Positions 1 to 64,000 of a DNA stretch of 64,000 nt are shown in pieces. The stretch covers positions 16,097 through 80,096 of the forward strand of contig CAZJWR010000008.1 of the NCBI GenBank assembly GCA_964549765.1. Reading direction: 5' to 3'. The number at the start of each line of letters is the position of its first letter. Within the stretch, counting starts at the first letter, position 1. A program made the position numbers and the translations under genes. Below the pieces are notes generated by a model. It was not told the origin of the DNA. It ran no database searches and worked only from the letters and a program-made list of their open reading frames with translations. The stretch is from an uncultured Ignavibacteriales bacterium. GTDB taxonomy: Bacteria; Zixibacteria; MSB-5A5; GN15; JAAZOE01.

Positions 1-1247
1 GGGCCGAGCGTGATCTCGCGTCCCTGGTAGACGATATCGCTATCAGCGCGGTTTTCCTCGACGTACACCACCGCCCGCGTGCCGGTGATGAGCGGCGCGG
101 AGGCCGGGATAACCAGCGGCGGATGAGTCGCATTATCAGTGGTCGAGGCGAGCTGCGCCATATCGTCGGATTTGTCGAGATCGGCTTTGACGACGCCGCT
201 GACGAACATGTCGGGCTTCAGATGTCCGCGGCGGTTGTCGGCCATCGCGCGGACCGCGACGGTGCGGGTCTTCTGATCCACGAGGGGTTCGATAAAGGTG
301 ATTTTCGCCGTGAACTTCTCGCCGGGGAACGACGGCGTCGTGAATTCCACCTGCTGTCCCTCGCGCAGCCAAGGCAGGTCGGTCTCGTAAGCATCGAACA
401 CCACCCACAGGCGGGACAGATCGGCGATATTGTAAATTTCAGCGCCAGTTGAAACATAATCCCCTTCCTGCGCCTTCTTGACAATGACGATCCCGCCGGC
501 CGGGGCGTAGATGACCATATGATCGCTGGTCTTGCCCGAGGATTCGATGGCTTTGATCTGATCGTCGGATAATCCGTACAAGCTGAGCTTTTTGCGGGCC
601 GCCTCGACCGTCGCCTGCGCCGTTGATTTGAGAATCGAGCCGCTGTTACTCAGCGATGATACGGCCTGAAGCGCCTGCACCAATTCTTCCTGCGCCGACA
701 GTAATTGCGGGGAATAGATGTACGCCAGAGGATCGCCCCGTCTGACCCGCTCGCCGACATAATCGACGTACAGGCTGTCGAGACGTCCCGGAACCCAGGC
801 GCTGATCGAATATCGCCGGGTTTCGTCGTAGGTGATTTTTCCAACCATACGGACCTCGGTCGCGGCCGTGGCACGCCGAACCAGCGTCGTTTGAATCCGC
901 GCCAATTGGCGTGCGGCATCCGTCAATCGTAATTCGCGCGGGCCGAGATCGTCGTGACCGCTTGTTTGAAGCGGAATCAGATCCATGAAACAGATAGGGC
1001 ATTTGCCCGGTTTCGGCAGTCTGATCTGCGGGTGCATGGAGCAGGTCCAGAGGGTCGGTTCCGATGCGGACGCTACTGCGGCCGCATTGTCCGTCGATTC
1101 CGTGGCCGGGGTAGAGCTGTCTCCTCCGGAAATCAGCAAACCCAGCACAAAGACAAACACGACGACAGCACCGAATCCGATTACCCCCCGCCCCTTGCGA
1201 GGAATGAAACCGAACCAGCTTCCAAAATCTGTCTTATTTGTATCCAT
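1..1247 (-). CDS. cusB: CusB-like efflux RND periplasmic adaptor with heavy-metal-binding domain (runs off the window start)
   Basis: Not in the ORF track because it has no stop in the window. Manual translation from ATG 1247 (GGGAG upstream) gives MDTNKTDFGSW..., a TM helix, WTCSMHPQIRLPKPGKCPICFMDLIP, YSPQLLSAQEE, IADLSRLWV and LKPDMF. The frame is open to position 1. Confidence 0.9.
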   Translation of the reverse strand, partial: MDTNKTDFGSWFGFIPRKGRGVIGFGAVVVFVFVLGLLISGGDSSTPATESTDNAAAVASASEPTLWTCSMHPQIRLPKPGKCPICFMDLIPLQTSGHDDLGPRELRLTDAARQLARIQTTLVRRATAATEVRMVGKITYDETRRYSISAWVPGRLDSLYVDYVGERVRRGDPLAYIYSPQLLSAQEELVQALQAVSSLSNSGSILKSTAQATVEAARKKLSLYGLSDDQIKAIESSGKTSDHMVIYAPAGGIVIVKKAQEGDYVSTGAEIYNIADLSRLWVVFDAYETDLPWLREGQQVEFTTPSFPGEKFTAKITFIEPLVDQKTRTVAVRAMADNRRGHLKPDMFVSGVVKADLDKSDDMAQLASTTDNATHPPLVIPASAPLITGTRAVVYVEENRADSDIVYQGREITLG

Positions 1248-1309
1248 CACAATACTCCCGGGCGATTATGATCTTCGGAATGCCGTCACCGGACAGCTCC
1301 TCCGGGTTG

Positions 1310-2719
1310 TTATTCCTGTCGGCCGAATTCCTGTCCAGCCAGCATTTCCATTTCCGCCCGTTTGACGGCGGCGTTGGTATAAGCACGATCGTATTCGAGT
1401 TGAAAATTCAAAAGTTGCCGCTGAGCGTCGAGGACGCTGAGGAAATCGCTTTCGCCGGCCTCGTATGAGGCATAAGTTGTGTTGAGCGACTGTTCGGCTT
1501 TGGGAAGCAGGCCGTCGCGATACAGGCTGATTTTGCGAAGATTGTCCTCGTAATCGTAATGCACGTTGTCGGTGTAGGCGGTCAGGTCGTTCTGGGCCTG
1601 CGCCAAATTATGCCGGGCGGCGCTCAAGCGCGATCTGGCTTCGTTCTTGCGCGATTTGTTTTTGCCGAACCAAATCGGCAGGTCGATGCCCACGGATACC
1701 ATCCACGGGTCCTTGCCGCTCTCCGGCAGCATGGGATTGAGAGCCGGGCCGGTTTCGATATAATCGACGCCGATGCTGAAATTGGGATACGATGATTTAT
1801 TGGCCAATTTGATTCCGGCCTTTTCCTTATCGATGGTATGCCTGATCGCCATAAGGTCAGGATTGTTTTCCCGAACCCTGGTCAGCAGGGAATCGCGGGG
1901 AATACCGGTCGTGTCGAAAGCGATCGAATCAGGTACCGGCAGGCCGACCGTATCGGGAAGATCAAGGACCGCCCGCAACTGCGACGCCGTCGGTTCGATT
2001 TTTTCCTCCAGGCTCCGGATTTGATCTTCCAGTCGGCCCAGTTCGACCTGGGTCTTGATCACGTCGGGATGTTTTTCCAGCGACGCCTGGTACCGGGTCC
2101 GAAGCACCGACTCCCAGAATCTGAGCAATTCGAAATTGTCGCGGGTGACCGACAACTGGCGGCCGAGGAAGTAATATTGATAATAGGCGCGCTTGACGCG
2201 GTAAAACAGCTTCAGCTTTTCGGATTGGAATTTCTCGTAGGCCGAATTGGCTGCCTCGAAGGCGACGTCGCCTTTGAGACCGAGCGTGCCGAACCACGGG
2301 AATGACTGCTTGAAACTCAGCTTCTGCTCTTGCGGCCCGACCCGGGTCTCGACGCTCTGGATGAAATAGCCGTAGGTCAGCATCGGATTGGGGAGAGCCG
2401 TGGCCGCCGAGCTTCTCTCCAGTTGAGCTTTCCAGCCATAAAAGGCCGAATGCAATCCCTGATTATGTAAAGCGGCATAAGCGAGATAGGCATCAAGGCC
2501 GCCCGAGGGATCGAATGGCTGACCAGCAAGGTCCGATTCGGCGAATTGGTACTCGATCTTTTCAGCGTTCGCTTGAGCCTTACCCCGGTCGGAGGCGTTC
2601 GCAAGACCGGTGAATATCGCGACCAGCGCGAAAATCGAAATCAATAGAATCGCTGCCGGACGGCGCGGCGCCGTCCCGGTTAGCGAATATTGGTCAGCTA
2701 TTTTCGTCCGGTTCTTCAT
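1310..2719 (-). CDS. TolC/CusC-family outer membrane efflux protein
   Basis: 469 aa with two OEP-like repeats (LPNPML...QSFPWFG; YPNFSIG...DLPIWFG; YEAGESDFLSVLDAQ). It lies directly upstream of cusB. Confidence 0.9.
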   Translation of the reverse strand: MKNRTKIADQYSLTGTAPRRPAAILLISIFALVAIFTGLANASDRGKAQANAEKIEYQFAESDLAGQPFDPSGGLDAYLAYAALHNQGLHSAFYGWKAQLERSSAATALPNPMLTYGYFIQSVETRVGPQEQKLSFKQSFPWFGTLGLKGDVAFEAANSAYEKFQSEKLKLFYRVKRAYYQYYFLGRQLSVTRDNFELLRFWESVLRTRYQASLEKHPDVIKTQVELGRLEDQIRSLEEKIEPTASQLRAVLDLPDTVGLPVPDSIAFDTTGIPRDSLLTRVRENNPDLMAIRHTIDKEKAGIKLANKSSYPNFSIGVDYIETGPALNPMLPESGKDPWMVSVGIDLPIWFGKNKSRKNEARSRLSAARHNLAQAQNDLTAYTDNVHYDYEDNLRKISLYRDGLLPKAEQSLNTTYASYEAGESDFLSVLDAQRQLLNFQLEYDRAYTNAAVKRAEMEMLAGQEFGRQE

Positions 2720-2733
2720 ATGCTGGAGTATAT

Positions 2734-2750
2734 CACAACAAGTGTGCCAA
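2734..2750 (-). promoter_or_regulatory. Putative sigma54 (-24/-12) promoter of the tolC-cusB operon
   Basis: The minus strand reads TTGGCACACTTGTTGTG, i.e. TGGCAC-N5-TTGT versus consensus TGGCAC-N5-TTGC. It is next to a divergent sigma54 activator. Confidence 0.6.
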
Positions 2751-2824
2751 GATTGAAAAACGCTTGTAAGCTGTTGAATGATAGCATATTAAAATATTTG
2801 GAACTTCTTATTATATAATATTGT

Positions 2825-2860
2825 TGAAGAATATTGTTGACAAATGAAGAATATTCTTCA
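2825..2860. promoter_or_regulatory. Tandem palindromic enhancer-like sites (candidate UAS for the NtrC-family regulator)
   Basis: Perfect palindrome TGAAGAATATTCTTCA at 2845-2860 and an imperfect copy TGAAGAATATTGTTGA at 2825-2840, 20 bp apart and 75-110 bp upstream of the -24 element. Confidence 0.6.
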
Positions 2861-3031
2861 ATTTTCTTCAATGATGCAGGTAGTTGTTAGAGTTTTTTGA
2901 CAAAATGACGATGGCCGACAAATTCAATATATTGAAAAATAATGAGTTATAGATTCGTTGTCTATTTTCTGATGGCGTCGGCACTCGTCTTGCCTAAGTA
3001 AAGAAAACGATAAACCGCGATGGGAATTTCG

Positions 3032-4078
3032 ATGACCGGAGAAAATAGACTCAAAGTCCTGATTATCGTCGCCATCATGGCCTTCACGGTGGCCATCCAT
3101 TACGGCCTGATTCTCAATCAGATTTTCGGGCCGTCGCATTGGATTCATGCCCTTCACGGGCGATTTTGCTATATCCCGATCGTCATCGCCGCCACCTGGT
3201 TCGGTCTGCGGGGCGGCCTGTATGCCGCCGCCGGGATTTCGATCCTGGTGCTCCCGATAATCCTGGGGGGGCATCTCAGCGAGCACAACGTCGCCCAGGA
3301 GTGGGTCGAGATCATTTTTTATTTCGCCATCGCCGCTCTTACCGGAGGGCTAATCGACCGCGAACTCAATCTTCGCCACAAGCAGGAACGGACGCAATTG
3401 CAATTGGAGCGATCCAACAAGCTGTCCATGGTCGGGCAAATGGCGGCCAGCGTGGCGCATGAGATCAAGAATCCTTTGGCGTCGATCAAGGGCGCGCTGG
3501 AGATTATCGGCGACGAATCGACGCCGCCGGAGGATCGGCGGGAATTCCGGGAGACGGCCATAAAAGAAGTCAGGCGTATCGACGGCACGATTTCGGAATT
3601 TTTGGAGTTCGCCCGTCCCCGGCAGGGGCGGTTCGAAGAGCTCGACCTGTCGGACGCGTTGCGGACCAGCCTGAAGCAGATCGAGGTGCACGCTTCCAAA
3701 GCGGGTCTGCAATTGGTTGACCGCATCAAGGACGATATCCATATCAACGGCGACCGCGAAAAAATCCATCAGGTTATTCTCAATCTGCTGATCAATTCCA
3801 TTCAGGCGTCGGCCTCGGGATCGGCGATCGAAATTCACCTGGACCGGGGCGACGGCGGCGCGGCCGTCATAACCATCCGCGATCACGGCAAGGGGATGAA
3901 TGCCGAGGAATTGGCGCGGGTGTTCGAACCGTTTTATTCCACCAAGCCGACCGGGACGGGACTCGGTCTGCCCATTGTCAAGGGGATTATCGAAAGCCAT
4001 CGGGGCGATATTTCTCTGGACAGCGCACCCGGCCACGGCACGACCATCACGATTACTTTTCCCGGATACGGAGGTTAA
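3032..4078 (+). CDS. Membrane sensor histidine kinase (His-rich transmembrane input domain)
   Basis: About 4 TM helices, H-box AHEIKNPL, N-box NLLINS, G1 DHGKG, and F/G2 FEPFYSTKPTGTGLGL. Confidence 0.93.
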   Translation: MTGENRLKVLIIVAIMAFTVAIHYGLILNQIFGPSHWIHALHGRFCYIPIVIAATWFGLRGGLYAAAGISILVLPIILGGHLSEHNVAQEWVEIIFYFAIAALTGGLIDRELNLRHKQERTQLQLERSNKLSMVGQMAASVAHEIKNPLASIKGALEIIGDESTPPEDRREFRETAIKEVRRIDGTISEFLEFARPRQGRFEELDLSDALRTSLKQIEVHASKAGLQLVDRIKDDIHINGDREKIHQVILNLLINSIQASASGSAIEIHLDRGDGGAAVITIRDHGKGMNAEELARVFEPFYSTKPTGTGLGLPIVKGIIESHRGDISLDSAPGHGTTITITFPGYGG

Positions 4079-4081
4079 CGC

Positions 4082-5449
4082 ATGTCGATCCGGATACTAT
4101 TGGCCGACGACGATGCCGCCCTCCGGCGCGTGATTCAATTCAAATTGAAGCAGAAGGGGTACGCGGTGGCGGTGGCCGAAGACGGTCTCAAGGCCCTTGA
4201 TGCGATCAAGCGCGAGCGGTACGATCTGCTGTTGTCAGACATGAAGATGCCGGGCCTCAGCGGTATCGAATTGCTGGAGCAGGCCAAGGCGGCGCAGCCC
4301 GACCTTGATGTGATCCTGATCACCGCTTTTGCCGATATTTCACAAGCGGTTCAGGCAGTCAAACTGGGTGCGGCCGATTATCTGACCAAGCCGTTCGAGG
4401 ATGAACAGCTATTTGTCGCCATAGAAAAATCGCTCAAGCTCAAGAAATTGCAGGACGAAAACAAATTTCTTCGCGGCCAGTTGCACGGCCGGGATTTCTT
4501 TAAAAGCATCGTCGGCGTCTCGCGGCCGTTCAAAGAGCTTATGGCCCTCGTCGACAAGATCGCTCCGACCGATGCGACCGTCCTTATCACGGGAGAATCG
4601 GGCACTGGCAAGGAAGTCGTGGCGCGCGCTATTCACCTCAAGAGTCTCCGTTCCGACCGCGATTTTGTTACCGTCAATTGCGCCGCCATCCCCAAAGATT
4701 TGATCGAATCGGAATTGTTCGGGCACGTCCGGGGCGCCTTCACCGGCGCCGTGCGCGACAAGAAGGGGAAATTCGAACTGGCCGACCGGGGAACGCTTTT
4801 TCTGGATGAAGTCAGCGAATTGAACATCGAACTTCAGGCGAAGCTCCTACGTGCCGTTCAGGAACGCGTCATCGAACCGGTAGGCGCGGAACGAGGTGTC
4901 GAGGTCGATGTCAGGCTTTTGGCCGCCACCAATATTAACCTCAAGGAACAGGTCGCGGCCGGGAAATTCCGCGAAGATCTTTTCTATCGTCTCAATGTTA
5001 TCCCCGTCCATGTCCCCAGCCTGCGGGAACGGCCCGAGGATATCCCGATATTGACCTCGGCGTTTTTGCGAAAATTCGGTCAGGGCGCCGACATATCCAT
5101 ATCGCCGGATCTGCATGAGGGCCTTAAGCGATATTTCTGGCCAGGCAATATCCGCGAACTGGAGAATCTGATCGAACGGCTGGTGATTCTGCGAAAATCC
5201 GATACGCTGGCAGCCGATGATCTTCCCGCCGATTTCGGCGCCGGCTTTCCCGAACCGGCCGAAGCCGATGCCGAGCGGATACCCGGCGGCATGACCTTCC
5301 ATGAAGCCGAGAAAAAACTGATCGTCGATGCCCTCAATCGTTTCGGATGGAACCGCACCCGTGCGGCCGCGCACCTGAACATCCCCCGTCATGTGCTGGT
5401 GTACCGCATGAAAAAATACGACATCAATGAAAATCAGCCGTCGGCTTAA
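4082..5449 (+). CDS. Sigma54-dependent response regulator (NtrC/ZraR family)
   Basis: Receiver domain (DDD, SDMKMP), AAA+ motifs GESGTGKE and ESELFGHVRGAFTGA, and a C-terminal Fis-type HTH. Confidence 0.95.
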   Translation: MSIRILLADDDAALRRVIQFKLKQKGYAVAVAEDGLKALDAIKRERYDLLLSDMKMPGLSGIELLEQAKAAQPDLDVILITAFADISQAVQAVKLGAADYLTKPFEDEQLFVAIEKSLKLKKLQDENKFLRGQLHGRDFFKSIVGVSRPFKELMALVDKIAPTDATVLITGESGTGKEVVARAIHLKSLRSDRDFVTVNCAAIPKDLIESELFGHVRGAFTGAVRDKKGKFELADRGTLFLDEVSELNIELQAKLLRAVQERVIEPVGAERGVEVDVRLLAATNINLKEQVAAGKFREDLFYRLNVIPVHVPSLRERPEDIPILTSAFLRKFGQGADISISPDLHEGLKRYFWPGNIRELENLIERLVILRKSDTLAADDLPADFGAGFPEPAEADAERIPGGMTFHEAEKKLIVDALNRFGWNRTRAAAHLNIPRHVLVYRMKKYDINENQPSA

Positions 5450-5540
5450 GAACAGCAGCCTTCGATAATCGATATATCATCACGCTGAGACAACTCTTTT
5501 ATTATGAATTCATGTTATTTCCGCCAATAATATAATTTGC

Positions 5541-5569
5541 TTGACTCGAATGGCCCGCTATCCTATACT
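5541..5569 (+). promoter_or_regulatory. Sigma70-type promoter for the Rieske/cytochrome b operon
   Basis: TTGACT-N17-TATACT. Confidence 0.6.
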
Positions 5570-5697
5570 GGTCAAAATTCGTTCGGACCGGGCCGGCCAC
5601 GGCGTCCGGTCCAAGACACGACAGGGAGAATGCGAACCATAGATGCGGCGCGACAATAGATATCGATTCGACATGGTCGCGTAGCAGGGAATCAACA

Positions 5698-6147
5698 GTG
5701 AACGAACATACTCAGGACAGGCGCACCTTTCTCCAATGGATTCTTCGGGGCGGGTTCGCGGCGCTGGCGGCGTCAATCTTGTATCCCGTATTCCGATTTC
5801 TCATTCCGCCCAAGACGGTCGAGGCCAATGTGTCGCAGGTCAAACTGCCGTTCACGCGGGCCGACATCGAGGCCGAGCCGCATAAATTCAAATTGTTCAA
5901 ATTCGGCCGGGAGATGGGAATTATTTTTATCGCTCCAAACGGTGAGTTGGATGCGCTTTCGGCGACCTGCACTCATCTCAGTTGCACCGTTCAGTATCGC
6001 CCCGACTGGCAGATTATCTGGTGCGCCTGCCACAATGGAAAATACGATTTGAACGGCAAGAATATTTCCGGGCCGCCGCCGCGGCCGCTGGAGAAATTCG
6101 CCGTCAACATCGTGAACGACGCTATCATCGTTTCCAAGGACGCCTGA
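5698..6147 (+). CDS. petC: Rieske [2Fe-2S] subunit of a Rieske/cytochrome b complex
   Basis: Tat motif DRRTFL plus a TM helix; box I CTHLSC and box II CACHNG; GPPPRPL. Confidence 0.92.
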
Positions 6148-6149
6148 CC

Positions 6150-7277
6150 ATGCCCGAACCGGCGAAATCACAGAACGGTTCACTCGCCCATAAAGCCTAT
6201 CACTGGCTGGACTCGCGGCTGCAAATCCGCCAGCTGGTCGATTATATGGGGCACAAGGTCGTTCCCGTCCACGGCCATTCAATCTTCTATTATTTCGGCG
6301 GGCTGACACTGTTTCTGTTTATGGTCCAGGTGGCCACGGGCATCCTGCTGCTCATGTACTATCGCCCCGGGGCCGACAGCGCTTACGAATCGGTGCGATT
6401 TATCGTTTCGGAAGTGTCGTTCGGATGGCTCATCCGGTCGCTGCATTCGTGGTCGGCGAACCTGATGATCTTCACGGTGTTTTTACACATGTTCACGGTT
6501 TATTTCACCTTTGCCTATCGCAAACCGCGCGAATTGACGTGGCTGACCGGCATGGGTCTTTTGGGATTGGCGATGGCGTTCGGTTTTTCGGGATATCTGC
6601 TGCCGTGGAACTCTCTCGCCTTTTTCGCCACCCGGGTCGGCACCGGCATGGCCGGGACGATTCCGGTCGTCGGCGACTGGCTGATGATTATTATGCGCAA
6701 CGGCGAAGAGGTCACCGGCGCCACCATCGGGCGCTTTTTCGGCCTTCATGTCGCCATTCTTCCTGCGCTGTTCACGGTCGTGCTGTCGGTTCATCTGTTG
6801 CTCATTCAGCGGCAGGGTATGAGCGAACCGTTGGAGTGGCGGGACAAGCCGCCGGAGACGAAAAAATACATTAAGTTTTTCCCGCAGTTTTTATATCGGG
6901 ATTTGCTGGTATGGCTGATCGCGCTGAATGTACTGGCGCTCCTCGCCGTCATATTCCCCGACGGCGTCGGGGTGCTGCATTGGCCGCTGGGTGAAAAGGC
7001 CGACCCGTTCGCCGCCCCGCCGGCATCGATTCGTCCCGAATGGTATTTCATGTTCATGTTCCAGGCCCTGAAATTCCTGCCGGCCCATATGTGGTTTATC
7101 ACCGGCGAGCTGTTCGGCGTGCTCTTTTTCACCATCGGCGGTATTATCTGGACCCTCGTGCCCTTCTGGGATCGCACCTCGCTCAAGGGCCGTCGATCGA
7201 AAATGGTGATCTGGTTCGGCCTGTTGGCGCTGGTATTCATGATCGTCATGTCCATTCTCGGTTATGTACTGGATTAG
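6150..7277 (+). CDS. petB: Cytochrome b (cytochrome b6-like domain fused to subunit IV)
   Basis: ATG at 6150, just after the Rieske stop. Heme His pairs RSLHSW...FLHM and GLHV...SVHL, GYLLPW, and the Qo motif PEWY. Confidence 0.93.
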
Positions 7278-7287
7278 GAGGCCGCGG

Positions 7288-8523
7288 GTGAAGTTCGTAT
7301 ATATGATGCTGATGGCCGGGTTGCTGGTAGCCGCCACACCGGCGGTCGTCTTTTCGGACAACTGCCTCGACTGCCATCAGACGTTCGAGGATGAAAACGG
7401 CCCCTCGCATTTGATCACCAAGGATGTGCATTACCAGAACGGTCTGAGTTGCGTGTCCTGCCACGGCGGTGATTCAACGATGTCCGATATGGACGACGTC
7501 CGGAAATCATCCTCATTTCGGGGAGTGCCGACGTATTTACAGGTTCCCGATTTCTGCGCCCGCTGCCATTCCAACCCCGACTACATGCACGATCATAATC
7601 CCCGCTTGCCGGTCGATCAATTGGAAAAATACAAAACATCGATCCACGGCAAACGGCTTTTCGAAAAACACGATACCAAAGTCGCCAATTGCGTTTCGTG
7701 CCATTCGGTGCACGAAATCGGCAACGCCAAGCTGCCGTATTCCAGCACCTATCCGCTCAACCTGCCGTTCACCTGCGGAAAATGCCACGCCGATTCGGCC
7801 CATATGGCCGGCTATAACATCCCCACCGATCAACTGGCCGGATACCAAGTGTCGGTGCACGGCAAGGCGTTGCTGGAAAAAGAGGATCTAAGCGCGCCGG
7901 CCTGCAACGACTGCCACGGCAACCACGGCGCGGCTCCTCCCGGAATCAATTCTCTGGCGGCGGTATGCGGCATGTGCCACGCTATCGAGGCCGAACTGTA
8001 CAATGCCTCGCCCCATCGGGCGGCGTTCGATGAGCTCGACCTTCCCATGTGCGTAGTGTGTCATTCCAATCACAAAATCCTCCCGCCGGGGGATTTCATG
8101 ATCGGTCTGACCGATCCCGCCGTGTGCGGCAACTGCCACAGCCGCGACGACGGCACCAAAGCCCCGGCGACGATCGACAGCATGAAAGCCACGCTGGCCA
8201 ACCTGTCCCAGGCCCGGGACAGCGCCCGGCAGATTCTGGACGACGCCGAGACCAAGGGCATGATGACCACCGACGAGGAATTCCTCATGAAGGAGGTCGA
8301 TCAGTCGTTGATCCAGACGCGGACGCTGATTCACCGCTTTGACATTGATACTCTCGGGCCGACGGCCGTTCAGGGTATCGAGAACGCCCGGAAGGTCCAA
8401 ACCGAATCGGCCGGTCTTATCAATCAATATTATTTCCGGCGCAAAGGCCTGGCGGTGGCGACCCTGATCATCACCCTGCTGGCCATCGGCCTCTATATCA
8501 AAATCCGCCGCATGGGGCGTTGA
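7288..8523 (+). CDS. Membrane-anchored nonaheme cytochrome c
   Basis: GTG after AGGAGG, a signal peptide, nine CxxCH motifs (CLDCH, CVSCH, CARCH, CVSCH, CGKCH, CNDCH, CGMCH, CVVCH, CGNCH), a helical stalk and a C-terminal TM helix. Confidence 0.92.
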   Translation: MKFVYMMLMAGLLVAATPAVVFSDNCLDCHQTFEDENGPSHLITKDVHYQNGLSCVSCHGGDSTMSDMDDVRKSSSFRGVPTYLQVPDFCARCHSNPDYMHDHNPRLPVDQLEKYKTSIHGKRLFEKHDTKVANCVSCHSVHEIGNAKLPYSSTYPLNLPFTCGKCHADSAHMAGYNIPTDQLAGYQVSVHGKALLEKEDLSAPACNDCHGNHGAAPPGINSLAAVCGMCHAIEAELYNASPHRAAFDELDLPMCVVCHSNHKILPPGDFMIGLTDPAVCGNCHSRDDGTKAPATIDSMKATLANLSQARDSARQILDDAETKGMMTTDEEFLMKEVDQSLIQTRTLIHRFDIDTLGPTAVQGIENARKVQTESAGLINQYYFRRKGLAVATLIITLLAIGLYIKIRRMGR

Positions 8524-8862
8524 CAGAAGCCGTTCCGAGAATTCCATGTCAATGTTTCGCGCGATCCTTCCACGGTGCGGTCCGCCAGAGGCGGATGATC
8601 GCGCGATGAAAATGCTTCTCTTGGCGGTAAAACTCACCGCCAAATCCGGAGTGAAATAGGCTTTTTTTCGGTTGCGTTATTCTAAAAGTTCCTTATACTG
8701 AGAGTGAAAGCGTACAAAAATTGTCGCGCCGGTTACATTGATCTATATTAATTACCGCCCACGGCAAGCCTCCCGGCAGCCGTGGCGGCGGCCTTATTTG
8801 CTAAGTAGCAGTTGTAATAGATTTGCATAACATATCATAACCATGTGACAGGGTAGGGTGCC

Positions 8863-8988
8863 ATGAGCATGGAAATTTATCTTGTCTTGGCCGGGATCGG
8901 CACGGCCGTATTGTTCCTCATATTTCTTCTGGTTGTCGTTATCTGGGAAGTTCGTAAACAAAACCGCGAGGTCGAGGAATCCGGCTGA
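8863..8988 (+). CDS. Small single-pass membrane protein (41 aa)
   Basis: MSMEIYLVLAGIGTAVLFLIFLLVVVIWEVRKQNREVEESG; GGGTAGGG upstream; a long hydrophobic helix followed by a charged tail. It is below the ORF-track length cutoff. Confidence 0.55.
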   Translation: MSMEIYLVLAGIGTAVLFLIFLLVVVIWEVRKQNREVEESG

Positions 8989-9224
8989 GCGGCCGCGCGT
9001 GTGATGTCCCCACGGTTTTCCGATAGCGAAAGCAGGGATACTTGCCGGCTTTTCTCAAACATCATCATCACAGTACCACTATCTAAATAGATAAATTGAC
9101 CGATATTTGCAGGATATGTGTGGCCGGCGCCGCCGAATTGTCCGGATGGGATTCACCGCGACGGCTGAAAGTCGGGAGAAATTTCCCCTATCCCAATCCC
9201 GCTTTTGTTCGTATCTTATCGACG

Positions 9225-9869
9225 ATGGAAAAAAGTATGAATCAAAAAGCCGATTCTGCGATCAAAATCAACGAAAAGGAGATGGTGGCCAAGGCCCAAA
9301 CCGGCGATTTTACCGCGTTCACGACCCTGATCGAGCAGTACCGGCCCCGGATTTTCGGCATGGCGCTCAAGTTGGCCAAGAACCGCGAAGACGCGGAAGA
9401 TATTTTCCAGGAGACGTTTTTGAAGGCGATCGACAACATCAAGAAGTTCCGCGCTGAATCGGCATTTGGCACCTGGCTCTACGCCATCGCCATCAATGTC
9501 GTCCGGGCCAAGTATGCCGAGGAAAACAAAAAGGAACTGCTCCCGATAGAAGATTACCTGCCCTCCTCGCACGGTCACGGCCATCCCGACACCGACCTGC
9601 CGGAACTGCTCGACTGGAACGATCCGCTGTCGAAACTGACCGACGACGAAGTCGGCAGGATGATAGACGCCGCGATTCATGAATTACCGCTCAAATACCG
9701 GGCGCCGTTTCTTCTGCGCTATACCCAGGATATGTCTCTTCAGGAGGTGGCCGATACGCTGCATCTCAAACTGGCCGCCGCCAAATCGCGGATACTCCGG
9801 GCGCGCCTGGCGCTTCGGGCCAAATTGAACGATTATTTATCCGAGGATGATCACCATGTCTCGATGTGA
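9225..9869 (+). CDS. ECF RNA polymerase sigma factor
   Basis: Region 2 (EDAEDIFQETFLKA, FGTWLYAIA) and region 4 (LPLKYRAPFLLR..MSLQEVA..KSRILRAR). The start is 9225 or 9237. Confidence 0.92.
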   Translation: MEKSMNQKADSAIKINEKEMVAKAQTGDFTAFTTLIEQYRPRIFGMALKLAKNREDAEDIFQETFLKAIDNIKKFRAESAFGTWLYAIAINVVRAKYAEENKKELLPIEDYLPSSHGHGHPDTDLPELLDWNDPLSKLTDDEVGRMIDAAIHELPLKYRAPFLLRYTQDMSLQEVADTLHLKLAAAKSRILRARLALRAKLNDYLSEDDHHVSM

Positions 9870-10104
9870 CGACCTGATCGGCAACCTGTCCGATTATATA
9901 GACGGCGAACTCGATCCGGAACTGTGCCGGGAACTGGAGTCGCATCTGGCCGGCTGCCAGAATTGCCGGTTGATGGTCGATAATCTGAAGATGACCGTCA
10001 AGCTGTGCCGCGACGGCGCCGAGGTGGAATTGCCTCAGTCATTGCAGGACAAGATCAACGCCAAGCTGGCCGAACGCTGGAAGAAGCAGTTCGGGCATCT
10101 GTGA
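9856..10104 (+). CDS. Soluble zinc-binding anti-sigma factor (ZAS / zf-HC2)
   Basis: LSDYIDGEL...HLAGCQNC (HxxxCxxC). It overlaps the sigma factor stop and has no TM segment. Confidence 0.9.
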   Translation: MSRCDDLIGNLSDYIDGELDPELCRELESHLAGCQNCRLMVDNLKMTVKLCRDGAEVELPQSLQDKINAKLAERWKKQFGHL

Positions 10105-10204
10105 TCGCCGAGCCGGGATTGTGAATGATGGCTGCCGGCCACAGAAGTACGTGATTGAATTTCCCCTATCAATAGAGTATCCCTATTCAGAAAAAGAATC
10201 ATAA

Positions 10205-10351
10205 GTCATTGCGAGGAGGGCGGCCCGATATGGCGGGACGACCGACGCGGCAATCTTTCGTATCATCTATACCATTGCCGCATTGTGTGAAGGGGATGCG
10301 ATAGATTGCTTCGTCGCGATCCGCCATCGGCGGATCGATCCTCGCAATGAC
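10205..10351. repeat. RPE-like palindromic element (GTCATTGCGAG...CTCGCAATGAC)
   Basis: Terminal inverted repeats GTCATTGCGAGGA / TCCTCGCAATGAC, inner arms GCAATCT / AGATTGC, and a nested ATCCGCC-ATC-GGCGGAT hairpin. Confidence 0.75.
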
Positions 10352-10379
10352 ACGGCGATTTTTGTATTGAGAAACCAAT

Positions 10380-10408
10380 GTAGGTCAGGAGCCCAGCGGG
10401 CTCCTGAC
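10380..10408 (+). repeat. GTAG-type REP palindrome
   Basis: GTAGGTCAGGAGCCC-AGC-GGGCTCCTGAC, with a related copy at 58093-58120. Confidence 0.65.
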
Positions 10409-10431
10409 ATTCTTTCTCCACAAATTTCGCA

Positions 10432-12744
10432 TCACGGGCAGCACGGTTCAATCGGTGGTTGACCGCCCTTGAAAATGTACGTGATCAGATAAACAGCGTC
10501 GGCGATGTTGGTAGCGTCGTCACCGTCGGCGTCGGCCATGCAGAGCGGATCGGGCGCGGGGCCGCCCTTGAAAATATACGTGATGATATGCACGGCGTCG
10601 CCCACATTGACGGCGCGATCCCCGTCGGAATCGCCGCAAACATGCTGGCAGGCATCGCCGATATCGTTGCCGTCGCTGTCGGTTTGATCGGGATTGGGCG
10701 TATCCGGACAATTGTCGCACGAATCGGGTACAGCGTCGCTGTCGGCGTCGGCCAGGTCGTCGAATCCCGGACATAGATCGCAAACGTCGCCGACACCATC
10801 ACCATCGGTATCAAGCTGATCCTCATTGGCGACCGCAGGGCAATTGTCGCAAACGTCGCCGATACCGTCTTCGTCGTCATCGGCTTGGTCGGTGTTGGCC
10901 ATCGATGGGCAGTTGTCGATACAATCGGCGACCGTATCGAAATCGTAATCGAAGAAATCGTCCAACCCGGGACAGATATCGCACAGGTCGCCGGCGCCGT
11001 CGCGGTCGAAATCAGCCTGATCGGGGTTGTACAGACCAAGGCAATTATCACAGGGGTTGCCGACACCGTCGCCGTCCTCGTCGGTTTGATCCGGGTTGTA
11101 GTCCGCCGGACAATTGTCGAGACAGGCGATCAATCCGTCGCCGTCGATATCATTCGACGAATACCGCATCTTAATCCAGAAATCGAGCAGATCGATCGTC
11201 CCTTCCTCATCCTGGGCAACGGCCATGATACCTGCCTGTCCCCAGGCCAACGTGCCGTCCGGCATCCCAAACATCTGGTCGGGATGGAAATCAAAGGTCA
11301 TGGTGAAACTGTCGCCCGGGTTGAGCGTCCCCGAATAGCCGGTCGCGCTGGTCCATCCGAGGGCCGGATAGTGGTCGGAGAAGTCGGTGGTGATGGCTAT
11401 GGCCATAGTTGGGTGCGTGTTGCGGAAAGTGAAGGTGCGGGAGAAATCCGTTGAGCAGTCATTGATGGTGGTATCGACGAAGCTCAGGTCGGTGGTGATC
11501 CATCGCGCCGGATGATTCATCAACTCGTGAGCGAGGCTGATCATGTACAGGTTGGAGCCGATATGCCGTTCGCAATGATCCTGCATTTCGGGCGGTGACG
11601 GCCAGAAATCGGTCGCGGTCTCGATCAGTATGGCGTACGTTTTCCGCCGGTTGTCCTGATTGACGTACTGCCAGCAGGCGGCGTCGCCGCCGAAACCGGG
11701 CAGGCCGCCGATGAGTCCGTACGTGTAGGAAATCATCATGGACAGGGTGCTGCAAATGTATTCGAATATATCGTTTTCGGGGCAGCCGAGTATGTCCGGC
11801 GCGCCGAACGGATACAAGACGACGTTGCCGTAAGAATGGAAGTTGATGGCGGCGACAAAATCATGAGCCTTGAAGAAATCACGCAACACGGCCGTTTCCG
11901 GCTCCGAAAACGGCCCGGTTCCGCAATAAATCAGGGATGTCGGATCGAATGACGAGTTGGATTCGAGTCCCCAGTTGAACGCCCAGTTGCGGTTGAGGTC
12001 GGTGCCGTACGAGCCGTCGTAGTTGGGCGTCCGATTCTTGCGCCACATGCCGCCGCCGTTGGGATTGGTCATTTGATTGTACACATACCCGTCGGGATTG
12101 ATGATCGGCACGAACCATATTTCCGTGGTATTGATAACATCCGCTATCTCCGGGTCGCCCTGGTTGTCGAGCAGATAATTGATGGTGCTCATGCATATTT
12201 CCAGACCCATCGGTTCGCGAGCATGAATCAGGCCGTTGAACTGCACCTCCGGCTCATCGGTTTCATCGACATCGACATTATCCGATATTTTGAACGCGAA
12301 AATCGCCCGCCCCTCGTAGGAATACCCGATAGTATCCAGGCGGGTGATGGCCGGGTTGGCGGTGTGCAGGGCGGTGAGTTCCGCTATCGTTTCATCATAG
12401 GTATGATACCCGCCCATGTCCTTGGTCGCGTCGAGACGCTTGCTATAGTATGTTTCCATATCGTCGATCATGACGCGGGCGTCGTAGTCGATGATAAGGA
12501 TATCCCGGTCGCGCGACGCCGCGACGATTTCCCTGCTTCCATCCGGAAGCGTTCGGACGACGTCGAAACCGCCGCGATAAAACTCCGGCAGGCGGTCGGG
12601 TGAAAGCGGGGGGATGACGAGCAGGGAATGGTGTTCATAAACATCCGTGATTGCTCTGGGCTGTTCGGCGGCAATACCTAATGATGATAAAACCAGGATG
12701 ATTGCGCTTGCCCGCATAAACCATCTCGTGATCCGTCGATACAT
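10432..12744 (-). CDS. Secreted M14 zinc carboxypeptidase with thrombospondin type-3 repeats and a C-terminal dockerin-like domain
   Basis: Signal peptide; HARE, RKNR, DLNRNW and NFHSYG; repeated DNCP..N.DQ.D.DGDGVGD.CD; duplicated GDxDGD..NVGDAV.IITYIFKGGPAP. Confidence 0.92.
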   Translation of the reverse strand: MYRRITRWFMRASAIILVLSSLGIAAEQPRAITDVYEHHSLLVIPPLSPDRLPEFYRGGFDVVRTLPDGSREIVAASRDRDILIIDYDARVMIDDMETYYSKRLDATKDMGGYHTYDETIAELTALHTANPAITRLDTIGYSYEGRAIFAFKISDNVDVDETDEPEVQFNGLIHAREPMGLEICMSTINYLLDNQGDPEIADVINTTEIWFVPIINPDGYVYNQMTNPNGGGMWRKNRTPNYDGSYGTDLNRNWAFNWGLESNSSFDPTSLIYCGTGPFSEPETAVLRDFFKAHDFVAAINFHSYGNVVLYPFGAPDILGCPENDIFEYICSTLSMMISYTYGLIGGLPGFGGDAACWQYVNQDNRRKTYAILIETATDFWPSPPEMQDHCERHIGSNLYMISLAHELMNHPARWITTDLSFVDTTINDCSTDFSRTFTFRNTHPTMAIAITTDFSDHYPALGWTSATGYSGTLNPGDSFTMTFDFHPDQMFGMPDGTLAWGQAGIMAVAQDEEGTIDLLDFWIKMRYSSNDIDGDGLIACLDNCPADYNPDQTDEDGDGVGNPCDNCLGLYNPDQADFDRDGAGDLCDICPGLDDFFDYDFDTVADCIDNCPSMANTDQADDDEDGIGDVCDNCPAVANEDQLDTDGDGVGDVCDLCPGFDDLADADSDAVPDSCDNCPDTPNPDQTDSDGNDIGDACQHVCGDSDGDRAVNVGDAVHIITYIFKGGPAPDPLCMADADGDDATNIADAVYLITYIFKGGQPPIEPCCP

Positions 12745-13077
12745 GGCACACCTCGCATATTAATAGTGACGGCGGCAGGGGTTCAGGAGGGGATGGCCTG
12801 AGTGACAGAGCGCGACGTGAGTATTTTCCGGGACTACCCGAATTGCCTCATGATTATATCTACGAATTCGACGGCGAGAGTTTCCACTTTCTTGCACATC
12901 TTTAACGAATTGTCGAAAATAGTCGGGGATTGACGGGTCGTTTCCCCTTATTCGCCTGCCCGCGTGGGTACACCCGGTTCATGTCTGTACGAAACGGAAC
13001 ACGACGCGGGCCCTGAGACTGTGTTGTCGATTTCCTATCTCAATGCCTCGCAATTAACTCCCCCGTCAATGCGCGCC

Positions 13078-13092
13078 CGGCACGGACTTTGA
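13078..13092 (+). promoter_or_regulatory. Possible sigma54 promoter
   Basis: CGGCACGGACTTTGA (GG-N10-GA, a non-canonical -12), about 70 bp upstream of the 13165 ATG. Confidence 0.35.
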
Positions 13093-13164
13093 GTACTGCT
13101 TCGTGAAAAGAGATGAGATGAGTTAAGCAATGTTAACGAACAACCCACAACAAGGAGTGTAGCG

Positions 13165-13767
13165 ATGAAAACACTGACGACATTCCTGAGCGTTCTCGCT
13201 CTCGTAGTCGGTATGATATTCCTTTCCGGCGGCTCAGCCTTGGCGCAGACCTGTGACAGCACCCGGGCCGGGTTCGTCGATATGAACGGCGACGGATTCA
13301 ACGACAATGCCCCCGACCATGACGGCGACGGCATCCCCAACGGGCAGGATCCCGACTGGATCATGAATCCACAGGACGGCACCGGATACCAACATAAGAA
13401 CGGCAAGGGTATGGTCGACAAGGCAGCGGCCAAGGACGCCGGCACGCCGGCGGCTCAGAATCACGAGCAAAAGAAGCTCGGTCCCGCCGATGGTACCGGC
13501 AACCAGTATCAAAATCAGAATCAGAGTAAATATGAAAATGGGACATTGACCCGGACGCAGACCAGGGCTCAGTTCAAGCGGCAGTTCCAGAGCAAGGCTC
13601 AGGCGTTCACGCACACACAGACTATGAGCCAGGTGCGGCAGCAGCTCCGCGACGGCTCCTGCGGTGACGGCGCGGCTTCCGGCGGCGCCGGTTCAGGAAC
13701 CGGTTCCGGCAGCGGCGTTTGCGACGGCACCGGCCCCAAGGGAAACGGTAAGGGCGGCAACAAGTAG
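13165..13767 (+). CDS. Secreted low-complexity G/Q/N-rich protein with DxDGDG and DGTG motifs
   Basis: AAGGAG RBS; signal peptide ending ALA; FVDMNGDGFND..DHDGDGIPN; three DGTG motifs; QNQNQ and TQT runs. Confidence 0.8.
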   Translation: MKTLTTFLSVLALVVGMIFLSGGSALAQTCDSTRAGFVDMNGDGFNDNAPDHDGDGIPNGQDPDWIMNPQDGTGYQHKNGKGMVDKAAAKDAGTPAAQNHEQKKLGPADGTGNQYQNQNQSKYENGTLTRTQTRAQFKRQFQSKAQAFTHTQTMSQVRQQLRDGSCGDGAASGGAGSGTGSGSGVCDGTGPKGNGKGGNK

Positions 13768-13779
13768 TTGCCGGACGAC

Positions 13780-13811
13780 GGGCGGGCTGGACCCTCTCTG
13801 CCGGCCCGCCC
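13780..13811 (+). other. Intergenic GC-rich stem-loop without a U-tract
   Basis: GGGCGGGCTGG-N10-CCGGCCCGCCC between the secreted-protein gene and the barrel gene. Confidence 0.55.
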
Positions 13812-13836
13812 CTGATTAAATTCACGGAGGACGGCG

Positions 13837-14943
13837 ATGTACCGCATAGCATTTTTTCTGCTTGTTTTCGTCATGTCGAACACGGCGCCGATCATGGCAG
13901 CGGAAACCTCGGCGGGATTGGGAATGACCGGCGGATTTACCGATAACCTTTTTTCCGATTCCGGAAGAATTCATGATTCCTATACGACCCCGTATGTCTC
14001 CTTCAGCCTGTATCCGTCGTCGTCGCTGGAGCTGGCCGCCAATGCCTCGTATACGGCCTACCGGCAGATCCCCGATCTCGGATCGTTCCTGGTCGGGGGA
14101 AGTATCAGCTATATCAAAGTGGATGACGCCCAGCCGGTGTCGTTTTTTGCATCCGGCGAGCTTTCCACCCGCCGCTACGGCGACCTATACAGCAACTACG
14201 ATAATATCCACGCCGGGGCGTCGCTGACGGTGCGTCACCGCGTCATGGCGCAGGCCTTCCTCAAAGCCGGGGCCGCTCTGTCCTCCAATGAGTATGTCAA
14301 CGCCGTTACCGGAAGCAACCATGGATATGGCATATTCACCGGCCTGACAGCGACGATCCTTGAGAACAATAGCCTCGATATCGAAGCAGGATACGATATA
14401 ACGCGGTTTCCGAACCTCGCCGGCGATTTATCCCGGAGACAGATGATGCAGACGGTCGATCCGACGACGGAAGAAGATCTGCGGACATTCTACTACAATC
14501 TCCATTGGTCGCGACCGCTGGCCCCGCATACCGGAATCGGCCTGGGATACGCGGCCCGGCGATTTGTCGGTGATAACAACGCCGTCACCTACGGTCTGTC
14601 GCTGGATAATTTGTCGCCCTGGACGGCGTTTTGGGAAGGGAAAGCGGTCTCGGCCGACATCAAATCATTTATTATTCCCAACTTCATTGTGACCTCATCC
14701 GCCGAATATCGCGATATTTCATTCATGGACGCCCTGGAAACCTCCGGCGATGAATCTTATATCCGGACGCGCGCCGACCGGCGGACGACGGTTTCGCTGG
14801 TCGTTGCCCGTCCCATCGTCATCCAGCCGGGGACGGTGTTGCAGCCGACTATAGCCGGTGGATATATTGCCAATGATTCCACCGATCCGTTGTTCGATTA
14901 CGATTCTCTTTCGGTATCGGTGACTCTGGGCATGCACTTTTGA
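13837..14943 (+). CDS. Putative outer-membrane beta-barrel protein
   Basis: GGAGG RBS, signal peptide, alternating aromatic/hydrophobic strands, and a C-terminal VSVTLGMHF ending in Phe (BAM-type signal). Confidence 0.75.
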   Translation: MYRIAFFLLVFVMSNTAPIMAAETSAGLGMTGGFTDNLFSDSGRIHDSYTTPYVSFSLYPSSSLELAANASYTAYRQIPDLGSFLVGGSISYIKVDDAQPVSFFASGELSTRRYGDLYSNYDNIHAGASLTVRHRVMAQAFLKAGAALSSNEYVNAVTGSNHGYGIFTGLTATILENNSLDIEAGYDITRFPNLAGDLSRRQMMQTVDPTTEEDLRTFYYNLHWSRPLAPHTGIGLGYAARRFVGDNNAVTYGLSLDNLSPWTAFWEGKAVSADIKSFIIPNFIVTSSAEYRDISFMDALETSGDESYIRTRADRRTTVSLVVARPIVIQPGTVLQPTIAGGYIANDSTDPLFDYDSLSVSVTLGMHF

Positions 14944-15058
14944 GTTGGGTTTTTTCTCTTCTTAATCCTTGTCGGCATTGTTAAATTGCCCACGATAATA
15001 TGCAATCGACGACCGACACGATCTCTCGTGTCGGTCTGAAAATACATCGGAGTGATGC

Positions 15059-15814
15059 ATGAGTTCGAGCAAGGTGCGATTCACCGGCGGCAACGGCGAT
15101 GAACTGGCCGCGATTCTGGATATGCCCGATATGGGAAAGCCGGTCGCGTATGCGCTGTTCGCGCATTGTTTCACCTGTTCCAAGGACTACAAATCGGTCG
15201 TCAATATCTCCCGGGCGCTGGTGCAAAAAGGCATTGGGGTGATGCGCTTCGATTTCACCGGGCTTGGCGAAAGCGAAGGGGATTTTTCGGAAACGACGTT
15301 TTCTTCCAATGTCGAAGACTTGTCAGCCGCCGCCGAGTACATGAATTCCGAACATGAAGGCCCGGCGATCCTGATCGGCCATTCCTTCGGCGGCGCCGCC
15401 GTGATTCAGGCCGCCGGGAAGATCGAATCATCCCGGGCCGTCGCCGTTATCGCGACGCCGTACGATCCGTCTCACGTGGCCGATTTATTGCAATTGGAAA
15501 AACGGTTCGAGAAAAAGGATACGATCGATGTGACCATCTCGGCGCGGACGTTTCAATTGAAACGGAAATTCCTCGACGATTTGCGCCACGAAGCGATCAA
15601 ACGGCCGCTGGCCGATCTGCGCAAGCCGTTGATCATATTTCATTCTCCGGCCGACGGTGTCGTCAGCATTGACAACGCCGCCAAAATTTTCCAGGCCGCC
15701 AAACACCCCAAAAGCTTCATTTCGCTCGATGGGGCCGACCATCTCCTCTCAAATCCCACCGATTCAAAATATGTCGGTTTTATCATCGCCGAATGGGCCA
15801 TGAGATATCTATAG
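15059..15814 (+). CDS. Alpha/beta hydrolase (like the N-terminal domain of hydrolase-OsmC fusions)
   Basis: FAHCFTCSKD, RFDFTGLGESEGDF, GHSFGG nucleophile elbow, HPKSFISLDGADHLL. Confidence 0.9.
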   Translation: MSSSKVRFTGGNGDELAAILDMPDMGKPVAYALFAHCFTCSKDYKSVVNISRALVQKGIGVMRFDFTGLGESEGDFSETTFSSNVEDLSAAAEYMNSEHEGPAILIGHSFGGAAVIQAAGKIESSRAVAVIATPYDPSHVADLLQLEKRFEKKDTIDVTISARTFQLKRKFLDDLRHEAIKRPLADLRKPLIIFHSPADGVVSIDNAAKIFQAAKHPKSFISLDGADHLLSNPTDSKYVGFIIAEWAMRYL

Positions 15815-15929
15815 CTCTCTTACACAGGTTTACTCTGCATGTGCAATCAAGAGGCATCGGTTTGCACACCCCGCCATGAATCAGAACCCATCTTATTGGC
15901 AATCATGGCATATGCCGATCTCTTGAAAC

Positions 15930-15945
15930 CGGCGCGATTTTTGCT
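15930..15945 (+). promoter_or_regulatory. Sigma54 promoter of the PEP-CTERM gene
   Basis: CGGCGCGATTTTTGCT gives GG-N10-GC with TTGCT at -12. PEP-CTERM genes are commonly sigma54-driven. Confidence 0.65.
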
Positions 15946-15999
15946 CGTTTGCCTATGACCTATAGTATCTAACCCCCAGCTTCCTGGAAATGAGGTGCT

Positions 16000-16599
16000 A
16001 TGAAACATCTCCTTACACTCCTTGGTTTCTGCTGTTTTCTCGTCATCGGCGCAATACCGGCTCATGCGGGAAGTTATACCTTCATTCCCAATCCAGCCGA
16101 TCTGTATGACCTGGATCATTACAAGGCCTATGGATGGGGTCTGCAGTGGATGCATCCCGGAGAGGAAATCGTCGGTGCATCTTTGACGCTCAAGAATATC
16201 TACGACTGGCAGGTCGAGAGGAATGATTCCCTCTACATTCATCTTATCGATAATCCGGTCGAGATCGGCGTCAAGGTTTACTCCGATGATCAGGGTGGCG
16301 GCGACTTTTTCTCCGGCGCAGGTCCGTGGATCGGAACCTGGAGCGATCCGGGCGGCGGAAGTTCCACCGGCTTTGATCTGACGTACACTTTTGATGGTGG
16401 ATTGCTTGCTGCCCTGAATGGCTTTGGGGCTGATGGTAATTTCGGCTTCGGATTCGACCCCGATTGTCACTATTACAATTCAGGAGCCGAGTTTACCGTT
16501 GATACCAGAACGCCAACAATCCCTGAACCGGCGTCGCTGATTCTCCTCGGCCTCGGCCTGACCGGGTTGGGAGTCATCCGTCGCAGGAAAGTCGGCTGA
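16000..16599 (+). CDS. PEP-CTERM exosortase target protein
   Basis: Signal peptide ending PAHA; C-terminal IPEPASLILLGLGLTGLGVIRRRK. Confidence 0.93.
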   Translation: MKHLLTLLGFCCFLVIGAIPAHAGSYTFIPNPADLYDLDHYKAYGWGLQWMHPGEEIVGASLTLKNIYDWQVERNDSLYIHLIDNPVEIGVKVYSDDQGGGDFFSGAGPWIGTWSDPGGGSSTGFDLTYTFDGGLLAALNGFGADGNFGFGFDPDCHYYNSGAEFTVDTRTPTIPEPASLILLGLGLTGLGVIRRRKVG

Positions 16600-16624
16600 A
16601 AAAGGCCTGATGACATAAGAGCAT

Positions 16625-16653
16625 AAAGACGGCGCCTCCGGCGCCGTCTTTTC
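16625..16653. terminator. Bidirectional intrinsic terminator
   Basis: AAAGACGGCGCC-TCC-GGCGCCGTCTTTT between convergent genes. Confidence 0.75.
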
Positions 16654-16678
16654 TATTTCTGCCATTCCTGTACTGGAA

Positions 16679-17260
16679 TTATTTTTTGGCGCTGGGCGGC
16701 GGAACCGTCTGCGGCACCAAATTGTCGATTGGCGGCAGCGACTGCAAATAAGCGAATATCGCTCTGAGATCATCGTCCGTGAGTTTGCCGATATATTGCC
16801 ACGGCATCGGCGGCAGGATAGCCTGTCCCGTTCCCATATGTTTCCCGGTGCGCATTGCTGCGATAAATGTGGTATCGGTATACGCCCACATGCCATATAT
16901 CTTGGCCGGTGTGAGGTTTGCCGCAAAGCTGATTCCCCAGGGGCCGGCCCAGGCGGTCATCATGTTGGAAAAGGCGCCTCCCCACTTGTTCGGACCGATA
17001 ATATTGGCTGGATACGCCCCGATCGTGTCGTCCGGCGTATGCCCGGCGAGAAGCCGGGTCGTATCGGGTATCGGCCCCTGCGCCGTGAAAATTTTAGGCG
17101 AATGGCAATCGTTGCAGCCGCCCAGGTTGACCAGATAAGCGCCTCGGGCAACGGGATCCTCGGTCTTCTCGGCAGTGGCGGTTTTGCCCGAACAACCAAA
17201 CATCAGGAAGGCTGCTGTCATTATAACGGCCACCGCATACACGACTCCACGGATGGACAT
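16679..17260 (-). CDS. Monoheme c-type cytochrome lipoprotein
   Basis: Lipobox FGC; RGAYLV..GGCNDCHSPK; ANLTP; PPMPW (distal Met). Confidence 0.88.
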   Translation of the reverse strand: MSIRGVVYAVAVIMTAAFLMFGCSGKTATAEKTEDPVARGAYLVNLGGCNDCHSPKIFTAQGPIPDTTRLLAGHTPDDTIGAYPANIIGPNKWGGAFSNMMTAWAGPWGISFAANLTPAKIYGMWAYTDTTFIAAMRTGKHMGTGQAILPPMPWQYIGKLTDDDLRAIFAYLQSLPPIDNLVPQTVPPPSAKK

Positions 17261-17383
17261 AGGAAACCTCCAACGGCTTGAATGTGAATATAATTTGTAT
17301 TTCCGTCTATGAACGGGACTTGATGGTGTTCAAATCTCCATGGCGATGCATCACGAATAATCGCCGCCCTCCTCGCAATGTTA

Positions 17384-18283
17384 TTATTCATCGCCCTCCG
17401 TAGCCATGAACGGAACCGGCAGGGGGGAGCGGACGTGAAGATCACGCTGCGGGAAGGGAATTTCGATTTTGTATTCCCGGAATTTGCGGGATATGGCGAT
17501 GTTGATTTCGGATTGGATGGTATAGTATTGCTTGGGATCGGCGATCCATACCCGGAGTTGCATATTCCACGAAGAATCGCCGAAACTGCGGAAGAGCACG
17601 TCGGGCTCGGGGTATTTCAGCACCAGCGAATTCTCGGCAGCGACTTCGTGCAGGGCCTTCAGGACGAGGTCGATATCGGAGTTGTACGAAACGCCGACGT
17701 CCACCACCAGGCGGGTCTTGGGATCGCCGTGTGACCAGTTGATGACGCGGGTCGAGATGAAATCGGAATTCGGCACGATAATGGCGATGTTATTCAAGGA
17801 ATTGACCGTAGTCGAACGCATGTTTATGGACCGGACATCTCCCTCGGTATCACCCACGGTGACGCGGTCGCCGACCTTGATCGGCCGTTCGAACAAAAGG
17901 ATCAGCCCGGCGATGAAATTCGAGGTGATATTCTGCAGGCCGAACCCGATGCCGACCGACAGCAGGCCGAAAATTACGGCCAGGCCGCTGAGATTGACGC
18001 CGACGAATTGGAAAGCGAAAATCGCACCGATGATCATCAGGATATAATGGCTGATGCGCACCATCGTGAAGCGAATACCGCTCTCGATGTGAAACCGCAT
18101 AAGGATGCGTTTCAGGACGATTCGCGTCAGGATGCGAGAAATGACAAACACGATGGCGATGATGAGCAGAAACACGGTGAGCGAGGCAAGCGTCACGGGT
18201 TGCCCGTTGAGTTCGAACAGCTGATAGTGCATGACCTTGTCGACGGTGGCGAGAATGTCGGTCAGCGTTGCTGGAAGATTCAT
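17384..18283 (-). CDS. MscS-family mechanosensitive channel
   Basis: GIGFGLQNITSNFIAGLILLFERPIKVGD, IVPNS, and C-terminal IPFPQRDLH. Confidence 0.93.
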   Translation of the reverse strand: MNLPATLTDILATVDKVMHYQLFELNGQPVTLASLTVFLLIIAIVFVISRILTRIVLKRILMRFHIESGIRFTMVRISHYILMIIGAIFAFQFVGVNLSGLAVIFGLLSVGIGFGLQNITSNFIAGLILLFERPIKVGDRVTVGDTEGDVRSINMRSTTVNSLNNIAIIVPNSDFISTRVINWSHGDPKTRLVVDVGVSYNSDIDLVLKALHEVAAENSLVLKYPEPDVLFRSFGDSSWNMQLRVWIADPKQYYTIQSEINIAISRKFREYKIEIPFPQRDLHVRSPLPVPFMATEGDE

Positions 18284-18410
18284 AGATATCACCCCGGCTT
18301 TGGTGAATTGCCGATCACACAGTCATTGATCCCATAACATACGGCCCAAGCCGCGTCGACGCCAATAAAAAAGACAGCTTCTATTCGGCGCCGTTTCGTT
18401 CCGGAACCGC

Positions 18411-18439
18411 TTGACGCGGAGCGATTTTGGGATTACAAT
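18411..18439 (+). promoter_or_regulatory. Sigma70-type promoter
   Basis: TTGACG-N17-TACAAT upstream of the M3 peptidase gene. Confidence 0.55.
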
Positions 18440-18472
18440 CAGGTTTCATGTTTTGCCCAAAGGAGAACGGTC

Positions 18473-20278
18473 ATGATTGATGATAATAAGGCGCTCAACT
18501 GGGACTTGGAATCGATCTTCAAAGGCGGGTCGGCATCAACCGAATATGCCGAGTTCCGTCAGGCGATCAAAGATGATCTGGCCAAAGCCGAGGAGACGTA
18601 CAAGCGGCTTCCCAGAAATTTCGACAAGGATGCATCGAGCCATTGGGTGGCGTTCTTTCTCCTCATGCAGCATCTCGCGGAACGGCTGGACCATGCCTCC
18701 GGGTTCGCCAGCTGCCTGACGGCGCAGGATGTCGCCGATGAAAAAGCTTTGGTGATCTCCGAGGAAATTTCGGCGATGGCGGCCGCATGGGAGTCGATCA
18801 TGACCGATGTGGAAGAAGTCGCAATCGAGGCCGACGACAGCTACTGGAAAGCATTAATGAGTCATCAGAAACTGGCCGGGACGACTTTCTACTGGAATGA
18901 GCTTCGCCGCCTCGCCAAGCTGAAAATGGAACCGAAGCTGGAAAAACTGGCCAGCGAACTGGCGGTCAATGGCTATCACGCCTGGAATCGGCTCTACAAC
19001 AAGCTGGCGGGCGATCTCCGGGCCGAATTCATGGTCGACGGCAAGCGCGAAGCCCTTTCATTGGGGCAATTGGCGACCAAATTCAATCAACCCGATCGCG
19101 AAATCCGCCGGCAGGCGTTCGAAAAACTCGAAGAAACATGGAAAACGGTCGATTCCCCCGCTGCCATGGCGCTCAATGCGCAGGCCGGATATCGCCTGAG
19201 TCTGTACAAACGGCGCGAATGGGAATCGCCGCTGTTCGAACCGCTGTTGAACGGCCGCCTTAAGAAAGAGACTCTCGACGCCATGTGGGACGCCGTCGCC
19301 CGGGGCGGCAAGAAGATGTCGGAATATATCGCCGCCAAAAAGAAAATCCTGAAAATCGACGACTTTCGCTGGTACGATCAAACGGCCCCGATCGGGACAG
19401 TCGAACGGAAAATCAGTTACCGAGAAGCAGGTGATTTCGTTGTCAAACACCTGTCGGCTTTCTCCCCGGAATTGGGCAGTTTTGCGCGGATGGTTATCGA
19501 CCGCCGCTGGATCGAAGCCGAAGACCGCCCCGGCAAGGCCGCGGGAGGGTTTTGCACCGGCCTTCCCATGAAGAAGGAATCGCGGATATTCATGACCTTC
19601 TCGGGTAATTACGATGAAATCATGACCCTGGCCCATGAAATCGGCCATGCCTATCATAGCTGGGTGTTGAAAACGCAGGATTATCTTGCCCGGCAGTACC
19701 CGATGAACCTGGCCGAAAGCGCTTCGACTTTCAACGAGCATCTGGTCACCGACGCCGCCCTGGACGCCGCCGGCGACAAAGCGGAGAAGCTGACCCTGCT
19801 GGATCATAAACTGGGCGAAGGGCTTATCATGTTCTGCAATATCCGCGCCCGGTATATTTTTGACACCATGTTTTACGAAGAGCGCAAAAAAGGAACCGTC
19901 CCCAAAGACCGCCTCAACGAGTTAATGGCACAGGCGCAAAAGACGGCTTTCGGCGACATTCTGGCCGACGACGGCTATCATCCCTTGTTCTGGGCGTCGA
20001 AACTCCATTTCTTCGAGACGGAAGTGCCCTTTTATAATTTCCCGTATACGTTCGGGTATCTATTCGCGGGCGGAATTTATGACCGGGCCAAGAAGGAAGG
20101 CCAGGCGTTCGCCGACAAATATCGGGCGCTTCTGGCCGATACCGGCTCGATGACCACCGAGGATATCGCCGCCAAGCATTTGGGCGTCGACCTCACCACC
20201 GGGCAATTCTGGGACGACGCCGTCAACCGGGTGCTGATCGATATCGAGCCGTACCGGCAATTGGCGGGAGAATTATAG
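18473..20278 (+). CDS. pepF: M3B oligoendopeptidase F
   Basis: N-terminal WDLESIF, RPGKAAGGFC, HEIGH zinc motif, AESASTFNE, FYNFPYTFG. Confidence 0.92.
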   Translation: MIDDNKALNWDLESIFKGGSASTEYAEFRQAIKDDLAKAEETYKRLPRNFDKDASSHWVAFFLLMQHLAERLDHASGFASCLTAQDVADEKALVISEEISAMAAAWESIMTDVEEVAIEADDSYWKALMSHQKLAGTTFYWNELRRLAKLKMEPKLEKLASELAVNGYHAWNRLYNKLAGDLRAEFMVDGKREALSLGQLATKFNQPDREIRRQAFEKLEETWKTVDSPAAMALNAQAGYRLSLYKRREWESPLFEPLLNGRLKKETLDAMWDAVARGGKKMSEYIAAKKKILKIDDFRWYDQTAPIGTVERKISYREAGDFVVKHLSAFSPELGSFARMVIDRRWIEAEDRPGKAAGGFCTGLPMKKESRIFMTFSGNYDEIMTLAHEIGHAYHSWVLKTQDYLARQYPMNLAESASTFNEHLVTDAALDAAGDKAEKLTLLDHKLGEGLIMFCNIRARYIFDTMFYEERKKGTVPKDRLNELMAQAQKTAFGDILADDGYHPLFWASKLHFFETEVPFYNFPYTFGYLFAGGIYDRAKKEGQAFADKYRALLADTGSMTTEDIAAKHLGVDLTTGQFWDDAVNRVLIDIEPYRQLAGEL

Positions 20279-20328
20279 ATCGGGCTTGCCTGATCTATAA
20301 AAGCTTGCTTTTGCCTCCCACTTTCAAC

Positions 20329-20357
20329 TTGACCGAGGGTCGCGGCGGGGCTATATT
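20329..20357 (+). promoter_or_regulatory. Sigma70-type promoter
   Basis: TTGACC-N17-TATATT upstream of the CDP-alcohol phosphotransferase gene. Confidence 0.55.
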
Positions 20358-20385
20358 GGCAGGCTTAAGATTGATGGGATAAATA

Positions 20386-20982
20386 TTGCATCATAGCCGG
20401 CGAAAATTATACGAGGAAACCTCCACCCATTTGGGCGTGTATTGCCGCAAAGTTGGCCTGACCCCGAACGTGCTGACGGGTCTGTCGCTGATTTGCGCCA
20501 TCGTCTCGGGGTACTTTTTCTGGCAGAAGTCACTGATTGTGGGAATCGTCTTCATGCTCCTCACCTCGCTGACCGATATGCTCGACGGCGCCACCGCCCG
20601 GGCCGGCCGCATGGGAACCACCTTCGGCGGCATCCTCGATCATGTCTCGGACCGCTACGGCGAATTTTTCATTCTCGCCGGTATCGCCATCTCCGGAATG
20701 GTCCATCCCGGATGGGCCATCTTCGCCCTGTTCGGGATGCTGATCGCGTCATATACGCGGGCCGCCGCCGAATCGATCGGACGTCTCACCACCTGCGCCG
20801 TGGGATGGATGGGGCGGCTCGAAAAATTCGCCCTGATAATGATCGGCGCGTTGCTGCAGCGGTTCTATCCCGAATACAATCCTTTGGTGTACGCCCTGAT
20901 CATCGTGGGCGTCGCCTCCGTTATTACGTCCCTGCAGCGTCTGCAGTTCGCCCGGCGGGCGCTGGCCGACAAAGAAGAATAG
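20386..20982 (+). CDS. CDP-alcohol phosphatidyltransferase (phosphatidylinositol-phosphate synthase-like)
   Basis: TPNxLT; DMLDGATAR...GGILDHVSDR signature; SYTRAAAE and TSLQR resemble archaeal and actinobacterial PIP synthases. Confidence 0.85.
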   Translation: MHHSRRKLYEETSTHLGVYCRKVGLTPNVLTGLSLICAIVSGYFFWQKSLIVGIVFMLLTSLTDMLDGATARAGRMGTTFGGILDHVSDRYGEFFILAGIAISGMVHPGWAIFALFGMLIASYTRAAAESIGRLTTCAVGWMGRLEKFALIMIGALLQRFYPEYNPLVYALIIVGVASVITSLQRLQFARRALADKEE

Positions 20983-20983
20983 C

Positions 20984-21913
20984 ATGATACTGACTCTGGG
21001 AAATCCCGTTTACGATTATATCGAAACGAAGAAGATAAAAACCGACGGCCGGGTGCTGTCGGGGTGTTCCACCAACGCCGCGCTGGCGCTGGCCAAACTC
21101 GGCCGCGATGTAACGCTTCGCGGCGCCATCGGTGAGGATTTCGCGCACAGTTTCGAGGCCGACCTCGCCAAATACGGAATCGAGGCGAGTATCGCGCCGT
21201 CGAGGGAAACCGGCGGATTCTCGCTGATCTATTACGACGATTACGGCAACCGCCATCTCGATTTGCTCGGGAGGGCGGATAATATCGACAACGTCGATGA
21301 CGCGCTTCTGGATACCGCCGAGGCGGTCTTGATCGGCCCGATTTTAGAAGAGATTTCGTTTGATCTGATCCGGAGCATCCGGAACCGTTTCGACGGCCTG
21401 TTTTTTTGCGATCCCCAGGGACTCCTGCGGGGCGCGGGCGACAACGGCCGAATTTATCATGAAAAGCCGGACGGAATCGAAAAGGTGCTTGGTCTGTTCG
21501 ATATCGTCAAGCCCAACGAATTGGAAGGCAAGGTCTTGACCGGTGTCGACTGCCGCCGCGATCCGTTCGAGGCCGCCCGAATCATAAAAGGCTGGGGGCC
21601 CAAGATCGTCATCGTCACTCTGGCGGAATTGGGATCGATTATATATGACGGAATGGAATTCATCGAGATTCCGCCGTATCCGGTCGATCTGGTCGATTCC
21701 ACCGGGGCGGGCGATACGTATATGGCGGGATTCGTATATGCGTATCTTGCGGGCGAATCACTACGGAGCTGCGGGACGTTCGCCTCGTGCGTCAGTTCGA
21801 TTATGATCGAACAGGTCGGCCCGCATTTTACGCTCGATGAAAAGACCGTCCGGGAGCGGCAAAAATCGCTGCTCGATAAAATAGATTTCAAGGTTCAACT
21901 GGTAAACACGTAA
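20984..21913 (+). CDS. PfkB/ribokinase-family kinase (myo-inositol kinase-like)
   Basis: DSTGAGD anion hole, KPNELE and DPQGLLR. It starts 1 nt after the stop of the previous gene. Confidence 0.85.
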   Translation: MILTLGNPVYDYIETKKIKTDGRVLSGCSTNAALALAKLGRDVTLRGAIGEDFAHSFEADLAKYGIEASIAPSRETGGFSLIYYDDYGNRHLDLLGRADNIDNVDDALLDTAEAVLIGPILEEISFDLIRSIRNRFDGLFFCDPQGLLRGAGDNGRIYHEKPDGIEKVLGLFDIVKPNELEGKVLTGVDCRRDPFEAARIIKGWGPKIVIVTLAELGSIIYDGMEFIEIPPYPVDLVDSTGAGDTYMAGFVYAYLAGESLRSCGTFASCVSSIMIEQVGPHFTLDEKTVRERQKSLLDKIDFKVQLVNT

Positions 21914-21987
21914 TTAACGGGATATCCGCGGCCCCGCTCGCGCGGGCCGGAGGAATGATAAGCCCCCATCATAAGGAGAATCATACC

Positions 21988-22566
21988 ATGCGCACAATGG
22001 TACAAATCGACGGCGCTTACCTGGAGCGGATGCTATCCGAAGAGCACAGCTCGCCGGCGGTCGACTACTCCAAGCTGGCCAACAAGCTGGTCAACACCGT
22101 CATCACCAATTCGGAATCGGACCTGTATCTGCTGAGGACTTACTATTATCACGCTCTTCCCTGGATCGGGAAAAATCCCAACGATCAGGAAGAAGAGATG
22201 TATAAGAAAAAACAGGGTTTTTTCACCCGGCTGGAGCACCTGCCCCGCTTCGACGTCTACTTGGGCCGCACCCAACGGATTCTCAACGATGATGGGTCGT
22301 TCACGTTCCAGCAGAAGGGCGTCGACGTGTTGTTGTCGGCGCACATGATCGAAATGTCGGTACGCGGTATTATTTCGCACTTGATTCTTCTCGCCCCCGA
22401 CGGCGACTATGTTCCCGCTGTGCGCATCGTCAAGTCGCTCGGCGTCGTGGTGCATCTGGCCCACGGCCAGCGCCCCCAGGCGTCGGCGGAACTGATCAAG
22501 GTCGTCGACGAACGTATCGAACTCAACGCCGATTTCCTGATCGACTGCATGCGGAGCGTGTATTAG
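21988..22566 (+). CDS. NYN (LabA/DUF88) domain protein
   Basis: IDGAY, YYY, QKGVDV and DGDYVP acidic motifs; AAGGAG RBS. Confidence 0.88.
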   Translation: MRTMVQIDGAYLERMLSEEHSSPAVDYSKLANKLVNTVITNSESDLYLLRTYYYHALPWIGKNPNDQEEEMYKKKQGFFTRLEHLPRFDVYLGRTQRILNDDGSFTFQQKGVDVLLSAHMIEMSVRGIISHLILLAPDGDYVPAVRIVKSLGVVVHLAHGQRPQASAELIKVVDERIELNADFLIDCMRSVY

Positions 22567-22685
22567 GCAGTGACGATACGGCAGATCGATTATCACAAAG
22601 ACATCGGATCCCTTCCTTATAGAGAAAGAGATCGCGGCGGGTCGTGCAAACGCCCCGAAATTTTATTTCTGAAGGAGACTTTCTC

Positions 22686-23264
22686 ATGAAAACGGCACTT
22701 ACGGCATTGCTCGTGATTGCAGTTGCGACATCGTTTTTCTTCGGTTGTTCCAAGGCGCCCCGGCAGGCCGCCGAAGGCGACACGGTCAAGGTCAACTACA
22801 CCGGAAAGTTGGACGATGGCACTATTTTCGACAGCTCCGAAGGGCGCGAGCCGCTCCAGTTCACGCTCGGCGGCGGGCAAATGATCGCCGGTTTTGACGA
22901 GGGCGTGCGCGGTATGACCGTCGGCGAGACCAAGACGATCACCCTGACGCCGGATCAGGCTTACGGCGAACACACCGACGACCGGATTATCCGCGTCGGC
23001 AAGACGGCCTTCCCGCCCGATTTGGAACTGACCGAGGGCATGCAGCTTCAAAGCCCGACCGGAATGCCGGTGACGGTGCTCAAAGTCGACGCCGATAGTG
23101 TGACTATCGACGCCAACCACCCGTTGGCCGGCAAGACGCTGACGTTTGACGTCACGCTCGTGGAGATTATCCCTCCGGGTGAGAAGCCGGCCGAAACCGG
23201 CCACGATCAGCAGCAGCAACAGCCGCCGGATCAGGGCCAGGATACAACTCAGGATCAGGGCTAA
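22686..23264 (+). CDS. FKBP-type peptidyl-prolyl isomerase (SlyD/SlpA-like), lipoprotein
   Basis: Lipobox FGC; VNYTGKLDDGTIFDSS; DANHPLAGKTLTF; Q-rich tail. Confidence 0.92.
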   Translation: MKTALTALLVIAVATSFFFGCSKAPRQAAEGDTVKVNYTGKLDDGTIFDSSEGREPLQFTLGGGQMIAGFDEGVRGMTVGETKTITLTPDQAYGEHTDDRIIRVGKTAFPPDLELTEGMQLQSPTGMPVTVLKVDADSVTIDANHPLAGKTLTFDVTLVEIIPPGEKPAETGHDQQQQQPPDQGQDTTQDQG

Positions 23265-23341
23265 CAGCAACCGGAACAGGGCGGCGATCAGGGCTAAGCC
23301 CTGCACACGCCGTTCTTGCTGAACACGACCGAATAAATTTT

Positions 23342-23372
23342 CTTCTGCGGGTCGGAATCCGACCCGCAGAAG
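23342..23372. repeat. Perfect 15-bp-arm palindrome (REP-like or terminator-like)
   Basis: CTTCTGCGGGTCGGA-A-TCCGACCCGCAGAAG. Confidence 0.65.
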
Positions 23373-23575
23373 CTGTGGAATATCCCGCCGGTCCTCATGT
23401 ACGAAAAAGGGGCTGTATCGGTTATCGGTTTGAGTTGTATCCGATATTCCTGCCAGGTTATCGCTATCCGTTTGATCTTATCCCCGCTGGACTTGACCTC
23501 AAAGCGAATTCTGCATATACTCCCGTCAATTGATTTTGGGTCAATATCGTACATAATACCGACGGAGGACAAGTC

Positions 23576-25201
23576 ATGGGTAACTATAGAATTCCGATGC
23601 CGAAAAATGAGCCGGTGCTCAGCTACGCGCCGGGATCAGCCGAACGCGACGCAATCAAGAAGGCGCTGGCTGACCTGTCGTCGCGCAATTTGGAAGCGCC
23701 GATGATTATTGGCGGCCAGGAGGTCAAAACCGACGATACCGTCAAAATGACCGCGCCGCACGACCATAAACTCGAATTGGGGCACTATTATCGCGGCGGC
23801 AAGAAAGAAATCGAAATGGCCGTCACGGCGGCGATGGAAGCCCGGCACGACTGGATCAATCTGCCGTGGGAACAGCGCGCCGTCATCTTTCTGAAAGCCG
23901 CCGACCTGCTGGCCGGGCCGTACCGGGCGCTGATCAATGCCTCTACCATGCTGGCTCACAGCAAGAATATTTTCCAGGCCGAAATCGACGCCGTATGCGA
24001 ACTGGCCGACTTTTTCCGCTTCAACGCCTGGTACATGCAGGAAATCTATGACATGCAGCCGAGCTCGGCCCCGACGATATGGAACTACATGGATTACCGG
24101 CCGCTCGAGGGGTTCGTCTTCGCCGTCACACCGTTCAATTTCGTTTCCATCGCCGGCAACTTACCGACGGCGCCGGCCATGATGGGCAATGTCGTACTGT
24201 GGAAACCGGCTTCGAGCGTGGTCTATACGGCGCATTTCCTCATGAAGATACTGAAGGAAGCCGGGCTGCCCGACGGCGTTATCAATTTGATCACGGCGCG
24301 CGGGTCCGACGTCGGCGATCTGATTATGAAAAACCCGCATTTGGCCGGGATTCATTTTACCGGCTCGACGGCGGTGTTCCAGGGCATGTGGAAAACCGTC
24401 GGCGAAAATATCGCCAATTACAAAAGCTATCCCCGCATCGTCGGTGAAACCGGCGGCAAGGATTTCGTTTTTGTGCACAATTCGGCGTCGCCGATCGAGG
24501 TCGCCACGGCTCTGATCCGGGGCGCCTTCGAGTATCAGGGACAAAAATGTTCGGCAGCGTCGCGGGCATATATCCCGGCGTCGTTGTGGGATGACGTCAA
24601 GGCGCTTTTGATCAAGCAGATCGGCGATCTGAAAATGGGCGGCCCCGAGGATTTCCGTAATTTCATCAATGCCGTCATCGACCGCAGCGCCTACACCGAC
24701 ATCACCGGCTATATCGATTACGCCAAAAAATCCAAGGACTGCGCGATCATCATCGGCGGTAAATACGATGATTCCAAGGGCTTTTTCATCGAACCGACCG
24801 TGGTCGTCACCACCGATCCCCATTTCAAATTGATGGAAGAGGAAATTTTCGGCCCGGTGCTGACGATATTCGTTTACCAGGACGATGATTACGAAAAAAC
24901 CCTGCACCTGTGCGACCAGACCTCGCCCTATGCGCTGACCGGCGCGGTCTTTGCGCGCGACCGTCAGGCCGTGGCCGTGGCCGCTAAAATTCTGCGCAAC
25001 GCCGCCGGAAATTTTTATATCAACGACAAACCGACCGGTGCGGTGGTCGGGCAGCAGCCGTTTGGGGGAGCGCGGGCGTCGGGGACCAACGACAAGGCCG
25101 GATCGCTATTGAACATGATCCGCTGGACGTCGCCGCGCACGATCAAGGAGGCCCTGGTTCCTCCGACCGATTACCGCTACCCCTTCATGCGCGAGAAATG
25201 A
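23576..25201 (+). CDS. pruA: L-glutamate gamma-semialdehyde (P5C) dehydrogenase
   Basis: NEPVLSYAPGS, FTGST, GETGGKDF, FEYQGQKCSA, EEIFGP, GQQPFGGARASGTNDK. Confidence 0.96.
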   Translation: MGNYRIPMPKNEPVLSYAPGSAERDAIKKALADLSSRNLEAPMIIGGQEVKTDDTVKMTAPHDHKLELGHYYRGGKKEIEMAVTAAMEARHDWINLPWEQRAVIFLKAADLLAGPYRALINASTMLAHSKNIFQAEIDAVCELADFFRFNAWYMQEIYDMQPSSAPTIWNYMDYRPLEGFVFAVTPFNFVSIAGNLPTAPAMMGNVVLWKPASSVVYTAHFLMKILKEAGLPDGVINLITARGSDVGDLIMKNPHLAGIHFTGSTAVFQGMWKTVGENIANYKSYPRIVGETGGKDFVFVHNSASPIEVATALIRGAFEYQGQKCSAASRAYIPASLWDDVKALLIKQIGDLKMGGPEDFRNFINAVIDRSAYTDITGYIDYAKKSKDCAIIIGGKYDDSKGFFIEPTVVVTTDPHFKLMEEEIFGPVLTIFVYQDDDYEKTLHLCDQTSPYALTGAVFARDRQAVAVAAKILRNAAGNFYINDKPTGAVVGQQPFGGARASGTNDKAGSLLNMIRWTSPRTIKEALVPPTDYRYPFMREK

Positions 25202-25248
25202 TGGTATTCCCGGCCGATGTGGATATCGGCCGGGCACGAAACGAAGCA

Positions 25249-25278
25249 GGGCGGGATCCGTGCGATCCCGCCTTTTTT
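25249..25278 (+). terminator. Intrinsic terminator after pruA
   Basis: GGCGGGATC-CGTGC-GATCCCGCC-TTTTTT. Confidence 0.8.
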
Positions 25279-25669
25279 GTGTCCGTTCAGTGGCCTGTCG
25301 GCTGCAACGGGCCCTCGTTTGCAGGCTATTACTTTGAATGGAGCGTCGGGGCACCCGCCGGGGCATCTCTGTATAGTGTCACTCCCGCAAAGCACGAAAA
25401 TGTCTTGACAAAGCATCGGCGTGTACCCTTCTTCAACCAAAGGGAGTTCAAATCGCTTGGAATACAACGGTAATTGAACCCGGAATGTATTCGCGCGGGT
25501 TGGCTGTTGTGGCATCATGAATCGGCATCCCATCTGACATCGCCATTTTATCGGCAGCCGCATTTCTGTGAAATCAAGATTGGGACGGGCAAAACCGTGA
25601 TGTGCGGGGATGACGTCCTTCTCTTTCGAAAAGTAAATTCGAGACGAAACCCATAAACGGAGGTTGGAC

Positions 25670-26137
25670 ATGCCTGAACAACAAAAGCCGGCGACGGCTC
25701 CGTCAATTGTCAAGGAGTGGTTCGGGGCCGCACGGGAGGGTGTCATTGTACTTGCGGTGGTGATCCTCTTTGTGAAACCCTCCTGGATCGGAACCATCGC
25801 CGTCGAGGCTGGTCTCAAAAAAGCTTTTGGAATGGAATTCGTCGAACAGCAGGTCGAGCAAAGCAAGGCGGAAACCAGCAAGGCGCAGGAAGCCATCGGC
25901 GCAATCACGGAGGAGCTGGGGCAGGTGAAAGACCAACTCCAGCAATTAAGCGTGACGGCCGGAAAGTCCAATCCCGCGATTTCGCATGAAATCACGAGGA
26001 TAACATCGAATGTCGATAACCTCACGATGAAAAGCAGGGATATCAGTGGATCCTTGCAGACCAGCATGCAGGCCCACGAAGATATCCTAAAGGTGGCCCG
26101 CGGCCAGCTGCCGCTGGAGAGGAAGAGATCCCCCTGA
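25670..26137 (+). CDS. Hypothetical membrane-anchored coiled-coil protein
   Basis: GGAGG RBS; hydrophobic GVIVLAVVILFV followed by a long heptad-rich E/Q/K segment. Confidence 0.6.
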   Translation: MPEQQKPATAPSIVKEWFGAAREGVIVLAVVILFVKPSWIGTIAVEAGLKKAFGMEFVEQQVEQSKAETSKAQEAIGAITEELGQVKDQLQQLSVTAGKSNPAISHEITRITSNVDNLTMKSRDISGSLQTSMQAHEDILKVARGQLPLERKRSP

Positions 26138-26201
26138 AATCGAGTAATCCGTCAATGATCTGCTGCTGCTGAGACGGCACGCCGCAGCGCCTCTATTCCT
26201 G

Positions 26202-28364
26202 CTACGCCCCCGGGACGTGGAGGAATTTGGCGTTGATGGCCACGATCACCGTCGACAACGACATCAGCACCGCCCCGATGGCCGGGCTGAGTAGTATCCC
26301 CCGGCTCGCCAGCACACCTGCCGCCAACGGGATGGCGACGGCATTATAGCCGGTCGCCCAGATCAAATTTTGAACCATCTTCTTATAGGTCGCCCCGGCG
26401 TATTGGATCAGCCGCACCACGTCGACCGGGTTGCTGCGGACCAATATGATGTCAGCCGTCTCGGCGGCGACGTCCGTGCCGGCGCCGATGGCGATCCCGA
26501 CGTCGGCCTGGGCCAAAGCCGGCGCATCGTTGATGCCGTCGCCGACCATCGCCACGACCAACCCGCGTGATTGGACTTCCTTGATCTTGTCGACCTTCTT
26601 GTCCGGGAGGACCTCGGCGAAATATTCATCGATGCCCAGTTCATCGGCCACCGCCTTGCTGACCGCTTCGGTGTCGCCGGTAAGCATCATGGTGGTGATG
26701 CCCATCGCTTTCAATTTAGCGATGGCCGTTTTGGATTCATCGCGCACGACGTCGGAAAGCGCCAGCGCCCCCCGGACGGTGTTGTCGATGACCACAAAGA
26801 CAACCGTCTTGCCGCCTTCGCGCAGTTTTTCGATCTTGCCTGCATCGAAGGACAGATCGTTTTCCTTCAGGTATCCGTGGCTGACAACCTTGACGCTTTT
26901 ACCGTCGATGGTTCCCTCGACGCCCTTGCCGGTGATGGCTTTGAAATCCGATACATGCTTTTTATTGTCCGATGATTTCGCTATCGCCTGAGCGATGGGA
27001 TGCTCCGATTTTTCCTCCAGCGACGCGGCGTATGCACGGATGGTGTCAACATCCATATCGCCAGACAACGCGACCGTACCGGTGACCTCGAAGATGCCCT
27101 TGGTGAGCGTTCCGGTTTTATCGAATACTACCGCCTGAATATTGCGGGCCCGTTCGAACTGCGCGCGATTACGAATCAAAAGTCCGTTGCGAGCCGACAG
27201 CGCGGTCGATACCGCGATAACCAGCGGGATGGCCAAGCCCAGCGCATGGGGGCAGGTGATCACCATGACAGTGACGGTGCGTTCCAGCGCAAAGACGAAT
27301 TCCTTGCCGACGGCGAATTTCCAGACCAGAAACGTGATAACACCGGCGGCGATGGCGATACCGGTCAGCCACCGCGCGGCGCGGTCGGCCAGGTTTTGCG
27401 TTTTGGTTTTTCCGGCCTGCGCCTGTTGTACCATATCGACCATCTGGGACAGGTATGAATCCTTGCCGGTCTTCCTTACGGCGACCGTCAGGGAACCCTC
27501 GCCGTTGATCGCGCCCGCGATAACTTCGCCGTCTTTTTCCTTGGTGACCGGCCGCGATTCGCCGGTGATCATGGCCTCGTTGACCGACGAGGAACCGTCG
27601 ACGACGACGCCGTCGGCCGGGATTTTTTCGCCCGGCTTGATGACGACTTTATCATCGGGTTGAAGATCGGATACGGCGACGTCTTTGGTGGAGCCGTCAT
27701 CCATAAGTTTATGCGCCTCCGACGGCATCAGCTTGATCAATTCCTCCAGCGCCCGCGACGCGCCCATGACCGAACGCATCTCGATCCAGTGCCCCAGCAG
27801 CATGACGTCGATCAGCGTCGCCAACTCCCAGAAAAAAGTCCGGCCGGGGACGCCGAATACGACCACCGAACTGTACACGAACGCCACCGCGATGGCCAGT
27901 CCGATCAGCGTCATCATGCCGGGGTTTTTGGCGCTCAGTTCATCGCTCATGCCTTTCAAAAACGGCCAGCCGCCGTAAAAAAAGATAGCCGCCGAGAAGG
28001 CGAACAGGACGTATCCGTCGCCGGTAAACGACAGCGCCTGGGATAATCCCAGAAAACTGCGTACCATCGGCGCCAGAAGCAGCACTGGCACGGTCAATAT
28101 CAGCGAAACCCAGAACCGTTTTCGGAAATCGGCCGCCATATGGGCGTGATGCTGACTGTGATCGTGCCCGCCGTGGCCCATATGTCCGCCGTGCTGCTCA
28201 TGTCCTTCGTGCATCATGTGAGATTCATGCGCGGAGTGATCCTTGTGCTCCTGATGTCCGGCATGTGCTTCATGTCCGCCACGCGCGTCCTGCATGTCGT
28301 CGGGGTGCTTATCGCGACGATGATCTTCGTTGTGGGTGAATTGATCGGAATTTTTCGTGTCCAT
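26202..28364 (-). CDS. copB: Copper-translocating P1B-3 ATPase
   Basis: His/Met-rich N-terminus, TGES, CPH motif, DKTGT, GDGINDAP, YN and MSLST. Confidence 0.95.
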   Translation of the reverse strand: MDTKNSDQFTHNEDHRRDKHPDDMQDARGGHEAHAGHQEHKDHSAHESHMMHEGHEQHGGHMGHGGHDHSQHHAHMAADFRKRFWVSLILTVPVLLLAPMVRSFLGLSQALSFTGDGYVLFAFSAAIFFYGGWPFLKGMSDELSAKNPGMMTLIGLAIAVAFVYSSVVVFGVPGRTFFWELATLIDVMLLGHWIEMRSVMGASRALEELIKLMPSEAHKLMDDGSTKDVAVSDLQPDDKVVIKPGEKIPADGVVVDGSSSVNEAMITGESRPVTKEKDGEVIAGAINGEGSLTVAVRKTGKDSYLSQMVDMVQQAQAGKTKTQNLADRAARWLTGIAIAAGVITFLVWKFAVGKEFVFALERTVTVMVITCPHALGLAIPLVIAVSTALSARNGLLIRNRAQFERARNIQAVVFDKTGTLTKGIFEVTGTVALSGDMDVDTIRAYAASLEEKSEHPIAQAIAKSSDNKKHVSDFKAITGKGVEGTIDGKSVKVVSHGYLKENDLSFDAGKIEKLREGGKTVVFVVIDNTVRGALALSDVVRDESKTAIAKLKAMGITTMMLTGDTEAVSKAVADELGIDEYFAEVLPDKKVDKIKEVQSRGLVVAMVGDGINDAPALAQADVGIAIGAGTDVAAETADIILVRSNPVDVVRLIQYAGATYKKMVQNLIWATGYNAVAIPLAAGVLASRGILLSPAIGAVLMSLSTVIVAINAKFLHVPGA

Positions 28365-28517
28365 GAGCGCCATCCTTTCACTATCGTCGTAAATTCAGCA
28401 CAACCGTCGCAATAAAAATACGAACCATGTCCATTGTTAATGTAAAACAGTTGCCGGAAGGGCATGTTCCCCTGCATCTGAGGCAACGGCCAAGGCCGCC
28501 CTTAAGTCACAAATGGG

Positions 28518-28546
28518 TTGACACTTGGTGTCCCGTCTTTTATTAT
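28518..28546 (+). promoter_or_regulatory. Sigma70-type promoter
   Basis: TTGACA-N17-TATTAT. Confidence 0.6.
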
Positions 28547-28584
28547 ATATGATATACGCATGTCTTTATTGCTGGGAGGTATCC

Positions 28585-29685
28585 ATGCGCAGGGGAGCAA
28601 TTGTCATCATCAAAACCGCAGGCCTCTTGCTGACCGTCGCCTTACTCTGGGTCGGCTGTTCCGACGACGACAATCCGACCAAATCGACGGGAAGCTGGGC
28701 CTGGCGGACGATGGGAGCCGGTGCTGACGATCGGGTGAATGCCATGGCCGTCTACAATGGCGATTTGATCACAGGAGGAGTATTTACCCAGATGGACACT
28801 ATCTCTACCGCTTATATCGCCTCGTGGAACGACACGACTTGGATGTATCTCGGTGCCGGGATGGACGACCCTATCTATAGCCTAATCGTCTATAATAATC
28901 AGCTGATTGCCGGCGGATTCTTCACAAATGCCGGAGGGATTTCGGCCAACCGGGTCGCCGCCTGGGATGGTTCATCATGGGCGCCGTTGGGAAACGGGAT
29001 GAATGGCGCGGTTACCGGGCTCGCCGTCTTCAACAATAATCTCATTGCCGCAGGTCACTTCACAAATGCCGGGGGGGTTAACGCCATTCATATCGCATCG
29101 TGGAACGGAGCGTCATGGTCCGCCATGGGATCCGGAACGGGCGGTATAATTCAAGACCTGATCGTTTATCATGGCCAATTGATTGTGGCCGGAGATTTTA
29201 CATCCATAAATGGCGTCAGCGCTAACTGTATCGCGGCTTGGGATGGATCTTCATGGGAGCCACTCGGAGTGGGTATGACACACGAAGTGCATCCCGTTGT
29301 TGAAGCCTTGGCGGTTTGGAATAATAAGTTGATAGCGGCGGGGCAATTCCGTACAGCGGGCGACAGTGTGGCGAAAAATATCGCGGTTTGGAATGATACC
29401 CTTTGGAGGCCATTGTCGTCTCAAAATGCTGCGCAGAGACCGGTCGGCGTCCTGACGGTTTTCCAGGGACGGCTGATCGTCGGGTGTTCCTATATTTTCT
29501 TTGATGACGAAAACGCCGACCGCATCGCCGCATATGACGGACAAACATGGGCGAAACTGGGTTCCGGCCTTAGTGACAATCCTTTGGCATTTGCGGTATA
29601 TAACGACAAGCTGATCACCGGAGGATTATTCGTCGAGGCAGGTGGGGATACGGTCAACTATATCGCCGAATGGAGTTACAAGTAA
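28585..29685 (+). CDS. Lipoprotein with a probable 7-bladed beta-propeller
   Basis: GGAGG RBS; lipobox VGC; about 48-aa repeats V.AL.VYN..LIAGG.F..AGG..A..IA.WDGSSW..LG.G. Confidence 0.85.
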   Translation: MRRGAIVIIKTAGLLLTVALLWVGCSDDDNPTKSTGSWAWRTMGAGADDRVNAMAVYNGDLITGGVFTQMDTISTAYIASWNDTTWMYLGAGMDDPIYSLIVYNNQLIAGGFFTNAGGISANRVAAWDGSSWAPLGNGMNGAVTGLAVFNNNLIAAGHFTNAGGVNAIHIASWNGASWSAMGSGTGGIIQDLIVYHGQLIVAGDFTSINGVSANCIAAWDGSSWEPLGVGMTHEVHPVVEALAVWNNKLIAAGQFRTAGDSVAKNIAVWNDTLWRPLSSQNAAQRPVGVLTVFQGRLIVGCSYIFFDDENADRIAAYDGQTWAKLGSGLSDNPLAFAVYNDKLITGGLFVEAGGDTVNYIAEWSYK

Positions 29686-29714
29686 CCAGATACTCCGTGT
29701 CGCCTGCAATGCGA

Positions 29715-30935
29715 TTATTCGTGGCGCAGGGCGTCGATGGGATCGAGGCCGGCGGCTTTGCGGGCCGGATAGAACCCGAAGAATATCCCGACCGCGGCGG
29801 AGAAAATAAACGATAACACGACGATTTGCGGCGTGATGATAGGCGCTATTTCCGTCCATCGGTTCAATGCCGTCACCACTCCCGCCGAAAGCGCAATCCC
29901 GATAAGGCCGCCGCTGACGCTCAGCGTCACCGCTTCGGTCAAAAACTGCACCAATATATCGCTTTCACGGGCGCCGACCGACAGCCGGATGCCGATCTCG
30001 CGCGTCCGCTCCGTCACCGATACCAGCATGATATTCATGATGCCGATGCCACCTACCAGCAGACTGACGGCGGCGATGGAACCGAGAAGCAGGGTCATGG
30101 TTTTGGTCGTGGCCGTCACCGCTTCCATGATTTCGGCCTGGCTGCGGATGCTGAAATCGTCGGCCTCGCCTTCATGCAGATTATGCGCCCGGCGCAGAAT
30201 CTCGGTCAGTTCGCCGATAGCCGCCGGGACGCTGTCGGTGGATACCGCGCTGGCGTTGATCATATCGATCCACTGGCTGCCCTTCAGGCGATAGAGGACG
30301 GTCGTCGACGGCGCGAGGATGACATCATCCTGATCCTGACCCATGCCGCTTTGCCCCTTGGTCTTGAGGACGCCGATAACCGTGAACGGCACATTCCTGA
30401 TCCGGATTCGCTGTCCCACCGGATCCTCATCGGGAAATAATTCTTTGGCGACGGTAGCGCCGAGCAGAGCCACCTTTCTGCGTCCGGTGACGTCCTTCTC
30501 GGTGAAAAATTCTCCCGATTCGATTTCCCAGTTACGGATCGAAAAGTATGCTGGAGACACGCCGTAAATCACCGTTGACCAGTTATTGCCCCCACCGATG
30601 ACTTGCCCGCCGGTGCGTACCACCGGTGAGGCGCCATCAATCAACGTCGCTTGTTTCTCTATCTCGTCGACGTCCTCCAGCGTGAACCGGTTGGAACTAC
30701 CCGCGCCCAAACGGGCGCCGCCCGATGTGGCGCTGCCGGGGAAGATGATGATCAGGTTGGTACCGAGGGCTTTGATGTTGTTCTGAATCTGGGCCTGTGA
30801 GCCCTCGCCGATGGCGACCATAATAATAACCGCGCCGACGCCGATGATGATGCCCAGCGAGGTCAGCAGGCTGCGGAGGCGATTCTTCAAAATGCTCTTG
30901 AAGGCCGCCTGGATTAATCTCGTGATCGAAATCAT
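29715..30935 (-). CDS. MacB-like ABC transporter permease
   Basis: RSLLTSLGIIIGV, GGIGIMNIMLVSVTERTREIG, GFYPARKAA.LDPIDALR. Confidence 0.94.
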   Translation of the reverse strand: MISITRLIQAAFKSILKNRLRSLLTSLGIIIGVGAVIIMVAIGEGSQAQIQNNIKALGTNLIIIFPGSATSGGARLGAGSSNRFTLEDVDEIEKQATLIDGASPVVRTGGQVIGGGNNWSTVIYGVSPAYFSIRNWEIESGEFFTEKDVTGRRKVALLGATVAKELFPDEDPVGQRIRIRNVPFTVIGVLKTKGQSGMGQDQDDVILAPSTTVLYRLKGSQWIDMINASAVSTDSVPAAIGELTEILRRAHNLHEGEADDFSIRSQAEIMEAVTATTKTMTLLLGSIAAVSLLVGGIGIMNIMLVSVTERTREIGIRLSVGARESDILVQFLTEAVTLSVSGGLIGIALSAGVVTALNRWTEIAPIITPQIVVLSFIFSAAVGIFFGFYPARKAAGLDPIDALRHE

Positions 30936-31684
30936 CAGTTATGCTCCCCGCCGTCGTCGTCCGCCGCCGGCGCTGCGCCGTTGACATGGCGGCGATGATC
31001 GATACTGCGGTCGCCGATGACGGTTCCGTCACGCAATTCGATAACTCGCCGGGCAAATTCTGAAATATCCTTTTCGTGTGTCACCAGAATAACCGTCACG
31101 CCTTCCTCGTTGAGTTCCTGAAAAAGTGAGATGATCTCGACCGTCGTGCGGCTGTCCAGATTTCCGGTCGGCTCGTCCGCCAGCAAAATCGACGGTTTAT
31201 TCACCAGCGCCCGCGCGATCGCCACCCGCTGCTGCTGGCCGCCCGAAAGCTGGCTGGGCGTATGATCGAGCCGTTCCGCCAGACCCACCCGGGTCAGGGC
31301 GGCGATGGCCGCCTGTCGATGATTGCGCATGTGATTGCTGCGGTTATAGAACAGGGGCAACTCGACGTTTTCCAGGGCCGACGTGCGGGACAACAAATTA
31401 AAACCCTGAAAAACAAATCCGATTTTTTTGTTCCGGATGGCCGCCCGCTGATTTTTGCTGAGGCCGTCGACCCGTTCGCCGTCGAGTATATATTCGCCTT
31501 CGGTCGGCGAATCGAGACAGCCGAGCAGATTCATCAAGGTCGACTTGCCCGACCCCGACGAACCCATGATGGCGACAAAATCGCCCGGCTCGACCGATAT
31601 GTCGACGCCGTGGAGGGCACGCACGGCGATATCACCCACCTGATAGGTGCGCGTCAGCCGATGTGTTTCGATTACATTTCCCAT
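30935..31684 (-). CDS. ABC transporter ATP-binding protein (MacB/LolD-like)
   Basis: Probable start MGNVIET at 31684; [25 protein letters not shown]. Confidence 0.94.
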
Positions 31685-31728
31685 GCCGTATTTTCTTTTC
31701 GCGTTGTCGTTATGCTCGCGTGCGGCGA

Positions 31729-32994
31729 TCAAAATCCCCGCATGCGGAAACCCCTTGGCCGGTCTTGCGATGTCTGCTCCTGTTCGGATTGCGCTTGCTT
31801 CGTCCCGACAATGACCTGCATCCCATCCTGCAGCACCCGTGAGCCCACGACTTCGGTATTGGTGCCATCCGTTAGGCCTGTCCGCAACGGCGCTCCCATG
31901 ACCTGGCCCAGGGAATCGACGTACCACACCATGCTGAAATTCCGCTGCCCGTCGGCCATACCGCCGGGCCGTCCGCCGGACCGTGAGACCATTGCGGTCG
32001 AATCAGGCGACGTACCGGGCGAACTGCCCCGGCTTTGCATTTCCTTTTGGCGCTCGGCTCGAGACTTGTCGACGATCTCCTGCGACGGCTGGAACCGGAG
32101 GGCCTTATTGGGAACCATCAGCACGTCGTCCCGCTTCTCCGTGATAAAATCGACCATCGCCGTCATCCCCGGCAGCAGCAATCCCTCGTCGTTGCGCGAC
32201 TCGATGACGACGGTGTAGGTCACGACATTGGAGACGGTTTTGGGCTGGAGACGAATCTGTTTGACCGTCCCGGAGAAATTTTTGTCGGCATACGCCAGTA
32301 CCTGAAAAGTTGCTTGCTGACCGTCTTTGATCTGGCCGATATCGCTTTCATCGACGTCGGCCAGAATCTGCATGCGGGACAAATCCTGCGCAATAATGAA
32401 CAGCGTCGGCGTCGACAGGCTGGCCGCCACCGTCTGGCCAGCGTCCACATTTCTCTCGATAACCGTCCCGCGAATCGGCGAACGGATCACGGCGTAGCTG
32501 AGGTTTCTTTCGGCGCGGTCGAGCGCCGCCTGCGATGATATCATAGTCGCTTTCTGGGTTTTCAAGCCGACCTGGTAAGGCAGAAAATCCATCTCCGAAA
32601 TCAGTTCCCGGTCAAAAAGCACCTTGTTTCGATCATACTCCGCCTGCGCCTGTTCCAGTGACGCTTCCGACCGTTGGATGGTCGCCTGCGCGTCGAGCAC
32701 GGCCGCCTTGAGCAGGGTCGTGTCCAGAACCGCCAGAATCTGGCCCTCGTGAACTTGATCGTTGTAATCGACATAGACCGAGTCGATGGTCCCCGAAACT
32801 TGCGTCCCGACCTGCACCGACGTCACCGGAGCCAGCGTCCCCGTTGAGGAAACGGTGTTTTCGATAGTGCCTCGGGTGACGGTGGCGAATTCATACCCCG
32901 TAGCGGCTTTGGTTGTTTTCGATTTCAGCAGCCAGTATCCTGCCACGGCAAGAACCAGCACAATCAGGATATATACCAGACTTTTCTTTCTCAC
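31729..32994 (-). CDS. MacA-like periplasmic adaptor
   Basis: GTG after GAGGAG; N-terminal TM; VGTQVSG, GQTVAASL.TPTLF, VDESDIG, LLPGMTA. Confidence 0.92.
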   Translation of the reverse strand: MRKKSLVYILIVLVLAVAGYWLLKSKTTKAATGYEFATVTRGTIENTVSSTGTLAPVTSVQVGTQVSGTIDSVYVDYNDQVHEGQILAVLDTTLLKAAVLDAQATIQRSEASLEQAQAEYDRNKVLFDRELISEMDFLPYQVGLKTQKATMISSQAALDRAERNLSYAVIRSPIRGTVIERNVDAGQTVAASLSTPTLFIIAQDLSRMQILADVDESDIGQIKDGQQATFQVLAYADKNFSGTVKQIRLQPKTVSNVVTYTVVIESRNDEGLLLPGMTAMVDFITEKRDDVLMVPNKALRFQPSQEIVDKSRAERQKEMQSRGSSPGTSPDSTAMVSRSGGRPGGMADGQRNFSMVWYVDSLGQVMGAPLRTGLTDGTNTEVVGSRVLQDGMQVIVGTKQAQSEQEQTSQDRPRGFRMRGF

Positions 32995-33188
32995 GTCCAC
33001 TCCTCGGCATATGAACACGACTTTCCGTATCTTGTGACAATTAATACGCCGGGAAAGACCAACCGGAGACGCAAAATAAGCGCCGGTCGGGAACGACGAT
33101 TCGGCGATACCGGCCAAAATCGGCCAATTCAATCATTGACAAATCATCAACTTGGAAGGAAATTCATAGGACATCGGTGATTTGACCT

Positions 33189-34535
33189 ATGGAACTATTT
33201 GGACCACATCCGGGCCGCATGGCGATAATCTATTTCGCTGTCGGCATTATTATCGGCGCTGTCGTGCTGACTATGCCCGTCAGTTCGGCGGGAACGCCGA
33301 TTTCGTTCGTAGACGCCCTGTTTACGGCCACCTCGGCGGTGTGTGTTACGGGCCTGACAGTGCTCGATACCGGCCACGATTTTTCGATGTTCGGGCAGGT
33401 GGTTATCCTGATTTTGATCCAGCTCGGCGGCCTTGGGATTATGACGTTCGCGACGACGCTTATGTTGATGATGGGGGCCAAGTTGTCGTTCGCCCACCGG
33501 CTGGGGATGTCCGAAAGTTACGGGACGGGGTCGCCGGCCACGGTGCGCAATCTGTTGCTGGCGATTCTCATCACGACCGTTTTGATGGAACTGCTGGGTG
33601 CGGTCGCCCTCTTTTTCAAATTCAACGCGCAATTTCCCGCCGGCCGGGCGGCATTCCTGGCGGTGTTCCATGCTATTTCGGCTTTCTGCAACGCCGGCTT
33701 TTCGCCCTTTTCCAACAGCCTCGAAAATTATCAGGGGGATGGCGTCATAATCATCGTCTTTTCCGTCCTGATCATCTGTGGCGGTCTGGGTTTTGCCGTC
33801 ATCGCCGATATATTCAACCGAATCCGGTACAAATCGCCGACTTTTTCGCTCCACACCAAAATCTGCCTGACCACGACCGTAATTCTTCTGGTGCTGGGGA
33901 CGACGGCCTTTTTTGTCGCCGAGCAGGATAGTGCCTTCAAAAGCGTCGGCGCGCTGCAGGCGGTCGGCGATTCCTTTTTCCAGTCGGTCACGGCGCGGAC
34001 GGCGGGCTTCAATAATATCCCCCAGCGCGGTTTTACCGAAGTCAGCCTTCTGGTGACGATGCTTTTAATGTTCATCGGGGCCTGTCCGGGGTCGACCGGG
34101 GGAGGGATCAAGACGACGACCTTCGCCGTCGTCATACTTCTGGTGTATAACAGATTCCGCGGCCGGCAGTCGGTGGCGGCATTTCGGCGGTCGATCAGCG
34201 CCGATTCGATCAACCGCGCCCTCACCGTGGCCCTGCTGGCGGTGCTGGTGATGATATTGATGTTCGGGCTTTTGATGTTTGCCGAGGAACGTCCGGTGGC
34301 GCATCAATTGAGCCACGGCTGGTTCGTGGATAATTTATTCGAGGTGGTGTCGGCTTTCGGGACCGTGGGGCTGTCGCTGGGGATGACCACGCACCTGCAT
34401 TCATTCGGCAAGATTATCCTGATCGTCACCATGTTTGTCGGGCGGGTGGGGCTTCTGACGCTGGCCTTTTCGCTGGCCCGGCCGATGGTGCGCGGCGAGG
34501 TCGTGTATTCCGAGGAACCGGTTCTGGTAGGATAG
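33189..34535 (+). CDS. ktrB: Ktr/Trk potassium uptake membrane subunit
   Basis: Four pore motifs: SAVCVTGL, SAFCNAGF, RTAGF and SAFGTVGLS; GSTGGGIK. Confidence 0.94.
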   Translation: MELFGPHPGRMAIIYFAVGIIIGAVVLTMPVSSAGTPISFVDALFTATSAVCVTGLTVLDTGHDFSMFGQVVILILIQLGGLGIMTFATTLMLMMGAKLSFAHRLGMSESYGTGSPATVRNLLLAILITTVLMELLGAVALFFKFNAQFPAGRAAFLAVFHAISAFCNAGFSPFSNSLENYQGDGVIIIVFSVLIICGGLGFAVIADIFNRIRYKSPTFSLHTKICLTTTVILLVLGTTAFFVAEQDSAFKSVGALQAVGDSFFQSVTARTAGFNNIPQRGFTEVSLLVTMLLMFIGACPGSTGGGIKTTTFAVVILLVYNRFRGRQSVAAFRRSISADSINRALTVALLAVLVMILMFGLLMFAEERPVAHQLSHGWFVDNLFEVVSAFGTVGLSLGMTTHLHSFGKIILIVTMFVGRVGLLTLAFSLARPMVRGEVVYSEEPVLVG

Positions 34536-34544
34536 GAACATGTC

Positions 34545-35192
34545 ATGAAAGAATTTGCCGTTATCGGATTGGGAAATTTCGGGGCGACGGTGGCGCGGGA
34601 ATTGAGCCGCCTCAAATGCAAGGTCACCGCCATCGATTCCAACAAATCGCTGGTGCAGTCGCTCCAGAGCAGCGTCCATATGGCCATCGTCGCCAACGCT
34701 ACCGAACGGGAGTTTTTGGAAAATCTCGAAGTCGATAAATTCGATGCCTTCGTCGTGTCAACCGGCGAGGATACCGACGCCTCCATCCTGATCGCTCTCT
34801 ATCTCAAGGAACTCGGCGCGCAGCAAATCATCGTCAAGGCCAAAACCGAGGATCACGCCAAAATTTTACTGAAGGTCGGCGCCACTCAGGCGATGATTCC
34901 CGAAAAGCAGATGGCGACCAAGATCGCGCATTCACTATCCGAATCCAACCTGGTCGATTATCTGCCGCTCAGCGAGGAATATTTCGTGGCCGAAGTGCCG
35001 CCTCCCAAAAAATTCATCGACAAATCTCTGATCGACCTCAAGATCAGATCCAAATACCATATCCAGGTCATCGCCGTCAAAAACGCGCAGACCAGCGCCC
35101 TGACATTCGTTCCCGGCGCCGATTATCGGATTCAGTCGTCGGATATCCTGGTCGTCCTCGGCCGCGGCGAAGACATTGAGAATCTGAAGTAG
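34545..35192 (+). CDS. ktrA: Ktr/Trk RCK regulatory subunit
   Basis: VIGLGNFG Rossmann motif plus an RCK_C domain. Confidence 0.93.
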   Translation: MKEFAVIGLGNFGATVARELSRLKCKVTAIDSNKSLVQSLQSSVHMAIVANATEREFLENLEVDKFDAFVVSTGEDTDASILIALYLKELGAQQIIVKAKTEDHAKILLKVGATQAMIPEKQMATKIAHSLSESNLVDYLPLSEEYFVAEVPPPKKFIDKSLIDLKIRSKYHIQVIAVKNAQTSALTFVPGADYRIQSSDILVVLGRGEDIENLK

Positions 35193-35577
35193 CAATGGTC
35201 GAGATATGGGACACCACACCACCCGGGTCTGCAGATACTGCGCATCAATTGCGTCATATGATAGAAACTTTCAAGCCCTGCAGCTAAATCGGCAGGCTAC
35301 TCCCGGGAAATCTTCATGCTTACATAACAATCGAAAGAACATATCTTGTTTATGGAGCAACTGATTTCATTTAAGGTCGTGTAATCCCCGCGGGGACCAC
35401 AACCCCACGGCAAGGCAGGCTGAGAACAGATATCTCTTGGTGCGCTTTGTGCCTTCCCGCGTGATTAAAATCCTCACAAACGGACTATGTTCGTTTGCCC
35501 GTTATTGTCAGAAATTTCAAAAATGGTAAAGGACAAGGCGCTATATTTGGTCTGATGCATTGTAGGGGTTGCCACAA

Positions 35578-36945
35578 ATGAAACATTACCCGAGACTTCT
35601 GTTGCGCATTGGTATCGGATTCGCATTTCCGGTCCCGGGCATGGCCATCGATTGGCCGATTTTTCCGGATAGCGCCTTTCATGAAGTCGGCTCCACTTAT
35701 GGCCAATATTTTGCAGGAGACTTTCCCTATTATCACCCCGGGATAGATATCATGGCCCCCGCCGGCACCCCCGTGTACGCCGTGAAATCGGGATACGTGA
35801 AGGCGGTGATGACCACTGTTCCGGATGATATGTACTATTGGCGCGTCATTATCGGCGACTCAGCGGGACCCCAGGAATGCGATGCCTGGATGTACGCCAA
35901 TGTGGAAGTCTCTTCCATTGCCGTATCGGAGGGAGAATGGGTCGAGGCGGGGCAATATCTGGCCGATTTAATCGACTATCCTCCGGGCACGTTCCCGGAG
36001 CATCTACACTTCGTGCAGATCAGGAATTCCGGCGAATCATGGCATGATGCGGAGAATTGGGAATTCATCACCAATCCCCTTGACGTGCTGGATAACATCG
36101 CCGACAGCACCGGGCCGGTTTTCGAGATCGTCTACGGTAATCGGCTGATCGGATTCTGCCCCAATTATTTTGCCTCGTACTTTTCCTCGAGCGATACGCT
36201 ATCCGGAGATATCGATATTGTTTGTCATGTCTACGATAAGGTCAATCATCCTGTCTGGAAAACCGTTTCCTATCGGATCGAGTACAAAGTGGAAGGGGAT
36301 ACGGTCATCGGCTGGAGGAACGGAGTATGTTTTACCGGTCCGCTTGATTTTCCGGGGAATGTCGGCATCGTCTATCAGGATGACGCTACTTGCAATACCG
36401 AAGGCAACTGGGTGGATATGGAATACTACATTTGCGTCACCGACAGCGACGGCGATTGCGTCATCGAATCCGGCGATAACGCCGGATGTTGGAATACATC
36501 GGCCTTTCACAACGGCCCGGTGACCGTTTCAATCCGTGCCTTTGATCGGACCGGCAATGGAGATTCCATATCCATGCCGATGACCGTCGCCAACTTCCAT
36601 GATCTCGCCGGAGTTGTGCAATTGTCCGATGATCCCGGCAATTTGGGCGGTTCGATTATCACGATTGTACCGAGTGGCCAGGTCGACACGACTGATTCCG
36701 GCGGCCTATTTTCGATGCCCCATATCGGCGGCGGAAATCAGCACGTGATAATATCGCGGCACGCCTATCAGACGCTCGATACCGTCGTCGTCATGACCCA
36801 GGATCGGTCGATAGCGGTGACCCTGAACAGGTCGTACCTATGCGGGGACGCCGGCGGCGATCCGGCCGTCAATGTGGGCGACGCCGTTTTTCTGATCAAT
36901 TATATCTTCCGCGGCGGGCCGATCCCCTGCGCCCCGTGCTGGTAA
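35578..36945 (+). CDS. Secreted M23-family peptidase with Ig-like/carboxypeptidase-regulatory-like domains and a single dockerin-like repeat
   Basis: HPGIDI...GTPVYAV..G and HLHF; C-terminal CGDAGGDPAVNVGDAVFLINYIFRGGPIP. Confidence 0.82.
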   Translation: MKHYPRLLLRIGIGFAFPVPGMAIDWPIFPDSAFHEVGSTYGQYFAGDFPYYHPGIDIMAPAGTPVYAVKSGYVKAVMTTVPDDMYYWRVIIGDSAGPQECDAWMYANVEVSSIAVSEGEWVEAGQYLADLIDYPPGTFPEHLHFVQIRNSGESWHDAENWEFITNPLDVLDNIADSTGPVFEIVYGNRLIGFCPNYFASYFSSSDTLSGDIDIVCHVYDKVNHPVWKTVSYRIEYKVEGDTVIGWRNGVCFTGPLDFPGNVGIVYQDDATCNTEGNWVDMEYYICVTDSDGDCVIESGDNAGCWNTSAFHNGPVTVSIRAFDRTGNGDSISMPMTVANFHDLAGVVQLSDDPGNLGGSIITIVPSGQVDTTDSGGLFSMPHIGGGNQHVIISRHAYQTLDTVVVMTQDRSIAVTLNRSYLCGDAGGDPAVNVGDAVFLINYIFRGGPIPCAPCW

Positions 36946-37178
36946 TGGTGCCGGCAGAAACGGTCATTGTCCGTTCGCGACTGCCTTTTTATCGGATCAT
37001 GAGTTTCCATTTCCGGTAGCAACGATGCTCCACTTCACGGAAAATCCAAAAAATTAATTGCTAAATTATGAATTGATCAATACATTATTTATGCAGTAGG
37101 TAATTCCTCACCAACATTGGCGTCCGCCGCATTAAACGTAAGTCACGATAGGGCTTTAAAGATCATGGGAGGCAAAGC

Positions 37179-39653
37179 ATGAACATTCGTGGGACGTTAG
37201 TGGCGGCTCTGACATTCGGAATACTGAGCGTTTTACTCGCGACGGTCGCAGTGCAATCGGCCGATGACAAGACCTTAATCAGGGAGGATGTATCCGGTAA
37301 GTTTGACCGGGGGTTTCCCACGTACCCGCAGGGGCCCGACCGGGACGCGGCGCTGCTTTCCGCGCCAAAATCATTTCCATTTTCGGCGGAATCCGGCCGG
37401 AGAGGCGATCGGGGATCGAGACAGGAATGTTTTTCGGCAGACGGAAACAAAAGCAGCATGGATCACCCCGACGATTCTTTTTGGGTCGATAGATTCCCGA
37501 TGCGGGATCTCAATGGTGAGGTCCGTGCCATGACCGTCTATGATGGGCGCCTCGTTATCGGCGGCTATTTCACCGTTGCGGGGGGCGCCAAAGCCAATCG
37601 TATCGCGACCTGGGATGGATCATCGTGGGAGACGGTCGGCCCGGGATTCGATTCGGCGGTGTTTGCATTGACTGTTTACGACGGCAAGCTGATCGCCGGG
37701 GGCCATTTTACCTCGGCCGGCGGCGTCGCATGCAATCATGTTGCCGCCTGGGACGGAAGTTCATGGTCGGCGCTGGGCGAGGGTACCGATGATTGGGTGT
37801 ACTCGCTGGCCGTGTATGATGAGCGGCTGTACGTCGGCGGACGATTCGATTCTGCGGGCGGCATTGCGACAGGTGCCATCGCGCAGTGGGACGGGTCGGA
37901 TTGGGCTTCACTCGGATCGGGTATCGACTATCGCGTCTATTCGATGCTCGTTTATGGTAATGAACTAATCGTCGCGGGGGATTTCAATTCCGCAGGAGGT
38001 GTCACCGCCGAAAATATTGCCATTTGGAATGGAGCGGATTGGGCTGCGTTCGGCACGGGGAGCAATCATTTGATCTATGCGATGACCATCTACCATGATC
38101 AGTTAATTGTCGGTGGGTATTTCACCGCGATCGACGGTGTTGACGCCAATCGTGTCGCTGCCTGGGACGGCGAGACCTGGTCGCCTCTGGGGACAGGCGC
38201 CGACGCCGAGGTTGAAGCTCTTGCCATATACAACGACAAATTACTCGCCGGAGGATATTTTCTTCAGGCGGGCGGCGGACCGGCCTATCGCATAGCATCC
38301 TGGGACGGTTCTTCCTGGTCACCGCTGGGAGAGGGCATCTACGGCGACGCCGACGTCTATGCCCTGGCAGTGTACGATGGTAAGCTTTATGTCGGGGGAT
38401 TTATCTATGTGGCCGGCATGATTCCCGTGACCGGGATCGCCTCTTGGGACGACGCGTCCTGGTCCGTCGTCGGGTCGGGTAGTTATCTCACCGGCAACGT
38501 CAGGGATATGACTGTTTATAATAATTCCCTGATCGTGGGGGGAAGTTTTTATACAGCCGGAGGCGCCGTGGTGAGGGGGATCGCCGCTTGGAACGGATCG
38601 GAATGGTCGCCGCTTGGTTCAGGTATGGATAATTATGTCCGGGCCGTCACGGTTTTCGAGGGTAAGCTAATTGCGGGAGGTAATTTCACCTTTTCCGATG
38701 GAGATTTGACGAACCATATCGCCGCTTGGGATGGAGTTTCCTGGTCGCCGCTCGGCGATGGTTTCGATGGTGATGTAAAAGCGCTGGCAGTATACGACGG
38801 CAAACTGATTGCCGGCGGTTACTTCCATGCATCGGGTACAGTCGATGTGCAACATATTGCCCAATGGGACGGCAAATCCTGGGCGCCGATGGGGGCCGGT
38901 ACGAGCGACGAGGTTTACGTACTGGAAGTGTATGATGGCAAGCTGATCGCCGGAGGCGCCTTCGATTATATAGGCGATTTAAACGGATTAAGAGTGGATA
39001 ACGTGGCCGCCTGGGACGGATTGTCGTGGTCTCCTCTGGGGTTGGGAGTGTACGGGTTTCTTCTTGATGTGCATGCCTTGACCGTCTATGGCGACGAATT
39101 GATTGTCGCCGGCGATTTCACTCATGCCGGAGGATACATGGCTCATTGCATCGCCTCCTGGAACGGGGCCACATGGTCGCCGATGGGAACCGGAATGGAT
39201 TCGGTCGTATTCTCCGTCACCGCCTATGGTTCCAAGCTGATCGCGGGCGGGAGATTTCGGATGGCTGACGGTGCGGAAGTGAGCAATATCGCTTCCTGGA
39301 ACGGCCAGTCCTGGTCGCCACTGGGTTCCGGAACGGATTATACTGTCTCTGCCATGGCGGTATTCAATGATCACCTGATGGTCGGCGGGTCTTTTTGGCT
39401 GGCCGGCGATGACGTATCGGCCTATCTGGCGGGGTGGAACAAACCCGGCTTTTATTGCGGCGACGCCGACGGCGATGAAACTATCAACATCGCCGATGCC
39501 GTTTATCTCGTGAGTTACATTTTCGGCGGGGGACCGCCACCGTTACCGATAGAAGCCGGAGATGCCAATTGCGACGGCGCGGTCAACATCGGCGATGTCG
39601 TGTATCTGGTCAACCACATCTTCCACAGCGGCCCGGCGCCCTGCTGCCCGTGA
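37179..39653 (+). CDS. Secreted double beta-propeller repeat protein with a C-terminal dockerin-like domain
   Basis: Signal peptide, 13 full W(D/N)x..W repeats plus a terminal partial one, and a duplicated dockerin-like motif ending APCCP. Confidence 0.88.
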   Translation: MNIRGTLVAALTFGILSVLLATVAVQSADDKTLIREDVSGKFDRGFPTYPQGPDRDAALLSAPKSFPFSAESGRRGDRGSRQECFSADGNKSSMDHPDDSFWVDRFPMRDLNGEVRAMTVYDGRLVIGGYFTVAGGAKANRIATWDGSSWETVGPGFDSAVFALTVYDGKLIAGGHFTSAGGVACNHVAAWDGSSWSALGEGTDDWVYSLAVYDERLYVGGRFDSAGGIATGAIAQWDGSDWASLGSGIDYRVYSMLVYGNELIVAGDFNSAGGVTAENIAIWNGADWAAFGTGSNHLIYAMTIYHDQLIVGGYFTAIDGVDANRVAAWDGETWSPLGTGADAEVEALAIYNDKLLAGGYFLQAGGGPAYRIASWDGSSWSPLGEGIYGDADVYALAVYDGKLYVGGFIYVAGMIPVTGIASWDDASWSVVGSGSYLTGNVRDMTVYNNSLIVGGSFYTAGGAVVRGIAAWNGSEWSPLGSGMDNYVRAVTVFEGKLIAGGNFTFSDGDLTNHIAAWDGVSWSPLGDGFDGDVKALAVYDGKLIAGGYFHASGTVDVQHIAQWDGKSWAPMGAGTSDEVYVLEVYDGKLIAGGAFDYIGDLNGLRVDNVAAWDGLSWSPLGLGVYGFLLDVHALTVYGDELIVAGDFTHAGGYMAHCIASWNGATWSPMGTGMDSVVFSVTAYGSKLIAGGRFRMADGAEVSNIASWNGQSWSPLGSGTDYTVSAMAVFNDHLMVGGSFWLAGDDVSAYLAGWNKPGFYCGDADGDETINIADAVYLVSYIFGGGPPPLPIEAGDANCDGAVNIGDVVYLVNHIFHSGPAPCCP

Positions 39654-39687
39654 TAGGGACAGTGTACTGTCCGAGCTATTATTCATA

Positions 39688-39724
39688 TGATGGGGCTTGG
39701 CTATGGCAGGCCCCATCGTTTTCT
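39688..39724 (+). terminator. Probable intrinsic terminator
   Basis: GATGGGGCTT...AGGCCCCATC followed by GTTTTCT. Confidence 0.55.
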
Positions 39725-39864
39725 CTCTTGCAACGATATTCGAACCCAATTTCTTTAGGTATGAATCAACGGCGGCAGAATGCTGTCTTTGCTTTGAGGC
39801 GGACAAAACTTTCTTATTCTTGATCGACCTGCGTGGCCCTCCACGGAGGGGCGATTATTTGCTA

Positions 39865-40065
39865 TCACGTATACCGGGCGGAGGTGCCGTAGCCGCAGAC
39901 GGGACATTGGATAATATTGCCCGGCTCCCGTACCAGTTTGGCGAACCGGCAATTGGGGCATAACTGGCCCTCCCGAACAATCACTACCGACTCGGAAGAT
40001 TCACCGCCGGAAATCGAGTACGATTTGCCGTTGGACGCCTGATTGTCCTTATCCGTCATATCCAT
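39865..40065 (-). CDS. Small zinc-ribbon protein
   Basis: 66 aa with CPNC-x14-CPVCGY. It fills an otherwise empty gap. Confidence 0.6.
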   Translation of the reverse strand: MDMTDKDNQASNGKSYSISGGESSESVVIVREGQLCPNCRFAKLVREPGNIIQCPVCGYGTSARYT

Positions 40066-40234
40066 AGAGGGAATAAGATATGGTATTCGCGAGGGGAAAA
40101 CCCGATCTTTTTCGGGAAGATTCGTTCATCTTAAGTGTATTCTCCATAAAGAAATACGGATTTCTGCGGCAATATTTTGTTGATATGCCGGGACGGACGC
40201 CGTAAAATTTTTGTATAAGGAAATGGAGGCACAC

Positions 40235-41602
40235 ATGAAACGCGTATGGCAGTGGGTAATAGCGGTAATCTTGTCGGCGAGTATCCTCGCAGGGACGGCT
40301 ATGGCCGACGATATCGCCCTGACGGTATACAATTCCAATCTCGGTGTTGTCCGGGAAACGCGCAATCTGACCTTCGAAAAAGGCTCCGGCCGGATCGCCT
40401 TTACCGACGTCGCGGCGCAGATCGACGCCACCTCGGTCACGTTCGAAATGGCCGACACCACCCTGGCGGTGGATATTTTGGAACAAAATTATGCGTATGA
40501 TCTGGTCAGCCCCGACAAAATCTACGGCAAATACATCGATCAGAATATAGACATCATCACCGAGAAGGGCGAGTTGTTTTCCGGTACGCTGCTGTCGTAC
40601 ACCGGCGGCTACCTGATCATCAAGCAGGCCGACGGCAAAATCCGGTCGGTGGTGCAGGGAACCGTCCGTGACGTGACCTTCCCCGATCTCCCCGACGGGC
40701 TGATTACGCGGCCGACGCTGTTCTGGCTGTACACTTCCAATTTCTCCGGAAGCGCCGACGCCATAGTCGGTTATCAGACAAGCGGCATAAGCTGGCACGC
40801 CGAGTACGTGGGCGTATTGTCGGGCGACGAGAAAAACCTCGATCTCACCGGCTGGGTGTCGATCGACAATCGCAGCGGCAAAACATACAAAGACGCCAAA
40901 TTGAAAGTCATCGCCGGCGAAATCCATCGCGCCCAGCCGGAGACCCCCATCTATCGGGGGGGTGTTGTGGAGCAACTGTCCATGGCCAAGGGCGCGCCGG
41001 GTTTTGAAGAAAAGCCGTTTTTTGAATATCACCTATACACTCTGCCGCGAAAAGCTACCATTGCCGACAACGAAACCAAGCAAATTTCGATGTTTGAGCC
41101 GGCCCGCGCCACAATTACCAAGGAATTGCGCTATCAGGCCTCACCCGGCAACAAAGACGTCAATGTATATATCAAAATGAAAAATTCCGAGGCGGTGGGG
41201 CTCGGCATGCCGCTTCCGGCGGGCCGGGTGCGGATCTTCAAAGCCGATACCGACGGGTCGCTGATTCTGTTGGGTGAGGATCGTATCGATCATACGCCGA
41301 GGAACGAAGAAGTCAAGCTGACGGTCGGGCAGGCCTTCGACGTCGTCGGCGAAACCACCGAAGTGACGCGACGGCGCGTAACCGACAAAATCACCGAAAC
41401 CGACTACCGCATCGAGGTTCGCAATCAGAAGGACGAGGCGGCGACGGTAGTGGTATCGTATCGACCCTATGGGTATTGGGAAATCGTGAATCCCAGCCTC
41501 GATTATGCCAAGAAATCGGCTAATGAGGTGGAATGGACCCTGACGATTCCGGCCCAGGACAAGCAGACGATCGATTTCACTCTGCGCGTCACTCAGCCGT
41601 GA
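40235..41602 (+). CDS. DUF4139 domain-containing secreted protein
   Basis: GGAGG RBS; signal peptide; LTVYN..LGVVRE.R, LEQNY.YDL, GLITRPTL.W, FEYHLY.L, GMPLPAG.VR. Confidence 0.88.
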   Translation: MKRVWQWVIAVILSASILAGTAMADDIALTVYNSNLGVVRETRNLTFEKGSGRIAFTDVAAQIDATSVTFEMADTTLAVDILEQNYAYDLVSPDKIYGKYIDQNIDIITEKGELFSGTLLSYTGGYLIIKQADGKIRSVVQGTVRDVTFPDLPDGLITRPTLFWLYTSNFSGSADAIVGYQTSGISWHAEYVGVLSGDEKNLDLTGWVSIDNRSGKTYKDAKLKVIAGEIHRAQPETPIYRGGVVEQLSMAKGAPGFEEKPFFEYHLYTLPRKATIADNETKQISMFEPARATITKELRYQASPGNKDVNVYIKMKNSEAVGLGMPLPAGRVRIFKADTDGSLILLGEDRIDHTPRNEEVKLTVGQAFDVVGETTEVTRRRVTDKITETDYRIEVRNQKDEAATVVVSYRPYGYWEIVNPSLDYAKKSANEVEWTLTIPAQDKQTIDFTLRVTQP

Positions 41603-41625
41603 TGATGGGGCCGGGAAAATCGCGG

Positions 41626-41654
41626 TTGACAATCAGTCGCCGGTGTCATAGATT
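41626..41654 (+). promoter_or_regulatory. Sigma70-type promoter
   Basis: TTGACA-N17-TAGATT. Confidence 0.5.
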
Positions 41655-41688
41655 GAACCGGTTTTGATTAACGTATCGGGAGGTAAAT

Positions 41689-43062
41689 GTGAGATTTGTG
41701 AAGATAGCAATAGCCCTGATAATGATTGCGGCCCTGGCCGGTCCGGTCGCGGCCCAGGAATCCAATTGCCAGACGCAGCAGTGTTTTGTGCAGTCGGCGA
41801 AGATCCATTACAAGGTTTACAAGAAAACGAAACTACGCGAGGATTTATACCACTGCATCGGACTTCTCAAAACGGCGTCGTCGATGTTTCCGCATCACCC
41901 GGAACTGTACTATTATCTGGGGACGTTCTATGCGGAAATCAACGCCATCGACACCATGGTGGCGTATTTCGATTCGACGACGACGTATTGCGACGACGAA
42001 TCGATCGATCAGTCGCAGCGGAACAACTGCTTCAAGGGCGACAAGTACATCGAAAAGATGAAGAAATTGCGCGAGGATATCTGGGAACGGACATACAACG
42101 ACGGCGTGAACTATATGGGACAGTACGACACCGTCCAGGCCATGATCGGACGGACGCAGAACGAGGATTCGCTCAAAACCCTCGACAGCCTCAAGCAGCA
42201 GGCGTATAAGCTGGCCAAGGAAAGTTTCGACCTGGCGCTGCTGGCCAAACCGGCTGATCCGCGTACATACGACGCTCTGGCGGTTTTGTATGAACGGGAA
42301 AAGAAATATCAGGACGCCATCGACGTTTACACCAAGGCAATCGGCCTGATGGGAGAGGATTCGGCCCTGACGTCCAAGCTGGCCTATGCTTATATCTATA
42401 TCCCGGATTGGGAAAACGCCATCAAATGGTTCCAGAAGTACCTGACCTATGCGCCGGACGACGTCAACGCCCTGATCAACATGTCGGTGGCCTATAACGC
42501 CCTGAGCGATTATGAAAAATGGTATGAATACCTGGACAGGGCGCTGAAACTGCAGCCGGAGAACACGCAATTGCTGTTCAACGCCGGTCAGTATTGGTTT
42601 TTGAAGATGCAGGAAGCCAATGATAGTCTGACGGCAATTACCGATTCCACGGCCGAGGCCAAAGAACGGCGCAAAACCTTTGACGCTCGGGTCGTGGCGG
42701 ACCGTGACAGCGCCATCGCATCTTTCGAACAAGTCATCAAGATTAATCCGGAAGATACCGATGCGCTCAAACGGCTGGGAATTCTGTATCTTATTGCCAC
42801 CCAGACGGAGAAGGCGGCCGGTGTTTTCGAGCAGTATCTTCAGATCGATTCGACCGACGTCTCCGCCCTGGATTATCTCAGCCGCGCCTATATTATCCTG
42901 GGCAAGACCAAAGAGGCGATTCCGCCGCTGGAAAAGATGGTCGATCTGGATCCTGGCAATCTCGACGCCTGGCAGCGGCTGGCCGAAATTTATGAATATA
43001 ACGGCATGCCCGATAAGGCCAAACAGGCCCAGGCCAAAGTCGATGAGCTGAAAAATTTGTGA
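41689..43062 (+). CDS. Secreted TPR-repeat protein
   Basis: GTG after GGAGG; signal peptide; multiple A...Y.KA...P TPR units. Confidence 0.88.
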   Translation: MRFVKIAIALIMIAALAGPVAAQESNCQTQQCFVQSAKIHYKVYKKTKLREDLYHCIGLLKTASSMFPHHPELYYYLGTFYAEINAIDTMVAYFDSTTTYCDDESIDQSQRNNCFKGDKYIEKMKKLREDIWERTYNDGVNYMGQYDTVQAMIGRTQNEDSLKTLDSLKQQAYKLAKESFDLALLAKPADPRTYDALAVLYEREKKYQDAIDVYTKAIGLMGEDSALTSKLAYAYIYIPDWENAIKWFQKYLTYAPDDVNALINMSVAYNALSDYEKWYEYLDRALKLQPENTQLLFNAGQYWFLKMQEANDSLTAITDSTAEAKERRKTFDARVVADRDSAIASFEQVIKINPEDTDALKRLGILYLIATQTEKAAGVFEQYLQIDSTDVSALDYLSRAYIILGKTKEAIPPLEKMVDLDPGNLDAWQRLAEIYEYNGMPDKAKQAQAKVDELKNL

Positions 43063-43091
43063 TTGGCCGCGACCGGCCTAAAAGGTATCAT

Positions 43092-43118
43092 GGGGCAGCC
43101 TTCGGGCTGCCCTTTTTT
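43092..43118 (+). terminator. Intrinsic terminator between the TPR gene and priA
   Basis: GGGCAGCC-TTCG-GGCTGCCC-TTTTTT (UUCG tetraloop). Confidence 0.8.
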
Positions 43119-43122
43119 GCGT

Positions 43123-45597
43123 ATGAGCGATAAACTGATAAATCTGGCCGTTGCCGGTCCCTATCATAATCTCTTCACCTACAAGGCGCGCGATAAGGAT
43201 ATCCTTGATCTGGAGCGAGGCTGCCGTTTTCTGATACCGTTCGGCGCCGGCGCCAAAGTCGGGTTTTTTGTCGACTACCAGACAGAGCCGGTGGAATATC
43301 GCCTCAAGTATCCCAAAGAACGAATCGATGCCGCATCACCCTTTCCGGACTATCTCTTCGATTTCTGCCTCTGGCTGGCCGACTATTACTATGCCGGGCC
43401 GGGCGAAACGCTGGCGGCGGCGCTTCCCGGCGCCGGGACCAAACGACCGCAGCTTGACTACGAAGTCGTCGATACATCTTATCTCGAAAATCAAGTGTCG
43501 GGCGAGACCCCCAACAGCGCATTGGCCCGCAGATTCCTTCGTTATGGAATCGTCAAAGAATTGTCGCTGGCCGGCGATAAGACACATCTCCCGATCATCC
43601 GTGACTGGATCGAACGGGGCGTCATCAGGACGCGCTACCGCGTCCGCAAGAAGCGCCGGAAAATGCTCGGCTATCGATTGGCATCATCACCCAACGCTGA
43701 CCTGGATGCGCAAACGGAGAGTGCCCCAAGCATCCGGCCCGATATGGTCTACTCCCGCGCCGATCTTCTCGGCCGGATGGGTTTCACCGCGTATCAGATT
43801 ACCAAGCTGCTGAAGAATGAGATAATCGAAAGGGTTTTCGACGACACCGGTATGTCCGATTTGACGACCTATCCGATACGGCATGAACTTCCGCATATGG
43901 ACCTGCTGGACGGCCAGAAACAAGCGCTGGATCATATTCTGCCCGCCGTGCGCGACAACAAATTCGCACCGTTTCTGCTGTTCGGCGTCACCGGGTCGGG
44001 CAAAACGCTGGTTTATTGTCACGCCGCCCGCGAGGCCGTGGAAGCAGGCGGTTCGGTGTTGGTGATGGTTCCGGAGATCGCCCTCTCGGGGCTTCTGCTG
44101 TCATCGTTCGCGGCTTTTTTCGGCGACCGCGTGGCCGTGATGCATTCCGGTTTGACGAATAGTGAACGCCTGGCGGTGCGCGAACGGATCGCGTCGGGCG
44201 AAGTGCGGGTCGTCATCGGGCCCCGTTCAGCCATATTCTCGCCGCTTCACAATCTCCGCCTGATTGTCATCGATGAGGAGCACGATCCGTCCTACAAGCA
44301 GGACGATCCCGCTCCCCGCTATAACGGCCGCGACGCGGCCGTCATGCTCGCCCGGATGGCATCCTGTCCGATAATTCTCGGATCGGCATCGCCGTCGATC
44401 GAATCGTACCAAAACGCCATCACCGGGCGTTATCATCTGCTGACTCTGGATCAACGGCCCAAATCGGGTTACCGCATGCCGTCGATTGAAATGCTGGATA
44501 TGAAGCATGAGAAAATCTCAGGCGACTGTTCCTTCATGTCCTATCGCTTGAAAAAGGAAACCGAGATTCATCTCGCCGCCGGCGGCCAGGTGATCTATTA
44601 TCTCAATCGGCGGGGATTCAGCCCGAGGCTCAAATGCGCCGACTGCGGCGAGGTGCCGTCGTGCCCCGATTGCGGCGTAACGCTGACTTATCACAAATCG
44701 GGACGATCCCTCAAATGTCATTTTTGCGACCGGGTCGAGCCGGCGCCCGACCACTGTCCCCGTTGCGGTTCCGGCGAATTTCTCTATCTCGGCGCCGGCA
44801 CACAGCGGGTAGAAGAGGTCCTGACACGACTCTTCGAAAACGCCCGGTCGGTGCGGATCGATTCCGACCGCACGGCGACCAAGTCCGGTCGGCTGATTCT
44901 CGGTGATTTCGCCGAAGAAAAGTATAATCTACTGGTGGGAACACAGATGGTGACCAAGGGGCTCGATATCCCCGGTGTGACCCTGGTCGGCGTTCTTTCA
45001 GCCGATATCGGCCTCGATATGCCCGATTTCCGCGCCGCCGAAAAGACCTATGCCCGCCTGCTGCAGGTCGCCGGGCGGGCCGGGCGCGGCGACCGGGACG
45101 GGGTCGTCATGATCCAAACCTATTACACCGATCATCCCGTCATACGATATCTGCAGAGGGAAGGCTATCGGCCGTTTTTCGATGCCGTCATCGAAGAACG
45201 CCGTCAACTGCTTTATCCACCGTTTTCGCGCCTGATCAATATCACGTTGTCGGGCGAGGATGAGAAGCTTCTGGAGAAGGAAGCTCTCCGGTTTCGCGTC
45301 AAGCTCGAAGAGCGCCTGGCCGGCCTCGCCGCGAAAAACCGCCCTGTCGGTCAGGACCCACGCAGTCCTGATGGTGTTTCAGCAAAGGATTCCGCATCCT
45401 ATCTTCAGGTTGCCGGGCCGGCCCCGGCGCCGATGTACAAACTGCGCGGATCGTACCGCCGCCGGATTTTCATCAAAACGACGGCCATCCGCAAGATCGT
45501 TGCCCGCCTGCGTCGATGGGAGACAGACGAAAAAAACTTCTCTCTTCCCGCCAAAATACGGGTCATCATCGATGTCGATCCCGTCGACATGATGTGA
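43123..45597 (+). CDS. priA: Primosomal protein N' (replication restart helicase)
   Basis: GVTGSGKT, VPEIAL, DEEHD, GSASPS, LNRRG, four CxxC pairs, QVAGRAGR, and terminal DVDP. Confidence 0.96.
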   Translation: MSDKLINLAVAGPYHNLFTYKARDKDILDLERGCRFLIPFGAGAKVGFFVDYQTEPVEYRLKYPKERIDAASPFPDYLFDFCLWLADYYYAGPGETLAAALPGAGTKRPQLDYEVVDTSYLENQVSGETPNSALARRFLRYGIVKELSLAGDKTHLPIIRDWIERGVIRTRYRVRKKRRKMLGYRLASSPNADLDAQTESAPSIRPDMVYSRADLLGRMGFTAYQITKLLKNEIIERVFDDTGMSDLTTYPIRHELPHMDLLDGQKQALDHILPAVRDNKFAPFLLFGVTGSGKTLVYCHAAREAVEAGGSVLVMVPEIALSGLLLSSFAAFFGDRVAVMHSGLTNSERLAVRERIASGEVRVVIGPRSAIFSPLHNLRLIVIDEEHDPSYKQDDPAPRYNGRDAAVMLARMASCPIILGSASPSIESYQNAITGRYHLLTLDQRPKSGYRMPSIEMLDMKHEKISGDCSFMSYRLKKETEIHLAAGGQVIYYLNRRGFSPRLKCADCGEVPSCPDCGVTLTYHKSGRSLKCHFCDRVEPAPDHCPRCGSGEFLYLGAGTQRVEEVLTRLFENARSVRIDSDRTATKSGRLILGDFAEEKYNLLVGTQMVTKGLDIPGVTLVGVLSADIGLDMPDFRAAEKTYARLLQVAGRAGRGDRDGVVMIQTYYTDHPVIRYLQREGYRPFFDAVIEERRQLLYPPFSRLINITLSGEDEKLLEKEALRFRVKLEERLAGLAAKNRPVGQDPRSPDGVSAKDSASYLQVAGPAPAPMYKLRGSYRRRIFIKTTAIRKIVARLRRWETDEKNFSLPAKIRVIIDVDPVDMM

Positions 45598-45748
45598 AAC
45601 CGAGGTGCCGACATCGGGCCGATCATTCCGTGCGGTGAATGGTGATAATACGCTCCAATATTGTTTGATTTTCTCGTATCATAGTATGATATTACTGCAG
45701 GAGAGGCAAATTCTGCTATCGCTTTCGCATTAAAAAGGAGATGTATTC

Positions 45749-46483
45749 ATGCCCGACAAAAAAGACGGATGTGTCTCGCCCGCCGCCGGGCCGATTATCC
45801 CCGACGCGGACAAGACGTCCGACGAACAACCTCAATCCCCGACAAAAGAGGTGATCAAAATGACGGCAAAAGTAGGCAAACAGGCCCCCGATTTCGAGGC
45901 CAACGGCTTCTATAAGGACGGTTTCAACAATTTCAAGTTGTCCGATTACAAGGACAAATGGGTGTTGCTCTGTTTCTACCCCGGCGATTTCACCTACGTT
46001 TGACCGACCGAACTGGCGGCGGTCGCCGCCATGAAAACCGAACTGGACAAGCTCGGTGTCCAGGTGCTGTCCATGTCCACCGACAGCCGATTCACGCATA
46101 AGATCTGGCAGGAGGAGGAGCTGTCCAAGATGGTTCCGGGCGGGTTCCCGTATCCCATGCTGTCCGACCAGGGCGGGCGGATCGGATCGGTGTACGGTGT
46201 ATATTCCGAGGAGGAGGGCGTCGATATTCGCGGACGGTTCATTATCGATCCCGACGGCGTTATCCAGGCTGCGGAAATCATGACGCCGCCGGTGGGGCGC
46301 AATGTGACCGAGTTGATTCGGCAGGTCAAGGCGTTTCAGCATGTCCGCAAAACCGGCGAGGTGACGCCGGCCGGATGGCAGCCCGGCAAACCCACCCTGA
46401 CACCCGGCCCTGCTCTGGCGGGCAAGGTGTGGAAGGAATGGAAAGTCGAGAACGCCTTTGCGAAGGAGAAAGTCACGCCGTAA
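45749..46483 (+). CDS. prxU: Selenocysteine-containing peroxiredoxin (AhpC/Prx1-like, 244 aa; UGA at 46001-46003 read as Sec)
   Basis: ORFs 45749-46003 and 46031-46483 are in the same frame. The junction reads FYPGDFTYV-TGA-PTE, so TGA occupies the peroxidatic Cys position of FTFVCPTE. A SECIS-like hairpin follows. Confidence 0.92.
46014..46031 (+). promoter_or_regulatory. Bacterial SECIS-like hairpin
   Basis: TGGCGGC-GGTC-GCCGCCA: a perfect 7-bp stem with a G-first loop, separated from the UGA by 10 nt. Confidence 0.75.
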
Positions 46484-46492
46484 ACACGATTG

Positions 46493-46521
46493 GGACCAGG
46501 AGTCCGAAGGACTCCTGGTCC
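46493..46521. repeat. Perfect hairpin after prxU (terminator-like or REP-like)
   Basis: GGACCAGGAGTCC-GAA-GGACTCCTGGTCC. It shares the CAGGAG...CTCCTG core with the REPs at 10380 and 58093. Confidence 0.6.
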
Positions 46522-46746
46522 ATAATTCCTTCCGGATATTGCGCCCGTTGGGCGGTATCCGATCATAAAATTCTCTCGATTGAGTTATTATCCGCTATCG
46601 AACATCAACTCCCAATTCGCAGGCGACAGGCGGCGCATCATAATCTTTTTATGGCACATCGGCGCCCACACGTATAGATTGGATGGAACCGATTATGCGC
46701 CTGTTATAACGCGCATGCGATCGATGTGCACAGAGTGACAGTCATT

Positions 46747-48336
46747 ATGAATAATGATAAGAAACCATTGAGCATATCCGGCTATCTGGTGATCGCGGCC
46801 GGCGTCGTCCTGGTGAGGCTGGTCTTTGCGGGACTTGTGAATTTGCTTCCCGAGGAAGCCTACTACTGGAGTTACGCTCAACATCTGGACATCGGATATC
46901 TGGATCATCCCCCGATGGTGGCCTGGCTGATCTGGCTGTCGACGTCGCTGGGCGGACAGGCGGAATTTTTCGTCCGCCTGCCGGCGTTCATCTGCTGGAT
47001 TATCTTCGTCGTCTTCATGGTCCGCTTTGCCCGCCGGCTGATGGGGGATACGGTCGCATCACCGACCATGATTCTGACGGCGACGCTGCCGATCTATTTT
47101 TCCGTAGGTTTCCTTATGACGCCCGATGCGCCGTTGTACGCCTGCTGGGCGGGGGCGTTGTATTTTCTGGAACGGGCGCTGGTGGGGAAACAGGGCCGCG
47201 CCTGGCTCTGGGCCGGGGTGTGCGTCGGACTGGGGCTGCTGTCGAAATACACCATGGGGCTGATTGTCGGATCGGCCTTTGTGTATATGATCATCGACGC
47301 CGATTCGCGGCGGTGGTTTCGCCGTCCGGAACCCTATGTCGCCGGCTTGATCGCGGCGGTGATTTTTCTCCCCGTTATTATTTGGAATTATCATAATGAC
47401 TGGGCGTCGTTTGCGTTTCAGGGATCGCGGCGGTGGAGCGGCACGATCAGATTTTCGTTACATGAAATGCTGGGCGCGGCCGTGGTTCTTTTAACGCCGA
47501 TCGGATTTCTGGCGGCGATGGAGGCGCTGTTCAAACCGCAACGAATCGGCGGGGCTTCCGGCGGAACCGAATCGGGGGAGAGACGCGGACGATGGTTCAT
47601 GCTGATCTTTGCGCTGGCGCCGCTGAGTATATTCATCCTCAACAGCCTCCGCAGTCAGGCCAAATTGAACTGGACGGGGCCGGTCTGGCTGGCGATTTTG
47701 CCGCTGATCGCGTATCGTCTCGCCGCTCATCGAGACGAAATCCGCAACCACTTCGGGCGATTCATCCATGGCGGATGGAAGCCGACCGTTATCACACTGG
47801 CGATACTCTACCCTCTCTGTTTTCTCTATATTTTTCTGGCAACGCCCGGCTTCACACCGGCGAATGGGCTGCCGCTGCCGACGGCCTGGCCCGAGCTTAC
47901 CTCGGACGTATATCAAATCAGGGACAGCCTGCAAAACATCGAAGGCAAGACACCGCTCATGGTCGGCCTCCACCATTATTGGATCGAAAGCGAATTGAGT
48001 TATTACGGTCTGCGCACGACCGATTCATTGCCGGACGTGGGCGGAAGCGCCTTTGTGGATGGCGGCAGCCTGATGTGGAACCGGTGGATGCCGCCTGAGA
48101 AAGCAATCGGCAGAAATATCCTGCTGATCGGTTTCAGCGAATCGTCCCTGGAGCCGACATGGGTAACCAAGCACTTCGATACCCTCTCAACCATCCGGCG
48201 GGTGCCGATCAAGAAATACGGCCGCACGGTCGGACACTTCTTCTGGCGCTACGGTTACGATTATCGCTGGCCGCCGGGCGCGTTGTCTTCGCAAGCAGAA
48301 AGCCAGACGATTCCCGACGGCGTCATCGGCAATTAA
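46747..48336 (+). CDS. GT-C fold membrane glycosyltransferase (GT39/ArnT/PMT-like)
   Basis: PEEAYYW, GYLDHPPMVAW, TPDAPL, GLLSKYT and many TM helices. Confidence 0.9.
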   Translation: MNNDKKPLSISGYLVIAAGVVLVRLVFAGLVNLLPEEAYYWSYAQHLDIGYLDHPPMVAWLIWLSTSLGGQAEFFVRLPAFICWIIFVVFMVRFARRLMGDTVASPTMILTATLPIYFSVGFLMTPDAPLYACWAGALYFLERALVGKQGRAWLWAGVCVGLGLLSKYTMGLIVGSAFVYMIIDADSRRWFRRPEPYVAGLIAAVIFLPVIIWNYHNDWASFAFQGSRRWSGTIRFSLHEMLGAAVVLLTPIGFLAAMEALFKPQRIGGASGGTESGERRGRWFMLIFALAPLSIFILNSLRSQAKLNWTGPVWLAILPLIAYRLAAHRDEIRNHFGRFIHGGWKPTVITLAILYPLCFLYIFLATPGFTPANGLPLPTAWPELTSDVYQIRDSLQNIEGKTPLMVGLHHYWIESELSYYGLRTTDSLPDVGGSAFVDGGSLMWNRWMPPEKAIGRNILLIGFSESSLEPTWVTKHFDTLSTIRRVPIKKYGRTVGHFFWRYGYDYRWPPGALSSQAESQTIPDGVIGN

Positions 48337-48439
48337 TTTTGGTCTTTTTCATCCGGCGGTTGTCGAAATTTATGTTATGCGCGTTATATAATGATGTGTA
48401 TCGCTTGTAGATGTTGTTATATCGCGAAAAGGAATTCGT

Positions 48440-49321
48440 ATGGCGAAAATATTTTCCGATTTATCCGGTTCGACCTGGAGGCAAATCATACTCTGGTCGA
48501 TCTTCCTGACCCTCATCGGATGCAAATCCACGAAAGTCGAAAGCAGTTGGGCGGCGCAGCCGATGCAAATCGACGGTTCGGCCTCGAACTGGCGCGACCT
48601 GCCATTGACATTTTTCGAAGACGAGCGATTATCAATCGGCTTCGCCAACGATTCGACGAATATGTATATCCTTCTTCGGACCAGCAATCTATCGTTCATC
48701 CGAGGAGTCCGCCGAGCGGGGATCACGCTGTGGCTGGACGCCAAAGGCGGCAAGGATAAAACAAGAGCCGTCTTTTATCAAGGCGGGCCCGATCCGAAAG
48801 CGATGCAAAAAGCCGGCTTGGTCGACCATACCATTAATGCGGCCCGGATCGGTGATCGACCGTTCATGAAAAACATGCTGTCCGACAGCATGCCGCATGA
48901 AAGATTTTCATATATCGACGAAAGCTATTATCTGGAGAAGAATATCGATCCCGACGGAACATTCGGTCCGGCCATAGCGGTTGGCGTCGAGGACGGGTTC
49001 TGCATCTACGAGCTCAAGATACCGCTGACCGATGCGCCCCCGGAGCTGTATGGCATAACAGCGCAGCCGGGGCAAAAAATCTCCATCGGCGCCGAATGGC
49101 AAGAGATGGATACCGATAAATTCCGCGGCCGGTTTCCCGGTGGACGAGAGGGAACTCCCGATGGCGGGCAGGGTTTTCCCGGCGGCTTCAGGCAGGATGA
49201 TACGCCCTTCGGTGGCGGCGGGATGCGTCCCGGCGGCATGAAGGGCGGCCCCAGAGAAGGCCCGTCGATGGATAAAAAGGATATCTGGATCAAGACGCAA
49301 TTGGCCCTTCCGCCGGCGTGA
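48440..49321 (+). CDS. Hypothetical lipoprotein with a Gly/Met/Pro-rich tail
   Basis: Lipobox LIGC; IDG...W, ND..NMY and YELKIPL motifs. Confidence 0.75.
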   Translation: MAKIFSDLSGSTWRQIILWSIFLTLIGCKSTKVESSWAAQPMQIDGSASNWRDLPLTFFEDERLSIGFANDSTNMYILLRTSNLSFIRGVRRAGITLWLDAKGGKDKTRAVFYQGGPDPKAMQKAGLVDHTINAARIGDRPFMKNMLSDSMPHERFSYIDESYYLEKNIDPDGTFGPAIAVGVEDGFCIYELKIPLTDAPPELYGITAQPGQKISIGAEWQEMDTDKFRGRFPGGREGTPDGGQGFPGGFRQDDTPFGGGGMRPGGMKGGPREGPSMDKKDIWIKTQLALPPA

Positions 49322-49442
49322 CATCGTCAGTTATAATGATTATGGCCATGACTCGTTGTATGCCGGCCAACTACATCCCACCCGTGCAGGGCATGAGTGG
49401 GCCACCGCGACTGGTTTGCTTGAATTCGGCACTTATGCTCTG

Positions 49443-49470
49443 TTCCGCAGGGTCCTCTGACCCTGCGGAA
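49443..49470. repeat. REP-like palindrome
   Basis: TTCCGCAGGGTC-CTCT-GACCCTGCGGAA. Confidence 0.6.
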
Positions 49471-49494
49471 TAGCGACCCACTTACTTGAATAAT

Positions 49495-49523
49495 AAAAAA
49501 AAGGGCGGCCGGACGACCGCCCC
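49495..49523 (-). terminator. Intrinsic terminator after the dsrK-like gene
   Basis: Minus strand GGGCGGTC-GTCC-GGCCGCCC-TTTTTTTT. Confidence 0.7.
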
Positions 49524-49588
49524 ATTTACTCACTTCCCTATAGATAAGCATGCCGGACGGGGAAAATCCCGAGCAGCATAAAACCCGC

Positions 49589-51202
49589 CTAATGGAACTC
49601 ATCCCATTCGATGAAGCCTTCGCGGATATCGGTCATACAGTTCACGATCAATTCGACGAGCCCGCCGTATTGGAGTTTGCACCGTTCCCAGGCGTCATAA
49701 TAATTCAACAAATCGCGAATCTGGCCCTTGCAGTTGGAGCAGGGAGCGCATACGTACTTGGGAACCTCGGGGCTGCGTTCTTCCTTCGTGAAGGCGTTGA
49801 GTATCTGGGCGAATTTTTTGCGGCCTGATACCGTCGCCCGCCAGTTGGGGAAATTGTTCGACTGCATGATGGCGAACCCGCTGCCACCGCCACAGCAGTA
49901 GTTGTTGACACCGTGCGGGGTCATTTCGCGGAATTTCGGCGATATCTTGCGAATTACCCGCCGCTGCGGCTCAATAATCCCCATCGACCGGGTAATGTTG
50001 CACGGATCGTGCAGGGTCGTCGGGAAATCGTTGCGTTCGGGATCCACTTTGATTTTGCCGTTGTTGACGATATCGTCGAGGGTCACGAAGCACGACTCGC
50101 GGGGCACGTTGGCTTCGCCCAACCAGACACGATCGCCGATGGCCATCGCCGCCTTGTGGGCATGGCCGCATTCGCCCAGCACAACCTTCCTGACGCCGAG
50201 TTTCTTGGCGATCTCGGCATGCTTGAGTGTCACGCGGGCCAATTGCACATCCTCGTAGAACAATCCGTAATTCACCGAATCGTACCCTACCAGATCGCTC
50301 GACAAGGTCCAACTGATCCCGGCCGCTTCGAAAATGATGGCGAACGCCTCGATGTTTTCCGGCCAGGAAAGGAATTCGCCGGCATTGTGGATAATCAGAA
50401 TATCGGCGCCGGATTTGTCGAACGGAAACTTGATGTTCAGGCCGGTACGGTCGGTGATGTCCTCTTCCATGAACTCGAACAGGTCCATCAAGGCTTCGGG
50501 ATTGATGCCGGTCGACGATCCGGTCTTAAGCTGTTTGACGGTTCCGGCCTCGTGGAGCTCTTCGGGCGCGATCCCCAGCTCCTGGCTGAATAACTTTCGG
50601 ATTTCGCGGGCAATGAGACCGTTGTCGACGCCCATCGGGCAGCTTTGCGCGCACCGGCGGCAGAGGTTGCAGCGATACGCCAGATGCGCCAGGCGCGCGA
50701 TGGTTTCGTAATTGAGATCGATGTCGGCCCCGGTCAGCTTGGCCGTCAATTTGCCGCCGGGAGCGATATACTTTCTGATGATTCGCCGCAGAATATCGGA
50801 ACGGAACAACGGGCGGTAGGCTTCAATCCGGCCGCTCATCTCATACACATGGCACGCTTCCGAGCATGTATTACACTTCACGCAATTGTCTATGGACAGC
50901 ATGAACGGCTTCAGGAACGGCCAATTGTTTTCCTCGGACAGGAGCTTGCGCAAACCTTCCAGAAAATTCGCGACGAGCTTCTGCTTTTCCTCTTCGGTCT
51001 TGAGAACCGGCACGGGAACATTGAGCACGCCGTCGAGTGAGACATCCTTGGTTTCGCGCTTGAGAGCGGAGACTTCGGGATACGGCGAATCTTCCCAGTC
51101 TTCATACGGGTACGGCAGTTTGGGGAGCTTTTCCAGGTCGATGGATACCAGCTGCTCGGTCTCTTGGGAGACGTCCTTGACCCTGATGTTGTTCTTACTC
51201 AT
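49589..51202 (-). CDS. DsrK/HdrD-like Fe-S oxidoreductase (CCG domain)
   Basis: CVKCNTCSEAC and CNLCRRCAQSCP [4Fe-4S] motifs; GECGH, HDPCN, CCGGGSG and APCSNC. Confidence 0.88.
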   Translation of the reverse strand: MSKNNIRVKDVSQETEQLVSIDLEKLPKLPYPYEDWEDSPYPEVSALKRETKDVSLDGVLNVPVPVLKTEEEKQKLVANFLEGLRKLLSEENNWPFLKPFMLSIDNCVKCNTCSEACHVYEMSGRIEAYRPLFRSDILRRIIRKYIAPGGKLTAKLTGADIDLNYETIARLAHLAYRCNLCRRCAQSCPMGVDNGLIAREIRKLFSQELGIAPEELHEAGTVKQLKTGSSTGINPEALMDLFEFMEEDITDRTGLNIKFPFDKSGADILIIHNAGEFLSWPENIEAFAIIFEAAGISWTLSSDLVGYDSVNYGLFYEDVQLARVTLKHAEIAKKLGVRKVVLGECGHAHKAAMAIGDRVWLGEANVPRESCFVTLDDIVNNGKIKVDPERNDFPTTLHDPCNITRSMGIIEPQRRVIRKISPKFREMTPHGVNNYCCGGGSGFAIMQSNNFPNWRATVSGRKKFAQILNAFTKEERSPEVPKYVCAPCSNCKGQIRDLLNYYDAWERCKLQYGGLVELIVNCMTDIREGFIEWDEFH

Positions 51203-52112
51203 GCTTCATCTCCTTGACTACCTCGGTCCACGGTTCTCCGGTCTGTATATGCGGCCCCTTCCAGCCGACTTTTTGATGGAGCAGTTCGACGATATGTTTT
51301 TCGATGTCGCTGCCGCGCGGGTTGGGCGTGTCATTCCAGCGGACGGAATGATACAGGAAATACTTGGCCACGAAATGCGACATCCGGCCCAGCGGGATAT
51401 ACATGATCAGGAGCGATCCCAGAACGATTTCGGTGATCAGCCAGCCGTTGAGCGCCGGCGCGCCGGAGAGAGTGATCAGCGACTGAACATAAGAGCGCAT
51501 ATTGACAAAGCCGGGATCGGTCGTCAGTTGGCCGATGAGCGTAATAACGACGACGACGACAAAGAACAGCAGGTTGATGTATTCGACCGGGGCGTTGTAG
51601 GGGCGTTGATTCTTGTCGGTCGCGCGCCAGATAAACAATCCAAGGGCGCCGACGCCGGCCAAAACCAAACCGGCAAAACCGGCGATAACCGTCACCGCGT
51701 GTATCACCGCGCTGATCCCGCCGGCCGCCATCGAAACCGTGCCGCCCGCGGCTTGGATGATACCGCCGGTAATAAGCAGGCCGAGCCATCCGATGCAGAC
51801 ATAAAGACCGAAATGGAACGGCATGGAAAACGCCCAGACTTTGAGGTTGTTGTGGAATACTCCCTTGAGGAAGAATATCTCCTCGGCCATCTCCTTGATT
51901 TCGCGGACGAAATCCGAATGACGGGGTTTGGTCCACCAATCGAGTTCTTCGAGGTACGACCCGCCGTAATCGGCCCGGCCCCGCTCATGCGGCACCGGAT
52001 ACAATTCCCATCGAAAATGCATCGGCGCCTTTATATACCGCATGGCCTTGGCGATCATGGCGATGATGGCGACGACCACAGCGACGTAGGTTATCAGTTG
52101 CACGACTTGCAT
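51195..52112 (-). CDS. DsrM/NarI-like membrane cytochrome b
   Basis: AAGGAG RBS; HFRWELYPVPHE..GGSY.EE.DWW; multiple TM helices; MSHFVAKYFLYHSVRW. It overlaps the dsrK-like start. Confidence 0.85.
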   Translation of the reverse strand: MQVVQLITYVAVVVAIIAMIAKAMRYIKAPMHFRWELYPVPHERGRADYGGSYLEELDWWTKPRHSDFVREIKEMAEEIFFLKGVFHNNLKVWAFSMPFHFGLYVCIGWLGLLITGGIIQAAGGTVSMAAGGISAVIHAVTVIAGFAGLVLAGVGALGLFIWRATDKNQRPYNAPVEYINLLFFVVVVVITLIGQLTTDPGFVNMRSYVQSLITLSGAPALNGWLITEIVLGSLLIMYIPLGRMSHFVAKYFLYHSVRWNDTPNPRGSDIEKHIVELLHQKVGWKGPHIQTGEPWTEVVKEMKHE

Positions 52113-52129
52113 CTCATTCCACTCCTTGA

Positions 52130-52663
52130 CTACGATGTCTGATCTTCGGTATGTTCCGGGGGACAGCTCGTGCGAGCGACGGCATCCGAGCTGTACACCA
52201 TTCGATTGACGTTTAAGTAGGGAATATCCGGATGTTTCTTCTCGACATTCGCCATCCATGAATGATCGATAACGTCGGCGAGGGTATATTCATCCAGAAC
52301 TTCCTGAATCTTGTGGCTGATCAGCGCCCAGATCGTACGGGCTTCACAAAACTCGGCGTTCAGGCACAAATCCGAATTCGCCACACAATCGGTAGCGAAA
52401 ATCGGCCCCTGAACGGCCCGGACGATTTCCCTGATGGTGATATCCGCGGCGGGGCGAGCCAATTTGTAGCCGCCTTTTTTGCCGGAAACGCCGATCAACA
52501 GGCCGTTATCCCGCAATGAAATGGCCAATTGCCCGAGATAATTACCGGAAAGGCCCGTGATTTGGGCGATTCTCTTGAGCTGCACGAGGTGTTCCGTCTC
52601 AAGCAGCCGGGCCATCTCGACCATCATCCGTAAACCGTATCTGGCGCGCGTCGAAAATCTCAT
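52130..52663 (-). CDS. Rrf2-family transcriptional regulator with three Fe-S Cys (IscR-like)
   Basis: STRARYGLR, GKKGGYKLARPA..IT, C-x5-C-x5-C. Confidence 0.92.
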   Translation of the reverse strand: MRFSTRARYGLRMMVEMARLLETEHLVQLKRIAQITGLSGNYLGQLAISLRDNGLLIGVSGKKGGYKLARPAADITIREIVRAVQGPIFATDCVANSDLCLNAEFCEARTIWALISHKIQEVLDEYTLADVIDHSWMANVEKKHPDIPYLNVNRMVYSSDAVARTSCPPEHTEDQTS

Positions 52664-52701
52664 ATATTTTTTTACACTTTCCTCTATTCGAGCGCTTCAA
52701 C

Positions 52702-52744
52702 AAAAACCTACTAAAATGATAAGTTTATGACGCGGGCTTGTCAA
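52702..52744 (-). promoter_or_regulatory. Sigma70 promoter overlapped by a putative Rrf2 operator
   Basis: Minus strand TTGACA-N17-TATCAT (52744-52716). The imperfect palindrome AAACCTACTAAAATGATAAGTTT covers the -10 and start site. Confidence 0.65.
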
Positions 52745-52760
52745 GTGAAATCTTTCACAA
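52743..52760. promoter_or_regulatory. Rex-like operator
   Basis: Minus strand TTGTGAA-AGAT-TTCACTT versus Rex consensus TTGTGAA-N4-TTCACAA (2 mismatches). It overlaps the edge of the -35. Confidence 0.65.
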
Positions 52761-52906
52761 AATGCGACATTGGCGAAAAATAGCTAAGCCATTATAATTT
52801 AACGTAATAGCGAGATTTTTGGAACCTGGAGGAGGCAGTTTTTGATATATAGTTCCGGACCCGGGCGTATTTTCGCAGATCTTTTTGAAAGAAACCCTGC
52901 CCGTAA

Positions 52907-55108
52907 TCAGCTCTCGACCATGATCGGCTTTTCCGCCCGGTCGAGGACATTACCGATACTCGCGGCGGTCACCCCGTTCTTCTCAAGCAATTCGAGGAGC
53001 CTGTCCGCTTTACCTTTGGGAACGGAAATAAGCAAACCGCCGGAAGTCTGGGCGTCGTTCAATATCAGACGCTTGATATCAGATAGGCTTTGTTCATACT
53101 GGACATGGGGGGCAGTAAAATCGAAATTGTCTCTGGTGCCGCCGGGAATTACCCCGGAAACCGCCAATTCCTCGACCCCCGGCAATAATGGAACCTGCCC
53201 GGCGCGTATCACCGCCGAGGTTTTGGAGCCTTCCGCCATTTCCAGCAAATGCCCCAGAAGTCCGAATCCGGTGATATCGGTGCAGGAATTGACGCCGATT
53301 TCCTGCATGGATTCGGCGGCGGATTTGTTGAGCGCGGCCATGGTTTCGATAAGCCGAAGCTTTTGATTCTCGTTGAGCAGCCCCCGCTTGAGGGCCGTGG
53401 CGAGAATGCCCGTGCCGATCGGTTTGGTGAGGATCAGGCCATCGCCGGGTTTAGCGGCGCGATTGGTGATTACCCGGTCGGGATGGATTAGCCCGGTGAC
53501 AGCCAGACCGAATTTCGGTTCGGTGTCGTCCACGGTGTGGCCGCCGATGATGGCGATCCCGGCTTCTTTTGCTTTGGATTGGGCCCCGGCCAGTATTTTT
53601 TGGAGGACGCCGATTGGCAGGCGATTGCTGGGGAAGCCGACGATGTTGAGCGCAAAGAGTGGCTTGCCGCCCATGGCATAGATATCGCTTAACGAATTAG
53701 CGGCGGCTATGGCGCCGAATTGGAACGGGTCATCGACAATCGGCGTGAAAAAATCGACCGTCTGCACGATGGCGATATCGGCGCTGACGCGATAAACGGC
53801 GGCGTCGTCGGAAGTATCCGTGCCGACGATGATATCGACATCCTCGGGCACAGGCATGCTGCGCAAGACCTCTTCCAATAGCTGCGGGCGCAATTTGCAG
53901 GCGCACCCCAGGCCGTGGGTATACTGCGTCAGCTTGACGTCTTCAAATGATCCACTCGATACAACGACGCCCCCTGACGGCTTGAGCTTTTCAACGACCT
54001 TCTCGATCTCCTCCAGAGCACGGTCGATTTCGTCCTGGTTCGTGTGGCGGCCGACCGAAAAACGGATCGTCCCCATGGCATATTCGAGGGGAACATCCAT
54101 CGCTTCCAGCACAGCCGACACATCCACCCGGTCGCTGTGACAGGCCGCGCCCGCCGACGCTGCCACCTGATCCAGTTCGGCCAGGATGGTGTTGGCTTCG
54201 AGGCCGCGAAACGACACGCTGCAGGTATTGGGCAGGCGTTTTTCCGGATGACCGTTGATGCGAACATCGGGAAATCGTTCCTTAAGACCGTTTTCGAGGC
54301 GGTCGCGCAATCTTTTCATGTGGTCATGATACCCGCCCGGATTCTGGGACACCATGGCGCAGGCTTCACCGAGGCCGGCTATTTCCAGCACATTTTCCGT
54401 CCCGGCCCGACGATTCATTTCGTGGTCGGCGCCGTGAACGAATTTTTCCAGGCGGATGCCGCTCCGGATATACAGCGCCCCAATCCCCTTCGGCGCATAT
54501 AATTTGTGTCCCGCGATCGACAGCAGATCGACGCCGAGATCATCGGCCCGGACCGGGATTTTGCCGACTGACTGGGCGCAGTCGCTGTGCATGATGATGT
54601 CATGGGCATGAGCGATTTTCGCGATTTCGGCGATGGGTTCGACCGTGCCGACCTCATTATTGGCGTGCATGATCGTAATCAAAATCGTCTGCGGCGCGAT
54701 CGCGTTTTCCACCTGTGCCGGGTCGACGAGCCCGTATTCATCGACAGGAAGAAAGGTGATGCGGTAGCCCTGCTCTTCGAGGTAATGACAGACTTCGGTG
54801 ACGGCCGGGTGTTCGATAGCCGAAGTGATAATATGATTACCCTTGCTCCGATAGGCATGCGCCACGCCCTTGATGGCGTAATTGTTTGATTCGGTGCCGC
54901 CGCTGGTGAAAATGATTTCCTCGATGCCGCAGCCCAGCATATCGGCCACCTGCCGGCGGGCGTTTTCCACGGCCTTTTTGGTGGTGACGCCAAAGGCGTG
55001 GCTGCTGGAGGGATTGCCGAAATTCTTCTGCAGATACGGCAGCATCGCGTCGGCCACCCGGGGATCGATCGGCGTCGTGGCGTTATAGTCGAGGTATATC
55101 GGAGCCAT
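52907..55108 (-). CDS. selD: Fusion of a NifS/IscS-like cysteine desulfurase (or Sec lyase) and selenophosphate synthetase SelD
   Basis: N-half: YLDYNATTP, FGNPSS, AGHKLY (PLP Lys), RAGTEN, SAGAACHS. C-half: LTQYTHGLGCACK, DDAAVY, TVDFFTP, DITGFGLLGH, DAQTSGGLL. It is one uninterrupted ORF. Confidence 0.94.
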   Translation of the reverse strand: MAPIYLDYNATTPIDPRVADAMLPYLQKNFGNPSSSHAFGVTTKKAVENARRQVADMLGCGIEEIIFTSGGTESNNYAIKGVAHAYRSKGNHIITSAIEHPAVTEVCHYLEEQGYRITFLPVDEYGLVDPAQVENAIAPQTILITIMHANNEVGTVEPIAEIAKIAHAHDIIMHSDCAQSVGKIPVRADDLGVDLLSIAGHKLYAPKGIGALYIRSGIRLEKFVHGADHEMNRRAGTENVLEIAGLGEACAMVSQNPGGYHDHMKRLRDRLENGLKERFPDVRINGHPEKRLPNTCSVSFRGLEANTILAELDQVAASAGAACHSDRVDVSAVLEAMDVPLEYAMGTIRFSVGRHTNQDEIDRALEEIEKVVEKLKPSGGVVVSSGSFEDVKLTQYTHGLGCACKLRPQLLEEVLRSMPVPEDVDIIVGTDTSDDAAVYRVSADIAIVQTVDFFTPIVDDPFQFGAIAAANSLSDIYAMGGKPLFALNIVGFPSNRLPIGVLQKILAGAQSKAKEAGIAIIGGHTVDDTEPKFGLAVTGLIHPDRVITNRAAKPGDGLILTKPIGTGILATALKRGLLNENQKLRLIETMAALNKSAAESMQEIGVNSCTDITGFGLLGHLLEMAEGSKTSAVIRAGQVPLLPGVEELAVSGVIPGGTRDNFDFTAPHVQYEQSLSDIKRLILNDAQTSGGLLISVPKGKADRLLELLEKNGVTAASIGNVLDRAEKPIMVES

Positions 55109-55179
55109 TCTTGTCCTTTCTTTCACCGCGGAATATCTTGTTGAAGATTCATCCTCGCATCAAGTCAAAAGTCCGGTTA

Positions 55180-55249
55180 TGTCATGCCCGCGAAAGCAGG
55201 AATCCATCTCATATTGATGCTCCTGGTTCCCGCCTACGCGGGAATGACA
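55180..55249. repeat. dRS3/RPE-like palindromic element (GTCATxCCCGCG...CGCGGGAATGAC)
   Basis: TGTCATGCCCGCGAAAGCAGGAATCCA...TGGTTCCCGCCTACGCGGGAATGACA. Confidence 0.75.
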
Positions 55250-55364
55250 ACTAACATGCTTACCTGCCGTGCATAGAGATTTAGGCCGTTTCTTCGATCA
55301 CGGCAAAGATCACGGGAAGGCTTCACGCCCGCATATTTTACACCAAGTCCATGCACAGGCACAA

Positions 55365-56261
55365 TCAGAATTCCCGCCGAACGCCGAATTTCGACCTGAT
55401 GCAATCGACTATGACCAGGCAACTGTCGGCAAATGCTGCGTTCCCCAGCAGCTTGGTCGTTTCCAGAGCCGGGTCGGGCCAATCCACAAAGGTAACCGTG
55501 GGCGTTTTCATCCGGAAATCACCGATAACCATATCATATTGGGATGGAGCGGCCCAGATGGCGACATATTTCCCCCAGGACGAAATGCTATCTTTGACGA
55601 CTGTCGATTCGTTGCCGTTGAGCCCTGTCGCCCATTGCCACCAGTCGAGCGGCAGGATCAAAGCGGCGGACGAGGAACCGCAGTCGTACCGTACCGCCGG
55701 TATCGTATCTTCGCCCATCTCGATGCTTACATAAAACTTATTGTAGGAAATCGTGGCCGGAACATAGTCGATCGGCCCTGCCGAAATATCGGCTAGATCC
55801 GCGGTATCATCCAGAACGGCGTAGCGTTCGCGGGGAAAATCAAGAACGAGGATTTTCCCGACGACTTTGTCAAGCCCGATGGTTCCGACGAGACGGTCGT
55901 GAGGGTCGTCCGACAGCGAATCGATATCGGCATCAATCGTCCAGTTGAGAAATAGCGGCCTTTCCAACGGGCTCGAACTCCCGTACCATCGGAACGACGG
56001 CATATCGCCGTTGATTGAATCAACGTCGATGCCGAATTTGCGCAGAATTTTCCCGTAAAAGATCGTCGCGTCGGCGCCGGTGTCAAGTTGCGCGTACAAC
56101 GTGCCCGGAACGCCCGGTATTTCTATAGGAACGAGCATGGCCGCCTTCGGGCATTCCTTGCCGCCGATTTTCGCCGAAGACCAGATAAACGTATCATAGT
56201 TGACCGCTCCGGCGGGTAAAGCCATAACCAGTAGCAGCGAAAGAATTGTGATCGATCTCAT
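55365..56261 (-). CDS. Secreted two-lobed aspartic-protease-like protein
   Basis: Signal peptide; QLDTGA...GTIGLD in the first lobe and YDCGSS...LLGN in the second. Confidence 0.65.
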   Translation of the reverse strand: MRSITILSLLLVMALPAGAVNYDTFIWSSAKIGGKECPKAAMLVPIEIPGVPGTLYAQLDTGADATIFYGKILRKFGIDVDSINGDMPSFRWYGSSSPLERPLFLNWTIDADIDSLSDDPHDRLVGTIGLDKVVGKILVLDFPRERYAVLDDTADLADISAGPIDYVPATISYNKFYVSIEMGEDTIPAVRYDCGSSSAALILPLDWWQWATGLNGNESTVVKDSISSWGKYVAIWAAPSQYDMVIGDFRMKTPTVTFVDWPDPALETTKLLGNAAFADSCLVIVDCIRSKFGVRREF

Positions 56262-56483
56262 GGTCGGGCCTCCGTGAATTTTGCCTCACAGTTCAGCTAT
56301 AACCGACGTAGGCGGAGTTGTCAAGCGGGAATCGTCGCAGTTCTATGCGCCTTTACAACGATGTCCGGCGCTTTTGCATTTTGCAAGACCCGAATCGTCG
56401 ATCAATGATACGTTTATATTCGGGGCAAGTCGGGATAAATATCAGGTTGCCGGGGGTCGATACTATGGGAAAGGAGCCTGATC

Positions 56484-57005
56484 ATGAAAACGACAATATT
56501 TTCCATAATCATCGCGGCGCTGATGTTGGGCACTCTCGGCTGCTCGGAACCAAAAATCCAGGAAACGCAACTGCGGCAATTTGCGCTGGATTCGACCGAC
56601 GGGATCATTTCGAAGTCGAACGTGCAGCTTGACCCGAATATTTCCCACGATGGCCGGGGGTCGCTGCGGATCGACGCCGCCGCGCCGATACAAATCCGCC
56701 TGCTGGAATTGAACAATATTGACGTGGAGAAGGCGGTGTTGATTTATCGCGCCAAGCTTCGGTCGGAAAACCTCGACGGGACGGCTTATCTGGAAATGTG
56801 GTGCCGTTTTCCGGGGATGGGCGAGTATTTTTCGCGCAATATGGCCACGCCGGTGACGGGAACAATGGAATGGACGTCCGAGGAGACGCCGTTCTATTGC
56901 CTGAAAGGTCAGCGGCCCGATTTGGTTAAGTTGAATCTGGTGGTCGAGGGGACCGGCACGGTCTGGATCGACGACATCAACCTGGTCAAAGGCAATTTGC
57001 CGTAG
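56484..57005 (+). CDS. Hypothetical lipoprotein (CBM-like beta-sandwich suspected)
   Basis: AAGGAG RBS; lipobox LGC; GSLRI...GTVWIDDI.L pattern. Confidence 0.75.
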   Translation: MKTTIFSIIIAALMLGTLGCSEPKIQETQLRQFALDSTDGIISKSNVQLDPNISHDGRGSLRIDAAAPIQIRLLELNNIDVEKAVLIYRAKLRSENLDGTAYLEMWCRFPGMGEYFSRNMATPVTGTMEWTSEETPFYCLKGQRPDLVKLNLVVEGTGTVWIDDINLVKGNLP

Positions 57006-57039
57006 GCGCTATCCTATCCGGGCGGCTCGATGGATACGG

Positions 57040-58008
57040 TTACCCGACCGGGTCAGCCATCCCATATTTGCGTGCAAAATCGGCAATCCAATCTTCGTGG
57101 CGACCGGTCGATCGTATTTCCCGAACGACCTGCTGGATGGTAATCATACCCAGACAATCATGGTATTTCGTCGGCACGGTACCCGATAATTCGCGCCATA
57201 AGCCTCCGCTCGATGCGTCTCCCGACGCCGAGCCCATAAATATCGGATTCCTCGCATCGACCAGAAGCACATACGACCCGCCTTTGGTGAGCGCAAAGAG
57301 CAGCTCGCGGTAGAATTGATAGTCTGCCACGAACGGGCATTCCGATCGGGCCGCCATTTTTTCATCCATGATGCCGAAATTGTACATAAGATCCCAGTAT
57401 CGGCGACCCTTTCGATATAGATAGCAGCGCGAATAGTCAACCGCCGCCCGATTGCGCCCGTCGCAGTTTCTCGGGACCGCCCCACATCCCCCGAATTCCT
57501 TCTCGATGAGTTTGGCTTCGATAAACACGGATTTCTTCTCGCCGATAATAGCGGCGTCGAACGACGTCGGCTGTCCGTTATTCTCGTTGAACGCTTTTCT
57601 GTCTTCGTATTCGAATTCGGCCCTAATTGCGCCCTCCGGCCACGGAATATCGTTCTCGGCAAGAACCGTTCGCAGTGGTTCAAGATCATCACGGACGATC
57701 AACGGCCCGATCAGGTTGAACAGCATCGCCTGGCTGCTGAGACCGTGATGAATAAACTTATGCAACGGGAATAGCGCCCCCCGCTCGCGACGGAGCTGTT
57801 CGCCCCGGATATACTCGACAACGTCGTTGCAGATGATATTCCTTGACCATAAATCGCGGGATTGCAGGCAGTAATCCTTCTGTCGGTCGGTCGGGACGCC
57901 CCGGTCGGCAAACCACTTTGCGGCCGCCCTTTGCAGGGTAGCGACGAAATCCTTGTAGAGACTCCCGGTGTCCGCGTCTGGATTGGTGATGCCGTATTTC
58001 ACTTTCAT
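57040..58008 (-). CDS. PD-(D/E)xK restriction-endonuclease-like protein (PGN_0703-like)
   Basis: HHGLSSQA.LFN, EFEY, PTSFD...FIEAK.IE.EFGGC and CPF..YQFYRE motifs. Confidence 0.7.
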   Translation of the reverse strand: MKVKYGITNPDADTGSLYKDFVATLQRAAAKWFADRGVPTDRQKDYCLQSRDLWSRNIICNDVVEYIRGEQLRRERGALFPLHKFIHHGLSSQAMLFNLIGPLIVRDDLEPLRTVLAENDIPWPEGAIRAEFEYEDRKAFNENNGQPTSFDAAIIGEKKSVFIEAKLIEKEFGGCGAVPRNCDGRNRAAVDYSRCYLYRKGRRYWDLMYNFGIMDEKMAARSECPFVADYQFYRELLFALTKGGSYVLLVDARNPIFMGSASGDASSGGLWRELSGTVPTKYHDCLGMITIQQVVREIRSTGRHEDWIADFARKYGMADPVG

Positions 58009-58092
58009 GATCGCCCTCAATATATTCATCGACTTAATCGATAAAATATTTAACGGGTTTGGAGCTTCTGATTGAAAAATCGACATAAAAAA

Positions 58093-58120
58093 GTCAGGAG
58101 CCGTGGGGCTCCTGACCTGC
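58093..58120 (-). repeat. REP palindrome doubling as the gyrA terminator
   Basis: Minus strand GCAGGTCAGGAGCCCCACGGCTCCTGAC followed by TTTTTT; same family as 10380. Confidence 0.65.
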
Positions 58121-58147
58121 TAAGTGATCAATAAAATATCGGGCCGC

Positions 58148-60709
58148 TTACATATCCAGCTTTTGCTGGGGATTCTCGCCGTCCTCGTTTTCGCCATCGC
58201 CTTTGGCCTCGGCGCCGTTTGATTTAGCTGCGGCTCCGTTGTCGCCGCCGCCATTGCCGGTGCCGCCGTTTTCTTCGAGCTTCTTGCGGCTGCCGAAGAC
58301 CACGGCAACATCGGTGACCTTGTCGCCCGACTTGAGATTGATCATTCGAACGCCCTGGGTGCTGCGGCCGATAACGCGAATGCCCGATACCGCCATCCGG
58401 TTGGCGATCCCGTGACGAGTCATCAGGATCAATTCGTCGTCGTCGAGCACCTCGCGGATGGACACCACCTTGCCATTGCGCTCGCTGCATTTGATATTGA
58501 TGATCCCCTTGCCGCCGCGATTGGTAACGCGATACTCGTTGACGTCGGTGCGTTTGCCGTAGCCGTTTTCGGTCACCGACAGAATCGACGACTGCCGCTT
58601 GACGACGACCATGCCGACGACATAGTCGCCCTTGGCCAGATTGATCCCCTTGACGCCGGCGGCAGTGCGCCCCATCCCGCGGACTTTGGATTCGGGGAAG
58701 CGGATGGCCTGCCCCTCGCGGGTGCCGAGGATGATATCGTTGGCGCCGTTGGTGACGACGCACTGGATGAGTTCGTCGCCTTTGCTCAGAGAGATGGCAT
58801 TGATGCCGGTCTTGCGCGGGTTGGAATAGGCGTCCAGCGACGTTTTCTTGATCGTCCCCTGGCGGGTGGCCATGACGATGTACTGGTTGGGATCGAATTC
58901 TCGCACGCGGGTGAACGTGGTGACATGTTCATCGGGCTGCAGGCTGAGCATATTGACGATCGGCCGGCCCTTGGCCAGACGACCGCCACGCGGAATTTCA
59001 TGCACTTTCAGCCAGTAGCATCGTCCCGTCGAGCTGAAAAACAGGATATATTGATGCGACGTGGCGATGAAGACATGCTCGGCGAAATCCTCTTCCTTGG
59101 TATCCATGCCGATGACGCCCATACCGCCGCGATTCTGGCGGCGATAGGCCAATACCGACAGGGATTTGATATATCCGGTATGGGTGATGGTGATGACCAT
59201 CTCCTCGTCGGCGATGAGGTCTTCGATAGTGAGCTCGTCGGTCTGATCGATAATCTCGGTGCGGCGGTCGTCACCGTACTTTCGCTTGAGCTCCAGCACC
59301 TCTTCCTTGATGATGTTCATGCGGCGCGGTTTCGAGGCCAGAATCGATTTGAGTTCCTCGATCTTCTTGATCGTTGCGAGATATTCCTCTTCGATCTTCT
59401 GCCGTTCCAAACCGGTCAGTTTCTGGAGGCGCATGTCGAGGATGGCATTGGCCTGGATTTCCGACAGCTTGAATGTATTCATCAAGCCTTCGCGCGCATC
59501 CGGCACCGTCTTGGATTTTTTGATCAGTTCGATGACGGCGTCGATATTATCCAGCGCGATCTTGTATCCCTCGAGGATATGGGCGCGGGCCTCGGCCTTA
59601 CGAAGATCGAACTCGGTGCGCCGGACGACGACCTCGTGGCGATGCTCGATATATAACTCGATCAAATTCTTGAGCGACAGCTCCTTGGGGACGCCCTTGT
59701 CGAGGACAAGATTGATGATCGAGAAGGTCGACTGCAGCTGCGTCATGCCGTACAGTTGATTCAGCACAATTTCGGTCTGGCTGTCCCGTTTGAGTTCGAT
59801 GACGACGCGCATGCCGTCGCGGTCGGATTCGTCGCGGAGGTCGGAGACGCCCTCGAGTTTCTTGTCGCGGACCAGGTCGGCGATCTTAACCAAAAGGGCC
59901 GATTTGTTGACCTGATAGGGAATCTCGGTGATGATGATGGCTTCCTTGCCCGATTTTTGTTTCTCGACGACGGCGCGGGCGCGGAGGGTGATGCGTCCCC
60001 GCCCGGTGCGATACGCTTCGCGAATACCCTCGCGGCCGTAGATGATGCCGCCGGTGGGGAAATCGGGGCCGGTAATGATTTCCATCAGTCCGTCGTTGGT
60101 AATTTCAGGTTCATCGATGACAGCCATGATGCCGTCGGCGACCTCGGTCAGGTTATGCGGCGCGATGCTGGTGGCCATGCCGACGGCGATACCGGTGCTG
60201 CCGTTGCAGATCAGGTTCGGAAATCGTCCCGGCAGGACAACCGGTTCCTTGAGCGTGCCGTCGTAATTGGGTATGAAATCGACCGTTTCCTTGTCGATGT
60301 CGGCCATCAATTCCATGGCGATGGGTGTCAGGCGGGCTTCGGTGTATCGCATGGCGGCGGCGCCGTCGCCGTCGATGGATCCGAAGTTGCCCTGGCCGTC
60401 GACCAGCGGGTAGCGCATGTTGAAATCCTGGGCCATGCGCACCAGCGTCGGATAGACCACCTGTTCGCCGTGGGGATGATAATTACCCGATGTATCGCCG
60501 GCGATCTTGGCGCATTTGCGAAAGGGCCGGCCGGGCGACAGGTTCAGCTCGTACATCGCCACCAGGATACGGCGATTGGACGGCTTGAGTCCGTCCCGGA
60601 CGTCCGGCAGAGCGCGATTGGTGATGACCGACATGGAATAATCGAGGTAGGAATTTTTCATTTCCTCTTCGAGGAAGATCGGGACGATTTTTTGATGATC
60701 GAGGTTCAT
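58148..60709 (-). CDS. gyrA: DNA gyrase subunit A
   Basis: [19 protein letters not shown] (catalytic Tyr), GyrA-box QNRGGMG and C-terminal pinwheel repeats. Confidence 0.96.
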
Positions 60710-60952
60710 ATATATTCTATCCTTATTGTCCTTAACAGCTTAAGCCGTCTTACATATTTCCGGCAACCTTAAACATACGATTTTTTTACCCAAAACGCAA
60801 CGGTTGAGTTCGCCTTTTTGAGGCAATTCTGTCTCCGTAATACGCTGTACCGTAATAAATTACGGCGTTGCATCGCTTTTTGTTGAATAAAGCGACGCCG
60901 AATCCCATATATTGATAAACAGTGAATGATAATCATATCAGGTGGTGATGGA

Positions 60953-61384
60953 GTGACGTACGTACCGATGACGGGCGGAGGCGCAGCGGCAGCCGCAGCA
61001 GCGGCGGCGGCTCGCAGACGCATGCTCGAGGAGGAAGAAAAATTGACTACGTATAATAAACACGATCTGGAGGGATGGGAATTCAAAATCGTCCGGGCCA
61101 ATACCAGCTATTTCAAGAAGCCCGAAAACCTGAAGCGCACCATGGACGAGGAAGCTCGCTCGGGATGGGAGATGGTCGAGAAGTTCGACAATCAGCGGGT
61201 GCGGTTCAAACGCCGTGTCGAAAAGCGCAAAGAGGACCAGTATCATCAGGATCTCGATCCCTATCGCACGACCGTGGGCATCAACCAAGGGAAGCTCGCG
61301 TTGATCATCGTGATCAGCATTTTGCTCGGCACGGGAATAGCGCTCGCGATCGTCTTCGGCATCATCCGCCCGTTGGTGGAGTAA
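60953..61384 (+). CDS. Hypothetical protein (DUF4177-like GWE repeats, C-terminal TM)
   Basis: Poly-Ala N-terminus; EGWEFKIVR...EEARSGWEMVEK; C-terminal TM helix. The start is uncertain (60926, 60953 or 60968). Confidence 0.7.
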   Translation: MTYVPMTGGGAAAAAAAAAARRRMLEEEEKLTTYNKHDLEGWEFKIVRANTSYFKKPENLKRTMDEEARSGWEMVEKFDNQRVRFKRRVEKRKEDQYHQDLDPYRTTVGINQGKLALIIVISILLGTGIALAIVFGIIRPLVE

Positions 61385-61410
61385 TATAAATTTGCATCAC
61401 GGATGCCTCA

Positions 61411-61501
61411 GGTAACGCACTCCTTCAGGAGTGCGAAGTGGCATCGATCACAATCACTCACCCGGATGGCATTTTTCGCACCGCTGAAGCGGTGCGGCAC
61501 C
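61411..61501. repeat. Inverted pair of REP palindromes (REPIN/BIME-like)
   Basis: GTAACGCACTCCTTCAGGAGTGCGAA on + and GTGCCGCACCGCTTCAGCGGTGCGAA on -, 37 bp apart. Confidence 0.7.
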
Positions 61502-61628
61502 CATAATCAACTGACGACTCGTCTCATGCGGCGAAGCCGGTTGCGGTACGCATTTATGAGTGCGAGGAGGTATCCATAATAGTAAGGGGTTTCATTTATT
61601 TATATCGGACCATTTTTCGACGTAGTGC

Positions 61629-64000
61629 TTACAGCACGTACTGGCAGGGTTCGGGACCGCCTTTGAAAATATAATTGATGATATAGACGGCGTCGGAAAT
61701 ATTGGTTTTTCCGTCGCAATCGGCGTCGGCTTCGCTCATCCGTTTGGGCGCCGGGCCGCCCTTGAATATCCAGTTGATCAAATACACGGCGTCGGCCACG
61801 TTGACATCGGCGTCGCCGTTGACGTCGCCCGACATATTCCAGACGACATAGGCGTAATCGAAAAGAACGGCGCTGCTGTCGGTCACGATCCGTTCGGGCG
61901 GATCGCTGCGAAGGACGTACGGAACCGAGGCGCAGTCATAATCGGCGATACCCACCACGGCCGAATCGGCCAGGCCGGGCGTGCCGACGTTGAGATACTG
62001 GAAGGTGATATTGCCGTTCTTGGTCAGGATGATTTCGAACGTCGTCAGGGTATCTTCGGGATCGTTGTAATTGCCGACTTGGTAATATTCGACGACGAAC
62101 GAATCGCGGGCAGAGGAGCGATAATAATAGACCGCTCCATGGCCGCCGCCGGTGGCGTCGAGGTTGAAATCGTCCCAGAACGGCGACACGAATGTCGTAA
62201 ACGGCGGGTTTGGGATGGGGACCGGGACGTAATACCCCTCGACATTGACATTAGAATCGGTGAATGAAATTGCGCCGTTGGCGCCGATATATAGCTGACC
62301 GTACGTTGTGTCATAATAGGGGAAATCGAAGCGGATAAAGAATTCGCCGGCGGTGCCGTCGTCGATCTTGAAATCATCGACAAAAGGATTATACCAGGAA
62401 AAAGACGGTATTTTAATGCCGGCTGAAGTGATATCGACCCATTGAAACTCCGGGCCGCCGGGATCGGCCGAGGATTTGGACGTGTATGTGGTGTCGGCGC
62501 AGGGAACGTCTACGAACACCGGTACTACGGCCCGCTGGTCGAGCGGCCCGCCGCTTTGGCCGTACTCGATGTCGATAACGCCCTTATATATCTGCGTGCG
62601 ATCCTCGAGAACCGTGGCGTCGAATATCACTTCGATCATTTCCGAACCCGACGGCGCGATGACACCGCTGGGTGTCGGGACGACCAGCCACGGACCTATC
62701 GGATTTTTGGCCAGACTATCCGACGCCGTCAGCGAATAATCCAGAGCATAGTCCGGCGACGTATTGCCTAGCTCGAAATATGCGTTCAGCTGCGAACCCA
62801 GCGCGACGGTCGTGTCGAAATAGTTCGGGTTGACGGCGAGCATCGGAGGCGCGGGGAGAGCGGAATCGGCCGCTCGAATATCCGGCCGGGGACCGATATG
62901 ATCGGTAATATTGACCTGCTGGGGCGATCCGGTGGCCGCGAGCACGTCCCGGAGGCGGTCGGCATCGATAGCCTGACCGTAACGAAGCTGGTAGATACCC
63001 TCGAGAGCCGCCACCGCTCCGGCGATAATCGGCGTCGCCGCCGATGTGCCGCTGAAATCGGGTGTGTAGTACTGTCGCGGATCACCGCCGCCGCTGAACA
63101 GATATCCATACCCGGTAGTAGTCACGCCGCGGCCATACCCCTGGAGATTGACCCGTTCGCCGTAATTCGAAAACGATAATCGCGACCGGTCGACGCCATA
63201 TGCCCCTGACGGCGGCGCGCCGGCTCCGATCATGATGGCGTGCGAATTGCGAAAGGCGGTGTCAAAGACATTTTCATAGATGACGTCGTCGAGATTCTCG
63301 GCGCCGTTGCCCGCCGCCTCACAGACGATGATCCCTTTGGCCCAGGCCCGCTGGATGGCGTCGAACGTGGCCTGCCAGTATTCCTCGCATACATATCCCA
63401 GCTGATCGGTGCGTTCCTGGAAATCATATCGCGGCCCGGGCGTATGGAGTTCGATCAGCATGACATCTCCGGCCTGCATACTGTCGGAGGCCCGGAGAAT
63501 CGCCTCGGCCACGGTTATACCGCCGATAGACACCATGCCGATCTCGGCGCCGGGAACGATGCCGGTCACGCCGTAGCCGTTGTCTTCGCCGATCATGACG
63601 CCGATAACGGCCGAGCCATGGTTGCGCCAATCGGAATTATCGATCGGTGTGCCCCCGATAAGTCCCCCGACGGCTGTTTCCAGGTCTTCATGATCGAACT
63701 GCCAGTTGCCCTCAACATCGACGATCCTGACGCCCGCGCCGTCCCCGCCGGGGACGGTCCGCCCATAATCGGCGTCGACGCCGCCGGGGGCCGGCCGCAG
63801 ATAGTACTGAATACTGTCGTAATCGGGCGTCGTTGGCGGCAGATCGATCGCCGGGGCCGGTTTCGGTTCGGGATAGGCGATTTCCACTTCGGGCAGGCGG
63901 TTGAGACGGTTAACCAGATCTTCGGCATCAGCGGCGGATGCAACCGGTACGACGAAATAATTATTCATATCCGCCAACTGATAGCCGGTCTTGCGCTCCA
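61629..64000 (-). CDS. S8 subtilisin-like serine peptidase with a C-terminal dockerin-like domain (5' end outside the window)
   Basis: Triad VDVE / NHGSAV / SGTSAA; oxyanion AAGNG; duplicated dockerin-like motif. The frame is open to the window edge. Confidence 0.92.
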   Translation of the reverse strand, partial: ERKTGYQLADMNNYFVVPVASAADAEDLVNRLNRLPEVEIAYPEPKPAPAIDLPPTTPDYDSIQYYLRPAPGGVDADYGRTVPGGDGAGVRIVDVEGNWQFDHEDLETAVGGLIGGTPIDNSDWRNHGSAVIGVMIGEDNGYGVTGIVPGAEIGMVSIGGITVAEAILRASDSMQAGDVMLIELHTPGPRYDFQERTDQLGYVCEEYWQATFDAIQRAWAKGIIVCEAAGNGAENLDDVIYENVFDTAFRNSHAIMIGAGAPPSGAYGVDRSRLSFSNYGERVNLQGYGRGVTTTGYGYLFSGGGDPRQYYTPDFSGTSAATPIIAGAVAALEGIYQLRYGQAIDADRLRDVLAATGSPQQVNITDHIGPRPDIRAADSALPAPPMLAVNPNYFDTTVALGSQLNAYFELGNTSPDYALDYSLTASDSLAKNPIGPWLVVPTPSGVIAPSGSEMIEVIFDATVLEDRTQIYKGVIDIEYGQSGGPLDQRAVVPVFVDVPCADTTYTSKSSADPGGPEFQWVDITSAGIKIPSFSWYNPFVDDFKIDDGTAGEFFIRFDFPYYDTTYGQLYIGANGAISFTDSNVNVEGYYVPVPIPNPPFTTFVSPFWDDFNLDATGGGHGAVYYYRSSARDSFVVEYYQVGNYNDPEDTLTTFEIILTKNGNITFQYLNVGTPGLADSAVVGIADYDCASVPYVLRSDPPERIVTDSSAVLFDYAYVVWNMSGDVNGDADVNVADAVYLINWIFKGGPAPKRMSEADADCDGKTNISDAVYIINYIFKGGPEPCQYVL

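Follow-up and report, generated by a model that had tools for sequence, protein, structure and literature searches.

We conclude that positions 45,749 to 46,483 of the window (the whole stretch of 64,000 nucleotides that was analysed) very probably constitute a single functional gene for a selenocysteine (Sec)-containing peroxiredoxin of the PrxU family with a Prx1/AhpC-type fold, a reading that we deduce from the sequence of the locus and of its homologues and to which we assign a probability of about 0.92. The gene is a member of an already curated family and does not represent a new kind of gene. The initial annotation had presented it as hidden; this was overstated, since NCBIfam already curates the family under the name PrxU, and homologues in public databases go by names that include "thioredoxin-dependent peroxiredoxin" as well as "Selenocysteine-containing peroxiredoxin PrxU". 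Knowledge of natural Sec-peroxiredoxins dates from 2001. The founding PrxU is reportedly that of Eubacterium acidaminophilum, described by Sohling et al. in 2001, and is said to comprise approximately 203 amino acids, that is, to be without the N-terminal arm found in the window protein.

The reading frame is defined by the following elements:

45749..46483, + strand: coding sequence of prxU (244 codons and the stop TAA), in which codon 85 is the predicted Sec codon.
45736..45740, + strand: Shine-Dalgarno sequence AGGAG, 8 nt 5' of ATG 45749.
46001..46003, + strand: UGA for the putative Sec residue U85, the peroxidatic residue in P78-G-D-F-T82-Y-V-U85; the column is conserved.

When the DNA of the window is read from ATG 45749 to the TAA at 46481-46483, the frame contains a single in-frame TGA at 46001-46003; reading this codon as U yields a protein of 244 residues with the sequence PGDFTYV-U-PTE. 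Translation table 11 divides the frame into an 84-aa ORF (45749-46003) and a 150-aa ORF (46031-46483), which match the AhpC-TSA profile over positions 1-39 and 53-123, respectively. This is the arrangement that the initial annotation had described, namely two same-frame ORFs joined across one TGA at the catalytic position, and its expectation that automated pipelines would split the gene was borne out as well: the 150-aa fragment of the window has its own entry, P0042, in the protein collection. Gene finding under table 11 breaks prxU in two, and the antioxidant capacity of the organism and its use of selenium are therefore under-counted; the gene call as such matters for annotation only. Upstream of the equivalent outer start, the sequence GGAG, GAGG or AGGA is present at a distance of 4-16 nt in 89 of 96 homologous loci.

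The complete translation scores 380.6 bits with the NCBIfam model NF040737 ("peroxi_PrxU"), for which the cut-off is 270, and its residues 6-234 correspond to model positions 2-232 of 233; the model takes in the N-terminal extension. A search of the genomic DNA with the same model gave 374.5 bits, with one TGA inside the match. Pfam AhpC-TSA (PF00578) covers residues 42-174 (E = 3.2e-36), Pfam 1-cysPrx_C (PF10417) covers residues 195-221, and the top match among solved structures is human Prx2 (E = 2e-47, residues 39-220). The active-site residues P78, T82 and R161 are invariant in the homologue alignment (A2). The putative Sec residue is found in the PxxxTxxU motif that a 2026 review lists for Sec-peroxiredoxins (PMC13188914), and no feature of the window gene excludes membership in PrxU. 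Within this family, the window copy falls in a large sub-clade whose C-terminal resolving residue has become Thr, Met or Ala; some members from the same order retain EACPAGW. With the typical 2-Cys enzymes of the Prx1/AhpC type (human Prx2, PDB 7kj1 and 1qmv; Salmonella AhpC) the window protein shares the active-site Pro, Thr and Arg residues and the C-terminal GEVxPAGW region. It departs from them by the predicted Sec instead of Cys as the peroxidatic residue, by Thr206 in place of the resolving Cys, and by an extra N-terminal arm of 38 residues that contains an invariant Cys. Since the C-terminal resolving Cys is missing (GEVTPAGW), we do not file the protein as a typical 2-Cys peroxiredoxin, despite its having the fold of this subfamily.

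Both the split of the frame by table 11 and the separate entry P0042 favor a rival reading, in which the TGA is a genuine stop that arose by nonsense mutation in a pseudogene or by an assembly error, and in which the two ORFs are dead fragments or small proteins. We consider this very improbable; it is already contradicted by conservation. Both halves of the frame are strongly conserved among homologues, and independent loci from many phyla share the TGA at this codon. Among 41 related genomes, 20 contained a PrxU match above the cut-off, and 19 of these 20 loci carry TGA at the site, the remaining one Cys. In a set of 80 genome loci that come from Chloroflexota, Acidobacteriota, Nitrospirota, Thermodesulfobacteriota, Bacillota, Actinomycetota and other groups, the codon is TGA in 79 and TGC in the last one, and all 80 metagenome loci have TGA; the alternation between Cys and TGA that had been anticipated for this column is evident in these counts. 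Furthermore, the TGA codon is covered without differences, and with no TGC or TGT variant at 46001-46003, by assembled contigs of three runs, one of them from another sample; this comparison used contigs, and the third run may share a sampling campaign with the first two. The covarying hairpin 3' of the TGA and the complete Sec machinery, both described below, also argue against a genuine stop.

In a different alternative, the TGA codes for a standard amino acid, namely Trp or Gly in the manner of genetic codes 4 or 25, or is passed by unspecific read-through. It could appeal to some database translations of homologues in which W is printed at this site, which probably reflects the translation table used by the gene caller. 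Against it stands the behavior of the codon in this genome, where TGA elsewhere acts as an ordinary stop, closing 532 of the 1338 long open stretches, and where neighboring genes are whole under table 11, for instance that for an 844-aa PriA protein with all of its domains. Moreover, the column alternates with Cys and not with Trp or Gly, and the genome possesses a dedicated tRNA-Sec, selA and selB. We regard this alternative as exceedingly improbable.

Insertion of Sec at residue 85 is instead indicated by the combination of the UGA codon, the adjacent hairpin and the Sec machinery, and these three lines of evidence support the proposal of the initial annotation that the locus would be one gene for a selenoenzyme of 244 amino acids. 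The genome, which is 97% complete, encodes a tRNA-Sec (73.6 bits; read by ARAGORN as SeC(tca)), selA (489 bits) adjoining selB (322 bits), and two selD genes, one of them with an in-frame TGA. All four components score above their curated cut-offs; the annotation had named the tRNA-Sec, selA and selB genes as relevant.

The putative recoding signal lies directly 3' of the UGA:

46014..46031, + strand: upper hairpin of the bacterial SECIS (bSECIS) element, with stem 46014-46020 (TGGCGGC) paired to 46025-46031 (GCCGCCA) and the loop GGUC at 46021-46024.

This hairpin is the minimum free energy structure, with a perfect 7-bp stem that begins 10 nt after the UGA, exactly as originally reported. 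Its folding energy as a single sequence stands out only slightly (z = -1.82; 9 of 200 shuffles are equally stable). Across 96 Sec-form homologues, 86% of the stem cells pair, compensatory changes are present in four of eight stem pairs, and the covariation score of 0.153, compared with 0.082 for shuffles, was reached by none of 500. The hairpin is conserved in the relatives together with the TGA, and it covaries. The loop of the window reads G21 G22 U23 C24 (counted from the U of UGA); among distinct Sec forms, GGTC occurs 33 times and AGTT 62 times, with GU being invariant (NGUN'). Position 16:29 is unpaired, mostly as U-U, in 43 of 94 distinct homologues. A scan with Rfam returned chance matches only (E 3-8), none of them on the hairpin. 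The hairpin resembles in its geometry the Escherichia coli fdhF SECIS element, in which, according to PMC8659212, the upper stem-loop lies 11 nt from the UGA and carries G23 and U24 in its loop. Both elements are hairpins directly 3' of the UGA inside the coding sequence, the one in the window beginning 10 nt instead of 11 nt after the UGA, with its loop GU (G22, U23) one nucleotide nearer to this codon. The window stem is also without the bulged U of fdhF (U17, 5' arm), and many homologues have the U-U at 16:29 instead; the bulged U was defined on the E. coli element, and bSECIS elements at large may not share it.

Four features bear on the question of how the enzyme would be recycled:

45749..45799, + strand: N-terminal arm motif MPDKKDGCVSPAAGPII, with the Cys8 codon TGT at 45770-45772.
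45800..45859, + strand: variable linker, residues 18-37, sequence unconserved in alignment A2; AF2 pLDDT below 50 at residues 20-36.
45971..45973, + strand: Cys75 codon TGT, ten residues before Sec.
46364..46366, + strand: Thr206 (ACG) at the canonical C-terminal resolving position, GEVTPAGW, aligned to human Prx2.

The arm carries the motif KDGCVxPAxGPI (KDGCVSP in the window), which occurs once in the whole genome and has a pLDDT of 58-64 in the AF2 model. Conservation of its Cys among the homologues, as raised in the initial annotation, is strict: Cys8 is present in all 96 extension-bearing genome loci and in 94 of 94 distinct N-terminal DNA segments, where it is encoded by TGT (48) or TGC (46). 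The Val, Pro, Gly and Ile residues of the arm are likewise kept via synonymous codons, a variation that points to selection at the protein level. In a phylogenetic tree the arm-bearing forms make up one group (SH-aLRT 92), with the forms that have no C-terminal Cys nested within it. Database proteins of approximately 200 aa at first appeared to be Sec forms that lack the arm as well as the C-terminal Cys. This class was rejected, as 73 of the 80 loci that were fetched with such a protein as the query encode the arm Cys in frame upstream, five being cut by a contig end and two being without it (73 and two, respectively, of the 75 judgeable metagenome loci); most of these short forms result from the start having been wrongly placed at an internal ATG.

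The extension had been said to carry a lone Cys. Cys8 is indeed its only Cys residue, but the protein also contains Cys75, and the equivalent of Cys75 is present in all 96 arm-bearing genome loci and in all 80 metagenome loci. Two arm-less forms have Ile and Tyr in this column, and Phe is found there both in Prx2 and in the ordinary AhpC-like gene of the same genome. The reported VTP in place of the usual VCP resolving motif is real, since T206 aligns to the resolving position of human Prx2. The corresponding residue in the 80 genome loci is Thr in 61, Met in 11, Ala in two and Cys in two, with four loci unparsed. A C-terminal Cys is retained alongside the arm in 16 of 96 arm-bearing forms, and the arm is therefore not simply a substitute for that Cys.

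The closest mechanistic precedent is mammalian MsrB1 (Sec95, Cys4), for which PMC1278935 states that thioredoxin reduces the selenenic acid only if the flexible N-terminal Cys4 forms a selenenylsulfide. In MsrB1 and in the window protein alike, the catalytic Sec, predicted in the latter, would have as its partner a Cys close to the very N-terminus, within a flexible stretch, and the usual resolving position is occupied by Ser or Thr (PMC1278935). The fold and the reaction of MsrB1, a methionine sulfoxide reductase, are unrelated, so that the likeness would be one of mechanism only. Across approximately 170 loci from many phyla, PrxU combines an invariant arm Cys, an invariant Cys ten residues before Sec and a mostly lost resolving Cys. 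The wider interest is mechanistic: the MsrB1 rule, that Sec needs its own resolving Cys, may extend to peroxiredoxins, a question relevant to the design of Sec-based peroxidases. Our literature search, which lay mostly outside the subscription journals, returned neither a description of the PrxU N-terminal arm nor a study of selenenic acid recycling in natural Sec-peroxiredoxins.

We propose the following sequence of events. Translation would begin at ATG 45749, and the mRNA hairpin at 46014-46031, with GU in its apical loop, would recruit SelB with Sec-tRNA(Sec) at the UGA (46001-46003), so that Sec would become residue 85 within the PxxxTxxU motif of the active site. PrxU would act as a peroxidase, its selenolate reducing a hydroperoxide and being converted into a selenenic acid, which another invariant Cys would then capture as a selenenylsulfide. 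As the canonical resolving Cys is Thr, capture would most likely be by Cys8 or Cys75, with Cys8 on its flexible arm as the first choice and Cys75 as a possible partner or relay. Thioredoxin would subsequently reduce the selenenylsulfide, and the genome encodes both a thioredoxin (132 bits) and a thioredoxin reductase (369.8 bits) as a putative source of electrons. That Cys8 serves as an atypical resolving residue on a tethered arm, by analogy with MsrB1, is consistent with how strictly this residue is conserved and with the C-terminal Cys having been lost; we consider it plausible, if somewhat short of an even chance. Counting against it are the 16 arm-bearing forms that retain a C-terminal Cys, the occurrence of the arm in Cys forms, the two judgeable metagenome loci that show no arm Cys, the equal invariance of Cys75 and the modest pLDDT of the arm.

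Alternatively, Cys75 could itself resolve the intermediate through an intramolecular selenenylsulfide in the core, in an atypical 2-Cys manner, leaving Cys8 as a mere shuttle to the reductase or without any part in redox chemistry. The invariance of Cys75 in arm-bearing loci, its absence from the two arm-less forms and from the ordinary AhpC-like gene, and its location in the strand leading into the active-site loop all argue for such a role. However, in solved structures of the Prx1 type this position is presumably buried in a strand, and the strict co-occurrence of Cys75 with the arm suggests that both Cys residues act together, with neither replacing the other. We judge resolution by Cys75 to be unlikely.

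The arm might also be non-catalytic, serving in the docking of a partner or reductase, in oligomer control, in the binding of metal or selenium, or in regulation, with the enzyme working in a 1-Cys-type (1-Sec) manner and being reduced by an external thiol. This would agree with the 16 forms that possess both the arm and a C-terminal Cys, and with the existence of arm-bearing Cys forms (L044 and several full-length database proteins), from which it follows that the arm is not specific to Sec. It would also agree with planctomycete members (P0021, P0027) in which the arm motif follows a signal peptide and is therefore kept in a different cellular context, and with a conserved internal Shine-Dalgarno sequence and start that could give an arm-less isoform. 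Yet Cys is the only invariant residue of the arm, and the selenenic acid of MsrB1 cannot be reduced by thioredoxin when the resolving Cys is lacking (PMC1278935). On balance, a purely non-catalytic arm appears doubtful to us.

The internal start is the following element:

45848..45862, + strand: internal Shine-Dalgarno-like GAGGTGA and ATG 45860 (Met38), at the start of the peroxiredoxin domain.

A Shine-Dalgarno-like motif precedes the Met38 codon in 91 of 96 loci and forms the sharpest peak of the coding sequence (95% versus a mean of 13.5%), and in 76 of the 96 loci the codon is one that can initiate translation. We infer that Met38 may act as a second start. In its most extended form, which we put forward tentatively and with the odds rather against it, the proposal with Cys8 on the arm would describe a cross-phylum clade in which the arm Cys has replaced the C-terminal resolving Cys, a relay runs from Sec85 via Cys75 and/or Cys8 to thioredoxin, and an arm-less isoform is made from the internal start. 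To our knowledge, such a position in a three-residue Se/S relay has been described for no peroxiredoxin class.

A promoter scan detected no promoter-like site in the 150-nt upstream spacer (45598-45748). An antisense ORF of 208 aa (45716-46342) matched nothing in Pfam and was taken as spurious. Downstream, one structure was read directly from the DNA:

46493..46521, + strand: perfect 13-bp hairpin with the loop GAA, 10 nt after the stop codon.

The terminator scan did not call this hairpin, owing to the lack of a T run; it probably marks the end of the transcript or acts as a stabiliser.

The prxU gene occupies positions 45749-46483 of the window on the forward strand as a single reading frame whose only break is the TGA codon at 46001-46003; read-through of this codon (Sec85) yields a product of 244 residues whose active site reads PGDFTYV-U-PTE. 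The signals in and around the gene are the following.

45749, + strand: ATG start codon of prxU, preceded by AGGAG at 8-nt spacing
45848-45854, + strand: internal SD-like word GAGGTGA, ahead of ATG 45860
46481-46483, + strand: TAA stop codon of prxU
46493-46521: 13-bp perfect inverted repeat with a GAA loop and without a T run, 10 nt past the prxU stop

The inverted repeat is likely to form the 3' end of the transcript or to stabilise it. The gene stands alone, with the end of PriA 150 nt upstream and the start of a PMT_2 glycosyltransferase 240 nt downstream, and an antisense ORF of 208 aa across prxU has no family match. As anticipated in the initial annotation for automated pipelines, translation with table 11 splits the frame, here into ORFs of 84 and 150 aa. 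These match positions 1-39 and 53-123 of the AhpC-TSA profile, respectively, and are the two halves of one AhpC-TSA domain.

The read-through protein matches the NCBIfam equivalog model NF040737 ("peroxi_PrxU"; cut-off 270) with 380.6 bits over residues 6-234. Since the match spans model positions 2-232 of 233, the curated model already includes the N-terminal extension. Pfam reports AhpC-TSA, Redoxin and 1-cysPrx_C, and the closest solved structures are those of typical 2-Cys peroxiredoxins (human Prx2, E 2e-47, residues 39-220); none of the matching structures covers residues 1-38. Sec-containing peroxiredoxins, with the motif TxxU, belong to the prokaryotic selenoprotein families that have been listed as experimentally known (PMC13188914), and an earlier survey counted 12 Sec-peroxiredoxin genes (PMC1794560). 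Homologues in public databases bear names such as "Selenocysteine-containing peroxiredoxin PrxU" or "thioredoxin-dependent peroxiredoxin". Because the family is already curated and named, the window gene, as a selenoprotein, is not of a new kind.

Homologues were inspected for an alternation of Cys and TGA at the catalytic codon. Of 41 genomes from the window's family and order, 20 gave a PrxU match above the cut-off, and 19 of these 20 loci carry TGA; the remaining one (L038) has Cys, a different downstream sequence and no hairpin. Among the best 80 of 523 confirmed relatives in the GTDB genome collection, which come from Chloroflexota, Acidobacteriota, Nitrospirota, Thermodesulfobacteriota, Zixibacteria, Bacillota, Actinomycetota and other phyla, TGA occupies the codon in 79 and TGC in a single locus (L044). 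The latter is nearly identical to a TGA-bearing locus (L046), both are from Acidobacteriota and both keep the hairpin, suggesting that the switch between Sec and Cys was very recent. In a second, independent sample, collected from metagenomes with a query devoid of the N-terminal extension, all 80 loci have TGA. Contigs (rather than reads) from three sequencing runs show no difference across the catalytic codon; this assembly may itself derive from two of the runs, and the third represents another sample.

The hairpin TGGCGGC-GGTC-GCCGCCA (46014-46031) starts 10 nt past the TGA and corresponds to the fold of minimum energy. Its single-sequence energy (z -1.82) is by itself not convincing, and no Rfam model reports it; the claim is carried by comparative evidence. 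We aligned 96 Sec-form sequences (94 distinct) after exclusion of two Cys forms, one duplicate genome and one locus cut by a contig end. Across this alignment, 86% of the cells in stem columns 13-20 and 25-32 pair, and two-sided changes occur in four of the eight stem pairs. The covariation score of 0.153, compared with 0.082 in shuffles, was matched by none of 500 shuffles, and all slid stem registers scored lower. Some of the covarying changes fall at synonymous third positions of Leu and Gly/Ala codons, and others alter both amino acids of a pair (Ser to Ala with Gly to Ala). The loop (window 46021-46024, alignment columns 21-24) is either GGTC (33) or AGTT (62) in all distinct Sec forms, with no mixed forms; G-U at loop positions 2-3 is thus invariant, and positions 1 and 4 covary perfectly. 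These two neighbours of the invariant GU may pair with each other when SelB is bound. The upper stem-loop of the E. coli fdhF element is described as 17 nt long and 11 nt away from the UGA, its key bases being U17, G23 and U24 (PMC8659212). The window stem begins 1 nt closer, its loop GU lies at 22-23 rather than 23-24, and the bulged U is missing from the window copy.

Profile searches of the source genome, whose assembly is 97% complete, recovered tRNA-Sec (73.6 bits, cut-off 47; read by ARAGORN as SeC with anticodon tca), selA (489 bits) with selB (322 bits) immediately downstream, and two selD genes. One selD lies inside the window (52907-55126, reverse strand), about 6.5 kb from prxU; it encodes a 739-aa fusion of a class-V aminotransferase domain (NifS or selenocysteine-lyase-like) to SelD, with AIRS and AIRS_C domains, 399.8 bits to TIGR00476 and no in-frame TGA. 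The other (G000:C2:114503-115426, 375.8 bits) contains one in-frame TGA and probably is a selenoprotein itself. Elsewhere TGA is an ordinary stop: of 1338 open stretches of at least 400 codons, 532 end with it. By its gene content, the source genome should be fully able to decode UGA as Sec. Collectively, the reading frame, the PrxU match, the conservation of the TGA and the Sec machinery bear out the main interpretation of the initial annotation, that of one 244-aa read-through selenoenzyme with Sec at the catalytic position, and conservation and covariation do the same for its adjacent SECIS-type hairpin.

The N-terminal arm has the consensus M-A-E-x-K-D-G-C-V-x-P-A-K-G-P-I, after which comes a variable linker of some 20 residues; a whole-genome scan found the motif nowhere else in the source genome. 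The arm is in frame with the peroxiredoxin domain in all 96 loci; in 83 of the 94 distinct sequences an outer ATG lies seven codons ahead of the arm Cys, and GGAG, GAGG or AGGA precedes the outer start in 89 of 96 loci. By these features the outer start of prxU is real. Every one of the 94 distinct N-terminal DNA segments has the arm Cys, as TGT in 48 and as TGC in 46, and its neighbours Val, Pro, Gly and Ile are preserved across all their synonymous codons, which shows that selection acts at the protein level. Database proteins of about 200 aa appeared to be Sec forms with neither the arm Cys nor a C-terminal Cys. The DNA of 80 such loci, those of the metagenome sample, largely disposed of this class: 73 have the arm Cys in frame upstream, five are cut by a contig end and two lack it. 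In the planctomycete homologues P0021 and P0027 a signal peptide stands directly ahead of the Cys motif (DDLCVAPARGPI), which suggests exported versions that would again bear the arm at the mature N-terminus.

The initial annotation had called the arm residue, Cys8, the lone Cys of the extension; as the lone Cys of the protein it does not stand, since Cys75, ten residues ahead of Sec, is likewise invariant (96/96 arm-bearing genome loci, 80/80 metagenome loci). The position is Ile or Tyr in arm-less forms and Phe in the genome's own AhpC; Cys8 and Cys75 thus occur together. The classical resolving position is Thr206 in the window protein. Among the best 80 genome loci it is T in 61, M in 11, A in two and C in two (four were unparsed by the pattern and are T by eye), and among the 80 metagenome loci T in 49, M in 23, C in three, V in two, A in one and I in one (one unparsed). 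In members of the window's own order the arm reads EPVGCAKPTG, a variant of the motif, and EACPAGW is retained; of the two arm-less forms one is a Sec and the other a Cys form, and both retain EVCPAGW. A quick maximum-likelihood tree of the peroxiredoxin domain, computed without the arm columns and with the ordinary AhpC of this genome as the root, places the arm-less forms outside a single arm-bearing group (SH-aLRT 92), which contains a 14-row clade with the C-terminal Cys and an 82-row clade that, save for two rows, lacks it. This fits a history in which the arm was gained first and made the old resolving Cys dispensable, so that it was later lost; because the root depends on a single, very long branch and the tree search was brief, this order is a lead and not a result. 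The gene tree is out of step with taxonomy: the window copy groups with two same-family genomes and adjoins copies from Chloroflexota and Acidobacteriota, while other genomes of the family have the type that keeps the C-terminal Cys, which suggests horizontal transfer or paralogue replacement.

Sec85, presumably inserted in a SelB-dependent manner, would reduce peroxide and be converted to a selenenic acid, with thioredoxin as the presumed reductant; genes for thioredoxin and thioredoxin reductase are present. Our leading proposal, to which we assign a probability of roughly 40%, is that Cys8 on the flexible arm captures the selenenic acid as a selenenylsulfide. The closest precedent is mammalian MsrB1, in which Sec95 is resolved by Cys4 of a flexible N-terminus and thioredoxin cannot reduce the selenenic acid without Cys4 (PMC1278935). 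Against the proposal stand forms with both Cys residues, arm-bearing Cys forms, the two metagenome loci devoid of the arm and the low confidence of the arm in the AF2 model (pLDDT 58-64, linker <50; mean of the well-modelled peroxiredoxin domain, 84.1). Direct reduction of the selenenic acid, with the arm serving another role, seems rather improbable to us, and capture by Cys75 somewhat less probable still; Cys8 and Cys75 might also act as a relay. Our literature search, which covered mainly open-access papers, yielded no description of the near-universal Cys arm, Cys75, the loss of the resolving Cys or a possible internal start. Together, these four features pose a compact and testable mechanistic question.

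The internal start concerns an SD-like word (GGAG, GAGG or AGGA) found 4-16 nt ahead of the first codon of the peroxiredoxin domain in 91 of 96 loci, the sharpest such peak in the coding sequence (95%, mean 13.5%). In 76 of the 96 loci that first codon could act as a start. The residues encoded beneath the word vary (KEV, KGG, KEE, EGG) and the nucleotides are constant, which hints at selection at the RNA level and hence at a possible arm-less isoform; such a signal would explain why gene callers frequently start there. The word could equally be a relic of an ancestral ribosome-binding site.

Further TGA-bearing redox genes were noticed in the source genome. At G000:C6:6446-8362, a thioredoxin-reductase-like gene (176.8 bits) lies downstream of two adjoining peroxiredoxin-like ORFs, of which one contains one in-frame TGA and the other two; the three may form a small selenoprotein redox operon, and similar TGA-bearing pairs recur in relatives. 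A thioredoxin-like match of 37.3 bits with one in-frame TGA (G000:C7:64289-64585) may represent a Sec-containing thioredoxin-fold protein.
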